Below are positions 1-64,000 of a stretch of 64,000 bases of DNA, in pieces. Positions within the stretch are counted from its first letter, which is position 1. Each line of letters opens with the position of its first letter. Source of the stretch: Limnochordia bacterium (GTDB lineage: Bacteria > Bacillota > Limnochordia > DTU080); the NCBI GenBank assembly GCA_050951545.1, contig JBMNJG010000004.1:256001-320000 (forward strand). Direction: 5' to 3'. Position numbers and translations under genes: made by a program. The notes under the pieces were generated by a model. It ran no database searches. It was given only the letters and a program-made list of their open reading frames with translations, and was not told the origin of the DNA.

Positions 1-4
1 TGGT

Positions 5-502
5 TTGGCAGCGGAGATTGTCAAGGAAAGACTCAGCCAAGAGGACTGCCGCCATGGGTTTATTTTAGACGGCTTTCCCCGAACGGTGACTCAGGCCGAG
101 GACTTGGATGCAGCTCTGCGCTCAATACGGATGGCCGTCGACGCTGCGATCAACATCCAGATATCTGAGGAGGAAGCCATCCGCAGGATTGCTAACCGCA
201 GGGTCTGCGGCCAATGCGGAAGTACCGGCAATCCTGGCGCCACCGCCTGCGAGCAGTGTGGAGGGCCCTTGGTGCAACGACCAGATGACACCCCTGAGGT
301 GGCTCGTCATCGTCTCCAGGTCTATCTGGTCCAGACACAACCAGTAGTTGACTACTACAGAGAGCAGGGGCGTTTGGTTCCAGTCAACGGACTTCAGCCG
401 ATCGAGAATGTGTTCATGCAGATTTGCCAGCGACTAGCCCGAATGGGAATTGGCAGAGCAGCTAGAACTGACATCGCTGTTCCGCGCGAGGTGGGCAAAT
501 GA
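5..502 (+). CDS. adk: Adenylate kinase (5'-truncated by window edge)
   Basis: GFILDGFPRT motif, CxxC...CxxC zinc LID, QRPDD motif; directly upstream of map. Confidence 0.95.
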   Translation: MAAEIVKERLSQEDCRHGFILDGFPRTVTQAEDLDAALRSIRMAVDAAINIQISEEEAIRRIANRRVCGQCGSTGNPGATACEQCGGPLVQRPDDTPEVARHRLQVYLVQTQPVVDYYREQGRLVPVNGLQPIENVFMQICQRLARMGIGRAARTDIAVPREVGK

Positions 503-1245
503 TCTTCATTAAGTCGAGCGATGAGCTAGCTCGTATGAGACGGGCTGGCCGCACGGTAGCCAAAGCGCATGAGCTACTGGCAGAGCTTATCCGCCCGGGT
601 GTATGCACTTCCGAGCTTGACCGGGCAGTCCATAGGTTCTTTACGAAAGAAGGGGCCATCCCCTCGTTCAAGGGGTATCAGGGCTTTCCCGCCAGCATCT
701 GTACGTCAGTCAATGAAGTTGTGGTTCATGGCATACCTGGAGAGCAAGTGCTGCAAGATGGGGATATTGTTGGTATAGATATCGGAGCTATTGTTGATGG
801 CTATCATGGTGACGCGGCTGTGACCTATGGAGTGGGCGAGATAAGCACCGAAGCTCAGAGGCTGCTGGAGATTACGAAAGACGCCCTGTATCGGGGGATT
901 GCCGAAGCGCGTCTGGGCAACCGCCTCTCGGATATCTCGCATGCCGTGCAAGAGTATGCAGAGGCTGCAGGTTTCTCGGTGGTCAGGGATTTCGTCGGAC
1001 ACGGCATTGGAACGATGATGCACGAGGCACCCCAAATCCCGAACTTCGGGCCTCCCGGCCGGGGCCCGCGGCTTCGAGCTGGCATGTGCTTGGCGATTGA
1101 GCCAATGATCAATGCGGGCGCATCAGAGGTAATGGTGCTGGATGATGGATGGACAGTTGTCACTCGTGACGCGCACTTGTCGGCTCACTTTGAACACACC
1201 GTTGCGGTGACTGAAGGAGAGCCTGAGATCCTGACTATCTGCTGA
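499..1245 (+). CDS. map: Methionine aminopeptidase type I
   Basis: SICTSVNEVVVHGIP, GHGIG, AIEPM, SAHFEHT motifs. Confidence 0.97.
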   Translation: MIFIKSSDELARMRRAGRTVAKAHELLAELIRPGVCTSELDRAVHRFFTKEGAIPSFKGYQGFPASICTSVNEVVVHGIPGEQVLQDGDIVGIDIGAIVDGYHGDAAVTYGVGEISTEAQRLLEITKDALYRGIAEARLGNRLSDISHAVQEYAEAAGFSVVRDFVGHGIGTMMHEAPQIPNFGPPGRGPRLRAGMCLAIEPMINAGASEVMVLDDGWTVVTRDAHLSAHFEHTVAVTEGEPEILTIC

Positions 1246-1397
1246 AAAAGAACGGAAAGCGTGCGCACTATGGCGGCTCTGCTGTAGCGGGCGAGGGTCA
1301 TCTATGATAAAATGATTGGGTGTGCGCGTAAGACACCCTGCTTCAGAGTCGTGTATGGGTGAAAGGGTAGACCTTGGTCTTAAGGGGGTGTTCGACG

Positions 1398-1616
1398 TTG
1401 GCGAAGCAAGATGTCATTGAGCTGGAGGGCACGGTGGTCGAAGCGCTGCCAAACGCCATGTTTCGTGTAGAGTTGGATAATGGTCACGAAGTCCTGGCCC
1501 ATATTTCAGGAAAGATGCGGATGAACTTTATTCGTATTCTCCCGGGAGATACAGTGACTGTAGAGCTGTCGCCCTACGATTTGAGCCGCGGTCGTATCAC
1601 CTACCGCAAAAGATAG
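1398..1616 (+). CDS. infA: Translation initiation factor IF-1
   Basis: [25 protein letters not shown]...; TTG start at 1398 after the GGGGGTG RBS. Confidence 0.97.
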
Positions 1617-1663
1617 ACGGTGATTATCGCCGTTGTGAGATTCTTGGTGGGGAGGCGTCGGTT

Positions 1664-1777
1664 GTGAAGGTTCGTCCTTCCGTGAAAGCAATCTGCGACA
1701 AGTGCAGAGTCATACGTCGGAAAGGTAAAGTGCGAGTCATTTGCGAGAATCCGAAGCATAAACAGGTGCAAGGCTAA
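1664..1777 (+). CDS. rpmJ: 50S ribosomal protein L36 (absent from ORF track)
   Basis: Hand translation [37 protein letters not shown]; GGAGG RBS; lies between infA and rpsM. Confidence 0.97.
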
Positions 1778-1795
1778 TAGTGGAGGTGGAAACGC

Positions 1796-2170
1796 GTGGC
1801 ACGTATTGCGGGGGTAGACCTACCGCGCGACAAGAGGCTGGAGGTCGCCCTTACCTACATCTACGGTATTGGGCCGAGCCGGTCCCGAGAGATTCTCCAG
1901 AAGACCGGAATCAGCCCAGAAACCAGGGTACGTGATCTCACAGAAGATGAGACAGCTCGCCTGCGCGAGGTCATAGACCATGAGTATATGGTTGAAGGAG
2001 ACCTACGGCGCGGGCTTCAGATGAATGTCAAACGCCTGATCGACATTGGTAGCTATAGAGGGCTTAGGCATAGGCGGGGCTTGCCCACTCGGGGTCAACG
2101 CACTCGCACGAACGCACGTACTCGTAAGGGGCCCGCACGGGCTGTAGGCACAAGGCGTAGAAGCGTGTAG
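1796..2170 (+). CDS. rpsM: 30S ribosomal protein S13
   Basis: ARIAGVDLP...[14 protein letters not shown]. Confidence 0.98.
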
Positions 2171-2182
2171 GAGGGAAGTTCA

Positions 2183-2578
2183 TTGGCCAGACCAAGACGA
2201 GGTGCGCGACCCAGAAGGCGGGAACGCAAGAACGTCCCTGTGGGTATCGCTCACATCAAGTCTACTTTCAATAACACGACTGTTACTATCACAGATCGGC
2301 AAGGGGCCGTCATCTCCTGGGCTACTTCAGGGACTCAGGGCTTCAAGGGTTCGCGCAAAAGCACGCCTTTCGCGGCTGGCATGGCAGCGGAAGCCGCCGG
2401 CCGGGCAGCTATGGATCACGGTATGCGCGAAGTTGAAGTCTACGTTAAAGGACCCGGCTCAGGGCGCGAGACAGCCATTCGTTCGCTGCAGGCAGTTGGC
2501 TTGGAGGTCAGTCTTATCAAAGACGTCACCCCCATTCCACACAATGGTTGTCGGCCGCCTAAGCGGCGTCGCGTGTAG
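2183..2578 (+). CDS. rpsK: 30S ribosomal protein S11
   Basis: [34 protein letters not shown]. Confidence 0.98.
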
Positions 2579-2618
2579 GTAACGGTTCGATATTGGCAGG
2601 AGGTGTGATACAGGCAAT

Positions 2619-3245
2619 ATGGCACGATACAAAGATGCTGTGTGTCGGCTTTGCAGACGAGAAGGCGAGAAACTCTTTCTAAAGGGCGAGAAGTGCTACG
2701 CCGATAAGTGTCCTGTTGAGAGGCGTTCGTATCCGCCAGGACAGCATGGGCAGGGACGCAAAAAGGTATCTGAGTACGGGCTTCACCTGCGTGAGAAGCA
2801 GAAGCTACGCCGCATGTACGGTGTGCTCGAGCGGCAGTTCGCGCGTTATTTTGACGTGGCCAACAGGCGCCAAGGCGTGACGGGCGAAAACCTGCTGCAG
2901 ATTCTCGAGTGCAGACTTGATAACATTGTCTACCGCATGGGGTATGCTCCGTCGCGTACGGCGGCGCGTCAGCTTGTCATGCACGGACACATCCGGGTAA
3001 ATGGACGCAAAGTAGATATCCCGTCGTATGAAGTGCGGGCTGGAGATACTATCTCTGTCAAGGAAAGCAGCCGGAATATACCGATGGTGAAAAGTAGCGT
3101 CGAAGCCGCTGCATCGAGGGGTATCCCGAACTGGCTAGAGGTTGACTGGGAGCAGCAGTCTGGAAGAGTACTCAGCGTTCCGACGCGTGAGCAGATCGAC
3201 CTGGCCATTCAGGAGCACTTGATCGTGGAGCACTACTCTCGTTAG
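2619..3245 (+). CDS. rpsD: 30S ribosomal protein S4 (Cys-containing zinc type)
   Basis: MARY...[29 protein letters not shown]. Confidence 0.98.
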
Positions 3246-3339
3246 TCTCGGCAGCCACTCACCTACGAGGCCAGCCAGGGACGGTTGGCGCCGCTAGACT
3301 CGGCGTCATTAGATGGACGTTGGAAGGGGGTCTTAGGCG

Positions 3340-4281
3340 ATGCTTGAGATTGAGAAGCCGAGAATCGAGACTGCGGAGCTTGACGGGGATTACGGCAAAT
3401 TCGTCGTGGAACCTCTCGAACGAGGCTACGGCATTACGCTTGGCAATTCGCTACGGCGCATTCTGCTGTCCTCGCTACCTGGGGCCGCGGTAACCGCGAT
3501 CAAGATTGACGGTGTGTTGCATGAGTTCTCAACCATTCCCGGCGTTGTGGAGGATACTACGGATATCGTTTTGAACCTCAAGAACCTGCTTGTGAAGGTG
3601 CACAGTGACGAGCCTGTCACGGCGCGCATCGTTGCATCGCAAGAGTGCGAGGTTCGTGCGGGAGATATCGAGATTCCGAGTCAAGTGGAGATCCTGAATC
3701 CTGACCTCCACATAGCTACTCTAGATCGTGGCGGACGGCTCGAGTTAGAGATGACTCTGGAGCGCGGAAGAGGTTACGTCGCAGCTGAGCGCAACAAGAG
3801 TGCGAATCATTCCATCGGCGTGATTCCGATCGACTCGATCTTCAGTCCTGTCACCAGAGTAAACTACACAGTGGAAGATACTCGGGTGGGGCAACGCACT
3901 GATTTCGACCGTCTTATCCTTGAGGTTTGGACGGATGGCAGCATAGCCCCCAATGAGGCAGTCAGTCTTTCGGCCAAAATCTTGATTGAGCATCTGCGGT
4001 TGTTCATGAATCTGACCGAGAATGCGAGCGATCTGGAGATCATGGTAGAGAAAGAGGAGGAGCAGAAGGATCGCTTGATGGAGATGACCATCGAGGAGCT
4101 TGATCTATCTGTCCGATCCTACAACTGCCTCAAGCGGGCGGGAATCAACACTGTGGAGGAACTCACGCGCCGCACTGAGGAAGATATGATGAAGGTACGC
4201 AATCTAGGAAAGAAGTCGTTGCAGGAAGTGAAAGAGAAACTCGCGGCCCTGAGCCTGTCCTTGCGGGAGTCGGACGATTAG
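3340..4281 (+). CDS. rpoA: RNA polymerase alpha subunit
   Basis: [22 protein letters not shown]; alpha-[21 protein letters not shown]. Confidence 0.98.
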
Positions 4282-4362
4282 GCTTTCTGGAGAAGGCTCG
4301 GCAGGAAGATGGTTCGCCGTGGGGCCTTATGTAACTACGGTTTGCTGGGAGGTTTCTTTAGT

Positions 4363-4701
4363 ATGAGGCAGCACAAGTTGGGCCGTACCCAGGCTCACAG
4401 GCGTGCCCTTTTCCGCAGCCTGGTAACTGCGGTGGTGCTCAATGGAAGAATTCAGACCACCGAAAGCAAGGCGAAAGCGGTCAAGCCATTGGTGGATCAG
4501 ATGGTCACCTTGGGAAAACGTGGCGACCTGCATGCCCGACGACAGGCGGCCGCTTTTTTGACCAAACCTGAGGCAGTCCAGAAGCTGTTCGATGATGTCG
4601 CGCCAAAATACGCTGAGCGCAACGGCGGTTACACTCGGGTGCTCAAGCTTGATGTCCGTCGAGGTGACGCTGCGCCACTTGCACTGGTGGAGTTGGTGTA
4701 G
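4363..4701 (+). CDS. rplQ: 50S ribosomal protein L17
   Basis: [12 protein letters not shown]...[10 protein letters not shown]...RRGDAA; ATG at 4363 after GGGAGG. Confidence 0.97.
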
Positions 4702-4825
4702 CGGTCACCGCCGCTTGCTGGTCAGGGGCGCGGGGATTCTCTTCGCGCTCCTTTTCTGTGTCTAAGGGCGCCGACATGCCCGCAGCAGCATAACGTGATT
4801 TACAGGGAAGATCGGATGATGCACT

Positions 4826-7012
4826 GTGCTCATGCGCCTGCGAAATGTGTCTTTCCGCCACCCAGGTGACAGGAGACCTGTACTGTCAGATGTGAACCTG
4901 AGCGTAGAGCGCGGAGAGTGGGTGAGCGTCGTTGGCCCCACTGGCAGTGGCAAGTCGACATTGGGGCGCCTATGCGCCGGATTGCTCGTCCCTGATCGAG
5001 GACACGTCCACAGACACGATGGGCTCCGCGTTGGTTGGATGCCTCAGGATGCCACCGACGCTATCGTGGCCTCGACAGTAGGCGAGGACGTGGCCTTTGG
5101 TCCCGCCAATCTCGGTCTGCGTGGCGCGGAGCTGGAAGCCCGAGTGCTGGAGAGCCTGCTTGCCGTCGGTCTTGACGCAACGTATGTAGAACGCGACCCA
5201 CTCTCCTTGTCGGGCGGGGAGTGTCAACGCGTGGTCCTTGCCGGGTTGCTGGCCATGCAACCGTCACTGCTCATTCTAGATGAACCCACCGGCATGTTGG
5301 ATGGACCGTCGCGCCGGATCTTCCTGAGTACCCTTAGTAAAGCCATCGCCACACACGGTCTCGCAGTTATCTGCATCACGCATGACCTACATGAAGCTGG
5401 ATGTGCCTCTCGAGTCGTCGCCATTCAAGAGGGGCGAGTCATCAACGAGGGGACACCCGAGCGAGTCTTGTCTTCGTCCTCGGTAAGGGCCGCGTTGCAT
5501 GGGCGCGTAGGTGCCCTGTGTGACTCACCAGTATCCTGCAACGGGCCAGTCAGGCCCGTGGAGGTGCAGCTTGCTCTCTCCAGTTTTTCCTATAGTTCAC
5601 TGGCGGGTTCGGGTGAGGTCCTTAAGGATGTGTCGCTTCGTATCCGCCCAGGCGCCAAGGTGGCTATTACCGGAAGATCCGGAGCAGGCAAGAGCACACT
5701 CCTGCTCGCGGTGGCTGGGCTTCTGAAGGTAGACGATGGTGTTCTGTCGTATGGTAGCCGGGTGATCAGTGATAACGCTGATAGGCGCTGGCTACGAAGC
5801 CAAGTGGGTATAGCCCTGCAGCACCCAGAGCGGCAGCTGTTTGCGGACTCAGTATGGAATGAGGTGATGTTCGGTCCGCTGAATCTCGGCGAGAACCGTT
5901 CGGAAGCTCAACAGCTGGCTGATATGGCCATGCGCTGTGCTGGCCTAGATCCTGATGTGCTGGGCCCGCGTAGCCCGTTCGCGCTGAGTGGCGGTGAGCA
6001 GCGGCAGGTGGCTCTGGCGTCTGTCTTGGCCACCAAATCGCCTTTGCTCATTCTGGATGAGCCTACTGCTGGGCTGCATCAGGGGGCCGCTAAGCAGATC
6101 ATGTGCTCCATCGATCACTATCTGCAGAGCACAGGAGCTTCGTGCTGTATAGCTACGCACGATCTGGAGCTGGCCCAGGCTTGGGCTGATGAGCATCAGG
6201 TGTTACGTGCCGAAGGGAGAGGCGCGCGCACCAGGCGCCAGCGGCCATTTTACGCTGAGGCTCACAGTACACCATCGCCTATGCAGAATCTGGACCCGCG
6301 GGCCACGATCTTGGCCACTAGCTTGCTTGCACTGGCGGCGACTGTGATTGACAGCTGGCGAGGCTGGTTTGTCCTGGTGGGTGGTCTCGTTCTGATCTAC
6401 GGCGTGGCGCGTGTATCGCTGATGTCCTTCTCCCGCCTTGTGCGTCCCTTTCTGCCGCTGGCTTGCGTGGCCGTGCTGCTGAGCAACGAGGGGAGCGGGG
6501 GGAGCCCCCTGGCGAACCTAGGGAGTTGGGTTTATAGCACAGCAGACCTCAAGGCTGGTCTATGGTCAGCGGCGAAGATGCTTTTGCTGGTCAGTAGCGT
6601 TGGTTGGCTGACACTCACTACCGCTCCAAGGCGCCTTGTGGAAGGGCTGCGTCTTTTGGTGCGCTTCGTCCCTGGCGTGGATGAAGATCGTCTTGGTATG
6701 GGCATCTTAGTTGCCTTTCGGTTTGTGCCCATCGTAAGAACCGAAGCAAAATGGCTCCGTCTGGCGCAGACCGCCCGCGGGGCGGATCTGCAGAAGGGCG
6801 TGGTTGGGGTCTACCGTAGACTAGTCAGCACGGTAGTGCCGCTCTTGGCAGGTGTCTGGCGTCGAGCGGATGCTTTGGCAGAAGCTCTGGTCATGCGCGG
6901 CTACGGAGCGCATCGCTCTAATGATGATTCGCAGGGTCTGGGGCGCGATGAGCTGTTGCTGTTGGTTGGGGTGCTCACGCTAATGCTCGTGTCAGTTCTG
7001 CTGGATGGGTGA
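4826..7012 (+). CDS. Fused ECF transporter: ATPase A + ATPase A' + transmembrane T component
   Basis: Two Walker A (GPTGSGKS, GRSGAGKS), two LSGGE and two LILDEP motifs, then an EcfT-like part (LDPR...AQTARG...MRGY); occupies the ecfAA'T position between rplQ and truA. Confidence 0.85.
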   Translation: MLMRLRNVSFRHPGDRRPVLSDVNLSVERGEWVSVVGPTGSGKSTLGRLCAGLLVPDRGHVHRHDGLRVGWMPQDATDAIVASTVGEDVAFGPANLGLRGAELEARVLESLLAVGLDATYVERDPLSLSGGECQRVVLAGLLAMQPSLLILDEPTGMLDGPSRRIFLSTLSKAIATHGLAVICITHDLHEAGCASRVVAIQEGRVINEGTPERVLSSSSVRAALHGRVGALCDSPVSCNGPVRPVEVQLALSSFSYSSLAGSGEVLKDVSLRIRPGAKVAITGRSGAGKSTLLLAVAGLLKVDDGVLSYGSRVISDNADRRWLRSQVGIALQHPERQLFADSVWNEVMFGPLNLGENRSEAQQLADMAMRCAGLDPDVLGPRSPFALSGGEQRQVALASVLATKSPLLILDEPTAGLHQGAAKQIMCSIDHYLQSTGASCCIATHDLELAQAWADEHQVLRAEGRGARTRRQRPFYAEAHSTPSPMQNLDPRATILATSLLALAATVIDSWRGWFVLVGGLVLIYGVARVSLMSFSRLVRPFLPLACVAVLLSNEGSGGSPLANLGSWVYSTADLKAGLWSAAKMLLLVSSVGWLTLTTAPRRLVEGLRLLVRFVPGVDEDRLGMGILVAFRFVPIVRTEAKWLRLAQTARGADLQKGVVGVYRRLVSTVVPLLAGVWRRADALAEALVMRGYGAHRSNDDSQGLGRDELLLLVGVLTLMLVSVLLDG

Positions 7013-7791
7013 TGTTGTTGCGTAACATCAAGCTAACGCTTTCGTATGATGGTACGGCCTACCGGGGGTTTCAGGATCAGGGGCCAGGTGTGCCGACCAT
7101 CCAGGGGACCCTGGAGGCGGCGGTGCACAAGCTCACCGGCGAGCGCCTGCGCATCACGGGCGCTGGACGAACAGACGCTGGGGTGCATGCTCTGGGCCAG
7201 GTTGTCAACATACGCACCGAGGGGAGCATTCCGGTCGAGCGCTGGCCCTACGCCCTCAACGCGGTACTGCCTCGAGATATTGTGGTGCGTGATGCCTGCT
7301 TGGTGTCTCCTGCGTTCCATGCTCGGCTCTGTGCGATGAGGAAGCACTATCGGTATACGATTGACAATGGCCCTTTCCCATGCGTTTTTTTGCGGCATTA
7401 CGCGTATCGGGCCCATCGCACGCTCGACGTGGATGCTATGGCCGCGGCAGCTCGGTTGCTCGAAGGGAAGCATGATTTTGCCGCTTTTCGTGCTGTGGGC
7501 AGCAGCAGTGAAAGCAGCGTGCGAACCTTGTACGAGCTACGCGTGGAACGCCATGGCGACATGATTCATGTTACGGCTTGCGCTGACGGCTTCCTGTACA
7601 ACATGGTGCGTATCCTTGTCGGGACGCTCTTGGAAGTAGGGAAGGCGAAACAGCCACCGAAGTGGGTCAGTGGGCTTCTAGCGAGTGGTAAGCGTCAGTT
7701 GGCAGGTGAGACTGTGCCCGGATTGGGGTTATGTCTCTTAGCGGTTGACTACGAACCACAAGCGAGCTCAACAACTGATAGTCCGAGGTGA
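7009..7791 (+). CDS. truA: tRNA pseudouridine(38-40) synthase
   Basis: YDGT, GAGRTDAGVHA, FLYNMVR motifs. Confidence 0.96.
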   Translation: MMLLRNIKLTLSYDGTAYRGFQDQGPGVPTIQGTLEAAVHKLTGERLRITGAGRTDAGVHALGQVVNIRTEGSIPVERWPYALNAVLPRDIVVRDACLVSPAFHARLCAMRKHYRYTIDNGPFPCVFLRHYAYRAHRTLDVDAMAAAARLLEGKHDFAAFRAVGSSSESSVRTLYELRVERHGDMIHVTACADGFLYNMVRILVGTLLEVGKAKQPPKWVSGLLASGKRQLAGETVPGLGLCLLAVDYEPQASSTTDSPR

Positions 7792-7792
7792 G

Positions 7793-9091
7793 ATGATGAT
7801 TCAGTCAGGATTTGCTATAACCGATATCACCCCACCCGTGGGCGCCTGCATCCCGGGCGGTTTCTCTCCGATTGTGTCAACTGGGATAAATGACCCTTTG
7901 CGCGTCCGCGCTGCGGTGATTTGTGATGATACCACAGCGCTAGCTCTGGTGGGGGTGGACGCGGTCTCTCTGTCTACAGAGGACGTGCTGCAAGCACGGC
8001 AGCAAGCGGAAGCCCTTTGCGCCATTCCAGCAGCGAGCATCATTATCGCAGCCAGTCACACGCACACCGGAGGCTCCGCCAACGATGTGCTAGGCACTCC
8101 GTCCGACACTCACTACCGACAGCACATCGTGCAGCAAATCGCCAGTGCTATCGCTTTGGCGCATGCAAGACGCGTTCCATGCGAGCTAGGATGGGGTGTA
8201 GGCGAGGCGTCCGGTCTGGCCTGGAATCGCCGCTGGGTGCTGAAAGACGGTCGGCATGCTACTCATGCAGACCCCAGTAATGAAGAGGTCATCGGGCGAG
8301 CGGGTCCTGATGATCCCCAGGTTGTACTGCTTGCAGCACGCGATCTTGATGGCCATGTGCTCGGCTTTGTGGGCAATTTCGCTTGCCATTGCACTTTGCG
8401 AGGGGGAAGGGCCTTTTCCGCTGACTATCCAGGTGCGTGGAACGATCAGCTCGAGCGATTCACCGGGGCGCCATTAGTCTTCCTTAACGGTGCCATGGGG
8501 GATGTCACCCAGATCAACCGTGATGCAGGCTTTGCCTACCCACAGAAAGGCGAGCCAGTTATCCGGCGTTTTGCGCACAAGCTCACTGGTGAGTCGCTGA
8601 AGCTCTTGGCAGATATGCATTTCACCGGTGACGCATCGTTGACCATCGCCACTGAAATCATCGAGATGCCATTCCGTGTTCCTGATGCTATACAGCTGGC
8701 ACAGGACCGAAAGATGCTCGAGGCAGCAGCCCCGAGCGACCACTCGCGTGATGTGGTCTTTGCTCGTGAGCGCCTGCTGTTGCAGGAGTACATAGAGCAG
8801 CATGGTACTGCGCGATGTGAGGTCATCTGCATGCGCATTGGCGACCTGGCGATCACATCGAGTCCGGGGCAGATGTTCTGCTCGTTCGGGTTAGACATGA
8901 AGAAGCAATCACCGTTCTCAGCGACGATGGTGGTCTCGCTCGCCAATGGCAACATCGGTTACGTGCCCACCGCTGAGGCCATCGCCAAGGGCGGCTACGA
9001 GCCTACTCTGTGCCGCGGGAGCCGCTCTGTGCCGGAAGCTGGCGACCGCATTGTGGCAGTTTCAAGTCGCCTACTCAGGAAGCTTGCCTAA
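7793..9091 (+). CDS. Neutral/alkaline ceramidase N-terminal-domain-like hydrolase
   Basis: G-x-A-x-x-DITPP, DPL-x-VRA, ASHTHTG, NFACH, SADYPG, NG-x-x-GYVPT motifs; ATG at 7793 after GAGGTG. Confidence 0.7.
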   Translation: MMIQSGFAITDITPPVGACIPGGFSPIVSTGINDPLRVRAAVICDDTTALALVGVDAVSLSTEDVLQARQQAEALCAIPAASIIIAASHTHTGGSANDVLGTPSDTHYRQHIVQQIASAIALAHARRVPCELGWGVGEASGLAWNRRWVLKDGRHATHADPSNEEVIGRAGPDDPQVVLLAARDLDGHVLGFVGNFACHCTLRGGRAFSADYPGAWNDQLERFTGAPLVFLNGAMGDVTQINRDAGFAYPQKGEPVIRRFAHKLTGESLKLLADMHFTGDASLTIATEIIEMPFRVPDAIQLAQDRKMLEAAAPSDHSRDVVFARERLLLQEYIEQHGTARCEVICMRIGDLAITSSPGQMFCSFGLDMKKQSPFSATMVVSLANGNIGYVPTAEAIAKGGYEPTLCRGSRSVPEAGDRIVAVSSRLLRKLA

Positions 9092-9286
9092 AGTGCCTCG
9101 TATCGCGCTCTCGGTGCTCTTGCAGGCTTGACTAGCTCGGTTCATTGCTCTAGAATGGACTGTGGTTTCGTATAGCTCAAGCAACGAGGAAGACGGTCCC
9201 CCCGCTGGCCGCCTCCTGCCGAGCTTGGCAAAACGGCTTGTGTACCATATGGGCAGGGAAATCGCCCAGCTTTGGGAGGATGGCAC

Positions 9287-9730
9287 ATGCAACAGCGGAC
9301 CTTCATGGCGAAGGAAGCTGATCTAGACAAGACATGGTATGTGATTGATGCCGCTGGTCAGCGACTGGGCCGCTTGGCTACTCAAGTGGCAAAGGTGTTG
9401 CGGGGTAAGCATAAGCCAGAGTTTACTCCGCACATTGACAGTGGTGACTACGTGATCGTCATCAACGCTGATAAAGTTGAGCTTACAGGCAACAAACTCC
9501 AAAAAAAGATATACTATCGACACAGTCAGTATCCGGGTGGCTTAAGGACACGGCCAGCATCTGATATGCTAGCTAGGCATCCGGAAAAGGTCATCGAACT
9601 GGCTGTGCGGGGTATGCTTCCGCACAACTGCCTGGGTCGGCGTCAGTTAAGCAAGCTGAAGGTATACGCTGGACCCAATCATCCACATGCAGCGCAGCAA
9701 CCGCAGCCTTTGGTGGCCGAGGGGAGGTAA
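9287..9730 (+). CDS. rplM: 50S ribosomal protein L13
   Basis: WYVIDAAG...[14 protein letters not shown]...HPHAAQQP. Confidence 0.98.
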
Positions 9731-9736
9731 CAGATT

Positions 9737-10138
9737 TTGGCGGTACCTGTAGTTGATCAATACTCGAGTTCCGGACGCCGCAAGACAGCAGTCGCGCGTG
9801 TCAGGATCAAACCCGGTAGTGGCCGCATCCAGATCAATGGCCGTGAGCTAGATGCCTACTTCGGTCGTCCCACTCTACAGTTGGTCGTGCGTACCCCCCT
9901 GCAGGTAGCTGGGGTAGAGGGTCAGTACGATGTCATCGCGAGTGTGCATGGCGGAGGGCTGGCAGGACAGGCGGGCGCTGTGCGACATGGCATCGCGCGA
10001 GCCTTGCTCGAGGTAGACGAAGAGATGCGCAAGCCTCTCAAAGTCGCTGGCTTGCTTACGCGCGATCCGCGCATGAAAGAGCGTGTCAAGTACGGTCTCA
10101 AGAAGGCCCGTAAGGCACCTCAGTTCTCCAAGCGCTAA
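9737..10138 (+). CDS. rpsI: 30S ribosomal protein S9
   Basis: [10 protein letters not shown]...[12 protein letters not shown]. Confidence 0.98.
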
Positions 10139-10269
10139 TACGTACACTAGCTGCACCTACGCAAGCGAAAGTGGGCAGCTGTGAAGAAGATATCAGGCCC
10201 GGGCGATGTCCCGGGCCTTGTGTCCCGCGTGACACGTTACGAAAGCTGCAGTGGCGGCAGAAGTGGCAG

Positions 10270-11310
10270 GTGCCAGCTTTGAATGGGTTTCCACAGGGGA
10301 AGAACCTGACCCATGTGAAATCAAGCAATCTTTCCGCTGTCTTGGAGGCTATTATGCGCCTCGGACCAATATCCCGCATCGAGATCTCTTCCCTAACTGG
10401 CTTGACCTCTTCGACCATTACCAACCTAGTCAATGAACTCCTCTACCATGGGCTCGTATGCGAGTCGGGTAGCGCCGCATCGCAAGGCGGACGTAGGCGC
10501 ACTCTGCTCAGCTTGAACGTGGATGCCTGCTGGCTAGGTGCCATTGCCGTGCAAGAAAGTCGCATACAAGGAGCCTTGCTCAATCTAGCGGCTGAGACCC
10601 GTTGGCACGTCGAAGAGTCCTATACCGATGCAGCAGTGGCGTGCGAGCAGCTAGGTGAGCGTCTGCTCGGGCTCGCGGCCACTCAGGGACAACCAGTCGT
10701 GGGCTTCGGTATCGGCAGTTCGCCTCATGTGGCGCTTCCTCCTACCGTGATGCACAAGCTGCAGCTACCGGTGACGACAGATACTGAAGTGCGCGTATCT
10801 GCTCTGGGAGAGGCCTGGTTTGGCGTAGGCAGCGAGGTGCGCTCGTTGGCCTATGTCTCCGCAGATCAGCCAATGGCTGTGGGTATGGTGATGGACCGCC
10901 AGCTGTACCGGGGCGCACACGGGATAGCGGGGCTCCTACCTTGTGCAGCCTGCACGGATCTGCAGACGATGGTCGAGCAGGGCCAGCAGGGCCACCCGAC
11001 GGTACAAGAGGGGCTGCGGAGCCTTGCTGTGGTAGTGGCCCTAACCATGGGTCTGTACGATCCTCAGGCGGTGGTGGTGGGCGGATCCCTTGCCGAGTGG
11101 TTCCCAGGGCTTCCGGCCGCCCTCATGAATTGTGACATACTGAGGGAGCTGGGGGTAAGCCGCCAGCAGCCCGTTCTCTTTACCTCGAAGCTGGGCAGAG
11201 AGGCAACTGTGGTGGGAGCAGCCTGCCTAGTGCTGCAAGAGTTTGTTGCGCATCCCATTGAGTTCCTATCCAGTGCCAGAGCGATTGCGCAAGCTGCGGC
11301 TGGTGGCTAG
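10270..11310 (+). CDS. ROK-family transcriptional regulator (divergent)
   Basis: N-terminal wHTH (GPISRIEIS..TGLTSSTITNLV..GGRRR), ALGEAWFG, YRGAHGIAG; start uncertain (ORF open from 10171). Confidence 0.8.
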   Translation: MPALNGFPQGKNLTHVKSSNLSAVLEAIMRLGPISRIEISSLTGLTSSTITNLVNELLYHGLVCESGSAASQGGRRRTLLSLNVDACWLGAIAVQESRIQGALLNLAAETRWHVEESYTDAAVACEQLGERLLGLAATQGQPVVGFGIGSSPHVALPPTVMHKLQLPVTTDTEVRVSALGEAWFGVGSEVRSLAYVSADQPMAVGMVMDRQLYRGAHGIAGLLPCAACTDLQTMVEQGQQGHPTVQEGLRSLAVVVALTMGLYDPQAVVVGGSLAEWFPGLPAALMNCDILRELGVSRQQPVLFTSKLGREATVVGAACLVLQEFVAHPIEFLSSARAIAQAAAGG

Positions 11311-13680
11311 CTACTGGGGCACAGATGTCTGAGGCACCTCATCTGTCGTATCGTTCTCAGGTGTTATCTCCGCCGCAGGGGACGGAGGGGCTTCTGGGCT
11401 ATCAACAACGGCTTCGTCGGGCGTCTCGGCAGCAACTAGGGCTGCAGGTTCCGGACTAGGGGTCTCGACAGTTTCTGGCTGAGTTGGTCTAGAGACGGTT
11501 GACACCCGGGGACGCGGCTGGCTTGCCTGCGGCGTGTCGGTTGGCAACAGTCGGCGAGGAACTACTGGCGTCTGCACTACCTCTTGTCTGGACTCTTCCT
11601 GCAGTGGAGACTGGCGCTCGGACTCGAAAAACGCAGATGCTGGGGGTTCAACAAGGCTTAGCGGATAGAGCAGTCCGGCCGGCAGAGACATCGGATCGTC
11701 TCCGAACAAACCACCAGGCATGTTGGCCAGAGCCTGAGGCAGATCCTGCGATTGGGCAACCCCGATTCTGTAGGGTTGGGGCTGGGCGGCGGCATTCCAG
11801 TAACACGGAGCAACCTGGGTAGGTAAGGTACCTGGTACGAATGCATCGCGCTCCTGGGATCTGCATTTTGACCCCGCGATTTTTCCTGTAAACGGGTCCA
11901 CAGGGATGTTTGTCTGAACTCCCACAGGTACAGAAAAGCCTTGCACTGGCTCGTCACTCAAGGCAGCTACAGCGAACTTGCCCCAAATGGGTGCTGCTAA
12001 GCTTCCACCGCCCAGACTGAGAGGCTGGCGAGTGTCGTGACCCACATAGACCGTGGCCGACAGTTGCGGCGTATAACCCACAAACCAGGCACTCAACGTG
12101 TTGTTGGTGGTTCCCGTCTTGCCAGCCTGTGGTCGGCCGATGTTGGCTGCAGTGCCCGTCCCTTGCTCTACGACTGATTGCAGCATATTGGTCATCAGGT
12201 AGGCTACCTCTTCATTGAGAACTCGTCGTGAGTGGGGGCGATGGCGAAAGATGAGACGGCCGCGAGCATCGTATACCTGCTCAATGGCGTAGGGCTCGTT
12301 ATAGAAGCCACCGTTGGCAAAGACCGCGTAGGCCGCAGCCATGTCCAATGGTATGACACCCTTGGTCAACCCTCCTAGAGCAAGAGCCAGATTGCGGTCA
12401 TCAGGAAGAAGTAGGGTGCCAATGCCGAGCCTTTTGGCCATCTCTATTCCCGCATCAACGCCGATCTGTTTGAGTAGCCGTACAGAGGCCGTGTTAAGCG
12501 ACCGAGTCAATGCGAACTTGAGCGTCACCGAGCCCCAGTACTCCCCTTTGAAGTTCTCCGGCCGATACCCATTGAAGTCTCCCGGATGATCCACGAGCAG
12601 GTAGTTCATAGGCAGCCCCTGCTCCAACGCTGCTGCATAGACGAACGGCTTGAAGGCCGATCCAGGTTGGCGCACGGCCTGAGTTGCTCGGTTGAACTGA
12701 CTCTCGACATAGTCTCGCCCACCTACCATGCTGCGGATGGCACCGTCCGTCGGGTCTATGGCTACGATCGCGCCTTGGGATTTGCCTAAGGCCTCACGCG
12801 CTGCTCTTTGCATCTTCAGATCGAGCGTGGTATGAACACGCAACCCACCACGATGGACCGCAGTGGCACCGTAGCTTTCGATCAGCTGTGCAGAGACGTA
12901 GTCGACAAAGTAGGGAGCCAACCCACCGCGCAAGCCCGCCAAGCTCAGGGGCTCATTCTTGGCAGCCTCTGCTTGCTCCGCCGTGATATAGGCGAGATCG
13001 ATCATCCGCTCCAGAACCAGATCACGGCGGGCGAGAGCTTTGTCTGGGTTGCTATATGGGCTCAGTGTCGAAGGCGCCTTAGGAAGGCCAGCAAGTAGTG
13101 CGGCTTCAGAGAGAGTCAGCTCTGATACGGGTTTTCCGAAGTAGGTAAGTGCGGCATCGGCAATACCGTAGGCGCCTTCTCCGAAGTAGATCGTGTTGAG
13201 GTATATCTCCAGAATACGGCTCTTGGAGTACCGCATCTCCAACAGAAGAGCTAGCAGCATCTCAGCTGCCTTTCTTTGGACTGTCTTCTCTGGCGACAGA
13301 TAGAGCACTCTGGCCAATTGCTGGGTAATAGTGCTGGCCCCCTGCGCCCGTCTACCGCGTTTCAGATCAACCCAGAGTGCTCGGGCAATGCCCCTGATAT
13401 CGATGCCCGGGTGTAGGAAGAAGCGGCTGTCTTCGATGGCGATGATGGCTTGCTGCATTTCGGGAGTAATCTCAGCAAGTGAGATGAACGCCTGTTTTCT
13501 CGTACCTAACGTGGCTATCTGCTCACCGTTACGATCGAAGAGCGTGGCAGCCTCACCGTCGGCCTCCGGGTCCAGACGGATTACGCGTATGGCCGCTGCT
13601 GCAACCCAGGCCAGCAAAGGGATGAGGAGCAGTAGTAGGAGCACTTTGAGAACTCGCAGCCAGCGAGAATGCCGACGCAT
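11311..13680 (-). CDS. Class A penicillin-binding protein (PBP1A family) with Pro/Glu-rich tail
   Basis: Transglycosylase EDSRF, GASTITQQ; transpeptidase SAFK, SLN, KTGT. Confidence 0.93.
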   Translation of the reverse strand: MRRHSRWLRVLKVLLLLLLIPLLAWVAAAAIRVIRLDPEADGEAATLFDRNGEQIATLGTRKQAFISLAEITPEMQQAIIAIEDSRFFLHPGIDIRGIARALWVDLKRGRRAQGASTITQQLARVLYLSPEKTVQRKAAEMLLALLLEMRYSKSRILEIYLNTIYFGEGAYGIADAALTYFGKPVSELTLSEAALLAGLPKAPSTLSPYSNPDKALARRDLVLERMIDLAYITAEQAEAAKNEPLSLAGLRGGLAPYFVDYVSAQLIESYGATAVHRGGLRVHTTLDLKMQRAAREALGKSQGAIVAIDPTDGAIRSMVGGRDYVESQFNRATQAVRQPGSAFKPFVYAAALEQGLPMNYLLVDHPGDFNGYRPENFKGEYWGSVTLKFALTRSLNTASVRLLKQIGVDAGIEMAKRLGIGTLLLPDDRNLALALGGLTKGVIPLDMAAAYAVFANGGFYNEPYAIEQVYDARGRLIFRHRPHSRRVLNEEVAYLMTNMLQSVVEQGTGTAANIGRPQAGKTGTTNNTLSAWFVGYTPQLSATVYVGHDTRQPLSLGGGSLAAPIWGKFAVAALSDEPVQGFSVPVGVQTNIPVDPFTGKIAGSKCRSQERDAFVPGTLPTQVAPCYWNAAAQPQPYRIGVAQSQDLPQALANMPGGLFGDDPMSLPAGLLYPLSLVEPPASAFFESERQSPLQEESRQEVVQTPVVPRRLLPTDTPQASQPRPRVSTVSRPTQPETVETPSPEPAALVAAETPDEAVVDSPEAPPSPAAEITPENDTTDEVPQTSVPQ

Positions 13681-13889
13681 AGCATCTCACCCCGTAGCCA
13701 GTGGCTGGGAAGTACAGACGGACAGCTTCCTCGCACTAGTATTGGATATCTGAGGTGGTAGCATGCGGAGGGAGATGACCGACTCTGTTCGGCAAGGCTG
13801 TGGCGTGGTATGCTGGCACTGTGGCAGGGTTGGAAAAGTGCCGACGACTGCCGAAACCAGTGAGAGTTCGGGGTGTAGTTTCGTTGAGG

Positions 13890-14201
13890 ATGATCATATG
13901 TCCGCGGTGTCTAGGGTCATTTCGAACCCTATACCAGGAAGGCAAGCAAGAGCGATGTCCCTACTGCGCTCACTTGGTTGTGCATCATCGGAGGCTGACG
14001 AAGGTTGCGCAGTATCTGCATGAGAGCGAAGCATCACCTGAGGAACTCCAACAATGGCTGTGCGAATATCTAGCCTTCTTAGGCACATGGTGCTCAGAGC
14101 AAGAAGCCTTGGATCTGTGCATGCTGGATGCGTTGGCCAGACAGTTGGATATGCTTACTCGAGAGATAGCCAGCTGTCGTCGGCGTCTTCAGAACGACTA
14201 G
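13890..14201 (+). CDS. Small hypothetical protein with N-terminal CxxC...CxxC zinc ribbon
   Basis: MIICPRC...RCPYC followed by a helical region; abuts the next gene; start uncertain. Confidence 0.45.
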   Translation: MIICPRCLGSFRTLYQEGKQERCPYCAHLVVHHRRLTKVAQYLHESEASPEELQQWLCEYLAFLGTWCSEQEALDLCMLDALARQLDMLTREIASCRRRLQND

Positions 14202-14226
14202 GCTGTGAAAGGGTGCCCTCTCCAGG

Positions 14227-15495
14227 ATGAGTGAAGCAATTCGTTTGCCGCATATGGTGAGAATCAGGCAACATCGATCCGTTCCGTGTACTGATGACCC
14301 GGAGACAACTGCTAGGGAGGTGCTGCGTCAAGCGGGCATCGCTCACTGGGTGAAGCCAGGCGATAAAGTTGCTGTGGGCTGTGGATCCAGAGGTATTGCC
14401 TCCTACGCGCATGTGGTACGCGGCGCCATTGCAGCTCTCAAGGAGGCAGGAGCCTCCCCCTTGATCATGCCAGCGATGGGCAGCCACGGTGGCGCCATCG
14501 CCAAAGGACAGGTGGCTGTGCTGGCTGCTGCGGGTATCACCGAGCAAAGCATGGGTGTTCCTGTCGTGGCGGGCATGGATGTCGTAGAGCTCGGAGTGAT
14601 CCCTGGCGGGCCATCAGTGTTTTTCGATCGGCGGGCAATGGAAGCAGATGGGGTGATGGTTGTCAACCGGGTGAAACCCCATACAGATTTTCGTGGCGAT
14701 CTGGGCAGCGGCCTGATAAAGATGATGGTGATTGGCTTTGGCAAGGAACGCGGGGCGCAAGCCATCCATGCCTACGGAGTGCGGGGACTCAAAGAGATGG
14801 TACCAGAGGCAGCCAAGATCATCCTTGACAAAGTGAGAGTGCTGCCCGGAGTGGCAATCGTAGAGAATGCCCTTGAACAGCCTGCCTTTATCCGGGCCCT
14901 CACTCCTGAGCAACTGTGGACGGGAGAGCAGGAGTTAATGCAGCTCGCCCAAGAGCACATGGCTCGCCTACCCGTGGAACAGCTGGATCTTTTGGTAGTG
15001 GACAAGATGGGTAAAGACATCAGTGGCTCTGGGATGGACACCAATGTAATAGGGCGTCTGTACATAGCTGGCGAGGCTGAGTTTTCGTCGCCGCGCATAA
15101 GCCGCATTGCCGTTCTAGATCTGACCGCAGCGTCACATGGCAATGCAGCAGGTGTAGGCTTGGCAGACGTCATTACTGACCGTTTGCGGGCCAAGATTGA
15201 CGAACGGGCCACAAACATCAACACCATCACCTCCACATTCTTAGAACGCGGCCGCCTTCCTATTTCCTTTCCGACCGACAGAGAGGCCATTGAGACAGCT
15301 CTGCGGTGCGCATGGCAGCCGGATGTAGAAGAAGCACGGGTCATTCGGGTATCCAGTACGCTAGAGCTAACGCAGATGCTGGTATCGACCGCAGTATGGG
15401 AGGAGGAGTTGCGTGGGCGGCCTGACATAGAGACGCTGAGCGAACCTATGCCTTGGCACTTCACCTCCGATGGAGAGCTGTGCATGCCGTGGTAG
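14227..15495 (+). CDS. LarA (lactate racemase) N-terminal domain / DUF362-like protein
   Basis: GSRGI, PAMGSHGG, NRVKPHTDF, GKDISGSGMDTNVIGR. Confidence 0.75.
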   Translation: MSEAIRLPHMVRIRQHRSVPCTDDPETTAREVLRQAGIAHWVKPGDKVAVGCGSRGIASYAHVVRGAIAALKEAGASPLIMPAMGSHGGAIAKGQVAVLAAAGITEQSMGVPVVAGMDVVELGVIPGGPSVFFDRRAMEADGVMVVNRVKPHTDFRGDLGSGLIKMMVIGFGKERGAQAIHAYGVRGLKEMVPEAAKIILDKVRVLPGVAIVENALEQPAFIRALTPEQLWTGEQELMQLAQEHMARLPVEQLDLLVVDKMGKDISGSGMDTNVIGRLYIAGEAEFSSPRISRIAVLDLTAASHGNAAGVGLADVITDRLRAKIDERATNINTITSTFLERGRLPISFPTDREAIETALRCAWQPDVEEARVIRVSSTLELTQMLVSTAVWEEELRGRPDIETLSEPMPWHFTSDGELCMPW

Positions 15496-15512
15496 GGAGG
15501 CCAGGTGTGCTA

Positions 15513-17672
15513 TCAGCAGTGCGTTGGTTCTGCAGCTTCAGGCATCATAAGTGCGACGAACAAATCAACTAGCCCAGGGTCGAACTGCACGCCTGCCATC
15601 TCGCGCAGTTCGTCGAGAGCCTCTGTGTGAGGGATTGCTGGCTTATAGCAGCGCCCCTGCGTCATCACATCGTAAGCATCGACGATGGTCAGGATTCTGG
15701 AGCTAAGAGGTATTTCATCGCCCCGCAATCCATTTGGGTAACCGGTACCATCCCACCACTCATGATGATGTAGAATGACGGTGGCTACAGCTGCTACCTT
15801 GGGGATTGATGAGACAATGCGATAGCCAATCTCTGGATGTCGACGCACTTGACTCAGCTCTTCGGGGGTCAGGGGCCCTGCTTTGCTGAGGATGGAATCG
15901 TCAACCCCAATCTTGCCGATATCGTGCAAGGCAGCTGCGAGCATCAGCTCGTCCAACACAGGTGCCGCCAACCCCAGGCTGCGCCCAAGGCGCATGGCTA
16001 GCTTGCCCAAGCGTTCACAGTGCTCTTCGGTCTCACCGCTCTTCTCCTGCAAGGTGCTCTGCAGGGCGGAAAGAATCATGCTGTTCACGCTGCGGCTATC
16101 TAACAGTTTGCGTCGGTACATCCTTTCCTCAGCCAGCCTGCGCACCTGCTCGCAGTCTTGCGTCATACTAGATCTCGTCGCCGATCCGAGGGCGACACTC
16201 AAAGGGAAGGGCGTTGCCCTAATCTCCGCCGCGCCAGCATAGATCGCGGAGCATATCTCTGCGGCCTCTCGTTCTGACGTCTGCGGAAGTAGCAGTACGA
16301 ATTCATCGCCTCCCCAACGGGTCACAATGTCGCCACCGCGGCCGTGCTCTCTAAGTAAGTCGGCGATCGCCTGAAGCTGCTGATCACCCATCGTGTAACC
16401 GAAGGCATCGTTGATGAGTTTCAGCCCATTCAGATCAGCGATAATCATGCTAATGGGCAGCTGTGTCTGGTCGTCGCACAGCCTGGCGACATGTTCCTCG
16501 AAGTAGGCCCGATTGCCTAAGCCCGTGAGCCTGTCCCGATAACTCATCTCCCTGAGTTTCTCGAACGACCGGACTCGTTCCGTAATGTTGAACAAGGTAA
16601 AGGCTACGAAGCCAGGCTCAGAGCGGTAAGCCATGACTTCGTAGTGTCGATCCGAGGGGGCATAGTAGAATTCGAAGCACGCAGGTCGCTCTGTGCACAC
16701 GACTTCAGAGAGCACCGCAGGGAGTGGTGTCTTAGAAAGAGGCGGAAATGCCTCGAGGAGTTCGCTCCCCAACAGTGTTTTGCGTTCTCGGCTAGTGAGC
16801 CGAGTGAATTCGGGGTTGACATCATGAATCACAAAGGTTGGCCCTTGGCCACCGTCGTCTGAAGTCACGGCGCATACCACAAAGCCACCCGTCAGATTGC
16901 TGAAGAGGTTTCTCAGCCGCATCTCTGAGCGTAGAAGACCGTGAAAGACTGTGGAGTAGGGAGCACGCAAAGAACCGTCGACCAGGGCCATGTAGACAAA
17001 CAGGGCGGACACCACTTTGAGTGCATGACCGAGGAAGTTCAAGATACCATACACGTCGACATACAGTGTGAAGGTCATTTCAGAGAAGATGGCCACGACC
17101 ATAGAAGCCGCCAATAGCCTACGGGTACGCGTCGGTAGTTGCTCCTTGTGCGCCTGCATGGTCACCAACGCCGCTAGCAGAAGGCCGCTGATGATGTACT
17201 CACTGGTGATCTTGAATGCGGTCAGGCCCTCACCTTCGACGTAACAGATCGGGAAGATGTCAAAGGCAAAAATGGAGAGAATGAGTGTAAGACAGCCCAT
17301 GCCGTAGACGAGTAAAAGCTTGTACTCTGAAACGCGCCGGCGTACGAAGACAGTTAGACTGGCATGAAGTAGCGTAAGAGCCTCCATGTAGCGCGAGGCT
17401 ATCCAGAGCTGGGTTGCAAGATCCGCACCGTCAGTGGGGAAAACGCCCATCCCCTTGTAGGCTAAGGCATGCAGAATATCAAGGATGCCGACGAAAAGGA
17501 ACCCGACGGAAGCAATAACCAAGACGCGGCTCTCGGTAAACGACCGCGCCTGCCATCCAATGCTAAAAACAGTGATGGCTACTGTCGCACTTCCTAGTTC
17601 AACAAGCGAGTGAAATAGGAGATACGAGTGCCGACTCAATACGTAACCTAGAATTACGGCTATGGCAACCAA
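15513..17672 (-). CDS. Membrane sensor (MASE3-like)-PAS-GGDEF-HD-GYP c-di-GMP enzyme
   Basis: YLLFHSLVE membrane domain; DRLTGLGNR, RWGGDEF; LHDIGK, HHEWWDGTGYP, DAYD all intact; start may be ATG at 17701. Confidence 0.9.
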   Translation of the reverse strand: MVAIAVILGYVLSRHSYLLFHSLVELGSATVAITVFSIGWQARSFTESRVLVIASVGFLFVGILDILHALAYKGMGVFPTDGADLATQLWIASRYMEALTLLHASLTVFVRRRVSEYKLLLVYGMGCLTLILSIFAFDIFPICYVEGEGLTAFKITSEYIISGLLLAALVTMQAHKEQLPTRTRRLLAASMVVAIFSEMTFTLYVDVYGILNFLGHALKVVSALFVYMALVDGSLRAPYSTVFHGLLRSEMRLRNLFSNLTGGFVVCAVTSDDGGQGPTFVIHDVNPEFTRLTSRERKTLLGSELLEAFPPLSKTPLPAVLSEVVCTERPACFEFYYAPSDRHYEVMAYRSEPGFVAFTLFNITERVRSFEKLREMSYRDRLTGLGNRAYFEEHVARLCDDQTQLPISMIIADLNGLKLINDAFGYTMGDQQLQAIADLLREHGRGGDIVTRWGGDEFVLLLPQTSEREAAEICSAIYAGAAEIRATPFPLSVALGSATRSSMTQDCEQVRRLAEERMYRRKLLDSRSVNSMILSALQSTLQEKSGETEEHCERLGKLAMRLGRSLGLAAPVLDELMLAAALHDIGKIGVDDSILSKAGPLTPEELSQVRRHPEIGYRIVSSIPKVAAVATVILHHHEWWDGTGYPNGLRGDEIPLSSRILTIVDAYDVMTQGRCYKPAIPHTEALDELREMAGVQFDPGLVDLFVALMMPEAAEPTHC

Positions 17673-17762
17673 TGGGACACCGCGCCACCACCTATGTCCA
17701 TGGTACGCAGATTCGGGTTCCAGTTGCGAGCTGTAGATTGCGATAACCCCACCCCCGATTGG

Positions 17763-18728
17763 TCAAAGCCCCTGTGCCAGCAAGAGTGCCCCTTCTACGG
17801 GGTCTCGCTCAGGGGGGAGCAGCCTGTAGCCAGGTGCCTCCTGTAGGAGGGTATCGTGCACTGCCTGGCGAAGCACGGGGATCTTGTGAATGATGCTCCC
17901 CTGATAGCTCACATCCGCTTCAGCCCCAAAAGACAGACGCCGTCCCACGGCGAACACTGTATTGGCCAACGTCATACCTGCCCTCTGAAGGATCTGCCTG
18001 CAGACTATATCTCCCTCATCAGCAAGCTGCGCTACGACTTTTGCTAGAGCAGCGACTTCCCCAGGACCCCATGTACTGAAATAGGCTCGAGGGACAAGCT
18101 CCTCAAGGCGTGTGGCACCAAAGTGGGCGGGTATAGCGGAAACCAGACGCGTCTGAGCCAACCTTCCGTCGAGGCTGGCAAAGGCAGCGCGCAATGCCGA
18201 CCGTCCGATGGCATAGCCACTTCCCGCATCACCCAGAAGCCATCCCCAACCGTCGGCGCGAAAGAACCCACCCTGAGCGTCACGCCCCACAGCCACCGCT
18301 CCGGTACCCACAATGAGCACAATCCCCGGTCTACCAGCTAGCGCCCCAGCCAGAGCGATTTCACTATCGGAGACAACCAGAATCTCGGTGGCAGGGACTG
18401 AGTACCCGCGCTCTTGCAGAAACCGCATGACCGCCTGCTGCACCAGGGGACCTGCGTCTGTTGTGCTGACGCCGCTGAGACCCAGGCAAGCTGCCTTCAG
18501 CGCAAGGCGCATTCTTGACCGTGCACATTGTTTGTGCACGGCCTCCCTAAGAGCATGGTCCAACGTGGCATAGAGAGAGGTCAATGCCGTATGCTGACCG
18601 CGAGAGATGGCACATGGCCCACCAGTAACATCAGCCAGAGTGCCATTTTCATCATCTACGATCATGCAACGCGTGCTTGTTCCTCCACCATCGACAGCGA
18701 GTAGAGCACCCATACGCATGCACCCCAA
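17763..18728 (-). CDS. BadF/BadG/BcrA/BcrD-family sugar (GlcNAc/MurNAc-like) kinase
   Basis: AVDGGGTST, IVGTGA, DGWGWLLGDAGSG. Confidence 0.85.
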   Translation of the reverse strand: MGCMRMGALLAVDGGGTSTRCMIVDDENGTLADVTGGPCAISRGQHTALTSLYATLDHALREAVHKQCARSRMRLALKAACLGLSGVSTTDAGPLVQQAVMRFLQERGYSVPATEILVVSDSEIALAGALAGRPGIVLIVGTGAVAVGRDAQGGFFRADGWGWLLGDAGSGYAIGRSALRAAFASLDGRLAQTRLVSAIPAHFGATRLEELVPRAYFSTWGPGEVAALAKVVAQLADEGDIVCRQILQRAGMTLANTVFAVGRRLSFGAEADVSYQGSIIHKIPVLRQAVHDTLLQEAPGYRLLPPERDPVEGALLLAQGL

Positions 18729-18938
18729 GGCCAGCTAAGCTGTGGGCTTCTTCGCCGGGCTGGTTACCCGAGTCTTAGAAACCCCACGATCTTTCGACAT
18801 ACCTGTGAGATATTCCTTGCAAAAAGAGCAATGTAGACAGGGAATCTAGAAGGAAAACAAAGTGAGTAATGAAACTCTCAAATACCTTGTATGGAGTTGT
18901 ACTGGATCGGCGCTGTCGGGGATTAGGCACCCGAAGAA

Positions 18939-18974
18939 CGTGCGGAGCGACCATGTGCACAGGACCGCTCCGCA
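18939..18974. terminator. GC-rich hairpin downstream of the RND gene
   Basis: GTGCGGAGCG...CGCTCCGCAC inverted repeat. Confidence 0.5.
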
Positions 18975-18998
18975 CTTGATAGAAGGTAACGAGGATGT

Positions 18999-21900
18999 CT
19001 ACGCGGGCAAACTTGCGTCTGAGTCGGTCGTTACTGGTTGGCGACGCGTCAGCAAACGGTAAGCAGAAGGCACCAGGAACAGAGTCAATCCTGTTGAGAA
19101 GAACATGCCTCCCATATAGGCGATGGCCAGTGGTCTCTGCAGTTCAGTACCCTCTCCGCGCCCCAGCGCCAGGGGCAGCAGACCGAGAATGGTAGTAAGG
19201 GACGTCATCAGTATCGGCCGCAACCTTTCGCGTGCTGCCAGCGATATGGCCTCATCGACACCGGCCCCATTGCGCCGAGCTTGATTGGCCGCGTCGACCA
19301 TCATAATGCCATTTCCTACCACTACACCCGTCAAGACGATAAGCCCCATCAAGGCAGAGACGCCGATGCTTTGCCCCGTGATCCACAAACAGACAAAGCC
19401 GCCTCCTATTCCAAGCGGAACGGTCGTCATGATGATCAGAGGGTACAGCAGTGAATCAAACTGCGCGGCCATGACCATGTACACGAGGAGAATGGCCAAT
19501 ACCAGCACCCATGAGAGCTCATCTACCGCCTCCTGAATGGTATCATGGACTCCTGCCAGACGAGCGCTCGTCTGGGGCGGAATCTCCAGCTGGTCGATGA
19601 TACTCAGAGCTTTTCTTTTCGCTTCGCCCAGATCGATACCGTCTAGGCGGGCATTGATAGCTATCGTTCTTACTCTGCCAATATGCTGGATCGTCACTGG
19701 TCCCGATGCCTGCTCCGTAGTGACCACTCGACCAAAACGCACCGAAGGCAAGGACCCCTGTCCGGCGCTGGGGACACCTTGGATCGATAGCTTAAGCAGG
19801 GAATCAATTCCGTCAATGTCGTGAGGTTGGGCTCGCAGAACCACAGGGATGCTCTCCCCGTTGCGTTGAATGCGAGTGGCCTCGAGACCACTTAGAGCGC
19901 CACGAAGAGTCAGGCCCACAACTCCGGTGGTCATGCTACCCAACAGAGCCTTCGTGCGATCGACGGTAAAAAGCAGTTCTGGTTGCCTTTGGTCAACCGA
20001 TGTGGTGATCTCTGTGAAACCGCCCACTTGCCTCATAGCTCCTGCCACCTGAGCTGCTAGCTCTTCCAGAACCCCCAGCTCCTTGCCGCTTACTTGAATG
20101 GTCGCCCCAGGCGAAAAGGCCTCACCCAGGGAGTCTGTCAACCGTTCAGTACTGAGGCTGAGGTGGCCTCCGAGCAAGTCTATCTCCTCTACCGCTCTTC
20201 TGATCTCATCCGCAGTGGCTCTGATGGATTGCTTGCGCTTGCTCTTTGGCTGCAAGAGCATCTGCAGCTTTGCCACATGCTGCCCGGCTCCGTAGAGAAG
20301 CTGCACGACGTCATCGCTGTCTTGACCCACCTGAGACCACACAAAGGCGACATCTTCGATCTCAGACACGGTCGTTTCGATCTGCTCAGCTACGTTGTTC
20401 GTCATGCGCGTTGGCGTTCCAGCAGGCATAGTGAGGGTGGCATTGATCGCTCCGCCATCCACGCTGGGTAGAAGCTCTAGAGGCATGTGACGTGGGGCGC
20501 TGAGACCCGTAACGATGAGTACCAGTGCAAAGGCCCAAAGCCAGGCTGGCCGACGCAACACCCGAGTGAGAAGCCGTAAATACCGCTCTTGCAGGCGTTC
20601 GATCCACCCGAAGCTGGTCTCGCCCGCGCCGTGGTCATCGCTTGCTGAGTGGCGCAGCGGCCTTCTCAGAAACCCTGCAGCTGCAGCGGGAACTACGGTA
20701 ACAGCCACTGCCATAGAGGCTAGGAGAGCAAATGTCACGGTAAAGGCCATATCGCGGAACCATCGACCTGCGGTAGACTGCAGGTACGCGAGGGGAAGAA
20801 AGACCACCACTGTGGTCAGAGTTGATGCCGATATGGCTAGAGCAACCTTTGAAGTGCCAGTCTTGGCGGCCTCTAGCGCACTCAAGCCCTGTTGCCGGTG
20901 CCGGATAATGCTCTCGAGCACGACGATCGAGTTGTCCACAAGGGTACCGATTCCCAGGGCAAGGCCACCTATACTCAGTAGATTGAGCGTGAGGTCGCTT
21001 GCGTACATCATGATGAGGGCTACTACGATGGACAGGGGAATAGCGATGGCGATGACAGCGATACTGCGCACACTACGCAGAAAAAGCAGGAGAACCGCTA
21101 CAGCTAAGATGGCGCCCACAATCGCGGCATCTTTTACGTTGTTTAGTGCATCTGTGATGAACTCCGACTGATCACCTAGTACCTGCAGCTGTATCTCGTG
21201 ACCAGCGTCTTGTGCAAGCCCGGACAACGCATTTCGCACAGCTCGAGACACAGAGACGCTACCTGCACCCGACTGCTTGTACACCTGCAAGATGACTGCA
21301 GGTTCGCCGTTTACACGTGCGTAGGCTTGTTGTGGACTGGTTCCTTCTACTACCTTGGCGACGTCTTTCAAGAACAGCATCTGGGGGATAAGGGCTGCAA
21401 AGCCAGCTGCCTCGAGCCCTGTGGTTTTTTTCTCCCCAATGACAAGATCGCGAATCTCCTCCACGCTGCTGAGAGGGTTGCCTACCCGGACGTTATAGCG
21501 TACGCTATCGTCCTCCAGAACACCGGCTGGAACTAGAGAGTTCTGCTGCTTAAGAAGCTCGTAGAGTACCGCAGGTGGGGTATTGTTGATGCGCAAGGCT
21601 TCTGTATCGAAAAACACAGTGATCTCTGGACGGGCTCCTGCCACGAGACTTGCCTTGGCCACTCCCGGAAGCTGTTCTATCTGTGTCATGAGATGCTCTT
21701 CGGCTACCTTAGTGAGATCGCTGATATCATCAAGGCCCGTGATGCCGATTCTCATCACAGGAAACATGCGTGGGTCGACATTCGCCACCACGGGTTTCAT
21801 GGCATCGGAGGGGAGTACAGTGGTCAGGGTGGCCAGCTGAGCCGTGATATCGTTCATCGCCCTAGTAGGATCGACGCCCCAGGCGAAAGTGGCCACTGTG

Positions 21901-22169
21901 ACGGAAACATTCTCCATACTGTAGCTCTCCAGCGACTTGAGCCCAGAAACGGTGGCGATGGTTGTCTCAATCGGTGTAGTGATCTCCCCTTCCACTGCTC
22001 CCGGTGCTGCACCCGGATACACTGTGACCACGCCGACGATAGGTAGGCGCAAATTGGGGAGGAGGTCAAGTTCCAGGCGTGTGATAGAGAGGAATCCGAA
22101 AAGAAGAACAACTGCGACGCCCATGGCTACAGCCACTGGGCGTCGAGCAGCAATCTCATTGAGTCTCAT
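18999..22169 (-). CDS. RND (AcrB/SwrC-like) efflux permease
   Basis: 1056 aa; RRPV N-terminus, YPGAAP, G-x-LVDNSIVVLE, RLRPILMT. Confidence 0.93.
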   Translation of the reverse strand: MRLNEIAARRPVAVAMGVAVVLLFGFLSITRLELDLLPNLRLPIVGVVTVYPGAAPGAVEGEITTPIETTIATVSGLKSLESYSMENVSVTVATFAWGVDPTRAMNDITAQLATLTTVLPSDAMKPVVANVDPRMFPVMRIGITGLDDISDLTKVAEEHLMTQIEQLPGVAKASLVAGARPEITVFFDTEALRINNTPPAVLYELLKQQNSLVPAGVLEDDSVRYNVRVGNPLSSVEEIRDLVIGEKKTTGLEAAGFAALIPQMLFLKDVAKVVEGTSPQQAYARVNGEPAVILQVYKQSGAGSVSVSRAVRNALSGLAQDAGHEIQLQVLGDQSEFITDALNNVKDAAIVGAILAVAVLLLFLRSVRSIAVIAIAIPLSIVVALIMMYASDLTLNLLSIGGLALGIGTLVDNSIVVLESIIRHRQQGLSALEAAKTGTSKVALAISASTLTTVVVFLPLAYLQSTAGRWFRDMAFTVTFALLASMAVAVTVVPAAAAGFLRRPLRHSASDDHGAGETSFGWIERLQERYLRLLTRVLRRPAWLWAFALVLIVTGLSAPRHMPLELLPSVDGGAINATLTMPAGTPTRMTNNVAEQIETTVSEIEDVAFVWSQVGQDSDDVVQLLYGAGQHVAKLQMLLQPKSKRKQSIRATADEIRRAVEEIDLLGGHLSLSTERLTDSLGEAFSPGATIQVSGKELGVLEELAAQVAGAMRQVGGFTEITTSVDQRQPELLFTVDRTKALLGSMTTGVVGLTLRGALSGLEATRIQRNGESIPVVLRAQPHDIDGIDSLLKLSIQGVPSAGQGSLPSVRFGRVVTTEQASGPVTIQHIGRVRTIAINARLDGIDLGEAKRKALSIIDQLEIPPQTSARLAGVHDTIQEAVDELSWVLVLAILLVYMVMAAQFDSLLYPLIIMTTVPLGIGGGFVCLWITGQSIGVSALMGLIVLTGVVVGNGIMMVDAANQARRNGAGVDEAISLAARERLRPILMTSLTTILGLLPLALGRGEGTELQRPLAIAYMGGMFFSTGLTLFLVPSAYRLLTRRQPVTTDSDASLPA

Positions 22170-22200
22170 GCCCGTGCAAGTTCCTCTCGTCTAGGAATAT

Positions 22201-22950
22201 CTAGCGGTAGACCGTAATCGCTCCGAAAGGCATTTTCTTCAGTTGTGCCTCCGCCAGATTCTGGTTAACTTTGATATCGCGTAAGACAATCGTAAAAAGC
22301 GGTTGCCCCTGTACATCGAAAACGTGCATCCGGGCGACCATCCACGTTGCTTGGTCGATCCAGAAATGGAAGCAAGGGGACTCGGGGTCCCTCTTAGCCT
22401 TTGCCGAAATACCAACGAGTTTCTGCTTACCTGAGGTCTCCGTGGCAAAAACAGTGAGATCGTAATCCTCAGGCGAGGGGAGACTGAACAGCTGCTCGAC
22501 CGTGGTGGGGACAAATCTCTCGGACAGGGCTTGATCAATAGAGGAGACGATCACCTGCTCCGTAATAGGTGAGTACTGCATGACCTGATTCGTCTTGCGG
22601 TCAAGAACATAAAGCGTACCCGCAAACGTTTCGGGTTTCACAAAGCTGAGGCGAAGCAGGTTCGGCAGCGTGGCTTGAACCGTCGTTTGAGCCTGAACGG
22701 CCGAGCCATCACCGCCAAACTGCTCGAGATCGACAATGCCAGCGATGTCTTTGACATCAGCAAAGCGGGCCTCAACGTTGTGCAACACGGTAGCAATGCT
22801 TGGGGCATCCTGTGGGGAGGCAGTCTTGCTTTTGGCCGGGGCACGTGTTGCGGCATGCACAGATGGACCACTACCGACAATGAGGATGCAGGTGAGGAGA
22901 AATACGGAACAAGCGAACCGAGTTCGCACATTGTTTAGGCAGAGCACCAT
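22201..22950 (-). CDS. LolA-like lipoprotein-carrier fold exported protein
   Basis: Signal peptide; PNLLRLSFVKPE, FWIDQATWMVARM, IKVNQNL..F pattern typical of the LolA fold. Confidence 0.6.
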   Translation of the reverse strand: MVLCLNNVRTRFACSVFLLTCILIVGSGPSVHAATRAPAKSKTASPQDAPSIATVLHNVEARFADVKDIAGIVDLEQFGGDGSAVQAQTTVQATLPNLLRLSFVKPETFAGTLYVLDRKTNQVMQYSPITEQVIVSSIDQALSERFVPTTVEQLFSLPSPEDYDLTVFATETSGKQKLVGISAKAKRDPESPCFHFWIDQATWMVARMHVFDVQGQPLFTIVLRDIKVNQNLAEAQLKKMPFGAITVYR

Positions 22951-23144
22951 AGGTGGTTCAAGCCTCCTAGAGTATCGGGCTTTATTCGTGAATCTCTGTT
23001 CGCTGATACTATGGGTTATTCCTGCAGCCCACGTTACGCAGAATGGCCAGTGGCCGTTTGTCTTGCCTAGCGTGGGGGAAAAGGAACCCGGATGAGATCG
23101 CCGAAGGAATGAGGAGTAAGCCTACAGCCAGAATAGGGGGAGAT

Positions 23145-23972
23145 ATGTTGCGGCGTATTTTTGAGGTGTTCACCAACTCGTACGGACGGTTCGGAGCCCG
23201 GGAAACCTTACTGGGAGCCGCCAGACTGGGATTGGAGCACATGGAGCTTGGGTTGTGGTCAGTTCCTGCCGCAGATGTGGAGCCTCTGCCAGGAGGGCAT
23301 CCTCTCAGCATGATTGGGGAACGCACTACGCCCGAACAGGTAGCAGAGTTCAAGAACCTGGCCAGAGAACAAGGTGTTCGCATTATCTCAGCTTTTGGTC
23401 ATGGTGATCTTCGTACTGACCAAGGGGTTGAGATCCTCAAGCAGCAAATGGACATCGCAGAGGAATTGGGAGTCCGTTTTTACACAGTCTCCGCGCCGGA
23501 GCGCTCCCGCACGGTTTACGATAACCTTCTCGCGTTGGCAGAGTATGCGCTGGCTCGTGGTTTGATCATCTGCCTTGAAACACACCCGCCCCTTATTCCG
23601 GGTGCGGCAGGTGGCCTACAGACCATGCGCGATCTACAGCATAGTAATATCCGGATCAATTTCGACACCGCCAACCTGTATTACTACAACGAGGATATCG
23701 ATCTCGTGGCTGAGCTTGAAGGCTTGGCTGAATACGTGGTGCACACCCATCTAAAGGATAGTCAGCGGAGGTATCAAGATTGGTGCTTCCCGGCTCTGGG
23801 CGAAGGCACTATTGACTTTCCCAGCCTCTTTCGAGTGTTTGATCAAGTGGGCTTCTATGGTCCCTTTAGCTTGGAGTTAGAGGGGATCCAAGGGGAAGAA
23901 CGGACCTATGCTCTGCATCACGGCAGGGTAGAACGCTCTCTCGAGTACCTGCGCAGAATAGGCGTGTACTAG
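23145..23972 (+). CDS. Sugar phosphate isomerase/epimerase (xylose isomerase-like TIM barrel)
   Basis: LETH, NFDTAN, HLKD, LGEGTIDF, SLELE; start taken at ATG after GGGGAG (ORF open from 23043). Confidence 0.85.
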   Translation: MLRRIFEVFTNSYGRFGARETLLGAARLGLEHMELGLWSVPAADVEPLPGGHPLSMIGERTTPEQVAEFKNLAREQGVRIISAFGHGDLRTDQGVEILKQQMDIAEELGVRFYTVSAPERSRTVYDNLLALAEYALARGLIICLETHPPLIPGAAGGLQTMRDLQHSNIRINFDTANLYYYNEDIDLVAELEGLAEYVVHTHLKDSQRRYQDWCFPALGEGTIDFPSLFRVFDQVGFYGPFSLELEGIQGEERTYALHHGRVERSLEYLRRIGVY

Positions 23973-24002
23973 GTCGCTGTAATCATTGCAGGGGAGTACG
24001 CG

Positions 24003-24049
24003 TGTTGGCGGCCAACCACATCGCTGACGAAAATCGCAGGCCGCCAACA
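24003..24049. terminator. Hairpin between convergent genes
   Basis: TGTTGGCGGCC...GGCCGCCAACA. Confidence 0.55.
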
Positions 24050-24068
24050 TGCCCGCACAAGTGTAACA

Positions 24069-27000
24069 TCATTTTATTGGAAGGGGTTTGATGCGGGTGG
24101 CAATCACGCTGACTCCTTCCCCTCGTCGTGAGGTGCGTCCCCACACCATCAACGCTGGAGCCGTAAAGATATCGCGTGCATATCGCTTATAGACATTCTC
24201 GAATATGGTGATATCGCAAAGGCCAGATTCGTCCTCCAGACTGAGAAAGACTACGGTACGACCACTTCTGGTAGGAGGCCGATGTGGCCGAATCACGATG
24301 CCCGCTACGCCAACTGCACCTTCCACGCCGCCGCAACTCACTTCACCACAGGTTTTCATGCCGCGTCGTACCAGCTGTGGGCGAAGGAACTGCATGAGAT
24401 GCTTCTCGGGGGAAAACCCAAGCAGGATGATCTCGTGCATTACTTTATCGAAGACAGGGTAATCGGCTAGTTCGTGATGGGGGTTGGGACGATCCAATTC
24501 CAGGGGCAATGCTAGCTGTGCTCCTTGACCACACATGGCTAGTGTCTCCCGAAGCTGCCAAAGCAATTGCCGCCGGTTCGAATGCAACGTATCAAAAGCC
24601 CCCGCTTGAATTAGGTTTTTCACTACGTCACGAGGGAGGCGTACACGCTGACAAAAATCCCAAAAAGACTGATAGGGGCTTTGAGTCCTAGAAGAGAGCA
24701 CAGACTGGGCCATCGCAAGTGATAGGCCCTTGACTTGTGTTAAAGAGACTCTGATTGCGCCATTTTCCACGGTAAAGCGAAGGTCGCTTTTGTTCACGTC
24801 TAGAGGCAGGATACGTACACCCCGGCGTTTAGCTTCCGTAATGATCGTGGCCGGGGGGTAAAAACCCATCGGCTGATGGCTGAGAATAGCGGCGAAGAAC
24901 TCCGCGGGGTAGTGCGTCACCAGATAGGCTGTCTTATAGGCCGTATCAGAAAACGCCGCTGCGTGTGCCTCACAGAATCCATAGCCTGCATATCCCACGA
25001 TGTAGGAGAACAGGGTTTCAGCAACATCTTGTGTGACACCACGCTTCATTGCCTTGGCAATGAATTCCTGACCGATGCGATCCATGTCTTTTTGCGAACG
25101 AAAATGGGTCATCACTTTGCGAAGCCGATCGGCTTCGCCCGGACTGAAGCCAGCAATCGTGACGGCGATCTCGATCACTTGCTCTTGAAAAAGCACAACA
25201 CCATAGGTCTTGGCGAGAATGGGTTCTAGGTCTGGGTGAATGTAGCTGACTGGTAGCAGACCATTTCTGTGGGCGATAAATGGTTCGACCATGTTGCCCT
25301 GTATGGGGCCAGGACGAATGAGAGCGATGCTGGCTACAATGTCTTCGATGTTCTCTGCGCCCAATCGCGTCTGCAATGCCCTTTGTGCAGGGCTCTCTAG
25401 CTGAAAGACGCCTATGCTGTTTCCTTGATTGAGTGCTGCATAGGTAGGAGCGTCATCCAGTGGAATCGCGGTGTATTCCATGGGAGGTTCCCCTAAAGCC
25501 TCCTGAGTAGAATGGATATCGCCGATGGCAGTCTGAACGGCTGACAACGTGCGCAAGGATAGCAAATCCAGCTTCATTAGGCCTAGATCCGCTATGTCGT
25601 CTTTGTCGAACTGAATAATGCTCATGCCCTTCGCAGCCATCTGCAACGGGCTAACCTCCATGAGGGGCCGGTTACTGATCACCAAGCCGCCCAGATGGGT
25701 ACCGATGTGGCGCGGAAACCCGGCTACTTGTTCAACGAGGTCGATGAGTTCTTCATAGCGCGCAAAAGGCAGGCCGCTTTTTTGGAGTTCGGGATAGGCA
25801 GCGATCGCTTTGCGTATGCCGTCAGCAGGGACATGCGGAAACGATTTGGCCAGTTTATCTACTTCCTGAAGGGGGAAGCCCATGGCTTTGCCGAAATCGC
25901 GTAGAGCAGAGCGGGCATGATATGTGTGGTAGGTACATACGGAAGCGACGTGTTCTTCACCGTAAGTGGCATAGACGTAACGGGCTATGTCATCGCGATA
26001 GCGAGCATCAAAATCGATATCAATGTCTGGCTGCTGGGCTCGCTCTAAGCTGAGAAAGCGTTCGAAAAGCAGCCCTCTACTGATGGCATCGACATTCGTG
26101 ATATAGAGGCAATAGACGACAGCCGAGTCTGCGGCAGAGCCGCGACCAGTATGACGGATGCCCTGTTCGCGAGCAAAGCGGACGATATCCCAGGCCACAA
26201 GGAAATAGTCCGCAACCCCAAGGGCATCAATGATACGCAACTCGTGTTCTAGTCTCTCACGTATGGTTTTCGTGATAGACCCATATCGCTCTTGCGCTCC
26301 TTGAAAGGTCAGCTGCTGCAGAAACTGAATAGCGCTGTTACCATCAGGCGTGGTGAAGGCAGGGAATAAACGCTCATTCAAAGGTACAGCTACGTCACAT
26401 AGGTCAGCTATCTCAAGTGTGCCGTGCAGTGCTTGCGGCAGGTCGTGAAAACGAGTCGCCATCTCTTCCGATGTAAGTAAATAGTTCTCTGCATTGAGAC
26501 GCCTTGCGGGATGGATACTCTGGAGACGGGTCAGAGTGCGCACGCACGTCAAGACATCGTGTACAGGAAACTGCTCTTTGTAGGCATAATGCGCATTGGC
26601 GGTAGCCGCCATGGGCAGACTGAGATACTCTGCCAGATCGCGTAAGTGACGGTTAAGCGTGCGCGTGCGGGGGAGAAGATTCTCTTGAACCTCGATGTAG
26701 AAGCGTCTAGGGAAGGCGGCAGCATAAGCAGAGGCAGCTGCTAAAGCTTGCTGATTTTGGCCTTGCAGTATAAGAGTGGCGACTTCGCCATGACGGCACC
26801 CAGATAGGGCGATGAGACCTTCACTATGCTCAGCGAGAAGATCCCGGGAAACCTGAGGTAGGCCGCGCGGCGCCTCGAGGTGGGCCCGTGTTACCAACCA
26901 GCAGAGATTGGTGTAGCCTGTACGATTTTGGCATAGAAGGGTGAGGTGACAGCCATTGTCGAGGGTGACTTCACATCCTTGAATGGCTTTTATGCCCATC

Positions 27001-27176
27001 GCCGTAGCCAGTTTGTGAAAGCGCACAGCAGCGGACAGATTGTTGTGATCGGTAATTGCCAGCGCTCGGCATCCTATTTTTGCAGCGCGGGTAAGCAATG
27101 AGTCCAGTGATGCTGCGCCGTCAAGGAACGAGAATGGTGAATGGACATGTAGATGAGCACACATAGAGGATGCCAT
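24069..27176 (-). CDS. dnaE2: Error-prone DNA polymerase III alpha subunit (DnaE2 type)
   Basis: PHP domain HLHVHS/AITDH, GRGSAADS, PDIDIDFD, GFPRHIGTHLGG, C-terminal RPPTRSG..FLSLEDE; coupled to a DUF6504-like gene with an SOS box; ATG at 27176. Confidence 0.88.
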   Translation of the reverse strand: MASSMCAHLHVHSPFSFLDGAASLDSLLTRAAKIGCRALAITDHNNLSAAVRFHKLATAMGIKAIQGCEVTLDNGCHLTLLCQNRTGYTNLCWLVTRAHLEAPRGLPQVSRDLLAEHSEGLIALSGCRHGEVATLILQGQNQQALAAASAYAAAFPRRFYIEVQENLLPRTRTLNRHLRDLAEYLSLPMAATANAHYAYKEQFPVHDVLTCVRTLTRLQSIHPARRLNAENYLLTSEEMATRFHDLPQALHGTLEIADLCDVAVPLNERLFPAFTTPDGNSAIQFLQQLTFQGAQERYGSITKTIRERLEHELRIIDALGVADYFLVAWDIVRFAREQGIRHTGRGSAADSAVVYCLYITNVDAISRGLLFERFLSLERAQQPDIDIDFDARYRDDIARYVYATYGEEHVASVCTYHTYHARSALRDFGKAMGFPLQEVDKLAKSFPHVPADGIRKAIAAYPELQKSGLPFARYEELIDLVEQVAGFPRHIGTHLGGLVISNRPLMEVSPLQMAAKGMSIIQFDKDDIADLGLMKLDLLSLRTLSAVQTAIGDIHSTQEALGEPPMEYTAIPLDDAPTYAALNQGNSIGVFQLESPAQRALQTRLGAENIEDIVASIALIRPGPIQGNMVEPFIAHRNGLLPVSYIHPDLEPILAKTYGVVLFQEQVIEIAVTIAGFSPGEADRLRKVMTHFRSQKDMDRIGQEFIAKAMKRGVTQDVAETLFSYIVGYAGYGFCEAHAAAFSDTAYKTAYLVTHYPAEFFAAILSHQPMGFYPPATIITEAKRRGVRILPLDVNKSDLRFTVENGAIRVSLTQVKGLSLAMAQSVLSSRTQSPYQSFWDFCQRVRLPRDVVKNLIQAGAFDTLHSNRRQLLWQLRETLAMCGQGAQLALPLELDRPNPHHELADYPVFDKVMHEIILLGFSPEKHLMQFLRPQLVRRGMKTCGEVSCGGVEGAVGVAGIVIRPHRPPTRSGRTVVFLSLEDESGLCDITIFENVYKRYARDIFTAPALMVWGRTSRRGEGVSVIATRIKPLPIK

Positions 27177-27177
27177 T

Positions 27178-27426
27178 TCAATCCAGAACTCTGTAGAGAT
27201 ACCAGGATTTGGCTTGGAGGTCAAAATAGAGCTCGAAGGTACCACCATCGCTGGTCTGCAACAGGTAGAATGCTTTCTCGCCTTCGCCTTCCCACCAGCA
27301 ACCAGTATCTCGCCATGTTTCGTGTATCTGTATGATATCGCGCCAGTTAGCATGCCAGAAAAAGCGCAAGGGCAAACCATGACGGTCGGAAGCTATAGTG
27401 ATGGGTTGATCGATAAGCCTGCTCAA
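27178..27426 (-). CDS. Small DUF6504-like protein (resembles ImuB C-terminal-associated domain)
   Basis: P-x-RFFW...ETWRDTGCWWEG...FELY...WYLYRVLD; TTG start at 27426 after GAGGTG; the longer ORF-track start runs into the repeat array. Confidence 0.75.
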   Translation of the reverse strand: MSRLIDQPITIASDRHGLPLRFFWHANWRDIIQIHETWRDTGCWWEGEGEKAFYLLQTSDGGTFELYFDLQAKSWYLYRVLD

Positions 27427-27446
27427 CAGTGCGACACCTCGGTATA

Positions 27447-27460
27447 CGAACAGGTGTTTG
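27447..27460. promoter_or_regulatory. LexA (SOS/Cheo) box upstream of DUF6504-dnaE2
   Basis: CGAACAGGTGTTTG versus consensus CGAAC-N4-GTTCG; just downstream of the -10 element. Confidence 0.8.
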
Positions 27461-27468
27461 GTAGCTCT

Positions 27469-27497
27469 ATCATACAACAGGTGGTGCTGGGCGTCAA
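27469..27497 (-). promoter_or_regulatory. Sigma-A promoter for DUF6504-dnaE2
   Basis: TTGACG-17 bp-TATGAT on the minus strand. Confidence 0.7.
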
Positions 27498-27574
27498 GCA
27501 ACCTGGCCCAATGGGGGCCACGCAAAAAACTGCGGTAATCTCCCTGCGTTCGCTTGGGTTGGTGGTAAGAACCT

Positions 27575-29389
27575 AGCGATGCGGCCCTCGCGAAGCCCTT
27601 TTTGCTCATTTTGACCGCCCGAAGGGCTCATTTCCCCGCCCAAAAGCACGCTTTCCCGCCCTGGCGGCCCCTTGGGGGCTGCCGCGCAGCACATAACCCG
27701 ACGGTGGTGATACCTTTTTCCCACTCAGACGATTGGGTCAGCTCCCCAGTGCGCGATCACAGCGGACTCGCTCGGATCCCTCTGCGGACCAACCCTTCGG
27801 TGTTGCCCCGGTCGGTGTATTTCGAAAAAGGTGGGCAGACGCCATGCACCATGCACACGCTCGCGAGACTGGCTCGGTAGTCGGACAGATGCACCCGGAC
27901 TGGTACGTGAGTCGGGGCCAAGAATCCGACCGCCATGGCAAAAGAGCCGCCTCATTAGCCCCCGGGCCCAATGTATGTGGTAAAAGTGCAGCGATGCGGC
28001 CTTCGCGAAGCCCTTTTTGCTCATTTTGACCGCCCGAAGGGCTCATTTCCCCGCCCGAAGGGCTCATTTCCCCGCCCAAGAGCACGCTTTCCCGCCCTGG
28101 CGGCCCCTTGGGGGCTACCGCGCAGCACATAACCCGACGGTGGTGATACCTTTTTCCCACTCAGACGATTGGGTCAGCTCCCCAGTGCGCGATCACAGCG
28201 GACTCACTCGGATCCCTCTGCGGACCAACCCTTCGGTGTTGCCCCGGTCGGTGCATTTCGAAAAAGGTGGACAGATGCAATGGACGCGCTCGCGAAACAG
28301 GCCCTGCAGTCAGACACCAACCGAATTGGTACGTGAGTCGGGGCCAAGAATCCGACCGCCATGGCAAAAGAGCCGCCTCATTAGCCCCCGGGCCCAATGT
28401 ATGTGGTAAAAGTGCAGCGATGCGGCCTTCGCGAAGCCCTTTTTGCTGATTTTGATTGCCTGAAGGGCTCATTTCCCCGCCCAAGAGCGCGCTTTCCCGC
28501 CTTGGTGGCCCTTCTGGGGGCTACCGCGCAGCACATAACCCGACGCCGTGGTGATCGCCTTTTGCCCACTCAGACGATTGGGTCAGCTCTCCAGTGCGCG
28601 ATCACAGCGGGCTCGCTCGGATCCCTCTGCGGACCAATCCTTCGGTGTTGCCCCAGTCGGTGTATCTCGAAAAAGGTGGACAGATGCAATGGACGCGCTC
28701 GCGAGACTGGCTCGGTAGTCGGACACCAGCCGGATTGGTACGTGAGTCGGGGCCAAGAATCCGACCGCCATGGCAAAAGAGCCGCCTCATTAGCCCCCGG
28801 GGCCAATGTACGTGGTAAAAGTGCAGCGATGCGGCCTTCGCGAAGCCCTTTTTGCTCATTTTGACCGCCCGAAGGGCTCATTTCCCCGCCCAAGAGCGCG
28901 CTTTCCCGCCTTGGTGGCCCTTCTGGAGCTACTGGGCAGTACATAACCCGACGGTGGTGATACCTTTTTCCCACTCGGACGATTGGGTCAGCTCTCCAGT
29001 GCGCGATCACAGCGGGCTCGCTCGGATCCCTCTGCGGACCGACCCTCTCGGTGTTGCCCCGGTCGGTGTATTTCGAAAAAGGTGGACGGACACCATGCAC
29101 ACGCTCGCGAGACTGGCTCGGTAGTCGGACAGATGCACCCGGATTGGTACGTGAGTCGGGGCCAAGAATCCGACCGCCATGGCAAAAGAGCCGCCTCATT
29201 AGCCCCCGGGCCCAATGTACGTGGTATAAGTGCAGCGATGCGGCCTTCGCGAAGCCCTTTTTGCTCATTTTGACCGCCCGAAGGGCGCATTTCCCCGCCT
29301 AAGAGCACGCTTTCCCGCCCTGGTGGCCCTTCTGGAGCTACTGGGCAGTACATAACCCGACGCAATGTCGATCGCCTTTTCCCACTCAG
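27575..29389. repeat. Tandem array of ~4.4 copies of a ~410-bp unit
   Basis: Units begin AGCGATGCGGCC at 27575, 27990, 28416, 28825, 29234 (lengths 415, 426, 409, 409, partial ~155); near-identical, with indels that do not preserve frame. Confidence 0.97.
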
Positions 29390-29518
29390 CCGATGATCCG
29401 AGGGCGAAATGCTGTCGACTCCCGGTGGCCACCGGGTCTTAGCCGGCAATGCGCGCGTTTTCAGCGAAAGCTGTGGAAGGATTCTGGCCTCACGTACCGA
29501 ACATCGCATCGAGACAAT

Positions 29519-29532
29519 CGAACACATGATCG
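29519..29532. promoter_or_regulatory. Possible LexA box upstream of the HTH-nuclease gene
   Basis: CGAACACATGATCG, one mismatch to CGAAC-N4-GTTCG, just before the RBS. Confidence 0.5.
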
Positions 29533-29541
29533 TTATGTGAG

Positions 29542-30612
29542 GTGAGGCCCTTGTACTCTCTCTATGTAGATGAGGTGAACGTGCCGCTCTCACTGCTACT
29601 GACTCGCGAGTTAAAGGCAAGCGAGAAGATCGTTTGGATGGCCTTAACGATGGATGATCAGCTGGAGGAAAGTTTCCTTTTCTCGCCCAGCCGCCTGGGG
29701 CGGCGCACGGGTATGTCCCGGCCTACCGTTCGCAGGGCGACGGCCAAGTTAACCACCGAGGGCTGGTTTGCTCCACCGGCTAGGCGGGGACCTAGCCAGG
29801 CCCCAGCACAGAAGCCATCCCCGGACAGGGTCTCCGTGCCTGTCGAGCTAGTCATGGCTACTGAAATCCATGCACAGGCCAAATTGGTTTATGCCCTACT
29901 GCTGTCCAAACCTACGGACCCACCTCGCAAAAGGCAGTTCACATACGCTGAGTTAGCCGGCCGGATGAGTCTGAGCCCCCAGACGGTCAAACACGCGGCT
30001 CGTCAGTTGGCCAAGCATGGTTGGCTGGAGATGGAGCAGGCGCACAAGCGGGCACCGATTCGCTTCTCTCTCCACAACCCGGTTGATAAGCGAAATGTAA
30101 AAGAAATACTAGACGTGCAGGATGAGCTCCACCGCGCTACGCACCTCGGAGAGGCTCTCATGCAGGCTATCTTCTTGGCGCTTGTCGATTGCCTTGACTT
30201 CGACGACGGAATGCGCCCAGGTTTCATGAGGAACCCAGCAACTGGCAAGCGTCTGGAGGTCGATCTCTTCTACTACTTGCACAATACGGCCATGGAGTTC
30301 AATGGGGCGCAACACTACCGCGTCACGGAGCGGAATTCGGCTGAGCAGGTCCATAAGCAGCAATGCCGTGACCAGACCAAACAGCAGATCTGCGCTAAGA
30401 AGAAGATCAAGCTGATCGTGATTCAGGCTCACGAGCTGTCCTGCAAGATCATCAAGCGCAAGATTCGCAGGCGGCTGCCATTCCGGCGCGGTCAGGACTT
30501 CAACCGGAGGCTCATCAACTATCTCGAGTGTAGATGCGGTGAGTACCAGCAAAGAATAGATGAACGTGGCTGGGGAACCGCCAGCCAATCTGAGAGAAAG
30601 CAAGACGAGTAG
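29542..30612 (+). CDS. Tandem winged-HTH protein with C-terminal Vsr/DUF559-like (PD-(D/E)XK) endonuclease domain
   Basis: Two similar HTH blocks (VP..L..AK.V..L...S...L....GMSRPTV / AELAGRMSLSPQTV); C-terminal GE..M, LEVDLF...AMEFNGAQHY...RDQTK..IC...IKLIVI; true start may be TTG 29551. Confidence 0.65.
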   Translation: MRPLYSLYVDEVNVPLSLLLTRELKASEKIVWMALTMDDQLEESFLFSPSRLGRRTGMSRPTVRRATAKLTTEGWFAPPARRGPSQAPAQKPSPDRVSVPVELVMATEIHAQAKLVYALLLSKPTDPPRKRQFTYAELAGRMSLSPQTVKHAARQLAKHGWLEMEQAHKRAPIRFSLHNPVDKRNVKEILDVQDELHRATHLGEALMQAIFLALVDCLDFDDGMRPGFMRNPATGKRLEVDLFYYLHNTAMEFNGAQHYRVTERNSAEQVHKQQCRDQTKQQICAKKKIKLIVIQAHELSCKIIKRKIRRRLPFRRGQDFNRRLINYLECRCGEYQQRIDERGWGTASQSERKQDE

Positions 30613-30958
30613 TCACCTTGGGTCACCTTGTCCGTTTCGTCAGGGCTCGCATCAGCCGTGCAGCCAATGCTAGTGCGCGTCCACCTGCTGCCGCTGGGGG
30701 GCCAGGCAAACACGCCCTACACACTGGTGTTTGGGTGTATCAGACGGCACCGTGACATGACCAGCAGTTGACCGCCATTTCACGTGTGCACCCACACAAT
30801 GAGATCTTTGGTCATCGAGAGGAATATGCGATGCGGTGGCCAAACACCGTTGGAAAGGCCATGACGCCATAGGATAGGAATCTTTGCTCCTCTGACTGAG
30901 GGTCAATTCGCTTCCCGCGAGGTACTCTATGGTCTGGTAGATACAACAGAGGGAGACG

Positions 30959-32257
30959 TTGCTTGTGGACGTAAAGAGGCTGGTGATGGGTCAGGAAGTA
31001 CTAGAGCGCACATTGCCTTCAGGACTGACTGTGGTTCTGCTTCACAAACCTGGTTATGCGCAGAGATTTGCCGCCTTGGCTACGAATTACGGCGGCATGG
31101 ATTCGGCTTTCGTGGTACCGGGGCAATCGCAGCCGACAGAGGTACCTGACGGTATTGCTCACTTCCTGGAGCATAAGCTGTTTGAGGAACCCGACGGAGT
31201 CGATATTTCACAGCGCTTCTCGCAGATGGGCATGAGCACAAATGCCTACACAGGCTCATACTACACGGTATATCACTTCACTACGGTAGATCACTTCGAT
31301 GAGGGGCTTGATCTGCTGCTGCATTTCGTTCAGAATCCATATTTCACCGATGAAAGCGTGGCCAAAGAGCAAGGGATCATTGAGCAAGAGATCCAGATGG
31401 GGCTCGATAGCCCGTCACGGATGGTCTACTACAATTTCATGGAGTCCATGTTCCATGTGCACCCTGCTAGAATCCGCACCATCGGTTCGGTGGAGTCCGT
31501 TGCGCGCATCAACAAAGAGCTACTTCACAGATGCTATGACACATTTTACCATCCGAGCAACATGATGCTCATAGTGGCTGGCGAGCTGGATTTTGCCAAA
31601 GTGCTCTCGCAAGTAGAAAAGGATCTGGCCACAAGAGGTTATACGACACGAGAGCCAATTACCCGCGTGACACCTACGGAGCCAGATCGCGTAGTGCACC
31701 CAGAAACCAGAATCGAGCTCAAGGTATCTCGCCCCCGGGTGATGATGGGCTTCAAGGGGAGCTTGCCAGCGGATGGTCGTCACTATCACCGACAGCTTAT
31801 CGCCGCCGATCTCGCCTTGAGTGCGGTCTTGGGAAAACTGAATCCGAGTTACTGGCAGCTGTACGAGAAGGGCGTCATCACAGAGGGTTTCCGCTTTGGC
31901 TACTCCGCGTATCGGGGGATTGGTTACGTGTGGATTGACGGTGAGTCAGAAGACGCCGACTCTTTCGTGGCTGAGGTAACAAAGACTTTGCAGCGAGCAA
32001 GCAAAGAAGGCTTACGAGCCGAATTATTCGAAGCTGCTCGTCGCCAAGAGATCGGTTCTTTTCTGGCGATGCTGGACGATCCGGAGCAGTTGGCTGGCAC
32101 TTTTATCACTCATCGTTTCAACGGATTGGACCTCATGGATATGAGGGGGTTGCTAGACGAGGTGAGCCTTGAGGATGGCCAGGCTTGCTTGGAACAGCTC
32201 ATAAGGGAAGACAATCGCGTGGTATCTATTGTGGAACCACTGAAGGGAGGGCACTGA
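30959..32257 (+). CDS. M16 family zinc peptidase (YmfH-like, active subunit)
   Basis: PDGIAHFLEHKLFE (HxxEH), NAYT, KEQGIIEQEI. Confidence 0.9.
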   Translation: MLVDVKRLVMGQEVLERTLPSGLTVVLLHKPGYAQRFAALATNYGGMDSAFVVPGQSQPTEVPDGIAHFLEHKLFEEPDGVDISQRFSQMGMSTNAYTGSYYTVYHFTTVDHFDEGLDLLLHFVQNPYFTDESVAKEQGIIEQEIQMGLDSPSRMVYYNFMESMFHVHPARIRTIGSVESVARINKELLHRCYDTFYHPSNMMLIVAGELDFAKVLSQVEKDLATRGYTTREPITRVTPTEPDRVVHPETRIELKVSRPRVMMGFKGSLPADGRHYHRQLIAADLALSAVLGKLNPSYWQLYEKGVITEGFRFGYSAYRGIGYVWIDGESEDADSFVAEVTKTLQRASKEGLRAELFEAARRQEIGSFLAMLDDPEQLAGTFITHRFNGLDLMDMRGLLDEVSLEDGQACLEQLIREDNRVVSIVEPLKGGH

Positions 32258-32258
32258 G

Positions 32259-33539
32259 ATGAGTGTGACACAAGGGTTCTTGCAGATACCGCTAGGTCCG
32301 GGGATTCGACTTTTCGTGCACACTGTGCCTACCTTCAAGCGTACAAGCGCAGCGGTCTTTCTCCACAACTTGCTTTCGCCGCAGGATGTAGCCAAAGTAG
32401 GGATCCTACCGCGGGTACAGCGTCGTGGAAATACCCTGTGGCCTACTGCCTTGGCCTTGGAACGAGAACTCGCCTCGTTATATGGCGCTCACCTGGGTAC
32501 GGGGGTGCAAAAGCGTGGGGATCGTCAGATTTCGTGGTTCTTGCTCAATCTTCCTGGTGATCGCTACGTAGATACGCCTATCTTGAGCCGGGGATTGCGA
32601 TTACTGCGAGAGGTGATCCTGTCTCCCGTCATAGAGAACGGAGGCTTGGCCCGCGAGTACGTTGAACAGGAGAGACAACTGCAGGTGGGGCGGATTCGCT
32701 CCCTCATCAACGTTAAGTCTAGCTGGGCGGTATTCCGCTGCATTGAGGAGATGTATCGCGATGAACCGTTCCGGCTCTTTGAGTTCGGTACGGAAGAGCA
32801 AGTGCGTGCATTGACGCCGGAGGGGCTTCTGCGCACCCATGCGAGGCAAACTCGTGAGGCACCTATCGACATCTACGTTGTGGGTGATGTGGACCTCGAT
32901 GCACTGAAAAGAGTAGTGGGTGGGTTCTCCTTGCCCACGAGAACTCCTCGAGAGTTGCCCAAGACTGCAGTGCTTTCGGGACGGGAAGAGGTGCACACGG
33001 TCATTGACGAGGAAGTGATGGGGCAGGGATGGTTGGTGCTCGGCTTCCGTACAGACATTGCCTACTCGGACAATGAGCGCTATGCTATGCACTTCCTCAA
33101 TGGCGTGTTGGGTGGTTTTGTGCACTCAAAACTGTTTCTCAATGTGCGGGAGAAGGCCAGTTTGGCCTACCAAGCGAGTTCCGGCTACAACGCTAACAAA
33201 GGGTACGTGCTTGCTTTGGCTGGGATCGATCCGAACAAGTATGATCAGGCGCTGGAGATCATGATCAGGCAGGTGGATGCGATCCGCCAAGGGGATATCT
33301 CCGATGAAGAGATGAATGCTACGCGCAGTAGACTAGTCGCGCGGGCGTTATTGACACGGGACGACCCCTTGGCACAGATGATGACGCACCTGAGTGGATC
33401 AATGGAAGGCGTCGAAGAGACAGCCGATGAGTTCGTAGGTCGTCTGCAGCGTGTGACCAAAAAAGAGATTGTCGATGTAGCTGAACGGGTCCGCCTTGAT
33501 ACTATCTACTTCCTGAAGGGTGTGGCCCAACAGCCTTAG
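32259..33539 (+). CDS. M16 family peptidase-like subunit (YmfF-like, no HxxEH)
   Basis: LYGA, VLGG..HSKLF.NVREKASLAY, LDTIYFL. Confidence 0.85.
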   Translation: MSVTQGFLQIPLGPGIRLFVHTVPTFKRTSAAVFLHNLLSPQDVAKVGILPRVQRRGNTLWPTALALERELASLYGAHLGTGVQKRGDRQISWFLLNLPGDRYVDTPILSRGLRLLREVILSPVIENGGLAREYVEQERQLQVGRIRSLINVKSSWAVFRCIEEMYRDEPFRLFEFGTEEQVRALTPEGLLRTHARQTREAPIDIYVVGDVDLDALKRVVGGFSLPTRTPRELPKTAVLSGREEVHTVIDEEVMGQGWLVLGFRTDIAYSDNERYAMHFLNGVLGGFVHSKLFLNVREKASLAYQASSGYNANKGYVLALAGIDPNKYDQALEIMIRQVDAIRQGDISDEEMNATRSRLVARALLTRDDPLAQMMTHLSGSMEGVEETADEFVGRLQRVTKKEIVDVAERVRLDTIYFLKGVAQQP

Positions 33540-33544
33540 CATAT

Positions 33545-34591
33545 TCATAGCTGCTCGCGTTCCCACATAGAGCGAACCAGCTCTCGCCGGGAGAGGGGGA
33601 GTTGGCTCGCTCTTTGCAATGCGCGCACGCCAAAGCGATTTTGCACGGATCGCACAATGCCAGCCAGCTCCTCGTTGTTGGCACCTGCGTTGGCGTCGAA
33701 TATGGAGGATTGCTCTAGGCGGGGGAGTTCAAGATTCTCGCCGTAGAGCCTGAGTTCCAGTACGGGTGCTGTAATGGATGCCGAGGCCCACAGGCGGCGG
33801 GCAGCCCCCAACAGGGCGTCTCGGCGAAATGCAGGTTGTCGCAGAAGACAAGATGGCTGCAAAAAGCCTTCTCGCCATGTGATCTCGAGTCGCATCCGGC
33901 GAGCGGCTATACCCCGCTGCTCCAAAGTGACAGCCAATTCCGTACTCAGACAAAGCAGTACCTGGTCGACTGCTTGGGTATTCAGGACGCCCGAGCTGTC
34001 TGGTGCTACTCGAAACGAGGCCACAACTCGGTGCGGGGGGTACAATGAGCGAATAGTTCGAGGGTCTTCTCCTGTTGCCAAGCGGCGCAGAAGAGGTCCT
34101 TTTCTTGTGCCAAATTGAGCGGTGAGTTCCTTTGCAGGTACGCAAGCCAGTTCATCAAAGGTGTAGACGCCCAGATCCCTGAGGCGCTCTATCAAGTCTC
34201 CGGCATCTGCCGTCTCACTTTCTGTCAGGTAACTGACGGACAAAGGAGCCAGAAACTCTCTTTCGCGGCCGCTGGCAATGACGAGAGGGCGAAGCGAAGA
34301 GTCTACTGCGGAAGACGATAGGCGTAGCAAATATGCAACGGCACAGCGAGCCACCCACCTTGTAGAAGCTACACCTATCCAAACAGGGTTCTGGCAGGCA
34401 GCGACCGCTTCAGCTTGGAGCAAAGGAAGATTGGGGGAGCGGCTACCTGAAAGATCGACAAGGAGGCCATGAGGAGGGGTAGGTTCTAGTGTAGGCGAGA
34501 AATGCATACACACTTCACAGACCCGATGCAGTGCATCTGGCTCTGCAAGCGGTATATGAAGCGCAGCTAAGCGCATATTTGTTTTGGACAC
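33545..34591 (-). CDS. ImuB-like inactive Y-family DNA polymerase
   Basis: FSP.LE, LVDLSG, IGVAST..VA, FLAPL.V, L.DLGV.T..EL; lacks catalytic acidic motifs; clamp-like QSSIF and C-terminal RFG..AL.RAS; GTG start at 34591. Confidence 0.75.
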   Translation of the reverse strand: MSKTNMRLAALHIPLAEPDALHRVCEVCMHFSPTLEPTPPHGLLVDLSGSRSPNLPLLQAEAVAACQNPVWIGVASTRWVARCAVAYLLRLSSSAVDSSLRPLVIASGREREFLAPLSVSYLTESETADAGDLIERLRDLGVYTFDELACVPAKELTAQFGTRKGPLLRRLATGEDPRTIRSLYPPHRVVASFRVAPDSSGVLNTQAVDQVLLCLSTELAVTLEQRGIAARRMRLEITWREGFLQPSCLLRQPAFRRDALLGAARRLWASASITAPVLELRLYGENLELPRLEQSSIFDANAGANNEELAGIVRSVQNRFGVRALQRASQLPLSRRELVRSMWEREQL

Positions 34592-34614
34592 CCGGACCCC
34601 TCCTGTCAATTGGA

Positions 34615-34628
34615 GGAACGTACGTTCC
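34615..34628. promoter_or_regulatory. LexA (SOS) box upstream of the imuB-like gene
   Basis: Perfect palindrome GGAACGTACGTTCC just downstream of TTGCAT-18-TACAAT (34663-34634, minus strand). Confidence 0.8.
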
Positions 34629-34668
34629 CTTATATTGTACGCCGAGTGCCCCTCATTATGCAAGGAGG

Positions 34669-35427
34669 CTAGACATCCACTACGAGCCCGTCATAAGCTG
34701 GCCAGATACCAGCAGGTAGCGAGGTGACCAGCTCTGCGTGATCCACTTCGTGACACAAATGTGTAAGATACGCCCGCGCAGGTCGTAGCGTTTCAATGAC
34801 TCGAATGGCTTCGCCAATGCTGAGATGTGTGCGATGAGGTGTATACCGCAGCGCGTCTAGCACCAGCACATCGAGATTCCGTAAGGAGGCCATAGTCTGA
34901 TCAGGTATCATGCTGCAGTCGGTTACGTAGGCAAAGTCGCCGATGCGAAAACCCGTGACTGGCGCTGCACCGTGATACACTGTCAGCGGCTCGATAATCT
35001 GACCAAAGAGAGAAAACGGGCCATTGATAACATGCGGCACTGCTCGAGGGATGGCCCAGTCGTTGCGACCGAGGTCAAAGATGTAGCCAAACAGGCATTG
35101 TAGGGTGTCGAGCGTCTCCTGATTCGCATACACAGGGATAGCTTGACGCTGTACCTGGCAAAAACGACGGATATCGTCGAAACCGAAAACGTGATCAGCG
35201 TGAGCGTGACTGAACAGCACTGCGTCAAGGCGTTTCAGCCCATAGCGCAAGGCCTGCACACGAAACTCGGGTGCTGTATCAATCACCACATGGTGGCCTG
35301 CGAATTCCAGCCAGACGCTTGGACGTAGCCTCTTATTCTCTGGTAACGGTGAACAGCATACGGAACAGTCACAACCAATCACAGGAACGCCATGCGATGT
35401 GCCTGTCCCTAGAAATGTGACGCGCAT
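34669..35427 (-). CDS. PhnP-like metallo-beta-lactamase fold hydrolase
   Basis: FLGTGTSHGVPVIGCDC, SHAHADHVFG, AYVTD, THLCH, AYDG. Confidence 0.9.
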   Translation of the reverse strand: MRVTFLGTGTSHGVPVIGCDCSVCCSPLPENKRLRPSVWLEFAGHHVVIDTAPEFRVQALRYGLKRLDAVLFSHAHADHVFGFDDIRRFCQVQRQAIPVYANQETLDTLQCLFGYIFDLGRNDWAIPRAVPHVINGPFSLFGQIIEPLTVYHGAAPVTGFRIGDFAYVTDCSMIPDQTMASLRNLDVLVLDALRYTPHRTHLSIGEAIRVIETLRPARAYLTHLCHEVDHAELVTSLPAGIWPAYDGLVVDV

Positions 35428-35532
35428 ACGCTGCCTCCCACCTCTGCGCTTCCTCTTTGAACAGCACTTCTCCAGGCATGCGACTCCCTCCTGGCCCATA
35501 TATTCTAATGAACCATCAGCGGGGGGAGAAAG

Positions 35533-36135
35533 ATGAAACTGAAAGAATCAGCCATTCTCCACTTTAGCCGTACTCCTTTGAAGCACCCCATGAGCAAGTA
35601 TCTATTGCAGTTCATATTGGATGCACCTGAGCTTCTCAAGCGGATCACGTTTGTGCGCAATCGGGAGCATCTGCCCAATACCATGCTTGTCTCCGAGTTG
35701 GGAAGCCCTCGCGTCGGTTTTGAGCTCGAACTGGGAGTTCGCCAGCGCGAAGAGGTGAGCATCATCAATGGCGAGTTAGTACGCCAGACGCGCCGTGACC
35801 GTAACCTATGCATTAACGAGCCCATGGAGGCCATCGCACCCTTGCGTGTCTTTCGAGGTCATCTGTATGTCACCTTCTCGTTCTGTGGTCCCATGCCGCC
35901 ATGGTATCTGAATGTGTTGGAGTCGCCTCCGGCCTCACTCAACGACCCGCACCAGCTGACAAGCGTGGATAGAGTGCTACGCGAAATCCTTCGGGATCAG
36001 CTTGATCTGGCAATTCAGGCCATCTTGATCAGGGCGGCCATTGATCAGGCTCTGGCCAATCGAGACCTCGAGTCGTTTCGACAGAATGCCAGGATCTATC
36101 GGGAGGTCATGAATCGCTGCCTTTGGGGCCTGTAG
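35533..36135 (+). CDS. YpiB-like protein with C-terminal IDEAL domain
   Basis: LL.FI......L.RI.FV N-terminus; IDQAL..RD...F C-terminus. Confidence 0.65.
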   Translation: MKLKESAILHFSRTPLKHPMSKYLLQFILDAPELLKRITFVRNREHLPNTMLVSELGSPRVGFELELGVRQREEVSIINGELVRQTRRDRNLCINEPMEAIAPLRVFRGHLYVTFSFCGPMPPWYLNVLESPPASLNDPHQLTSVDRVLREILRDQLDLAIQAILIRAAIDQALANRDLESFRQNARIYREVMNRCLWGL

Positions 36136-36233
36136 GAAACAAGCAGGAGACTTGGGCGCATAGAGGAAGTCTAGACTCAGTCGCCGCGCCCGCTCGAGTA
36201 GCGCGAGCAATATGCAGGGGGAGGCCGTCGCCC

Positions 36234-36803
36234 TTGCCTATCCATCCAACACTTCACAGCTCTACGCATAGCAAGCTGTATGAGTTTGTTCACACAATGG
36301 CAGGCGCAATACTACTTTCAGTGTTGGTCATGGCCTTTGTTGTCAGAGCTTTCACGGTCGACGGACCTTCAATGATGCCTACCCTGCAGTCGGGGGAGCG
36401 GCTTCTGGTAGACAGAATAACCTACCGTCTGCGATCGCCGCAGCGAGGGGAAGTCGTGGTATTTCGCTTCCCGAGCGATCCAAGGCAGTTCTATATAAAA
36501 AGGGTGATTGGCGTCCCGGGCGATAGAATTGTGATCACCCATGGTCGGGTGTATGTCAACGGCGTAATCCTGGACGAGCCGTACACAGACACTTCCGTTC
36601 TTGGAGCCTTTGGGCCTTACACAGTACCTCAAGACCACCTCTTCATGCTAGGTGATAATCGCAACAACTCCGAAGACAGTCGCAATCAACGCGTCGGTTT
36701 CGTTGCCTATCGCATGGTGGTGGGTAGAGCACTGTGGCGCTACTGGCCGCTGACTCGTGCTGGTTCACTGGGAGATCCGAAGCTGGCTCGGGCCTCGTCG
36801 TGA
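36234..36803 (+). CDS. lepB: Signal peptidase I
   Basis: VDGPSMMPTL, YIKRVIG.PGD, MLGDNRNNSEDSR; start uncertain. Confidence 0.93.
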   Translation: MPIHPTLHSSTHSKLYEFVHTMAGAILLSVLVMAFVVRAFTVDGPSMMPTLQSGERLLVDRITYRLRSPQRGEVVVFRFPSDPRQFYIKRVIGVPGDRIVITHGRVYVNGVILDEPYTDTSVLGAFGPYTVPQDHLFMLGDNRNNSEDSRNQRVGFVAYRMVVGRALWRYWPLTRAGSLGDPKLARASS

Positions 36804-37964
36804 TCAGGGGTGAGGCTGATGGTCAGGGAAGGCCAAGTCCGTACCCGGATGGATGAGAGCGGGGTCGTGAATCTGGTTGGCGGCCGCTAAGCGGGGGTAC
36901 TCTAGAGGATCGCCCATAAGCGTTTTGCTGATCTCCCACAGCGTGTCGCCAGGCTTGACGCGATAGGTCATCCCAGAAGAGGCTGGGGCAGGTGACGGTT
37001 CAGCCCTCTCTACTGGTAACGTGACTGGTTGCGGGGCCAAGGCGTCCTGTCCGTCGGCATCCAGCTCATGTTGTTGTGCCTGCTGCAACTCTTCTTGCAG
37101 TTGGTGCAGTTCCTGCTGTCGTTGGGTACCCGAAAACCACAAGCGCGTAAGGCTCCAAGGAAGGCCAGGCCATAGCAGGAGAGTCAACAGCAACGCGATA
37201 ACCAGTCCCCAGACAAGAGGTACTGCAGGACGGCGCTGCTCTCGCTCAGACCCTGTACTTGCTTCTTCGCCAATCAGCTGCCCCTCCTTTTCAGTTTCAG
37301 TCGGCTGTACGGTCGACACAAAGGAGTGCCGTGTCTGGCTTTGCACGTTTCCCCCGAGCTGCCATGAGGAGCCATAGAAGGGGCCACGAATATCCAAGAG
37401 GGTGCTAAAGGGCTCCTTACGTGAGTCCCAGATGGCAAAACCTTCTAGAGGGAGCAGCTTCTTATCGCACCAGTGGTAGAAGCGCGAGACATTCTGCGCT
37501 GTGTCAACGGCAAGCGCGACTTGCCAAGGATGGCTAAAGAAACGATGCTGTGTGAAGCGATCGTAGCTACTAAGCTCAACCCCCTGGTTGGGATGGCTGA
37601 AGAACCAGCCTACGACAAGGGTGTCCGGATAGTCGCGCTGCCAAAGAGTATGCATGTACTCCCAAGAACGCTCATTAAGACTGACAGCGCCTCCGACGAT
37701 CTCGGCAAACCGAGCCTCTAGTGCACCGGAGACCAAAAGGAAGGGGCGTTCGCTTTGAGCAACATACCCGAGCAGAATGCCTCCAGCTTCTTTGTCTGGC
37801 TCGTTCATCAAGTGCCTGCCAATGAGGTCGGCGGCCTCCACAGACAGGAATACCCCTAGAGGTTCATCGTCCGGTGATCCTACGGGTTGTCCCAGATGCG
37901 GTTCGTGTCCGGGGGGGAGCTGACTCATTTCGGGGCCCCGGTGGTACCAGGTGCTGTCGGCCAT
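36804..37964 (-). CDS. MPN/JAB-like domain + transmembrane helix + LysM protein
   Basis: EAGGILLG, VVGWFFSHP.....LSSYD; central TM helix; C-terminal YRVKPGDTLWEIS...NQIHDPALIHPG. Confidence 0.75.
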   Translation of the reverse strand: MADSTWYHRGPEMSQLPPGHEPHLGQPVGSPDDEPLGVFLSVEAADLIGRHLMNEPDKEAGGILLGYVAQSERPFLLVSGALEARFAEIVGGAVSLNERSWEYMHTLWQRDYPDTLVVGWFFSHPNQGVELSSYDRFTQHRFFSHPWQVALAVDTAQNVSRFYHWCDKKLLPLEGFAIWDSRKEPFSTLLDIRGPFYGSSWQLGGNVQSQTRHSFVSTVQPTETEKEGQLIGEEASTGSEREQRRPAVPLVWGLVIALLLTLLLWPGLPWSLTRLWFSGTQRQQELHQLQEELQQAQQHELDADGQDALAPQPVTLPVERAEPSPAPASSGMTYRVKPGDTLWEISKTLMGDPLEYPRLAAANQIHDPALIHPGTDLAFPDHQPHP

Positions 37965-38126
37965 GGTATTTGCTCCTTCACGCCAAGTGTAGCCATTCGT
38001 GTGTGATATGGTCTTCCGCAGGGCCATGTCGTTTCCTCCCGCGAACGGTGAAGCGAATCAAGGAGAAAACGATGTGAGAGCGAATAGCTTCAGGCATGAC
38101 TTGAGGCTGGAACTGGAGGAGAGTAT

Positions 38127-38783
38127 GTGGATTTCACCGCAGCGTCGACTCATTTGCAGCGTATTGCGCGCTCGGGCATCATTGCCGTGATGCGTGGCAT
38201 GCAGGCGGATACGGTTATTCAGGTAGCGCGAGCGCTTAGAGCGGGAGGCGTCGAGGCTCTAGAGGTTACGCTCGATGCACCAGGAGCTCTACGCATGATC
38301 GAAGAGGTTACGGCGACTTTGGGGAACGAGGCTTTGGTTGGCGCAGGCACTGTATTGGATCCAGAGACCGCACGGGCGTCGATCCTGGCGGGAGCAGATT
38401 TCATCTTTACGCCTGCATTGAATGTAGAGGTCATCGCCCTGGCGAATCGTTACGGCAAGGTCGTCATTCCCGGAGTGATGACACCCACGGAGATTGTTCA
38501 GGCTTGTTCGGCTGGTGCCCCCGCCGTAAAGATCTTTCCGGCTGGTGTATTGGGACCCGGCTACCTGCGTCAGGTACGTGGGCCGCTACCACAGGTTCCC
38601 ATGATTCCGACAGGGGGCATCAGCTCCGAAAACGCTGCACAGTTTATTCAGGCAGGGGCTATGGCGGTGGGGGTGGGAGGAGCCTTGGTTGATCTGAAGG
38701 CGATCACCACTGGCCGCTTTGAGGTAATCACAGAGAACGCTAAGGCATTGGTCAGGGTCGTTCAAGAGGCTCGAGCCCGCTGA
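38127..38783 (+). CDS. eda: KDPG/KHG aldolase
   Basis: IIAVMR, LEVT, VGAGTVL, PGVMTPTE, VKIFPA, PTGGI. Confidence 0.93.
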   Translation: MDFTAASTHLQRIARSGIIAVMRGMQADTVIQVARALRAGGVEALEVTLDAPGALRMIEEVTATLGNEALVGAGTVLDPETARASILAGADFIFTPALNVEVIALANRYGKVVIPGVMTPTEIVQACSAGAPAVKIFPAGVLGPGYLRQVRGPLPQVPMIPTGGISSENAAQFIQAGAMAVGVGGALVDLKAITTGRFEVITENAKALVRVVQEARAR

Positions 38784-38885
38784 TGGCGCCAGCCAACGCA
38801 TCGGTGCCTGAGCGATCAACTAGCATGGCCTCTGTGGCAGGCTATCTGTTGGAGACGATAGGCCAATCCGCGCTTTTGGTGGTAA

Positions 38886-39107
38886 TCAGTCGTACTCCCC
38901 AGTTTCCAACATGTCGGGGTCGCTGAACACAAAGCGATAGGTGGCTACGAGTCGGCCATCGACGATGCGAAGCGACTGGACCACTCGGTCAGGCGGGTGC
39001 GGGAGTCGCAGTGTATACTCAAAGAGCTCGTTGTCGTCCTCTGGCAGGCCTTCAAAAGGATCTTCCCTGGATCCAAACCAGTCTTCCATGCGGTTGAACT
39101 TGCTCAA
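38886..39107 (-). CDS. Small acidic hypothetical protein
   Basis: TTG start after GGGAGGTG; 73 aa, D/E-rich. Confidence 0.5.
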   Translation of the reverse strand: MSKFNRMEDWFGSREDPFEGLPEDDNELFEYTLRLPHPPDRVVQSLRIVDGRLVATYRFVFSDPDMLETGEYD

Positions 39108-39240
39108 CTCAAGCACCTCCCGGGTACAGTGCATATGTTAGCAGCCTTTGCCAACAAACACATGGATTATACAGTCACCTCTTGGGGTTGTCAACAACCG
39201 TGGTTCGCGCGACCTGGAAATACGCTTAGCGGGGTGTGCT

Positions 39241-40728
39241 ATGCTTTTGGCGGAAATCGAGCGGTATCTTGTGCTCGGAGGCACCTTCTTCAGCCGGGGT
39301 CTCCTGTTAGCCGCCCGCGATGCATGGGAGAGGGCGCAAGGCTTGCTCGAGCCTTCTTTGCCCGCGGGATATGGCGTACGCATTCACAACGCCTTGGGAT
39401 CTCTATTCCTTGAGTTGCGCTCCTATACGAATGCCCTACGTCATTTCCATTGTGCCAAGGAGTTCTGTGCCATGGCGGGCAACAAGCAGCCCGAATACTG
39501 CCGAGTACTCAACAACCTGGCCCTCAGCTATCTGCAGATGGGGGATTTGGATGCAGCACTGCCACTATCGTTGGAGGCCGTAGAGCTCTTTCCTTCAGGA
39601 GGGCCAATGGAGTTGCACGCCTCCATCAAACTCGTTGCTGGTGTCAGCCAGCTCAATCATGAGGAATGGCAGCGAGCTCGTGAACACCTGGAGTGTGCGC
39701 TTGACATGTTCTCAGAGATGGGGAAAAGCCGCGAGAAGGGGATGTGCCTCAATAATCTGGGTATTATCGCCATGGAACAGGGTGACCTAACCGCTGCACA
39801 GACTCTCCTGGAGTCTGCACTGTCTGTCTTGGAGTTGGTGCATGATGTGGCGCCGCGAGCATATGCCCGCACGGAACTGGGACGCTTGCACTTCAAACAA
39901 GGGGATGTGCCGCAGGCGCTGCATCAAGGCAGTGCTGCTCTGCACACTCTATGGAGGAACATGGGATGGATGGATCGCGCTGAAGTAGCTCGGCTGTGTC
40001 GTCTTTTTGGCTCTATCTTTACCCTGAAAGGCGACCGGACCACAGCTCTAGGGTACCTTCAGCGAGCGACAACCTACTTCGCTCAGAGTCAGATGTGGCG
40101 GGAGTGGGCTCTCGCTACCCATGAACTTGACGGCGTAATTCGGAAGCGAAGTCTACAGCGAGAGCGAATCGTCGTGGAGTGGCAGGACCAAGAGCTGTTG
40201 CGCTACCTCACAACTCTGCTGGGACTCATGGACACCCTGGAGAGTCTGTACCCGGAATCGCTACGCACACTTGAGCTCGTCATTCGCTATGTGCGAGTGT
40301 TGGGCGGTGCCACTGGTGTTGATGAGCCGCGTCTTTCTCAACTGATGACAGCGGCGCGCCTTCGCGATGCTGGGCTGACCAGCGATAGCGACACAGCCGC
40401 TGGCAGGGAGACGCCAGGGGGTGGCCATCCTGCCATGAGTGAACGTGTCTTGGCCATGTTTGGGATGCCGGTTGAAGTGCTACGAGCGGTGCGACACCAT
40501 CACGAAAACTACGATGGCTCGGGCTACCCAGAGGGCCTGGAGGGGGTAGCCATACCACTGGAATCACGCATCTTGAGTTTGGCCGAGAGGTATGTAGGCG
40601 CGGTTGAGTATGAACTGGCGCACGGCCTAGGTTTCCACGAGCGAGCCATGAAGCGCTTGCTCCGCGAACGGGAGCAGTTTGATCCCCGGTTGCTCGATAT
40701 CTTTGAGAAACTGCATCATATCCTCTAA
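39241..40728 (+). CDS. TPR-repeat protein with C-terminal degenerate HD-GYP domain
   Basis: About 6 TPR-like helices (NALG, NNLA, NNLG, TELG, RLFG); HHHENYDGSGYPEGL..IPLESRIL; HD replaced by RD; ORF open from 39148. Confidence 0.85.
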   Translation: MLLAEIERYLVLGGTFFSRGLLLAARDAWERAQGLLEPSLPAGYGVRIHNALGSLFLELRSYTNALRHFHCAKEFCAMAGNKQPEYCRVLNNLALSYLQMGDLDAALPLSLEAVELFPSGGPMELHASIKLVAGVSQLNHEEWQRAREHLECALDMFSEMGKSREKGMCLNNLGIIAMEQGDLTAAQTLLESALSVLELVHDVAPRAYARTELGRLHFKQGDVPQALHQGSAALHTLWRNMGWMDRAEVARLCRLFGSIFTLKGDRTTALGYLQRATTYFAQSQMWREWALATHELDGVIRKRSLQRERIVVEWQDQELLRYLTTLLGLMDTLESLYPESLRTLELVIRYVRVLGGATGVDEPRLSQLMTAARLRDAGLTSDSDTAAGRETPGGGHPAMSERVLAMFGMPVEVLRAVRHHHENYDGSGYPEGLEGVAIPLESRILSLAERYVGAVEYELAHGLGFHERAMKRLLREREQFDPRLLDIFEKLHHIL

Positions 40729-40733
40729 GGGCC

Positions 40734-40762
40734 TTTACAAATGATGGAAGATCTTCCATAAT
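40734..40762 (+). promoter_or_regulatory. Sigma-A-like promoter with embedded 16-bp palindrome for the peptide gene
   Basis: TTTACA-17-CATAAT; ATGGAAGATCTTCCAT at 40744-40759. Confidence 0.6.
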
Positions 40763-40838
40763 AATCAGTGATGGCAAGGCTTTCGTGTGCGACCGGGGGG
40801 CTCGCGAAAGCACGCCGACCACAAGGGAGGGACTGACC

Positions 40839-41147
40839 ATGAAACGATCGATGGTAGTGCTGGCCCTAATGGTGGCGTTGGTGTTCTCCGGCGCTGCTTC
40901 TGCTTGGGCTGGCAATGGTTATTCAGGGGGACAGTCAGCAGGCCATGGGGCCTCTGCCACCAATGGCCCCATGTTGCCCGGTGGCAGTTGGAATTGTGAG
41001 GGACAACCGGGAGATTCAGCGGAGATCGCGACTTGTGGCCCCATGTTGCCCGGTGGCAGCTGGGATCTAGAGGGACAACCGGGGGATTCGGCGGTCATCG
41101 CGACTTGTGGCCCCATGTTGCCCGGTGGCAGTTGGAACATGGAGTAG
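40839..41147 (+). CDS. Secreted 102-aa peptide precursor with three GPMLPGGSW repeats
   Basis: GGGAGG RBS; Sec signal MKRSMVVLALMVALVFSGAASAWA; 24-aa periodic repeats. Confidence 0.85.
   Translation: MKRSMVVLALMVALVFSGAASAWAGNGYSGGQSAGHGASATNGPMLPGGSWNCEGQPGDSAEIATCGPMLPGGSWDLEGQPGDSAVIATCGPMLPGGSWNME
40965..41144 (+). repeat. 72-bp in-frame tandem repeat (2.5 copies)
   Basis: GGCCCCATGTTGCCCGGTGGCAG at 40965, 41037, 41109. Confidence 0.95.
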
Positions 41148-41159
41148 TCGAGCGATAAG

Positions 41160-41861
41160 TCAGCTTCTCTCAGAGCCCGCTTTGGCGGGCTCTGGCGCGT
41201 CTGGCGTCTGCAATCCGGTAGGGCAATAGGCTCGCAGAGCACAGCTTGTGCAGGCAGGGCGGCGCGCCTTGCACACCTGACGGCCGTGATGGATCAAGCG
41301 GTGGTGTGTCTGTGACCACGTGTCCTCGGGCAGGATCTGCATGAGAATGCGTTCTGTCTGTTCTGGAGAGTGGGTCACCGCCAGAGCGAGACGACGGGCT
41401 ACCCGAAAGACATGTGTATCGACGGCCAAGGCGGGGACACAGAAAGCGTTGCTGAGTACGACATTGGCCGTCTTACGCCCGACGCCCGGCAACGCTTGCA
41501 GCGCAGCTCGATCACTGGGTACCTGCCCCTGGTGTTTCTCTACGATCATGCGTGCTGCTTGAACGATGCTACGGGCCTTGTTGCGATACAGCCCTAGTTC
41601 TCTTATCCAAGGCTCCAGCTGTTCGGGTTCAAGTGCAGCTATGGCCTCTGATGTAGCATACTCCTGAAATAGTCGCTTCGTAACCATGTTGACGCGCTTA
41701 TCGGTGCTCTGAGCTGACAGAATAGTGGCGACAAGCAGCTGGAAGGGGTCGTCATAGACCAACTCGCAGCCAACGTGTGGGTACAGCACCTCGAGCGTAG
41801 CCAAGATGGCACCTATCCGGTTTCTTTCGTCTGGCCCAAGTGTGATGGTCTGCTGTGACAA
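41160..41861 (-). CDS. nth: Endonuclease III
   Basis: LLVATILSAQSTD, LPGVGRKTANVV, AVDTHV, C-x6-C-x2-C-x5-C. Confidence 0.96.
   Translation of the reverse strand: MSQQTITLGPDERNRIGAILATLEVLYPHVGCELVYDDPFQLLVATILSAQSTDKRVNMVTKRLFQEYATSEAIAALEPEQLEPWIRELGLYRNKARSIVQAARMIVEKHQGQVPSDRAALQALPGVGRKTANVVLSNAFCVPALAVDTHVFRVARRLALAVTHSPEQTERILMQILPEDTWSQTHHRLIHHGRQVCKARRPACTSCALRAYCPTGLQTPDAPEPAKAGSERS
41171..41194. terminator. Hairpin after the peptide gene (overlaps nth 3' end)
   Basis: CAGAGCCCGC-TTTG-GCGGGCTCTG. Confidence 0.55.
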
Positions 41862-41985
41862 GAAACACCGCCTCCGCTTTCTATCATAAGTCCTTCACAA
41901 GGGTTCCACGTTGACGCCTGGAATACCTATGGGGCGCACTCATGTCAATGCCGCAGCGTAGAGGGATTTTCAGAGGAGCTGCTGT

Positions 41986-42927
41986 ATGCGCGACACGCAA
42001 GTAAAGTCTGGGATTCTGGTCATCGGTAGTCTAAATGCGGATCTCGTGGTGCGTGTAGATCAGCTGCCCCGTCGGGGAGAGACTCTCATGGGGAACAACT
42101 TCGCGCGTTTTTCAGGAGGAAAAGGGGCCAATCAGGCGGTGGCGGCGGCCCGATTGGGTGCTCTCACGTATATGCTCGGACGAGTGGGGACGGATCTCTT
42201 TGGCGAAGAGCAGTTACGCAGCTTGGCGCAGAGCGGTGTAGATACCAGGGCAGTGATCCGTGACGACCAGGGCTCAACCGGAGTAGCTATTATCGCAGTA
42301 GAGGAGGGGACAGGCCACAATAGCATCATCGTAGTGCCAGGGGTCAATGCACACTGTGATGCGTCTGATATCTACACACACCAGAGACTCGTCCGCCAGG
42401 TACGCGTCATGCTGACCCAACTCGAGATACCGCTCTCGGTCGTAGAGGTTGCAGCGGAATTGGCACGTCGGGAAGAGGCGCTCTTCATTTTGGACCCAGC
42501 GCCAGCCACCCCTCTTCCAGCGTCGTTGCTCGCAAAGATCGGAGTGATCACTCCGAATGAACATGAGGCAGAGAGCCTATCCGGGGTCTCAGTGAGAGAC
42601 CAAGCAGGGGCACGAGCGGCAGCAGTCGCCTTGAGGGCTCAGGGCGTGTCCGCAGTCGTGATTACCTTGGGCGACAGAGGCGTCTTTGGTATGAATGACG
42701 AAGAGGAGTTTGTCATCGCGGCTTATGACGTGCAGGCCGTAGATAGCGTGGCTGCTGGCGATGCGTTTAGCGGAGCATTGGCAGTAGCGTTGGCTGAAGG
42801 CTGCTCTTTGCGACAGAGTGCCGAATTCGCCAACGCAGCGGCTGGGCTCAGCGTGACCCGCCACGGAGCCCAGCCGTCAATGCCTACTCGTCAAGAGGTG
42901 GAGGCCTTTGTGCAAGCCAACAGGTGA
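41986..42927 (+). CDS. rbsK: Ribokinase
   Basis: GSLNADL, GGKGANQA, QLEIP, TPNEHE, DSVAAGDAF. Confidence 0.92.
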   Translation: MRDTQVKSGILVIGSLNADLVVRVDQLPRRGETLMGNNFARFSGGKGANQAVAAARLGALTYMLGRVGTDLFGEEQLRSLAQSGVDTRAVIRDDQGSTGVAIIAVEEGTGHNSIIVVPGVNAHCDASDIYTHQRLVRQVRVMLTQLEIPLSVVEVAAELARREEALFILDPAPATPLPASLLAKIGVITPNEHEAESLSGVSVRDQAGARAAAVALRAQGVSAVVITLGDRGVFGMNDEEEFVIAAYDVQAVDSVAAGDAFSGALAVALAEGCSLRQSAEFANAAAGLSVTRHGAQPSMPTRQEVEAFVQANR

Positions 42928-43567
42928 TCGTGACAACAAACCCGCTGAGTACTTAAGTGTGGCTAAAAAGTGTAGCTCTGAGCTCGTCATTCGCAAGTCG
43001 CGCTTTATCGCACATGTCTTTCCGGTGCAGAATGAAGCGGAGATGACTGCGGCTTTGCGCTCTGTACAAGCAACGTACGCGGATGCATCGCATATCTGCT
43101 ATGCGTTTCGGTACGGCTTGTCTGCAGAAGTGGTCCGTTTCCATGATGCGGGTGAGCCTGGTGGCACGGCTGGGCGCCCGATTCTCGAAGTGATCGAACG
43201 CGAAGGCCTGCGCAATACGCTTGTGAGCGTCACTCGCTATTTCGGAGGCACACTGCTAGGGGCCGCTGGTTTGGTGCGTGCCTACAGCGCGAGCGCAGCG
43301 ACGGCCGTCGCTGCAGCTGGAAAGGCCACCTACAGGCTTCATCAGGAATATGAGATGCATGTGGATTACCCGACATGGAGCCGGGTGGAGCGAGTCTTTG
43401 CTGAGATAGGTGTCCGAGTGGCCCACACGGAGTATGGGGCTGATGTGTTTGTGCGAATCCACGTCCCAACGACTCATGTAGAAAAGCTATATGGCCTCCT
43501 GCGAGATGCCTCAGCAGGCTCTTTCTCCTGGCATCTCGCAGGAGAGAACTATTATCCTGTGCAGTAG
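42908..43567 (+). CDS. yigZ: YigZ/IMPACT family protein
   Basis: IRKSRFIA, DAGEPGGTAGRP, VTRYFGG.LLGAAGLVRAY; start uncertain. Confidence 0.9.
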   Translation: MCKPTGDRDNKPAEYLSVAKKCSSELVIRKSRFIAHVFPVQNEAEMTAALRSVQATYADASHICYAFRYGLSAEVVRFHDAGEPGGTAGRPILEVIEREGLRNTLVSVTRYFGGTLLGAAGLVRAYSASAATAVAAAGKATYRLHQEYEMHVDYPTWSRVERVFAEIGVRVAHTEYGADVFVRIHVPTTHVEKLYGLLRDASAGSFSWHLAGENYYPVQ

Positions 43568-43574
43568 CCATCGG

Positions 43575-44159
43575 TCAATACTCGGGCTTGGGCAGACGCA
43601 AGAGCATTCCAGCGCGCAGACTAGCCACCGTACTTAGTTGGTTTAGGGCTACCAGCTCCTCCGGACTGCTCTGACTGAGCGCCGCAATAGCCTCAATTGT
43701 ATCGCCCTCACGGACCCGGTACTCAGGCGGGGCGGGAATGTTGAGCAGCTGTCCAATCTGAATGATGTCGTTACGCAGGTTGTTAAGAAGCCTGATCTCG
43801 TCAGTGGTCACCGCGTATTGTCGAGCGAGGCTGCCTATCGTGTCTCCCTTTACCACGCTATGCTGGATGATGCCCCAGCGGGCAACAACCCGCGCAGCAG
43901 TTTCTATGCCAACGAGACCGTCCGCCTGTATTCCCTTTGATCTCTGGAACGCCATGACCGCGTTTTTCGTGTCCGGTCCGTACCGACCATCGGCCACTAC
44001 ATCGTATCCCATGTCTCGCAGGCGCATCTGGAGTTCAAAGACATCGGCCCCCCACAGGCCTGGGCCCAAGACACGCTGTCCGATACGGGCCGCTGAGCAC
44101 GTGCCAACAGCGACAGCAAACGCAAGGCACACAAGCAAGGTCGAACGGCAACACGACAA
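43575..44159 (-). CDS. Exported peptidoglycan-binding protein (PG_binding_1 + 2 LysM)
   Basis: Signal peptide; DGRYGPDTKNAVMAFQ...DGLVG; two V..GDT LysM motifs. Confidence 0.85.
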   Translation of the reverse strand: MSCCRSTLLVCLAFAVAVGTCSAARIGQRVLGPGLWGADVFELQMRLRDMGYDVVADGRYGPDTKNAVMAFQRSKGIQADGLVGIETAARVVARWGIIQHSVVKGDTIGSLARQYAVTTDEIRLLNNLRNDIIQIGQLLNIPAPPEYRVREGDTIEAIAALSQSSPEELVALNQLSTVASLRAGMLLRLPKPEY

Positions 44160-44291
44160 AGTGTGCGCACGCAGAGTGCGAGATAGAAACAGGAGTTGTT
44201 CCGCCTTTCACAGTGAAGAATCTTGGCTTGTAGGCCTTGCCTAATATGACCATTTTACGAAAAAACATGCATCCCGCAGGTTGGAACTACG

Positions 44292-45392
44292 TCACCAATC
44301 AGGCGGTCTGAGGCTCTTGGGAATGGACTTGCGTACGGAGGCTGGAGCTCCTGGCCCATATTTTCCGTAAAACCATTGGATCTCTTCTGCGGTTATTCTC
44401 TTGAAACCACCTCGCCTTCCCATCCATGTCAGGGCAGCCATCATCAGAGTAATGATGACTGCGGTGGTAATGATCAGGGCCCGGCCAGAGTAATCATGGA
44501 TGATGACGCGACGCGGCTTGTAGGAAGGGCTGGCGAACATCTCCGTGCGCGCCCGTCTAAGCTCTGCCACGGATCGAGCCGCAGCTACAGCACTCGTCAG
44601 ACGGGCTGGCTCCTTCGGGCCAATGATGGGACTGCCAGCGGGGTCGCAAAGACGCACGCGATGTACTCCGGGAAGCTGCATAGCTAGACTCTGAATCCTA
44701 TCGGCCAAGCGCGGTTCGATATCGGCGACCACTTCCAGTAAACCGTCTTTATGGGCGCGCACCTCGGTAATCGCCTCTTGAGGCAGAGCCAAGCTACGGG
44801 CCAGCCATAGGCGCGCTGTGGCCGCTACCAGCTCCTCCCATTCCGGATGACCGATGAGAAGTAACAGACGATCATGCAGAAACTGCCAAAGGAGAACTAT
44901 CGCAGGACCAGAGAGAACCGCCAGCAGAGGACTACCTCGTAGCAGGATCCAGGAGCCACTTGCGAAAGCCAAAGAGACGAAGCCCATGTAACCAGCAGTA
45001 CACGCGAGCAGGTGAAAAGGGCGGATCCTCAGATAAGGTGGTAGCCAGCGCCCGCTCTCTGCGAGATCCATTTTCCGCACCATGCCGTAGGTGGCACCTA
45101 GAGCACCCATCATCCAGGGCCACAGCCAGGGTACAGCAGAGCGTCGCCAGGGCGCGTCTACTGCACAATTGGGATAGGGGCTGTTCTCTGGAAGATGCCC
45201 CTGAACTGCCGCAGGCTCGAGAATGCACGAGCCATACAGCAACAGGATGGGCAGAAACACTGTCATGGTCACACCAACTAGGAAGCCAGCCAACACGACG
45301 ATCCAAGGGAGCGTCTGGATTACAGCTCCGTCTCGCACGGCGGCATCCAGGTCGACACGTGTACATCTCTTCGAAAAGATGGAGAACATCAT
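44292..45392 (-). CDS. Hypothetical multi-pass membrane protein
   Basis: 366-aa ORF with several hydrophobic segments; no recognised motif. Confidence 0.5.
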   Translation of the reverse strand: MMFSIFSKRCTRVDLDAAVRDGAVIQTLPWIVVLAGFLVGVTMTVFLPILLLYGSCILEPAAVQGHLPENSPYPNCAVDAPWRRSAVPWLWPWMMGALGATYGMVRKMDLAESGRWLPPYLRIRPFHLLACTAGYMGFVSLAFASGSWILLRGSPLLAVLSGPAIVLLWQFLHDRLLLLIGHPEWEELVAATARLWLARSLALPQEAITEVRAHKDGLLEVVADIEPRLADRIQSLAMQLPGVHRVRLCDPAGSPIIGPKEPARLTSAVAAARSVAELRRARTEMFASPSYKPRRVIIHDYSGRALIITTAVIITLMMAALTWMGRRGGFKRITAEEIQWFYGKYGPGAPASVRKSIPKSLRPPDW

Positions 45393-45493
45393 GTTTCGCC
45401 CTTATCTGCTTAGGGTCTTCTAGTTCAGATACTTCCTGGGATCGTGGCGAAATCCTTTTCTATGCTGCATCGTGGACATGAGTTGAGCTGAGC

Positions 45494-45522
45494 TTGACCC
45501 ATCTGAGGGCTACGCATATACT
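45494..45522 (+). promoter_or_regulatory. Sigma-A promoter upstream of lon
   Basis: TTGACC-17-TATACT. Confidence 0.6.
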
Positions 45523-45580
45523 CTCTGTAGCGTAGCCGGAGGCGCGTCGTATCGCTTCTCCAGGTAGACTGCGGGGGGAC

Positions 45581-48046
45581 TTGCAGGTGGCAGAGCTAGA
45601 GAAAAGACTTGGACAATCAGAGACGCCAAAGGAGCATCCGGAACTGGAGCCAAGCATGCCCATAGTTCCTTTGCCCGGAATGGTTCTCTTGCCTCATATG
45701 ATGGCCGCGATCAGAGTATCTGATGCACGTACCCTTGCGGCCGTGAGATCTGCCAATGCGGGAGAGAAGCTCTTGCTGATCGTCCCGGGCCCAGGGTCAG
45801 ATGGAGAAGAGGATGCTGACGAAGAATCACCCGAAGCGATCTACGACAATGACGGAAAGCCTATGCTGATAGGCAGCATTGGTGTCATGGTTAGAATAGA
45901 GCAGATAACGGAAAGTGAAGACGACGAGTGGCAAGTAGCGTTGCGAGCCCTTCAGCGTATGCTCATTCTGGATATCGAGAACACCACAGAGTATGCGATC
46001 GCTCGCTGTCGCCTGTGCCCGGAGCCAGAGCTTGACGAACTCACTGATCCCGAGCTACCACAGCTTATGGAGAAAGCTCTGATCATGGTAGAGCATCTCG
46101 TAGACTTGGTGCCAGGTCTACCTGCGGGGGTTTTGGAGTACGTTCGGAAGCTTGACCACCCGGGACATCTTGCGGATCAAACGGGATACTTCCCCGAGTA
46201 TGAGTTTGAGGAGCGCCTTCAAATACTCTCAGAGCTCGATCCCGTGCAACGGCTCGAGAAAACAGTAGTCATTCTAAAAAAGCACGTGGGCAAGATGCAG
46301 CTACGAGCAGAGATCCTGGCCGAGGTCAAGGACGAGATCGACGCCAATCAGCGAGAGATCTTCTTGCGTGAGCAGTTGCGGGTGATCAAACGAGAACTCG
46401 GTGAAGATGATACTGATTCGTGGTTGCTTGACTTGCGACACCGCTTGGAGCAGGCGGATCCCCCGCCCGAGGTGATGCGCAAAGCCAAGCGCGAATCCGA
46501 TCGACTTAGTCGCCTAGGACCGCACGTACCTGAGACTGCGGTCATCCAAAACTACCTGGAGTGGCTTGCTGGTCTTCCTTGGTCAACCGAGACGACGGAC
46601 AGCATTGACTTGGTGCAGGCAGCTACTGTCTTAGACGAGGACCACCACGGACTGGATCGCGTCAAAGAGCGTATCCTCGAGTATCTAGCGGTAAGGAAGC
46701 TAGCTGGAGACAAACTCAAGACACCCATCCTGTGCTTTGTCGGTCCACCAGGTGTAGGTAAGACGAGCCTGGGTAAGTCCATCGCCCGAGTGATGGGGCG
46801 CCGTTTCGTGCGCATTTCGTTGGGCGGTATGCACGACGAAGCCGAGATTCGGGGACATCGGCGCACGTATGTCGGAGCCATGCCTGGTCGCATCGTACAA
46901 GGAATGCGTGATGTCGGCGCGCGGAACCCGGTTTTCATGCTTGATGAGATAGACAAGGTAGGGCGAGATTTCCGCGGTGATCCGGCGGCAGCTCTGCTAG
47001 AGGCTCTGGATCCTGAGCAGAACCATGCTTTCACTGACCACTATCTTGAGGTCCCGTTTGATCTCTCGCATACGATGTTTGTCACCACTGCGAACACCTT
47101 GGATACCATCCCCCCGGCTTTACGGGATCGCATGGAGGTCATCTCCATTTCTGGTTATGCAGAGGATGAGAAGCTGGCGATCGCTCGCGAATTCCTGCTA
47201 CCAAAACAGATCGCATCGCATGGCCTGCGCCCCGAGCAGGTGGTGGTCCGAGACGACGCGCTCTTGTCACTGATACGTGAGTACACGCATGAGGCTGGGG
47301 TGCGCGGCCTGGAGCGAAGCATTGCAGCGATTGCGCGCAAGCTGGCTCGCAAAGTCGTGGAAAACAAGATGCCCCGATCCGGCAAATTCACGGTACGGGC
47401 TAAGGACTTACCAGAGCATCTGGGCCCCCAAGTATACGAGTTCGGCCTGCGAGAAGCCAGCGATCAGGTGGGCGTGGCCACTGGTGTTGCCGTCACCGAG
47501 TCAGGTGGTGAGGTGTTACCCGTGGAGGTCTCTGTTCTAGAAGGCAAGGGCGAGCTACTGCTTACCGGGCAACTCGGTGATGTGATGAAGGAGTCAGCAC
47601 AGGCGGCCCTCACCTATGCCCGTTCTCGCCTCACTGATCTGGGCCTAAGTAGCAACGCCTTTGACAAGCGCGATGTACATATCCATGTTCCCGCTGGTGC
47701 TATCCCCAAAGACGGCCCTTCAGCGGGCATTGCATTGGCTACCGCCTTGCTGTCAGCCGTATCGGGCAGGGCCGTACGGCGGGAAGTAGCGATGACCGGG
47801 GAGATCACTCTGCGGGGCCGAGTGCTACCCATAGGTGGGCTCAAAGAGAAGGTGCTAGCAGCGAAGGCTGCAGGCATCACGGAGTTCGTCTTGCCAGCGC
47901 GCAACCGGAAGGATCTACCAGAGCTATCGCCTATTGCTCGCAAGAACATTAGGCTAATCGCGGTGGAGCATATGGATGAGGTATTGAGCGTGGCGCTTAC
48001 TCCGCAAGATGGAGGCCAGTCGGATGTCGCTGGAACCGCCATATGA
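45581..48046 (+). CDS. lon: ATP-dependent Lon protease
   Basis: GPPGVGKTS, RGHRRTYVGAMPG, LDEIDK, PKDGPSAG, GGLKEK. Confidence 0.97.
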   Translation: MQVAELEKRLGQSETPKEHPELEPSMPIVPLPGMVLLPHMMAAIRVSDARTLAAVRSANAGEKLLLIVPGPGSDGEEDADEESPEAIYDNDGKPMLIGSIGVMVRIEQITESEDDEWQVALRALQRMLILDIENTTEYAIARCRLCPEPELDELTDPELPQLMEKALIMVEHLVDLVPGLPAGVLEYVRKLDHPGHLADQTGYFPEYEFEERLQILSELDPVQRLEKTVVILKKHVGKMQLRAEILAEVKDEIDANQREIFLREQLRVIKRELGEDDTDSWLLDLRHRLEQADPPPEVMRKAKRESDRLSRLGPHVPETAVIQNYLEWLAGLPWSTETTDSIDLVQAATVLDEDHHGLDRVKERILEYLAVRKLAGDKLKTPILCFVGPPGVGKTSLGKSIARVMGRRFVRISLGGMHDEAEIRGHRRTYVGAMPGRIVQGMRDVGARNPVFMLDEIDKVGRDFRGDPAAALLEALDPEQNHAFTDHYLEVPFDLSHTMFVTTANTLDTIPPALRDRMEVISISGYAEDEKLAIAREFLLPKQIASHGLRPEQVVVRDDALLSLIREYTHEAGVRGLERSIAAIARKLARKVVENKMPRSGKFTVRAKDLPEHLGPQVYEFGLREASDQVGVATGVAVTESGGEVLPVEVSVLEGKGELLLTGQLGDVMKESAQAALTYARSRLTDLGLSSNAFDKRDVHIHVPAGAIPKDGPSAGIALATALLSAVSGRAVRREVAMTGEITLRGRVLPIGGLKEKVLAAKAAGITEFVLPARNRKDLPELSPIARKNIRLIAVEHMDEVLSVALTPQDGGQSDVAGTAI

Positions 48047-48102
48047 CAACTGTCAAGCGATTCCCCTTGACACAGCACACACCTACTGCTAGTCTATTGA
48101 CT

Positions 48103-49929
48103 ATGGAGCTACGAAATATCGCCATTATTGCTCATGTGGATCACGGCAAGACAACCCTGGTCGACGCCATTCTCAAGCAAACCGGGGTATTTCGCGCGGG
48201 CGAGACGGTAGAATCTCGCGTTCTAGATTCCGACGCCCTAGAGCGAGAGCGCGGCATAACCATTCTAGCCAAGAACACCGGGGTCTTTCATCGTGGAGTG
48301 AAGCTGAATATCGTGGATACTCCGGGGCACGTGGATTTCGGCGGCGAAGTGCAGCGCGTCTTGGGTATGGTGGATGGCGCGTTGCTCGTGGTGGACGCAG
48401 CCGAAGGGCCATTGCCTCAGACGCGCTATGTACTGCAAAACGCCCTGGAACAGCGTCTGCGTTTGGTTCTGATGATCAACAAGATTGATCGCCAAGACGC
48501 TCGAGCTGAGAGTGTACTGGATGCAGTTCTCGATCTATTCATCGCTTTGGGAGCTGACGAGGACCAGCTGGAGTTTCCGGTGATATATGGCTCTGCCAGA
48601 GCAGGTGTTGCTCATTCTGATCTACACACTGCACGAGCCAGCCTGGGAACGAATGCGGGTAGCATTCTACCGCTTCTTGACTGCCTGATTGATACCGTGC
48701 CACCTCCGTCAGGGCGAGCTGACCTGCCTCTACAGATGCAGATAGCTATGCTCGACTACGACGAGTATGTGGGACGAGTGGCCATAGGTCGAGTGCTAAA
48801 TGGACTACTTCTGGCGTCCGAGCCTATAGCTGTAGGAAGACCTGGAGAGCAACCGTCCATCGCCAAGCTGTCGAACCTGTTTGCTTTCGAGCGCCTGCAG
48901 CGCGTTCCCATAGACAAAGCAATGGCCGGGGAGATTGTGGCCATTACTGGCATCGACGATATCCGTATTGGCGACACGATCGCCTCGGTCGAGGATCCGG
49001 TGTTTTTGCCCCTCTTGCGCGTTGATGAACCGACGCTGACAGTTGTCTTTCGCGTAAACGATAGCCCTATGGCTGGCCGGGATGGCCCGTACGTAACCTC
49101 CAGGCATCTGCGGGATCGACTGTTCCGCCAAGGGCGGGTTGATCTGGCGTTGCGCGTAGCGGAGACAGGCAGTCCGGATGCTTTTAGGGTATCGGGCCGC
49201 GGGGAATTGCACATTGGCATCCTCATGGAGAACATGCGCCGAGAAGGCTACGAGTTCTCAGTCTCGAAGCCGGAGGCGATCATGCGAGAGATAGGCGGAG
49301 AGCTCTGCGAACCCCTTGAAGACTTGAGTGTGGAGGTGCCGCAGGAGTATTTGGGTGTCGTCATTGAGCATCTTGGTGAGCGCAGGGGCGAGATGGTCAA
49401 TGTGTCACAGCTTCCTAACGGTAATGCCAGACTGGAGTTTGTAGTACCCGCCAGAGGGCTTGTCGGTTTTGCCTCTGAACTACTTACGGCGACCAGAGGC
49501 TACGGCATCATGTACCATTCCTTCCATGGGTATGGTCCATTCAAGGGAGCCATTCCCGGCAGGCAGAACGGTAGCATGGTAGCCTGGGAGGCAGGCGAGG
49601 TAACCGCTTACGCCTTGGAAAATGCCCAAGAACGCGGTGTCCTTTTTGTGTCGCCCGGAGAGAGGGTCTACGAAGGCATGGTCGTCGGAGCCCATGCCCG
49701 GACTCAGGATCTGGATATCAACGTGTGTAAGAAAAAGCATGTGACCAACATGAGAGCTAGCACCTCAGACATCGCGATCAAGCTAGAGCCAGTGAAGAAG
49801 TTTAGCCTCGAACAGGCCCTCTCGTATCTGGGCGATGATGAATGGCTCGAAGTAACGCCGAAGGCGCTTCGCCTGCGCAAGTCTGTGCTCCCTCGCTCCG
49901 CAAGATCCCGGTCACACTCATCCAGTTAA
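48103..49929 (+). CDS. typA: Translational GTPase TypA/BipA
   Basis: [40 protein letters not shown]; ATG at 48103. Confidence 0.96.
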
Positions 49930-50034
49930 CACATCTGGAAGCTCTGCCAGGCAGGAAATTCGTGGTCGATCCCTAAAGCATATCCTTGAAGCGACTATCA
50001 GCGCAAAGAGGATCTGAAAAGGGGAGGATTTCAG

Positions 50035-50801
50035 TGGCGACCCAACTGGCGGCCCAGCTCTACACGATCAGGCAGTTCATGAAGACACCAGAGGAAATGG
50101 CGGTCTCTCTTAAGAAAATCCGTGACATGGGATGGCAGGCAGTGCAGCTTTCCGGGCACGGGCCCATTGCTCCCCAGAAATTACGTCAGCTGCTAGACGA
50201 TGCCGAGTTGAAAGTGTGTGCCACGCATACTGGTTTTGAGCGGATGCGAGACCAGATGGAGGACGTGATGGAGGAGCACCGCGTCCTGGGTTGCCAGAAC
50301 CTGGCGATCGGGGGTCTGCCTGCCAAGTACAGGGAGAGCGGGGCAGCTGGTTATGCGCATTTTGCTCAAGAAGCGTCGCAAGTGGCGGCAAAGCTTGCAG
50401 TGAACGGTTTCACCTGGAGCTACCACAATCACAGTTTTGAGTTAGAGAAGTTCGACGGGCGTAGCGCCTTGGCCATCCTCTATGAAGAAAGCGATCCAAA
50501 GTGCTTTCTGGGCGAGATTGACACTTACTGGATTCAGCACGGTGGTGGGGATCCTGCTCAGTGGATTCTCGACCTGAAGGGGCGCATCAAGCTTCTACAT
50601 CTGAAGGACATGGGTGTCCTCAACCGGCAACCAGTCATGGCAGAGATTGGTGAAGGCAACCTCAACTGGCCGCGCATACTCTCGGCTGCCGCGGAATCTG
50701 GTGTAGAGTGGTACATCGTGGAGCAGGATGTCTGTCAGCGCGATCCGTTCGAAAGCCTGGCTATCAGTTTGCGTAACCTGAAGGCCATGGGGCTTCAATA
50801 G
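50035..50801 (+). CDS. Sugar phosphate isomerase/epimerase
   Basis: AQLYTIR, YHNHSFE, EIDTYW, LHLKD, EIGEG, IVEQD; start approximate. Confidence 0.85.
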
Positions 50802-50809
50802 CTTCCCAG

Positions 50810-50837
50810 GGCCCAGTTGGCTGACGCCAACTGGGCC
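50810..50837. terminator. Hairpin after the isomerase gene
   Basis: GGCCCAGTTGGC-TGAC-GCCAACTGGGCC. Confidence 0.55.
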
Positions 50838-50885
50838 GCATGAAACCCAGCAGCTGGGTGCAAAGCATGCCGGTGCATACCAGAG

Positions 50886-51167
50886 GTGTTAGGCGCCATG
50901 AGTCCACATGTGCAGGACATTCTGGCTGTCGAATCGGAAATCCGAAGAACGAAGCCCATCGCGGCATGTGTTCCGGTGCTAGCGCTGCTGTTAAGCTTGC
51001 TGCTCACCATATCGCCATCGGTTTTCGCTCACGTGGTCCGCCTGAACTGTATGAAGCGGATAGAAGAGCAGTTGCTGCTGCGCAAGTATGGCGACCTCAG
51101 GATGTTTCGCCATCTGTTTGATGCAGTCCACACCCAAGAGAGTGTCTGCGGTTCTGGAGGCGAGTAG
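50886..51167 (+). CDS. Small hypothetical membrane protein
   Basis: One hydrophobic helix; stop abuts the start of the MscS gene. Confidence 0.3.
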   Translation: MLGAMSPHVQDILAVESEIRRTKPIAACVPVLALLLSLLLTISPSVFAHVVRLNCMKRIEEQLLLRKYGDLRMFRHLFDAVHTQESVCGSGGE

Positions 51168-51761
51168 ATGCCCGAGCTAGGTTTGTCGAACGAGTTGCTC
51201 CAACAGACAGTCGGTTACGTGGCACGGATACCTGGCGCACTTATCACACTAGCGGCCACGTATATCATGATCAGATTGATGAAGCGGGTCTTGGCCGCAG
51301 CCGCGAATGTCGCCCACTTAGAGCCTACTGCGAGGTCGCTGCTATCTTCGAGTGTTGGTTTCATCGGCTGGGTTATCGGTATCTCAGCCACGCTAAATGC
51401 ACTGGGCCTAACCCAAGTTTCACTAGCCCTGGGAGGTTCAGTGGCCCTAGTCGCCATGGCCCTAGCCACGGGGCTCAACACTGTGTCGCAGGATCTTCTG
51501 GCAGGTATCTACCTACTAGCTGACGACGATTTCGCCATTGGAGCCAAGGTGCGCACTACTGGTGTTGAAGGCGAGATCATCCGCCTGTCTATGCGCAAGA
51601 CGAAGGTGCGAGACAAGGATGGCCTTATCCATGCCATACCCAACCGCAACATTGATGCAGCCACTTACACAATCGTTTCTGCGGCACCACGCATGGTTCG
51701 AGGCAAGGGCAATGAAGAAGAGGAAGAGGTTCATGTAGAAGCTGCAAGCTCTGGGAGGTAG
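51168..51761 (+). CDS. Small-conductance mechanosensitive channel (MscS) family
   Basis: Three TM helices; DLLAGIYL..FAIG..G.EG.I..L.MRKT..G..H.IPN. Confidence 0.8.
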   Translation: MPELGLSNELLQQTVGYVARIPGALITLAATYIMIRLMKRVLAAAANVAHLEPTARSLLSSSVGFIGWVIGISATLNALGLTQVSLALGGSVALVAMALATGLNTVSQDLLAGIYLLADDDFAIGAKVRTTGVEGEIIRLSMRKTKVRDKDGLIHAIPNRNIDAATYTIVSAAPRMVRGKGNEEEEEVHVEAASSGR

Positions 51762-51765
51762 CAGT

Positions 51766-52914
51766 GTGTGGGTCCATTCGTTCGTCCCGAGGTTGCAGGT
51801 AGGCGAAGGCGCACTATCTCGTCTAGGCGAGCAGGCACGCTCGTTGGGCCGCCACGCTGCCCTGATAGGCGGGCGACATACCCTCGCCAGCGGTGTGGCT
51901 GATCAAGCGCGGATGAGCCTGCGGGCAGCTGGGATCGAAACAGTGATCATTGAGGGTCCTTCCGGAGAACCCTCGTTAGCTGAATGTGCACGCGGGTTGG
52001 CCCAGGCCCGGGAAGCCTCGTGCGCGTTAGTGGTAGGCATTGGCGGCGGCAGCGTACTAGACATGGCGAAGTGTATCGCAGGTTTGTTTCATCTCGCCGG
52101 TAAGCCCGAGGCGGTGGTAAGCGGAGCCCTCTATGAAGGGCTCAGTGATACGCGAGCCCTACCATGGATTGCCGTCCCAACCACCGCTGGAACAGGTTCA
52201 GAGGCGACTCATGTAGCCGTGCTGAGCGATCCCGCAAGAGGTGTAAAGCAGAGCATGCGCTGCAACCTGTGGTATGCGCAGGCCGTTCTGATTGATCCGG
52301 AACTCTATACCACTGCTCCCTCACACGTGACAGCCGCCTCTGGCATGGATGCCTTGACCCAGGCTATAGAGTCTCACGTATCCCGTGGCGCCACTCCTAT
52401 TACGCAAGCTCTCTCTCGTCAGGCAACCCGCCTTCTGGCAATGAACCTGCTGACAGCCTATCACGACGGGAAGGACATCGAGGCTCGCCGAGCTACAGCT
52501 TTGGGCAGCTTTCTCGCTGGTGTCGCCCTGACAAATGCGAGGCTGGGTCTCGTGCATGGTCTCGCGCATCCGTTAGGAATTCGCTACGGGCTCGCTCACG
52601 GGCTGACTTGCGCGGTCTTGTTGCCGCACGTGATGCGCTTCAACCTGGCGACCGCAAGACGTGGTTACGCCGAACTTGCCGCAGCCATTGGCTTGACCGA
52701 TCAGGGCGATTCATCTGCAGCGGAGCGTCTGCTCTCTTTCATAGAGCAGCTCAACGCCAAGCTGGGAATTCCCAGCACCCTGCAGACTGCTGGCATGGCT
52801 TCTGAGCACATACCAGCCCTGGCTGCAGTGGCTCTGCCCTCTGGTTCGACCAAGGCCAATCCCCGGCCCGTAAGCCGGCCTGAGGTCGAGGAGATGCTAA
52901 CCAAGCTCTTGTGA
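51766..52914 (+). CDS. Iron-containing alcohol dehydrogenase family
   Basis: GIGGGSVLD, PTTAGTGSE, DALTQAIE, HGLAH, HGL. Confidence 0.92.
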   Translation: MWVHSFVPRLQVGEGALSRLGEQARSLGRHAALIGGRHTLASGVADQARMSLRAAGIETVIIEGPSGEPSLAECARGLAQAREASCALVVGIGGGSVLDMAKCIAGLFHLAGKPEAVVSGALYEGLSDTRALPWIAVPTTAGTGSEATHVAVLSDPARGVKQSMRCNLWYAQAVLIDPELYTTAPSHVTAASGMDALTQAIESHVSRGATPITQALSRQATRLLAMNLLTAYHDGKDIEARRATALGSFLAGVALTNARLGLVHGLAHPLGIRYGLAHGLTCAVLLPHVMRFNLATARRGYAELAAAIGLTDQGDSSAAERLLSFIEQLNAKLGIPSTLQTAGMASEHIPALAAVALPSGSTKANPRPVSRPEVEEMLTKLL

Positions 52915-52941
52915 GTGCTTTCACGATGAGGAGCGGCCCCC

Positions 52942-55900
52942 ATGGCGAATCTGATACCCAGCATGACCTCACACCAGACAGAGATAAGCGTGCAGGCACA
53001 CCCTATGATGCTTGTGTTGCTCGTTCTGCTCATGGCTTCAGCGCCCACGCAGGCTATGATCGGGAGTTCTCCCATTCTCGCGCCAGTTGCACCACCTCCG
53101 GCTTTGCCCGCCCACGGGTGGCTCACTCTAGAGAGCCCACATTTTCTGGTTCACTTTCCCCCGGGGCACGAGCATATCGCTCGTCGAATTGCCTTGGCAG
53201 CGGAAAACGCACACCGCAACCTGGTACCCAAGATGCAGTACCTACCAGAGGAAAAGACTCATATCGTTGTAGCAGATATCTCGGATGCCGCGAATGCTTT
53301 CACCCGGGTGACACCATATAACCACATTCTGGTCTATCCCGTACCGCCGGATACTGTCGGCTATGACACGGGGCTATCTCCAACACATCAGGACTGGTTT
53401 GCTCAACTGATGCTTCATGAGTACGCGCATGTGCTTCAACTCGACATGCATGCAGGCAATGCCTCCTATGCGCGCAGGCTCTTTGGAAAGGTGCCCTGGG
53501 CCAGCACACCGAATAGCTCGCTTGGCTACGCACTCTTGGAGGGCCATGCTGTCTTCGCAGAGGGGCTAACAGGAACTGGTCGCGGTGATGGAGCTTTCTA
53601 TGATATGTTCCTGCGAGCAGCCGTTCTGGATGATGTCCTTCCATCATGGGATCAGGTGATCGGCAACTACAATCTGACTGGCTGGAATCCTGGTCCTGCG
53701 GTGTACCTATATGGATACTCATTCCTTGATTATGTCGCCCGAACCTATGGGGAAGAGCGCCTTGGCGAGGTCTATCGTCTGCATAGCGGGCAACCTCTAG
53801 GCACCAACGGGGCTATCAGCAGGGTTCTGCAGATTCCCTTCGACGATCTGTGGGAAGGCTGGCAAGAGGATCTCCTAGACCGCTACTCACAGCAGCGAGA
53901 GGCGCTTGGGCCTGTCACCCAGACGCAGACGGTGGATACCATTGGGGACATGGTCCTGTGGCCTACGTGGAGCCCCGACGGCGAAAAGATTGTATACGGC
54001 TCGAGTGGCAACGTGCTCCCATCATTGCGGCTACGCCAGGTGGTCGATGGTCAGCCGAAGAAGGATTCCCAGGATCGCAGGTTGACGAACGGCCAAATCG
54101 AGCGCTCGGGCGGCTTTTCCTGGACCCCTGATGCGCAAGAAGTGGTCTACGGTAAGATGGATTACCGTCAAGGGAGCCTGACAAGCGATCTCTATATGCT
54201 GCACTTGCAGTCTGGCAAGCAGAGGCGACTGACGCACGGTTACCGAGCGTACGCCCCTAGCGTATCGCCCAACGGGGAGTGGGTCGCTTTTATTGCCCGC
54301 CGTGAAGACAAATCACGGATTCTGCTAGCTGCTCTTGACGATGTTTCGCCTATGGTGTTGTGGAGTCCAGAGACTGATGAACGCTCCAGCAACCAACCCG
54401 TGCAGGCACTCTCACTTGCCTGGTCTCCCAGCGGCGATGCGCTTGCCTTTGTCGGGCGTGGATACTCTGGCGAGGTGGACCTTTTTCTCATGCCCCTTGC
54501 AGGCCAAGACGTACCTGTCCCTACCGAGGCTCCGATTAGGCTTACACACGACATGGCGGCAAAGCTCGACCCTGCCTGGTCACCCGACGGACGCTACCTG
54601 TTTTTTTCCTCGGATCGTTCAGGGATCTATAACATCCATGCCTACGATATGCACAGCTGCAGCCAGTATCAGGTCACTCGAGCTCTCTACGGCGTTTTCG
54701 CACCTTCTGTCTCTCCTGATGGCACCACTTTGCTGCTTTCCTCGTACTCCTCCGAGGGTTATCAGCTTGCGACGCTGGCCCTGGCACCCGAGGAATGGGA
54801 GTTATGTCCCGAACCAACTGAGCCCGCTGAGCCCGCTGAGCCAGCTGAGCCCCAGATCTTTGCACAAGAGGAGATCGGCGAACAGGTGATCCGTTTGCCA
54901 TCTGATGACACTGCAGTCTGGTCGTTCGTCCCCAGAAGGCAGCTGGAAAAGGCAGAGGGACAACCGTGGGAGCGCGATGTAGCACAACCACTCGATCCAC
55001 ATGATTTCGTGGTACGCCGCTACAGGGCTATCGATAGCCTCTCGCCGCGTTACTGGCTTCCCGTGTGGGGAGGAGCAGAGGGCAGATGGGTAACCGGTGG
55101 CTCTACGTCAAGCGTTGATGCGCTTGGGCAGCACGCTTACGCAGTAGCAGCATCTTTCGGTGGCGACCGAGCCGCCTATCGTGCCGAGTATGAGTTCCGA
55201 TCGGGTCCGCTGGGAAGCGGCCCTGTCTTAGGCTTTAGTCTTTCCGGAAGCCCTCCCTCCAACACAGGCATCAGCCCCGAGCAAGGGCTGGCAACTCGGG
55301 CATCAGTCCCGCAGAGAGCGATCTCACCAGTACCGTTTCTTCGGAGCGATGGTGAGGTAACTGAGTCGCAGGCAGATACCGCAGGGGAACTCTACGTCTC
55401 TTGGCAGAAGCCTGGGGTCCTCTTCTCGAGCCGCGGAGTGACCTGGGTTAGCGTTCACAAAGGTGAGGAGGTTCAGTCAGAGCTGGGAGTAGGAGTCAGT
55501 TTCCAGAGCCTGGGCGGCAACGGCCACCTCCGGCGCGTGGGGGACCTTCGCCTCTACGGGGTGCAGGCCTTGACATGTCGGAATACAGCAGCCGGCCTAT
55601 CGTGGTCTGTGAACCAGGCAATGTCTAGACGTTTGCGCGTATCGATGGATCTCAGCGTAGTAGCGGGTACGGCAAAAGACAGCTTCTCCTTGGGTGGCAC
55701 TCAGAGAGGTTTGGCTGTGCGCGGCCTTCCCGTAGGCTATGCCAAGGGTCAAGGCGCTGGAACAGTGAGTCTCGAAGCTGAATATATGGCCTTTCCTATC
55801 CAGCGCGGTGCTCAAGACAGCCCACTTTTCCTCGACGGGGTATCATGGGCTCTTTTCTGTGACGGCGGAGTTGCAGGGAACCGAGCGGCGCCCTTCAAGA

Positions 55901-56046
55901 AGGTCGCCACTGCAGGGGTGGAAGCGCGGGCGACAGGGACGCTAGGCTACGGACTGACCAGAGGCGATCTGCGTCTTGGAGTGGCACGCGCTCTTGACGG
56001 GGCGCAGCCGTGGCGCGTCTACTGGGGGATTGGATCAGGTTTCTGA
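52942..56046 (+). CDS. Large exported protein: MA-clan HExxH domain + TolB-like PD40 propeller + probable C-terminal beta-barrel
   Basis: LESPHFLVHF, HEYAH..., EGHA; repeated P.WSPDG / PSVSPDG; alternating beta-strand C-terminus ending in Phe. Confidence 0.7.
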   Translation: MANLIPSMTSHQTEISVQAHPMMLVLLVLLMASAPTQAMIGSSPILAPVAPPPALPAHGWLTLESPHFLVHFPPGHEHIARRIALAAENAHRNLVPKMQYLPEEKTHIVVADISDAANAFTRVTPYNHILVYPVPPDTVGYDTGLSPTHQDWFAQLMLHEYAHVLQLDMHAGNASYARRLFGKVPWASTPNSSLGYALLEGHAVFAEGLTGTGRGDGAFYDMFLRAAVLDDVLPSWDQVIGNYNLTGWNPGPAVYLYGYSFLDYVARTYGEERLGEVYRLHSGQPLGTNGAISRVLQIPFDDLWEGWQEDLLDRYSQQREALGPVTQTQTVDTIGDMVLWPTWSPDGEKIVYGSSGNVLPSLRLRQVVDGQPKKDSQDRRLTNGQIERSGGFSWTPDAQEVVYGKMDYRQGSLTSDLYMLHLQSGKQRRLTHGYRAYAPSVSPNGEWVAFIARREDKSRILLAALDDVSPMVLWSPETDERSSNQPVQALSLAWSPSGDALAFVGRGYSGEVDLFLMPLAGQDVPVPTEAPIRLTHDMAAKLDPAWSPDGRYLFFSSDRSGIYNIHAYDMHSCSQYQVTRALYGVFAPSVSPDGTTLLLSSYSSEGYQLATLALAPEEWELCPEPTEPAEPAEPAEPQIFAQEEIGEQVIRLPSDDTAVWSFVPRRQLEKAEGQPWERDVAQPLDPHDFVVRRYRAIDSLSPRYWLPVWGGAEGRWVTGGSTSSVDALGQHAYAVAASFGGDRAAYRAEYEFRSGPLGSGPVLGFSLSGSPPSNTGISPEQGLATRASVPQRAISPVPFLRSDGEVTESQADTAGELYVSWQKPGVLFSSRGVTWVSVHKGEEVQSELGVGVSFQSLGGNGHLRRVGDLRLYGVQALTCRNTAAGLSWSVNQAMSRRLRVSMDLSVVAGTAKDSFSLGGTQRGLAVRGLPVGYAKGQGAGTVSLEAEYMAFPIQRGAQDSPLFLDGVSWALFCDGGVAGNRAAPFKKVATAGVEARATGTLGYGLTRGDLRLGVARALDGAQPWRVYWGIGSGF

Positions 56047-56326
56047 GGAGTACGGGTGACGGCAGTCAACCACGCACGCGGCAGTCCCGTCCATATTCGC
56101 TCACAACGCCACTTCCTTTTCTAGAGAGAGCCGCACATGGTCGCCCGACCCTACAGGCGGCGGCTTGCCACAAACTGTGAAAACGAGAGTCGCTCATGCC
56201 GATGCCGCAGCGTAGAAGGTTTTTCGGAGGAGCATCTTGGGACACATGACAATGGGCTTCGGGGGAGGATCATGTTAGAATGCGCTCTGGTAATAGCCGG
56301 CAAAAAGGTGCTGTGGAGGTCCGAGG

Positions 56327-56740
56327 ATGAGGTGTCCACAGTGCCAACGTGAGAATCAGTTTCCGGTACCAGGACTCTGTCCGGACTGCTATAGGCAGTG
56401 GAAGGAAAAGATGCGAGCACGCTATGGACCGGGCCCCTGGCCCCATCAGCCTACGTGTTTCCCAAGCAGTGGCCTGGTGTCCGAGGAAATAGATGCAGCC
56501 GTTTTACAGGAAGAACGACCTCTGGCGGAGAATGACGCCATTGGCGCGGTAAAGCGTCGTGTCCAGGCCGTTCTGACGCAGCTTGAAACAACAGAGCAAG
56601 ATAACCTAGAATTCCTTGAGCAGTTAGACTGGGTCTTGAGAAAGGTTGTCCAGATGGTGGTATGCTCTGTGGCAGAGCCTGACAGCCACTGTGCGCAATC
56701 TGACGACAGAACATACTACCCACGCTCCACAAACCTGTGA
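56327..56740 (+). CDS. Hypothetical protein with N-terminal CxxC...CxxC
   Basis: MRCPQC...LCPDC; coiled C-terminus. Confidence 0.45.
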   Translation: MRCPQCQRENQFPVPGLCPDCYRQWKEKMRARYGPGPWPHQPTCFPSSGLVSEEIDAAVLQEERPLAENDAIGAVKRRVQAVLTQLETTEQDNLEFLEQLDWVLRKVVQMVVCSVAEPDSHCAQSDDRTYYPRSTNL

Positions 56741-56821
56741 AGCACTGGAGAGTCGCTCTCGGCAACAACAGCCCCCGCGACCGATCGTAGGTGAGGCGCG
56801 GGGCTTTATCGCGGCACCGAA

Positions 56822-56839
56822 TTGTGAAAAAGATCACAA
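56822..56839. promoter_or_regulatory. Rex operator upstream of the hydrogenase operon
   Basis: TTGTGAAAAAGATCACAA versus TTGTGAA-N4-TTCACAA. Confidence 0.7.
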
Positions 56840-56863
56840 TCTCAGAGTTGAGGAGGCTACAGG

Positions 56864-57313
56864 ATGAGTGTCCAGTTGGATATGAAGGCCGCTGAACGGC
56901 GAGCGCCCCTTATCGCTAAGCTGCACGCGGTTCAGGAAGAGGAGGGATATCTCCCTGCAGAGCGCATCGCAGAGGTGGCCACCGAGACGGGTCTATCACC
57001 CGCACAGGTAATGGGTGTAGCTACTTTCTACAACCATTTTCGCCTTCGTCCTCCGGGAAAGCACACGATCAAGGTATGTGATGGAACGGCCTGCCATGTC
57101 AAGGGAGCAGGTAATCTCCTGGAGCGAATTCAGACCGAGTTAGGTGTGGAGCCGGGGGAATCCACGGAGGATGGCATGTTTTCCCTGCAGGTAGTGGCTT
57201 GCCTGGGAGCTTGCAGTATGGCCCCAGCTATTGTCATTGATGATACTGTACATGGTCGAGTCACGCCCAGGGAACTGAGGCGCATTCTTAACTCGTATCG
57301 GAGGCGGCGGTAA
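56864..57313 (+). CDS. hydC: [FeFe]-hydrogenase NuoE-like [2Fe-2S] subunit
   Basis: GVATFY, VCDGTACHVKG, ACLGACSMAP. Confidence 0.92.
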   Translation: MSVQLDMKAAERRAPLIAKLHAVQEEEGYLPAERIAEVATETGLSPAQVMGVATFYNHFRLRPPGKHTIKVCDGTACHVKGAGNLLERIQTELGVEPGESTEDGMFSLQVVACLGACSMAPAIVIDDTVHGRVTPRELRRILNSYRRRR

Positions 57314-59256
57314 TGGCACAGGCGGATCGCATTATCTTCTACGTGGGCGCTGGCACCTGCGGGTTGGCTGCCGGTGCGAGTGAGGTTCTCGAACAGCTTC
57401 TGGTTGAGGTGAAGAGTCGAGGTCTGGATGCGGAAGTTAAGACAGTTGGTTGCATGGGTTTTTGTGAACGAGAACCGATCGTTGACGTACGTTTGCCGGG
57501 CTCCTCTCGTCTATCCTTTGCTAACGTAGACAAGAAGGGCCTGTTGCGTATACTGGATTCATATGTGGCCCAGGGTATTATTCCTGGAGAGCTGCTGTTG
57601 GGTACTGCTCTTGGGGAAGCTCCATTGACTGCCCTGGTTGAACCCGAACCTAAGGCGCAGGCGAAGCAAGTCAGCGTTCCAAGGATGGAAGAACTGCCCT
57701 TCCTGTCCAAGCAATGCCGGCGAGTCCTGTCCAACTGCGGAAAGATCGACCCAGAAAGCATGGAGGAGTACGTGGCTGAGGGTGGCTATGAGGCGTTGCG
57801 CAAGGCCATTGAGAACTCGCCGCAATGGGTCATCGATCAGATGAAAGCCTCCCAACTGCGTGGTCGAGGGGGAGCTGGTTTTCCCACCGGCCTCAAGTGG
57901 GCATTGACAGCGGTGGAGAAGGCCGACAGGAAATACGTCGTGTGTAACGCGGACGAAGGCGACCCAGGAGCCTTCATGGACCGTAGCCTCTTGGAAGGTG
58001 ACCCTCACCGTGTTTTGGAGGGCATTCTGGTTGCGGGTTACGCGGTTGGCGCTCAGAAGGCCTATGTATATGCGCGAGCTGAGTATCCCTTGGCTATCGC
58101 TAGGCTGGAAAACGCTATCAAGCAGCTGACCGAAGCGGGTTATCTAGGTGATCGGATCATGGGCTCAGATTTCAGCTTCAGCATCGAGCTCAAGATGGGA
58201 GCAGGGGCCTTTGTCTGTGGTGAGGAAACTGCGCTTCTCGCCTCTGTGGAAGGCGAGAGGGGGATCCCGCGGCCCAAACCTCCATTCCCGGCGGCCAAGG
58301 GATTGTGGGGATATCCGACGCTGATCAACAACGTTGAGACGTTTGCCAATGTCGCAGACATAATCGCTCGGGGACCCGAATGGTTCGCTAATGTGGGTAC
58401 TGAGCGTAGCAAGGGTACCAAGGTCTTCTCCCTGACGGGCAAAGTGAAGAACAGTGGTCTTATCGAGGTACCGATGGGGATGACTCTGCGAGAGGTCGTC
58501 TTTGATCTCGGGGGCGGTGTGGCGAACGGCCGTCAGTTCAAAGCTGCGCAAATCGGAGGCCCGTCTGGAGGATGCATGCCAGCCAAGCTTTTGGATACGC
58601 CCATCGACTATGATTCCTTGCTACAGGCAGGGGCCATGATGGGTTCGGGCGGTCTGGTGGTTATGGACGACCACACCTGTATGGTGGAAGTCGCTCGTTT
58701 CTTCCTGGGCTTCGTCAAAGCCGAATCGTGCGGGCGTTGCACTCCTTGCCGAGAAGGAACAACACGACTCTACGAGATGCTGCAACGCGTGGTCACGCCT
58801 CAGCGTGTGCTCGATGCCGAGACTGAACGCATTCCAGCCGAGATACGTGGGATGTTGGGTATGGATGAGCCGTTGGATCCGGAGGCTTTTCTAGCCACTC
58901 TACGCGAACTGGCTGAGGTTGTCAAGGACACCTCGGCTTGTGGTCTGGGTCAGACTGCTCCAAATCCGGTGCTATCGACGCTGCGGCATTTCGAGGAAGA
59001 GTATCGGGCCCATCTGCTGGATCAGGTCTGCCCTGCTGGGGCGTGCAAGCAGTTCCTCACGTATACCATCGATGCCGAGAAGTGCACAGGTTGTGGGCTC
59101 TGCAAGAGCGAGTGTCCCGCGACTGCGATCAGCGGCGAGAGGCGCAAACCACACGCTATTGATCAGGAGCTGTGCGTGCGATGTGGCAACTGTGTTGACA
59201 CTTGCAGCTTTGGGGCGATCACAGGCCGAAGCGTTCAGACGACTCTAGTAGGATAG
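57313..59256 (+). CDS. hydB: [FeFe]-hydrogenase NuoF-like NADH/FMN subunit
   Basis: LRGRGGAGFPTG, CNADEGDPGAFMDR, FVCGEETAL, ESCGRCTPCREG, C-terminal 2x[4Fe-4S]. Confidence 0.93.
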   Translation: MAQADRIIFYVGAGTCGLAAGASEVLEQLLVEVKSRGLDAEVKTVGCMGFCEREPIVDVRLPGSSRLSFANVDKKGLLRILDSYVAQGIIPGELLLGTALGEAPLTALVEPEPKAQAKQVSVPRMEELPFLSKQCRRVLSNCGKIDPESMEEYVAEGGYEALRKAIENSPQWVIDQMKASQLRGRGGAGFPTGLKWALTAVEKADRKYVVCNADEGDPGAFMDRSLLEGDPHRVLEGILVAGYAVGAQKAYVYARAEYPLAIARLENAIKQLTEAGYLGDRIMGSDFSFSIELKMGAGAFVCGEETALLASVEGERGIPRPKPPFPAAKGLWGYPTLINNVETFANVADIIARGPEWFANVGTERSKGTKVFSLTGKVKNSGLIEVPMGMTLREVVFDLGGGVANGRQFKAAQIGGPSGGCMPAKLLDTPIDYDSLLQAGAMMGSGGLVVMDDHTCMVEVARFFLGFVKAESCGRCTPCREGTTRLYEMLQRVVTPQRVLDAETERIPAEIRGMLGMDEPLDPEAFLATLRELAEVVKDTSACGLGQTAPNPVLSTLRHFEEEYRAHLLDQVCPAGACKQFLTYTIDAEKCTGCGLCKSECPATAISGERRKPHAIDQELCVRCGNCVDTCSFGAITGRSVQTTLVG

Positions 59257-59291
59257 GTGCCAGCTAAGCTTGGTCAGGGTTATCTTCAGGT

Positions 59292-61082
59292 TTGGGGAGG
59301 ATGCCGCTTATGGAGCCGGTTCGAAACGGGACCACGGTTTCGGTAGTAGACGGTGTGACAAAATCTAAACAGATAACAATCAATGTCGATGGACGCGATG
59401 TGAAGGTGGGCGCCGACCAAAGCTTGTTGGATGCTTTACGTGAGGTTGGCGTATCTATACCGACGCTGTGCCACTGGGATGGTCTACGCGAAGCTGGCGC
59501 ATGCCGCTTGTGTGTAGTTGAAGTAGAGCGTAGCCGGACACTGGTGGCCTCATGTACGCAACCAGTGTCAGAGGGCATGGTAGTTCGCACCCAGACGCCA
59601 AGAATTCGCCAGGCGCGCAAGGTGGTTTTAGAGCTTATTCTGGCCAACCACCCGGAGGACTGCCTCTATTGTCAGCGGAATGAGGACTGCGAACTGCGCC
59701 AGTTGGCTGCTGAGTACGGTGCCGAGCGCCGTTTCAGGGGCCAGCGTCGGCTGGCAGAATGCGACCTCAGCAGCTTCTCATTGGTGCGTGACGCAGAGAA
59801 ATGTGTGCTGTGCCAGCGCTGCGTCACTGTCTGTGACGACATACAGTCGGTAGCCGCCATCACTCCCCTGAAGCGAGGCTTTGACACCTTCATTGGTGTT
59901 GCCTTTGGTAGTGGTGTGGGCGATTCTGAGTGTGTAAACTGCGGGCAGTGCACACGTGTCTGTCCCACTGGTGCTCTGGTAGAGCATGACGATACGGACC
60001 TTGTCTACGCGGCCCTGGCCGACCCCACGAAACACGTGGTAGCCCAGATTGCTCCTGCCGTTCGGGTGAGTGTAGCGCAAGCTTTTGGCATGGATCCTGG
60101 AACGAACTTTGAGGGGCAATTGGTGGCAGGTCTTAAGCTGCTTGGCTTCGACAAGGTGTTTGATACGAACTACACAGCTGACCTCACGATCATGGAAGAG
60201 GCGGCGGAGTTCGTGGGTCGTGTGAAGAATGGTGGACCGTTCCCACTGGTCACTTCCTGCTGCCCAGCATGGATCAAGTTTGCGGAAGAGTACTACCCAG
60301 ATCGGGTCCATCACCTCTCAAGCTGCAAGTCCCCGCAGATGATGATGGGTGCTCTCCTGCACTCGGAGTACGCCCACCAAGAGGGTGCCACCAAAGAGAA
60401 CTCGTACGTCGTCTCGATTATGCCCTGCACAGCCAAGAAATGGGAGCTGAAAGAGGTCTCACCGGGTGACGTGGATGTGGTGTTGACCACCCGCGAGCTG
60501 ATCCGAATGTTCAAGCGTGAATATATCGACTTGGCCAGTCTCGAGCCTGTGCCATTTGACAGAGTGCTGGGCGATTACACGGGCGCTGCTGCGATCTTTG
60601 GCGCCAGTGGCGGTGTCGCCGAAGCAGCCATACGTACGGCTTACAAGATGGTGACGGATGAAGAGCTGGCCGACCCCAATTTCACACCAGTACGCGGTCT
60701 GGCTGGTGTGAAGACTGCCGAGGTAGACGTGGCAGGTCTCAAGGTCAAGGTGGCCGTTCTCAGCGGCTTGCGCAACGTTCGTGAGTTCTTTGCCCGTGAC
60801 GGCTGGGAGAACTACCATCTCATCGAGGTGATGGCCTGTCCTGGCGGCTGCATTAATGGTGGCGGGCAACCCTACGGAGAGGGATGGCCACTGGATGAGT
60901 TGATGAAGAGCCTGTATATCATCGACACGAACTTGCCGCTGCGCCGCTCGCATGAGAACCCCGAAATCGCTGCGCTCTATGAGAAATACCTCGGAGAGCC
61001 AAACTCGCCCGAGGCTCATCGCCTGCTGCATCGGGAGTATAAGGATCGCAGTTATGTCCTGGTGCCCCCGAAAGTCGGGTAA
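59292..61082 (+). CDS. hydA: [FeFe]-hydrogenase catalytic subunit (group A, trimeric bifurcating type)
   Basis: H-cluster motifs TSCCPAW, MPCTAKK.E, EVMACPGGC.NGGGQP; N-terminal 2Fe, His-ligated 4Fe and 2x4Fe motifs; true start probably slightly downstream. Confidence 0.94.
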   Translation: MGRMPLMEPVRNGTTVSVVDGVTKSKQITINVDGRDVKVGADQSLLDALREVGVSIPTLCHWDGLREAGACRLCVVEVERSRTLVASCTQPVSEGMVVRTQTPRIRQARKVVLELILANHPEDCLYCQRNEDCELRQLAAEYGAERRFRGQRRLAECDLSSFSLVRDAEKCVLCQRCVTVCDDIQSVAAITPLKRGFDTFIGVAFGSGVGDSECVNCGQCTRVCPTGALVEHDDTDLVYAALADPTKHVVAQIAPAVRVSVAQAFGMDPGTNFEGQLVAGLKLLGFDKVFDTNYTADLTIMEEAAEFVGRVKNGGPFPLVTSCCPAWIKFAEEYYPDRVHHLSSCKSPQMMMGALLHSEYAHQEGATKENSYVVSIMPCTAKKWELKEVSPGDVDVVLTTRELIRMFKREYIDLASLEPVPFDRVLGDYTGAAAIFGASGGVAEAAIRTAYKMVTDEELADPNFTPVRGLAGVKTAEVDVAGLKVKVAVLSGLRNVREFFARDGWENYHLIEVMACPGGCINGGGQPYGEGWPLDELMKSLYIIDTNLPLRRSHENPEIAALYEKYLGEPNSPEAHRLLHREYKDRSYVLVPPKVG

Positions 61083-61246
61083 CGTCACAGTCACATGGGC
61101 GCCTGATCTGCAGCGGAGGATCACCGACTGGGTGAACAGTGCACGAAGGAAGCGGGCAGGCGACAGAGTCTGCCCGTTTTCGGCATGAGAAAAGGAAAGG
61201 CATATGCCACTATCAGGAATCGGTCAAGTGCGAGAGGAGCCTGAGA

Positions 61247-62506
61247 ATGCGAAAGCTTAGATGCAATCTGGCAATTGTACTGTCTGTCCTTCTACTCTTG
61301 ACGGGAAGCGTGTCTGTAGCGGCGAAGGAGATCACCTTTCTCACAGTCGGTTACACAGCTCAGCTCACTAAGTATCTCCAAGATGAGGTTGTTCCAGAGT
61401 TCCGCAAGATGCACAACACAGATGTCGTGCTCATGAGTGCTAACTGGAACACGCGCATGGAGAGAATTCTAGTACTCACGGCGGGCGGCACGCCGCCTGA
61501 CGTAGTCGTCACTGGCTTCTACTCGCCCTACGAGGAGGGGTCCTTGGGTCTTCTGGAGCCGTTGGATCGCTACTTGTCAGGCTGGAGGTATACGTCACGC
61601 TTTTCAAAGGCCCTGTGGGATGCCATGAGTTGGCGAGGCAATGTCCTGGTCGTACCTCAAAGCCTGGATTTCCGTGGTATCGGCTACAATAAGCAGCTCT
61701 ATGCAGAGTCCGGTCTAGATCCAGAAAGACCACCTGCGAGCTGGAGCGAACTTGTGCAGTACACTCGACGTCTGACCCGCCTCGAGGGAGACAAGGTAGC
61801 CGTACGCGGTTTTTGGTGCACCGATACCGCCGCAGGTGCGGCGCAGCAGCTCTTCTGGTTCATGCGCCAGGCTGGTCTGACCGAGATTGACACCGACACG
61901 TTCACGTCCAACTTATCACACCCTGGGGCTACTGAGGCTCTGCAGACACTGCAGGAGCTGCATGAAGCAGGACACAATGGTATGCCTGCTCTGGGGGGCG
62001 ACTTCGTTCAAGGGCGCCTAGCCATGCGCTATTTCTCGCCGCCCAACATGGCCTCTATGGTGGCCCAAGATCCTGACGTCATGAGTAGGGTGGGCTTGTT
62101 CGCCCCACAACGCACTCCGGATAGCACTCCGGTTGCTCACGTTTTCGCCAATGGTCTAGCCATTCCTAGTGCGAGCAGGAACAAAGACCTGGCGTGGGAA
62201 TGGATCTCCCTACTAACCAGTGATGACGTCATTTTTGAGATTCAGCGCATCGGTTGGCACTTCAGCGGCCGCCTCGACATGCTCCAGAGGATGACTACTG
62301 TGCAACCGGGAATCGGGCTTTGGTACAACATATTCCCGTATCTGCAAGCATCGGTAATTCCTCCGCCGCGCAATACCGCTCAACAAGAACTCGGCAATCT
62401 CATTCTCAAGGTCTACGGTATGCAGATGGCTCCCCAGACGGCCCTTGAACAGGCTCAACCCATCTGGGAACGCCTATTGGCTGACTGGAAGGCTAGCATC
62501 AGGTAG
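61247..62506 (+). CDS. Sugar-family ABC transporter substrate-binding protein
   Basis: Signal peptide; AGGTPPDV, LEPLD, YNK.LY..SGLD...PP..W.EL, LAIP..S.NKDLAWE. Confidence 0.88.
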   Translation: MRKLRCNLAIVLSVLLLLTGSVSVAAKEITFLTVGYTAQLTKYLQDEVVPEFRKMHNTDVVLMSANWNTRMERILVLTAGGTPPDVVVTGFYSPYEEGSLGLLEPLDRYLSGWRYTSRFSKALWDAMSWRGNVLVVPQSLDFRGIGYNKQLYAESGLDPERPPASWSELVQYTRRLTRLEGDKVAVRGFWCTDTAAGAAQQLFWFMRQAGLTEIDTDTFTSNLSHPGATEALQTLQELHEAGHNGMPALGGDFVQGRLAMRYFSPPNMASMVAQDPDVMSRVGLFAPQRTPDSTPVAHVFANGLAIPSASRNKDLAWEWISLLTSDDVIFEIQRIGWHFSGRLDMLQRMTTVQPGIGLWYNIFPYLQASVIPPPRNTAQQELGNLILKVYGMQMAPQTALEQAQPIWERLLADWKASIR

Positions 62507-62544
62507 CGAGAGCCACTTGACACGTAGGAAGAAGGGGGATCTGA

Positions 62545-63816
62545 ATGCGAAGGCACACAGGTCATACTGGCTTGTATCTGGGGCTTTCATTTCTGTTGCT
62601 TTTCGCCTGCACTACCATAGGACTGGCGAAGGAGATCACCTTTCTAGCAGTGGGGTACTCAAGCGGCCTGATGAACTACGTGCAGCAGGAGGTTATCCCT
62701 ACTTTCAGAGCCCGCCACAACGCTGATGTCACGATGATGACGGCAGATTGGAACACCCGCATGGATAGGATCGTAGTGTTGACAGCTGGCGGGACACCTC
62801 CAGATGTCGTGGTGACTGGTTTCTACTCACCCTATGAAGAGGGGTCCATTGGTCTGCTAGAACCCCTAGATCGCTATCTTGAGAGGTGGAAATATACATC
62901 GCGTTTCCCTCGGCAGCTCTGGCACGCTCTAAGCTGGCAAGGGAAAGTGATGGTGATGCCTCAAAACGTAGCGCCTCGGGCAGTCGGGTACAACAAGGAG
63001 CTATACGCACAGTCGGGGCTAGATCCGGATAGGCCACCGCAAGCGTGGGACGAACTGATCCAGTACACGCGACGCTTAACGAGGGTGGATGATGATCGGG
63101 TGGCCGTGCGCGGCTTTTCGATGACTACCACCGCTGCTGGTGCAGCCCAACAGCTTTTCTGGTTCATGCGTCAGGCGGGTCTGACCGAGATCGACACCTC
63201 TACGTTCACGACCAGACTAACCGACCCCAAGGCTCTCGCAGCCCTGCAAATGCTTCAGGAACTCTATGAGGCGGGTCAGAGCAACCTGCCCATTCAGTCT
63301 GGAGGTTTCAATCGGGGTCGCATTGCTATGCAGTACAGTAACCCTCAACAGATGCCGTCCATGATGGCTGCCGATCCCGACCTGCTGTTGAAGAACTTTG
63401 CACTCTTCGCACCGCGTCAGACACCGTCTAGTCCGCCAGTCGTTCATTTATTCACTGATGGGCTAGCGATTCCCAGCGCAAGCAGGAACAAAGATCTGGC
63501 CTGGGAGTTTATCTCACTCCTTTCGAGTGACGACGTGCTTGTCGACATTCAGCGGATAGAGGGTTTCTTCGGCGGGCGTACAGATATGCTGCAGCGGATG
63601 ATGAGTGTACAGCCACGTATCGACTTGTGGTACGATCTGTTCCAGCATATGCAGGCCTCCGTTATTCCCCCCCCGCGTAACACCTCTCAACAGGAGCTGG
63701 GAAACCTGATTCTGCAAGTCTACCGCATGCAGATGGCCCCCTTGGCCGCCCTTGAGCAGGGCCAGGCAGTCTGGAATCGCCTGCTGGACGACTGGAAGGG
63801 CAGTGTGCGCCAGTGA
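62545..63816 (+). CDS. Sugar-family ABC transporter substrate-binding protein (tandem paralogue)
   Basis: Same motifs; long identical stretches shared with the upstream gene. Confidence 0.88.
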   Translation: MRRHTGHTGLYLGLSFLLLFACTTIGLAKEITFLAVGYSSGLMNYVQQEVIPTFRARHNADVTMMTADWNTRMDRIVVLTAGGTPPDVVVTGFYSPYEEGSIGLLEPLDRYLERWKYTSRFPRQLWHALSWQGKVMVMPQNVAPRAVGYNKELYAQSGLDPDRPPQAWDELIQYTRRLTRVDDDRVAVRGFSMTTTAAGAAQQLFWFMRQAGLTEIDTSTFTTRLTDPKALAALQMLQELYEAGQSNLPIQSGGFNRGRIAMQYSNPQQMPSMMAADPDLLLKNFALFAPRQTPSSPPVVHLFTDGLAIPSASRNKDLAWEFISLLSSDDVLVDIQRIEGFFGGRTDMLQRMMSVQPRIDLWYDLFQHMQASVIPPPRNTSQQELGNLILQVYRMQMAPLAALEQGQAVWNRLLDDWKGSVRQ

Positions 63817-63841
63817 GCTAGAGATGTCGGCATTGATGCAT

Positions 63842-63887
63842 AGGCAACGGCACCTCCTCCGAGGGAGAGGCGCCGTTGCCTTTTCTT
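63842..63887 (+). terminator. Rho-independent terminator
   Basis: AGGCAACGGCACCTC...GAGGCGCCGTTGCCT followed by TTTCTT. Confidence 0.8.
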
Positions 63888-64000
63888 GTGACGCTCGACA
63901 CTCTACAGGCGGAAGCAGCTACTACCTACGAACTCCCGCAGGATGGAGTTTGCTGGGATCTCATCGGCGGTCAGAGGAGAGAAATGCTCGACGAGCCACA

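What the first reader, a model, noticed from the sequence alone, without database searches (positions are those of the whole stretch)
39241..41194. Candidate peptide-signalling pair: TPR-HD-GYP receptor plus a secreted triple-repeat GPMLPGGSW propeptide
Seen: a soluble protein with about 6 Asn-rich TPR units fused to a C-terminal HD-GYP domain. About 110 bp later, on the same strand, is a 102-aa ORF with a strong RBS, a Sec signal peptide, its own promoter and a terminal hairpin. Its mature part carries AT(N/C)GPMLPGGSW three times at 24-aa spacing. Established: a TPR receptor gene followed by a small secreted propeptide gene is the layout of RRNPP quorum sensing (Rap-Phr, PlcR-PapR, NprR-NprX, AimR-AimP), where Asn residues of the TPR groove bind the re-imported peptide. 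Known receptors have an N-terminal HTH or 3-helix effector. Inference: here the TPRs are N-terminal and the output is a cyclic-dinucleotide HD-GYP domain, which would link peptide quorum sensing to c-di-GMP-type signalling, with three signal copies per precursor. I do not know of a described system with this architecture.
Basis: partly seen in the sequence, partly recalled or inferred. Interest (0 to 1): 0.88.

Follow-up and report, generated by a model that had tools for sequence, protein, structure and literature searches.

The report
Exported peptide gene beside TPR sensor
An uncultured digester bacterium carries a conserved gene pair, a cytoplasmic repeat-protein sensor with a crippled c-di-GMP-type domain and a tiny exported peptide gene, that looks like an undescribed cell-to-cell peptide signalling system.

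Summary
A 495-aa TPR + HD-GYP protein (39241-40728) is followed 110 nt later by a 102-aa ORF (40839-41147). That ORF has an RBS, a Sec-type signal peptide and three GPMLPGGSW cores at 24-aa spacing.

After dereplication, 26 of 31 receptor clusters from Limnochordia, Symbiobacteriaceae-type and other Bacillota MAGs have a signal-peptide mini-ORF directly downstream. The baseline is 30 of 1706 (1.8%) large ORFs in this genome. Flanking genes differ between lineages, and the peptide core changes clade by clade. RNA-library contigs identical to the window cover the small ORF in 4 of 4 metatranscriptomes laid.

Three corrections:
- The HD-GYP domain of this lineage lacks several metal ligands, so c-di-GMP hydrolysis is doubtful.
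- Copy number is labile, 1 to 3.
- The genome encodes Omp85, so the host is probably diderm.

Peptide binding is not shown. Sequence searches do not place the receptor in RRNPP. My searches found no description in print. Earlier unchecked notes of this scan describe similar TPR-HD-GYP/peptide cassettes on other DNA.

Verdict: a real, conserved, RRNPP-like but distinct module; the mechanism is inferred.

The parts
39241..40728 (+). Receptor gene: cytoplasmic TPR + HD-GYP-like protein, 495 aa
   Evidence: ORF list; Pfam TPR families and HD_5; AF2 model pLDDT 89.9; full-length orthologues in 16 of 95 genomes of the class
39241..40143 (+). TPR superhelix (aa 1-301): 7 repeats plus capping helix; presumed ligand-binding part
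   Evidence: VIA-align: LGN Z 24.8, RapI 22.7, NprR-NprX 22.1. The N-terminal repeats are the least conserved part (0.48 against 0.67 for aa 231-340)
40180..40716 (+). HD-GYP-like domain (aa 314-492). The HHE..DGxGYP motif is kept; several metal ligands are lost
   Evidence: HD_5 E 1e-17; PDB 5z7c and 4r8z; 4mcw Z 18.5; alignment with the canonical HD-GYP of the same window; family census
40734..40762 (+). Promoter-like hexamers TTTACA-17-CATAAT in the receptor-peptide spacer
   Evidence: Scan; both hexamers invariant in 3 species
40772..40817 (+). Conserved hairpin in the presumed 5' leader of the peptide gene
   Evidence: RNAalifold on 3 species: 17 pairs, 1 compensatory. No Rfam family matches it. 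Weak evidence
40825..40831 (+). Ribosome-binding site GGGAGGG, 7 nt before the ATG
   Evidence: Sequence; conserved in 3 species
40839..41147 (+). Propeptide gene, 102 aa
   Evidence: ORF. Homologues lie downstream of the receptor in relatives. Public pipelines call it as a gene without a name. RNA-library contigs cover it
40839..40910 (+). Sec-type signal peptide (aa 1-24, A-x-A site)
   Evidence: Sequence; passes my own signal-peptide heuristic; no dedicated predictor was run
40965..40991 (+). Core copy 1, GPMLPGGSW (aa 43-51)
41037..41063 (+). Core copy 2 (aa 67-75)
41109..41135 (+). Core copy 3 (aa 91-99), followed by 3 C-terminal residues
41171..41194 (.). G+C-rich hairpin after the peptide gene, inside the 3' end of the convergent nth
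   Evidence: Sequence. Not called as a terminator. Weak match to the terminator end of the RsmY model, E 0.39

Best explanation
This is a two-gene signalling module that works like an RRNPP peptide system but is built from different parts.

Proposed steps:
1. The small gene makes a pre-propeptide that Sec exports, into the periplasm in this probably diderm host. Signal peptidase cuts after the A-x-A site.
2. Extracytoplasmic proteases release one to three copies of a 9-10-residue core of the pattern G-x-hydrophobic-hydrophobic-P-x-G-x-W (here GPMLPGGSW). A subtilase encoded directly upstream in sister genera is a candidate.
3. An Opp/Dpp-type ABC importer takes the peptide up.
4. The peptide binds the concave face of the N-terminal TPR superhelix of the cytoplasmic receptor.
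5. The strongly conserved last repeats and linker pass the change to the C-terminal HD-GYP-like domain.
6. In this lineage that domain has lost several metal ligands. The output is therefore more likely nucleotide binding, or partner binding through the retained GYP motif (for example to GGDEF proteins), than c-di-GMP hydrolysis. Relatives with an intact site may be peptide-gated phosphodiesterases.

Shown: the gene pair, its conservation, the domain make-up, the degenerate site, and presence in RNA libraries. Inferred: export, processing, import, binding and output.
For: Pair conservation:
- 15 of 16 full-length orthologues in the class have such an ORF by eye.
- 17 of 22 genome loci pass a strict heuristic.
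- 19 of 19 metagenome loci with downstream room pass it; a 20th, L074, is cut off.
- 26 of 31 clusters pass after dereplication at 90% identity.
- The baseline is 30 of 1706 in this genome.

Neighbours differ between lineages: KDPG aldolase/nth; subtilase/nth/GGDEF; DHDPS/RNase J; Pyr_redox_2; GroEL. No third gene is constant.

Selection on the core: in three species of the genus the core is identical and the differences lie at third codon positions, or are Leu TTG to CTG, while the spacers diverge. The pattern G-x-h-h-P-x-G-x-W recurs in families f1, f2 (one member) and f3. Other clades carry other cores.

Co-inheritance: motif classes follow receptor clades, with 7 changes against a shuffled mean of 16.4 (0 of 200 shuffles as low; quick tree).

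Structure: the TPR domain aligns with peptide-bound Rap, NprR and LGN at Z 21-25. The N-terminal repeats vary most, and the junction to the output domain varies least.

Ancillary:
- Own promoter-like site and RBS, conserved in sister species.
- RNA-library contigs with 0 differences over the ORF in 4 of 4 runs from 4 studies.
- An Opp/Dpp-type operon exists in the genome.
- Peptidase_S8 lies directly upstream in 3 sister genera, and GGDEF nearby in 2.
- Tandem pheromone copies are known in Phr propeptides (PMC11343458, abstract).
Against: - No binding, processing or import data exist.
- The receptor has no detectable sequence relation to Rap, NprR, PlcR, PrgX or AimR (none listed at E <= 0.01). 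LGN, a eukaryotic TPR, scores as well as or better than Rap, so the fold match is generic.
- Five of 31 clusters fail the strict signal-peptide test. Three of them have short ORFs with poor hydrophobic cores, and one (L050) has no candidate.
- The core is invariant across three species whose receptors are only 76% identical. There is therefore no pherotype diversification at that level.
- Omp85 in the genome means a secreted peptide would have to cross an outer membrane twice to act between cells.
- All relatives are kin, so conserved adjacency and clade-wise motifs partly reflect common descent.
- RNA-library contigs cannot show strand or exclude DNA carry-over (tool caution).
- In the genus, an antisense ORF (40919..41242, minus strand) is also open, in a wobble-matched frame. 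The third-position pattern alone therefore does not fix the coding strand. The sense ORF is preferred because only it recurs in all clades.
Confidence: 0.5

Rival explanations
1. The two genes are functionally linked, but not by export and re-import. Either the TPR domain binds the unexported precursor in the cytoplasm (a chaperone or an export-stress sensor). Or the peptide acts outside or in the periplasm on another target, and is merely co-regulated with the HD-GYP-like protein.
For: The same conservation data fit any functional link. The diderm envelope makes a private, cell-autonomous circuit plausible. The core is invariant within the genus, unlike diversifying pheromones. Only one Opp/Dpp-type operon was found, and its binding protein is atypical at 884 aa.
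Against: A conserved Sec signal, several cores per precursor and acidic flanks fit a released peptide better than a chaperone client. The subtilase next door in sister genera suggests extracytoplasmic processing. The TPR fold matches peptide-bound receptors.
Confidence: 0.25
2. The adjacency is inherited gene order without a functional link. The small ORF encodes an unrelated exported Pro/Gly-rich peptide or envelope protein.
For: All loci come from related Bacillota lineages. nth also stays beside the pair in families f1 and f2, which shows that local synteny can persist without an obvious link.
Against: The pair persists where every other neighbour has changed. It spans Limnochordia, Symbiobacteriaceae-type and other MAGs at 31-40% receptor identity. 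The rate is 26 of 31 against a 1.8% baseline.
Confidence: 0.1
3. The small ORF is a RiPP precursor with repeated core motifs, and the TPR protein is a biosynthetic scaffold.
For: Repeated cores with an aromatic residue. NCBIfam gives a weak hit to the TPR protein of cyclophane RiPP clusters: HaaA_phane_TPR, 46 bits against a cut-off of 1125.
Against: No radical-SAM, cyclase, protease-exporter or other modifying enzyme is conserved next to the pair in 16 loci examined. RiPP leaders are not normally Sec signal peptides (established knowledge). The NCBIfam hit is far below its cut-off.
Confidence: 0.03
4. The small ORF is not a gene. It would be a chance frame over a 72-nt tandem repeat, or the antisense frame is the real one.
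For: An antisense ORF of 107 aa is open here and in the two sister species. The region is a tandem repeat.
Against: The sense ORF, with signal peptide and RBS, recurs in 26 of 31 clusters, including ones without repeats. The antisense ORF is not seen at the peptide gene in L005, and in L004 antisense frames overlap only its 5' part. Public pipelines call the sense ORF.
Confidence: 0.02

Closest known systems
RRNPP(A) peptide quorum sensing (Rap-Phr, NprR-NprX, PlcR-PapR, PrgX, AimR-AimP)
   Same: A cytoplasmic TPR-type receptor gene lies next to a small Sec-signal propeptide gene, and the active core sits in the C-terminal part. Tandem cores occur in some Phr propeptides (PMC11343458, abstract). 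The TPR domain superposes on peptide-bound RapJ, Rap-phi3T and NprR (Z 21-22, rmsd 3.8-4.2 A).
   Different: There is no N-terminal HTH or Rap three-helix bundle; the output domain is C-terminal and HD-GYP-like. No sequence-level match to reference receptors was found. The host encodes Omp85. There is a single copy per genome, and the core is invariant within the genus.
HD-GYP c-di-GMP/cGAMP phosphodiesterases (RpfG, PmGH 4mcw, PA4781 4r8z, V-cGAP3 5z7c)
   Same: Pfam HD_5 at E 1e-17. The HHE..DGxGYP motif is retained. The fold matches 4mcw, 9rc0 and 4r8z at Z 18.
   Different: The first His, the His of HD (RD here), the Lys after it and the final Asp pair are replaced. The sensor domain is a TPR superhelix rather than REC, PAS or GAF. 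About half of the 48 family sequences compared keep the canonical residues.
Inactive HD-GYP proteins used as regulators or c-di-GMP binders (e.g. P. aeruginosa PA2572)
   Same: A degenerate catalytic site with the domain retained. The review PMC4933438 (passages read) says only two of the three P. aeruginosa HD-GYP proteins show PDE activity, and lists inactive HD-GYP domains among c-di-GMP-binding motifs.
   Different: PA2572 has a REC input (recalled, not checked), not a TPR, and no paired peptide gene.
LGN/Pins and kinesin light-chain TPR domains
   Same: These are the best structural matches (Z 24.8, 298 residues aligned). They are superhelices that hold extended peptides in the inner groove.
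   Different: They are eukaryotic scaffolds and the rmsd is higher (5.4-5.7 A). The likeness is of fold only.
Earlier notes of this scan on TPR-HD-GYP plus small exported peptide cassettes in other phyla (e1-7463159, e1-4126302, e1-7463297)
   Same: The same idea: a small exported peptide gene beside a TPR + HD-GYP protein. These are unchecked AI notes.
   Different: They concern other genomes, and no sequence likeness to this receptor is indexed. One note reports a c-di-GMP riboswitch on the peptide gene; none is found here.

Membership tests
RRNPP(A) receptor-propeptide systems | Cytoplasmic receptor whose ligand-binding part is a TPR-type superhelix | tested here: met
   Pfam TPR families over aa 48-292. 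AF2 model with 7 repeats and no signal peptide or TM helix. Z 21-23 to Rap and NprR.
RRNPP(A) receptor-propeptide systems | N-terminal effector: HTH DNA-binding domain, or the Rap three-helix bundle | tested here: not met
   No HTH family at E <= 0.01. The TPR helices start at residue 2. The only other domain is the C-terminal HD_5.
RRNPP(A) receptor-propeptide systems | Adjacent small gene (10-100 aa) for a Sec-exported propeptide | tested here: met
   102-aa ORF 110 nt downstream. 26 of 31 dereplicated relatives pass, against a 1.8% baseline. The signal peptide was judged by my own heuristic only.
RRNPP(A) receptor-propeptide systems | Sequence similarity to a reference receptor (criterion of RRNPP_detector, PMC10075063 section 17: BLASTP E <= 1e-5, identity >= 20%, coverage >= 60%) | tested here: not met
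   A phmmer search against all PDB chains lists no Rap, NprR, PlcR, PrgX or AimR at E <= 0.01. That exact BLASTP criterion was not run.
RRNPP(A) receptor-propeptide systems | Mature peptide re-imported by Opp and bound in the TPR groove | not testable with these tools
   An Opp/Dpp-type operon is present: SBP_bac_5, two permeases and an oligo_HPY ATPase. Binding needs experiments.
RRNPP(A) receptor-propeptide systems | Host is a monoderm Bacillota member or one of its mobile elements | tested here: not met
   Relatives are titled Limnochordia or Bacillota. However, the genome has Omp85 at E 1.1e-52 over the full profile, and that family matched only diderm control genomes.
HD-GYP phosphodiesterases (Pfam HD_5) | Domain-level sequence and fold match | tested here: met
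   HD_5 at 64.8 bits against a cut-off of 27.2. 4r8z at E 1e-9. 4mcw at Z 18.5.
HD-GYP phosphodiesterases (Pfam HD_5) | Complete metal-ligand set H...HD...H...HH...D | tested here: not met
   Aligned with the canonical HD-GYP of the same window: first His to Thr, HD to RD, Lys to Leu/Thr, last Asp pair to Glu and Val. Which positions bind metal is taken from recalled knowledge of the PmGH and PA4781 structures.
HD-GYP phosphodiesterases (Pfam HD_5) | HHExxDGxGYP signature | tested here: met
   Present in the window protein. In the 48-sequence census, G and P are kept in 48 of 48; Y in 30 and F in 12.
RiPP precursor peptides | Conserved neighbouring maturase (rSAM, cyclodehydratase, lanthipeptide synthetase and the like) | tested here: not met
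   Pfam scan of 43 flanking proteins from 16 loci; no such enzyme recurs.

The most novel reading that the evidence does not exclude
TPR + HD-GYP proteins with a downstream exported mini-gene form an undescribed family of peptide-pheromone receptors. Their output is the cyclic-dinucleotide network rather than DNA binding or phosphatase action. It would be a peptide-gated phosphodiesterase where the site is intact, and a peptide-gated c-di-GMP or partner-binding switch where it is degenerate, as here. The family operates in outer-membrane-bearing Bacillota (Limnochordia) as well as in Symbiobacteriaceae-type lineages. That would extend export-and-reimport peptide signalling beyond monoderm Firmicutes.
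Probability: 0.45. Interest if true: 0.85.

Novelty: new variant of a known kind. Interest (0 to 1): 0.72.

Why it matters
Known cytoplasmic peptide-pheromone receptors (RRNPP) act through an N-terminal DNA-binding or Rap-type domain, and are described from monoderm Firmicutes.

If confirmed, a receptor family whose output is an HD-GYP-type domain would link peptide communication directly to c-di-GMP-type lifestyle control. It would also show that the logic works in a diderm lineage. The mix of intact and degenerate catalytic sites in one family would give a natural series for studying how an enzyme domain turns into a signalling pseudo-enzyme.

The hosts are abundant, uncultured Limnochordia of anaerobic digesters, and little in the papers my search found concerns their cell-to-cell signalling.

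The claim is directly testable with a 9-residue synthetic peptide and one soluble protein.

Tried and rejected
- Complex prediction: receptor (alignment A1) with residues 73-102 of the propeptide. Score 0.02 against a mark of 0.32; verdict 'no answer'; controls not run. This is neither support nor evidence against.
- c-di-GMP riboswitch or other Rfam family on the peptide leader (a lead from an earlier scan note): none in 38000-42000 at E <= 1, apart from a weak terminator-like RsmY fragment.
- RNA-library contigs did not cover most of the receptor body (39342-40625) in the four runs laid.
- Subtilase: the sister-genus protease has only a partial, distant match in this genome (E 4.8e-19, aa 342-489, outside the window). 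No orthologous processing protease can be named here.
- RRNPP_detector supplement: 5 mentions of Symbiobacterium. The one row shown is a 'loose' 422-aa TPR protein with a divergent 10-codon ORF, not this architecture. There are no hits for HD-GYP or PF13487. The file was cut when stored, so absence is not proven.
- Earlier-findings look-ups by place and by sequence returned nothing.
- The careful maximum-likelihood tree did not finish, so only the quick tree is reported. L058 sits on a very long branch, probably a frameshifted reading, and was not interpreted.
- The third-codon-position argument for the coding strand was dropped as non-decisive, because the antisense frame shares wobble positions.
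The control was rerun reading sequences from files.
Full report
**What is there**

The window is G000:C4:256001-320000.

- At 39241-40728 (+) lies a 495-aa ORF.
- Pfam finds TPR_12, TPR_1 and related families over aa 48-292 and HD_5 (the HD-GYP family) over aa 330-484 at E 1e-17. It finds no HTH and no other domain.
- An AlphaFold2 model built on 16 orthologues is confident (pLDDT 89.9, pTM 0.86). It is all-helical: 15 helices in aa 2-301 (seven TPR pairs and a cap), a short linker, then the HD-GYP helices.
- 110 nt downstream, on the same strand, is a 102-aa ORF (40839-41147). It is preceded by GGGAGGG and starts with a basic/hydrophobic/A-x-A signal-peptide-like segment.
- That ORF holds GPMLPGGSW three times, 24 residues apart. 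TRF gives a 72-nt period, 2.4 copies and 89% matches.
- A promoter-like TTTACA-17-CATAAT lies in the spacer. Both hexamers are identical in two sister species.
- The hairpin after the ORF is real (41171-41194). It lacks a T-run, was not called as a terminator and lies within the end of the convergent nth gene.

**Is the pair more than chance?**

- Class-wide search: 16 of 95 genomes of the class hold a full-length orthologue of the receptor (families f1 6 of 6 with the own genome, f2 2 of 2, f3 2 of 4, f6 6 of 9). The other matches cover only the HD-GYP part.
- By eye, 15 of these 16 have a same-strand small ORF with a signal-peptide-like start directly downstream.
- A scan of species-representative genomes gave 21 full-length loci, titled Limnochordia, Limnochordales, Bacillota or Symbiobacteriaceae MAGs.
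- A metagenome scan gave 20 more loci.
- With a strict heuristic of my own (basic residue in the first 6 positions, an uncharged 12-residue window with at least 8 strongly hydrophobic residues, 28-110 aa, start -10 to +300 nt after the stop), 30 of 1706 large ORFs of this genome (1.8%) have such a downstream ORF.
- Among receptor loci the figures are 17 of 22 and 19 of 19 with downstream room, with L074 cut off. After single-linkage dereplication at 90% identity it is 26 of 31 clusters.
- The five misses: L043 has an 84-aa ORF whose hydrophobic stretch holds a Pro. L051, L052 and L056 have 30-56-aa ORFs with a shared Pro-rich end but a poor hydrophobic core. L050 has no candidate.

**Independence from context**

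A Pfam scan of 43 flanking proteins from 16 loci shows changing neighbours:

- KDPG aldolase and nth in the window's genus.
- A Peptidase_S8 subtilase directly upstream on the same strand in three sister genera, two of them with a GGDEF gene beyond nth.
- Thymidylate synthase/DHFR, or SLT/GroEL, in other Limnochordia.
- Pyr_redox_2/isochorismatase in family f6.
- Aspartokinase/DHDPS and RNase J in the Symbiobacteriaceae-type loci.

Only the receptor-peptide pair is constant. No maturase or exporter recurs, which argues against a RiPP cluster.

**The peptide**

- Within the genus the core is identical. Two sister species carry two copies in a 75-aa ORF.
- A contig with a 100%-identical receptor fragment carries a 54-aa ORF with one copy (L061; P0152). 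This may be a strain difference or an assembly collapse.
- A further variant replaces the Cys before copy 2 by Ser (P0153). Copy number is therefore labile, and the Cys is not essential.
- In the DNA alignment of the three species, the core differs only at third codon positions or by TTG/CTG, while the spacers diverge strongly. The antisense frame shares wobble positions, so this alone does not prove the strand.
- The sense ORF is preferred because it recurs everywhere with its signal peptide. At the peptide gene no antisense ORF is seen in L005, and in L004 antisense frames overlap only its 5' part.
- Across families f1, f2 (one member) and f3 the C-terminal cores fit one pattern, G-x-hydrophobic-hydrophobic-P-x-G-x-W. 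In f3 it sits at the very C-terminus.
- Family f6 carries Pro-rich cores, once in three tandem copies.
- The Symbiobacteriaceae-type loci carry a short basic-G-x-I-V/I-W-like segment right after the predicted cleavage site.
- On a quick ML tree of 31 receptors, these motif classes need 7 changes against a shuffled mean of 16.4 (0 of 200 shuffles as low). This fits co-inheritance of receptor and peptide. Kin share labels, so it does not prove co-evolution of specificity.

**Expression**

- Public pipelines call the 102-aa ORF, unnamed. The sister-species 75-aa protein is a 'hypothetical protein'.
- In four metatranscriptome runs from four studies, contigs with no differences cover the small ORF: X15 40825-41063, X16 40701-41126, X17 40631-41013, X18 40787-41126.
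- The tool warns that contigs from RNA libraries show neither strand nor level and can contain DNA. This is modest support.

**The output domain**

I aligned the receptor with the canonical HD-GYP protein of the same window (ORF 15513-17672, minus strand).

- The window receptor and its Limnochordia orthologues lack the first His.
- They vary at the HD dyad: RD in f1; AD or AN in f2; HD or HN in f3; HD or QD in f6.
- They replace the Lys after it and have lost the final Asp pair.
- The third His, the HH pair and the DGxGYP motif are largely kept.
- In a census of 47 full-length representatives from a 1.84-billion-protein library plus the window protein (48 sequences), the first His is kept in 24, the HD His in 26, the first of the final Asp pair in 30 and the second in 19.

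The family thus spans apparently competent enzymes and degenerate ones, and the window protein is degenerate. Which positions bind metal is recalled from the PmGH and PA4781 structures, not tested here. The review PMC4933438 (passages read) states that only two of the three P. aeruginosa HD-GYP proteins show PDE activity, and lists inactive HD-GYP domains among c-di-GMP-binding motifs.

**Fold comparison**

- Foldseek ranks designed CTPR and LGN/Pins first, and Rap proteins at ranks 30-50.
- The VIA-align second look gives LGN Z 24.8 (rmsd 5.6 A, 298 aligned), RapI 22.7 (3.8 A, 272), NprR-NprX 22.1 (3.8 A, 290), Rap-phi3T with pheromone 21.7, RapJ-PhrC 21.1 and AimR 18.1.
- For the C-terminal part it gives PmGH 18.5, DvhD 18.3 and PA4781 17.9.

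The TPR part is a peptide-holding superhelix of the same general kind as RRNPP receptors, but the match is not specific. By sequence, no RRNPP receptor appears in the PDB search.

Conservation along the receptor is lowest in repeats 1-5 (0.48) and highest in the last repeats and linker (0.67). That is what a variable ligand site and a conserved transmission module would give. This is an inference.

**Host envelope and import**

- The genome has an Omp85/BamA-family gene (E 1.1e-52, full profile). That family matched only diderm control genomes. The host is probably diderm, and Sec export ends in a periplasm.
- One Opp/Dpp-type operon is present: an SBP_bac_5 protein (atypical, 884 aa), two permeases and an ATPase with the oligopeptide C-terminal domain.

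**Comparison with what is known**

- The module works like RRNPP in layout, and like Phr systems with tandem cores (PMC11343458, abstract).
- It fails three membership criteria: the N-terminal HTH or Rap bundle, sequence similarity to reference receptors, and a monoderm host.
- The main texts of the RRNPP_detector paper and the RRNPPA evolution paper mention neither HD-GYP nor c-di-GMP.
- Full-text searches for RRNPP + HD-GYP, RRNPP + c-di-GMP, HD-GYP + tetratricopeptide + peptide + quorum sensing, HD-GYP + pheromone, and Limnochordia + quorum sensing found no description of such a system.
- Subscription-only papers are outside these searches, and the RRNPP_detector supplement was truncated in storage.
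- Earlier, unchecked notes of this scan describe comparable TPR-HD-GYP/peptide cassettes in other phyla. One lead from them, a c-di-GMP riboswitch on the peptide gene, was tested here and not found.

**Verdict**

The gene pair is real, conserved and very probably a functional unit (my estimate 0.85). That the exported peptide is the ligand of the TPR domain after re-import is the best single mechanism (0.5) but is wholly inferred. I rate it a new variant of a known kind, with interest 0.72.

Noticed in passing
window 15513-17672 (-): A 719-aa multi-domain protein with an N-terminal membrane region, a GGDEF-like middle part and a fully canonical HD-GYP domain. I used it as the in-genome reference for catalytic residues. 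Its other domains were read by eye only.
   Followed up: partly
window 40772-40817 (+): The leader of the peptide gene is more conserved among three species (83% mean identity) than the coding spacers. It folds into a 17-pair hairpin with one compensatory change, and no Rfam family matches it. It may be a regulatory element.
   Followed up: partly
L041:484-2229, L042:447-2261, L047:522-2375: In three sister genera a 580-620-aa Peptidase_S8 subtilase lies directly upstream of the receptor on the same strand, and is a candidate propeptide-processing enzyme. In L041 and L047 a GGDEF protein lies two genes downstream. The window's genus lacks both at this locus.
   Followed up: partly
L061 (metagenome contig) and proteins P0152, P0153: Variants of the same species' peptide gene. 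One has a single core copy (54 aa) beside a 100%-identical receptor fragment. One three-copy form has Cys replaced by Ser before copy 2. These may be repeat-number polymorphism or assembly collapse.
   Followed up: partly
G000:C11:33432-34280: An Omp85/BamA-family gene (E 1.1e-52) in a genome whose relatives are titled Limnochordia/Bacillota. It points to an outer membrane.
   Followed up: partly
window 40919-41242 (-): A 107-aa antisense ORF over the repeats is open here and in the two sister species, in a frame that shares wobble positions with the sense ORF. It is not seen at the peptide gene in more distant relatives.
   Followed up: partly
L055 (record titled Mycobacterium leprae isolate MAG73): This contig's receptor groups with Symbiobacteriaceae-type sequences on the tree. 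The record's organism label looks like a binning or labelling error.
   Followed up: no
window 36123-36803 (+) and 36804-38027 (-): About 2.4 kb upstream lies an ORF that looks like a type I signal peptidase (by eye, not scanned). Next to it is a LysM + JAB/MPN-domain protein (Pfam). A link to the peptide gene is not evident.
   Followed up: no
L059:4-1562: A Symbiobacteriaceae MAG receptor is split into 381-aa and 139-aa frames (a frameshift or an assembly error). It keeps canonical HD and D..D residues and has the downstream peptide ORF.
   Followed up: no
L043:3882-4364, L046:4406-4858: In family f2 a conserved 150-160-aa signal-peptide protein without a Pfam family follows the peptide gene on the same strand. 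It may be a lineage-specific third component.
   Followed up: no
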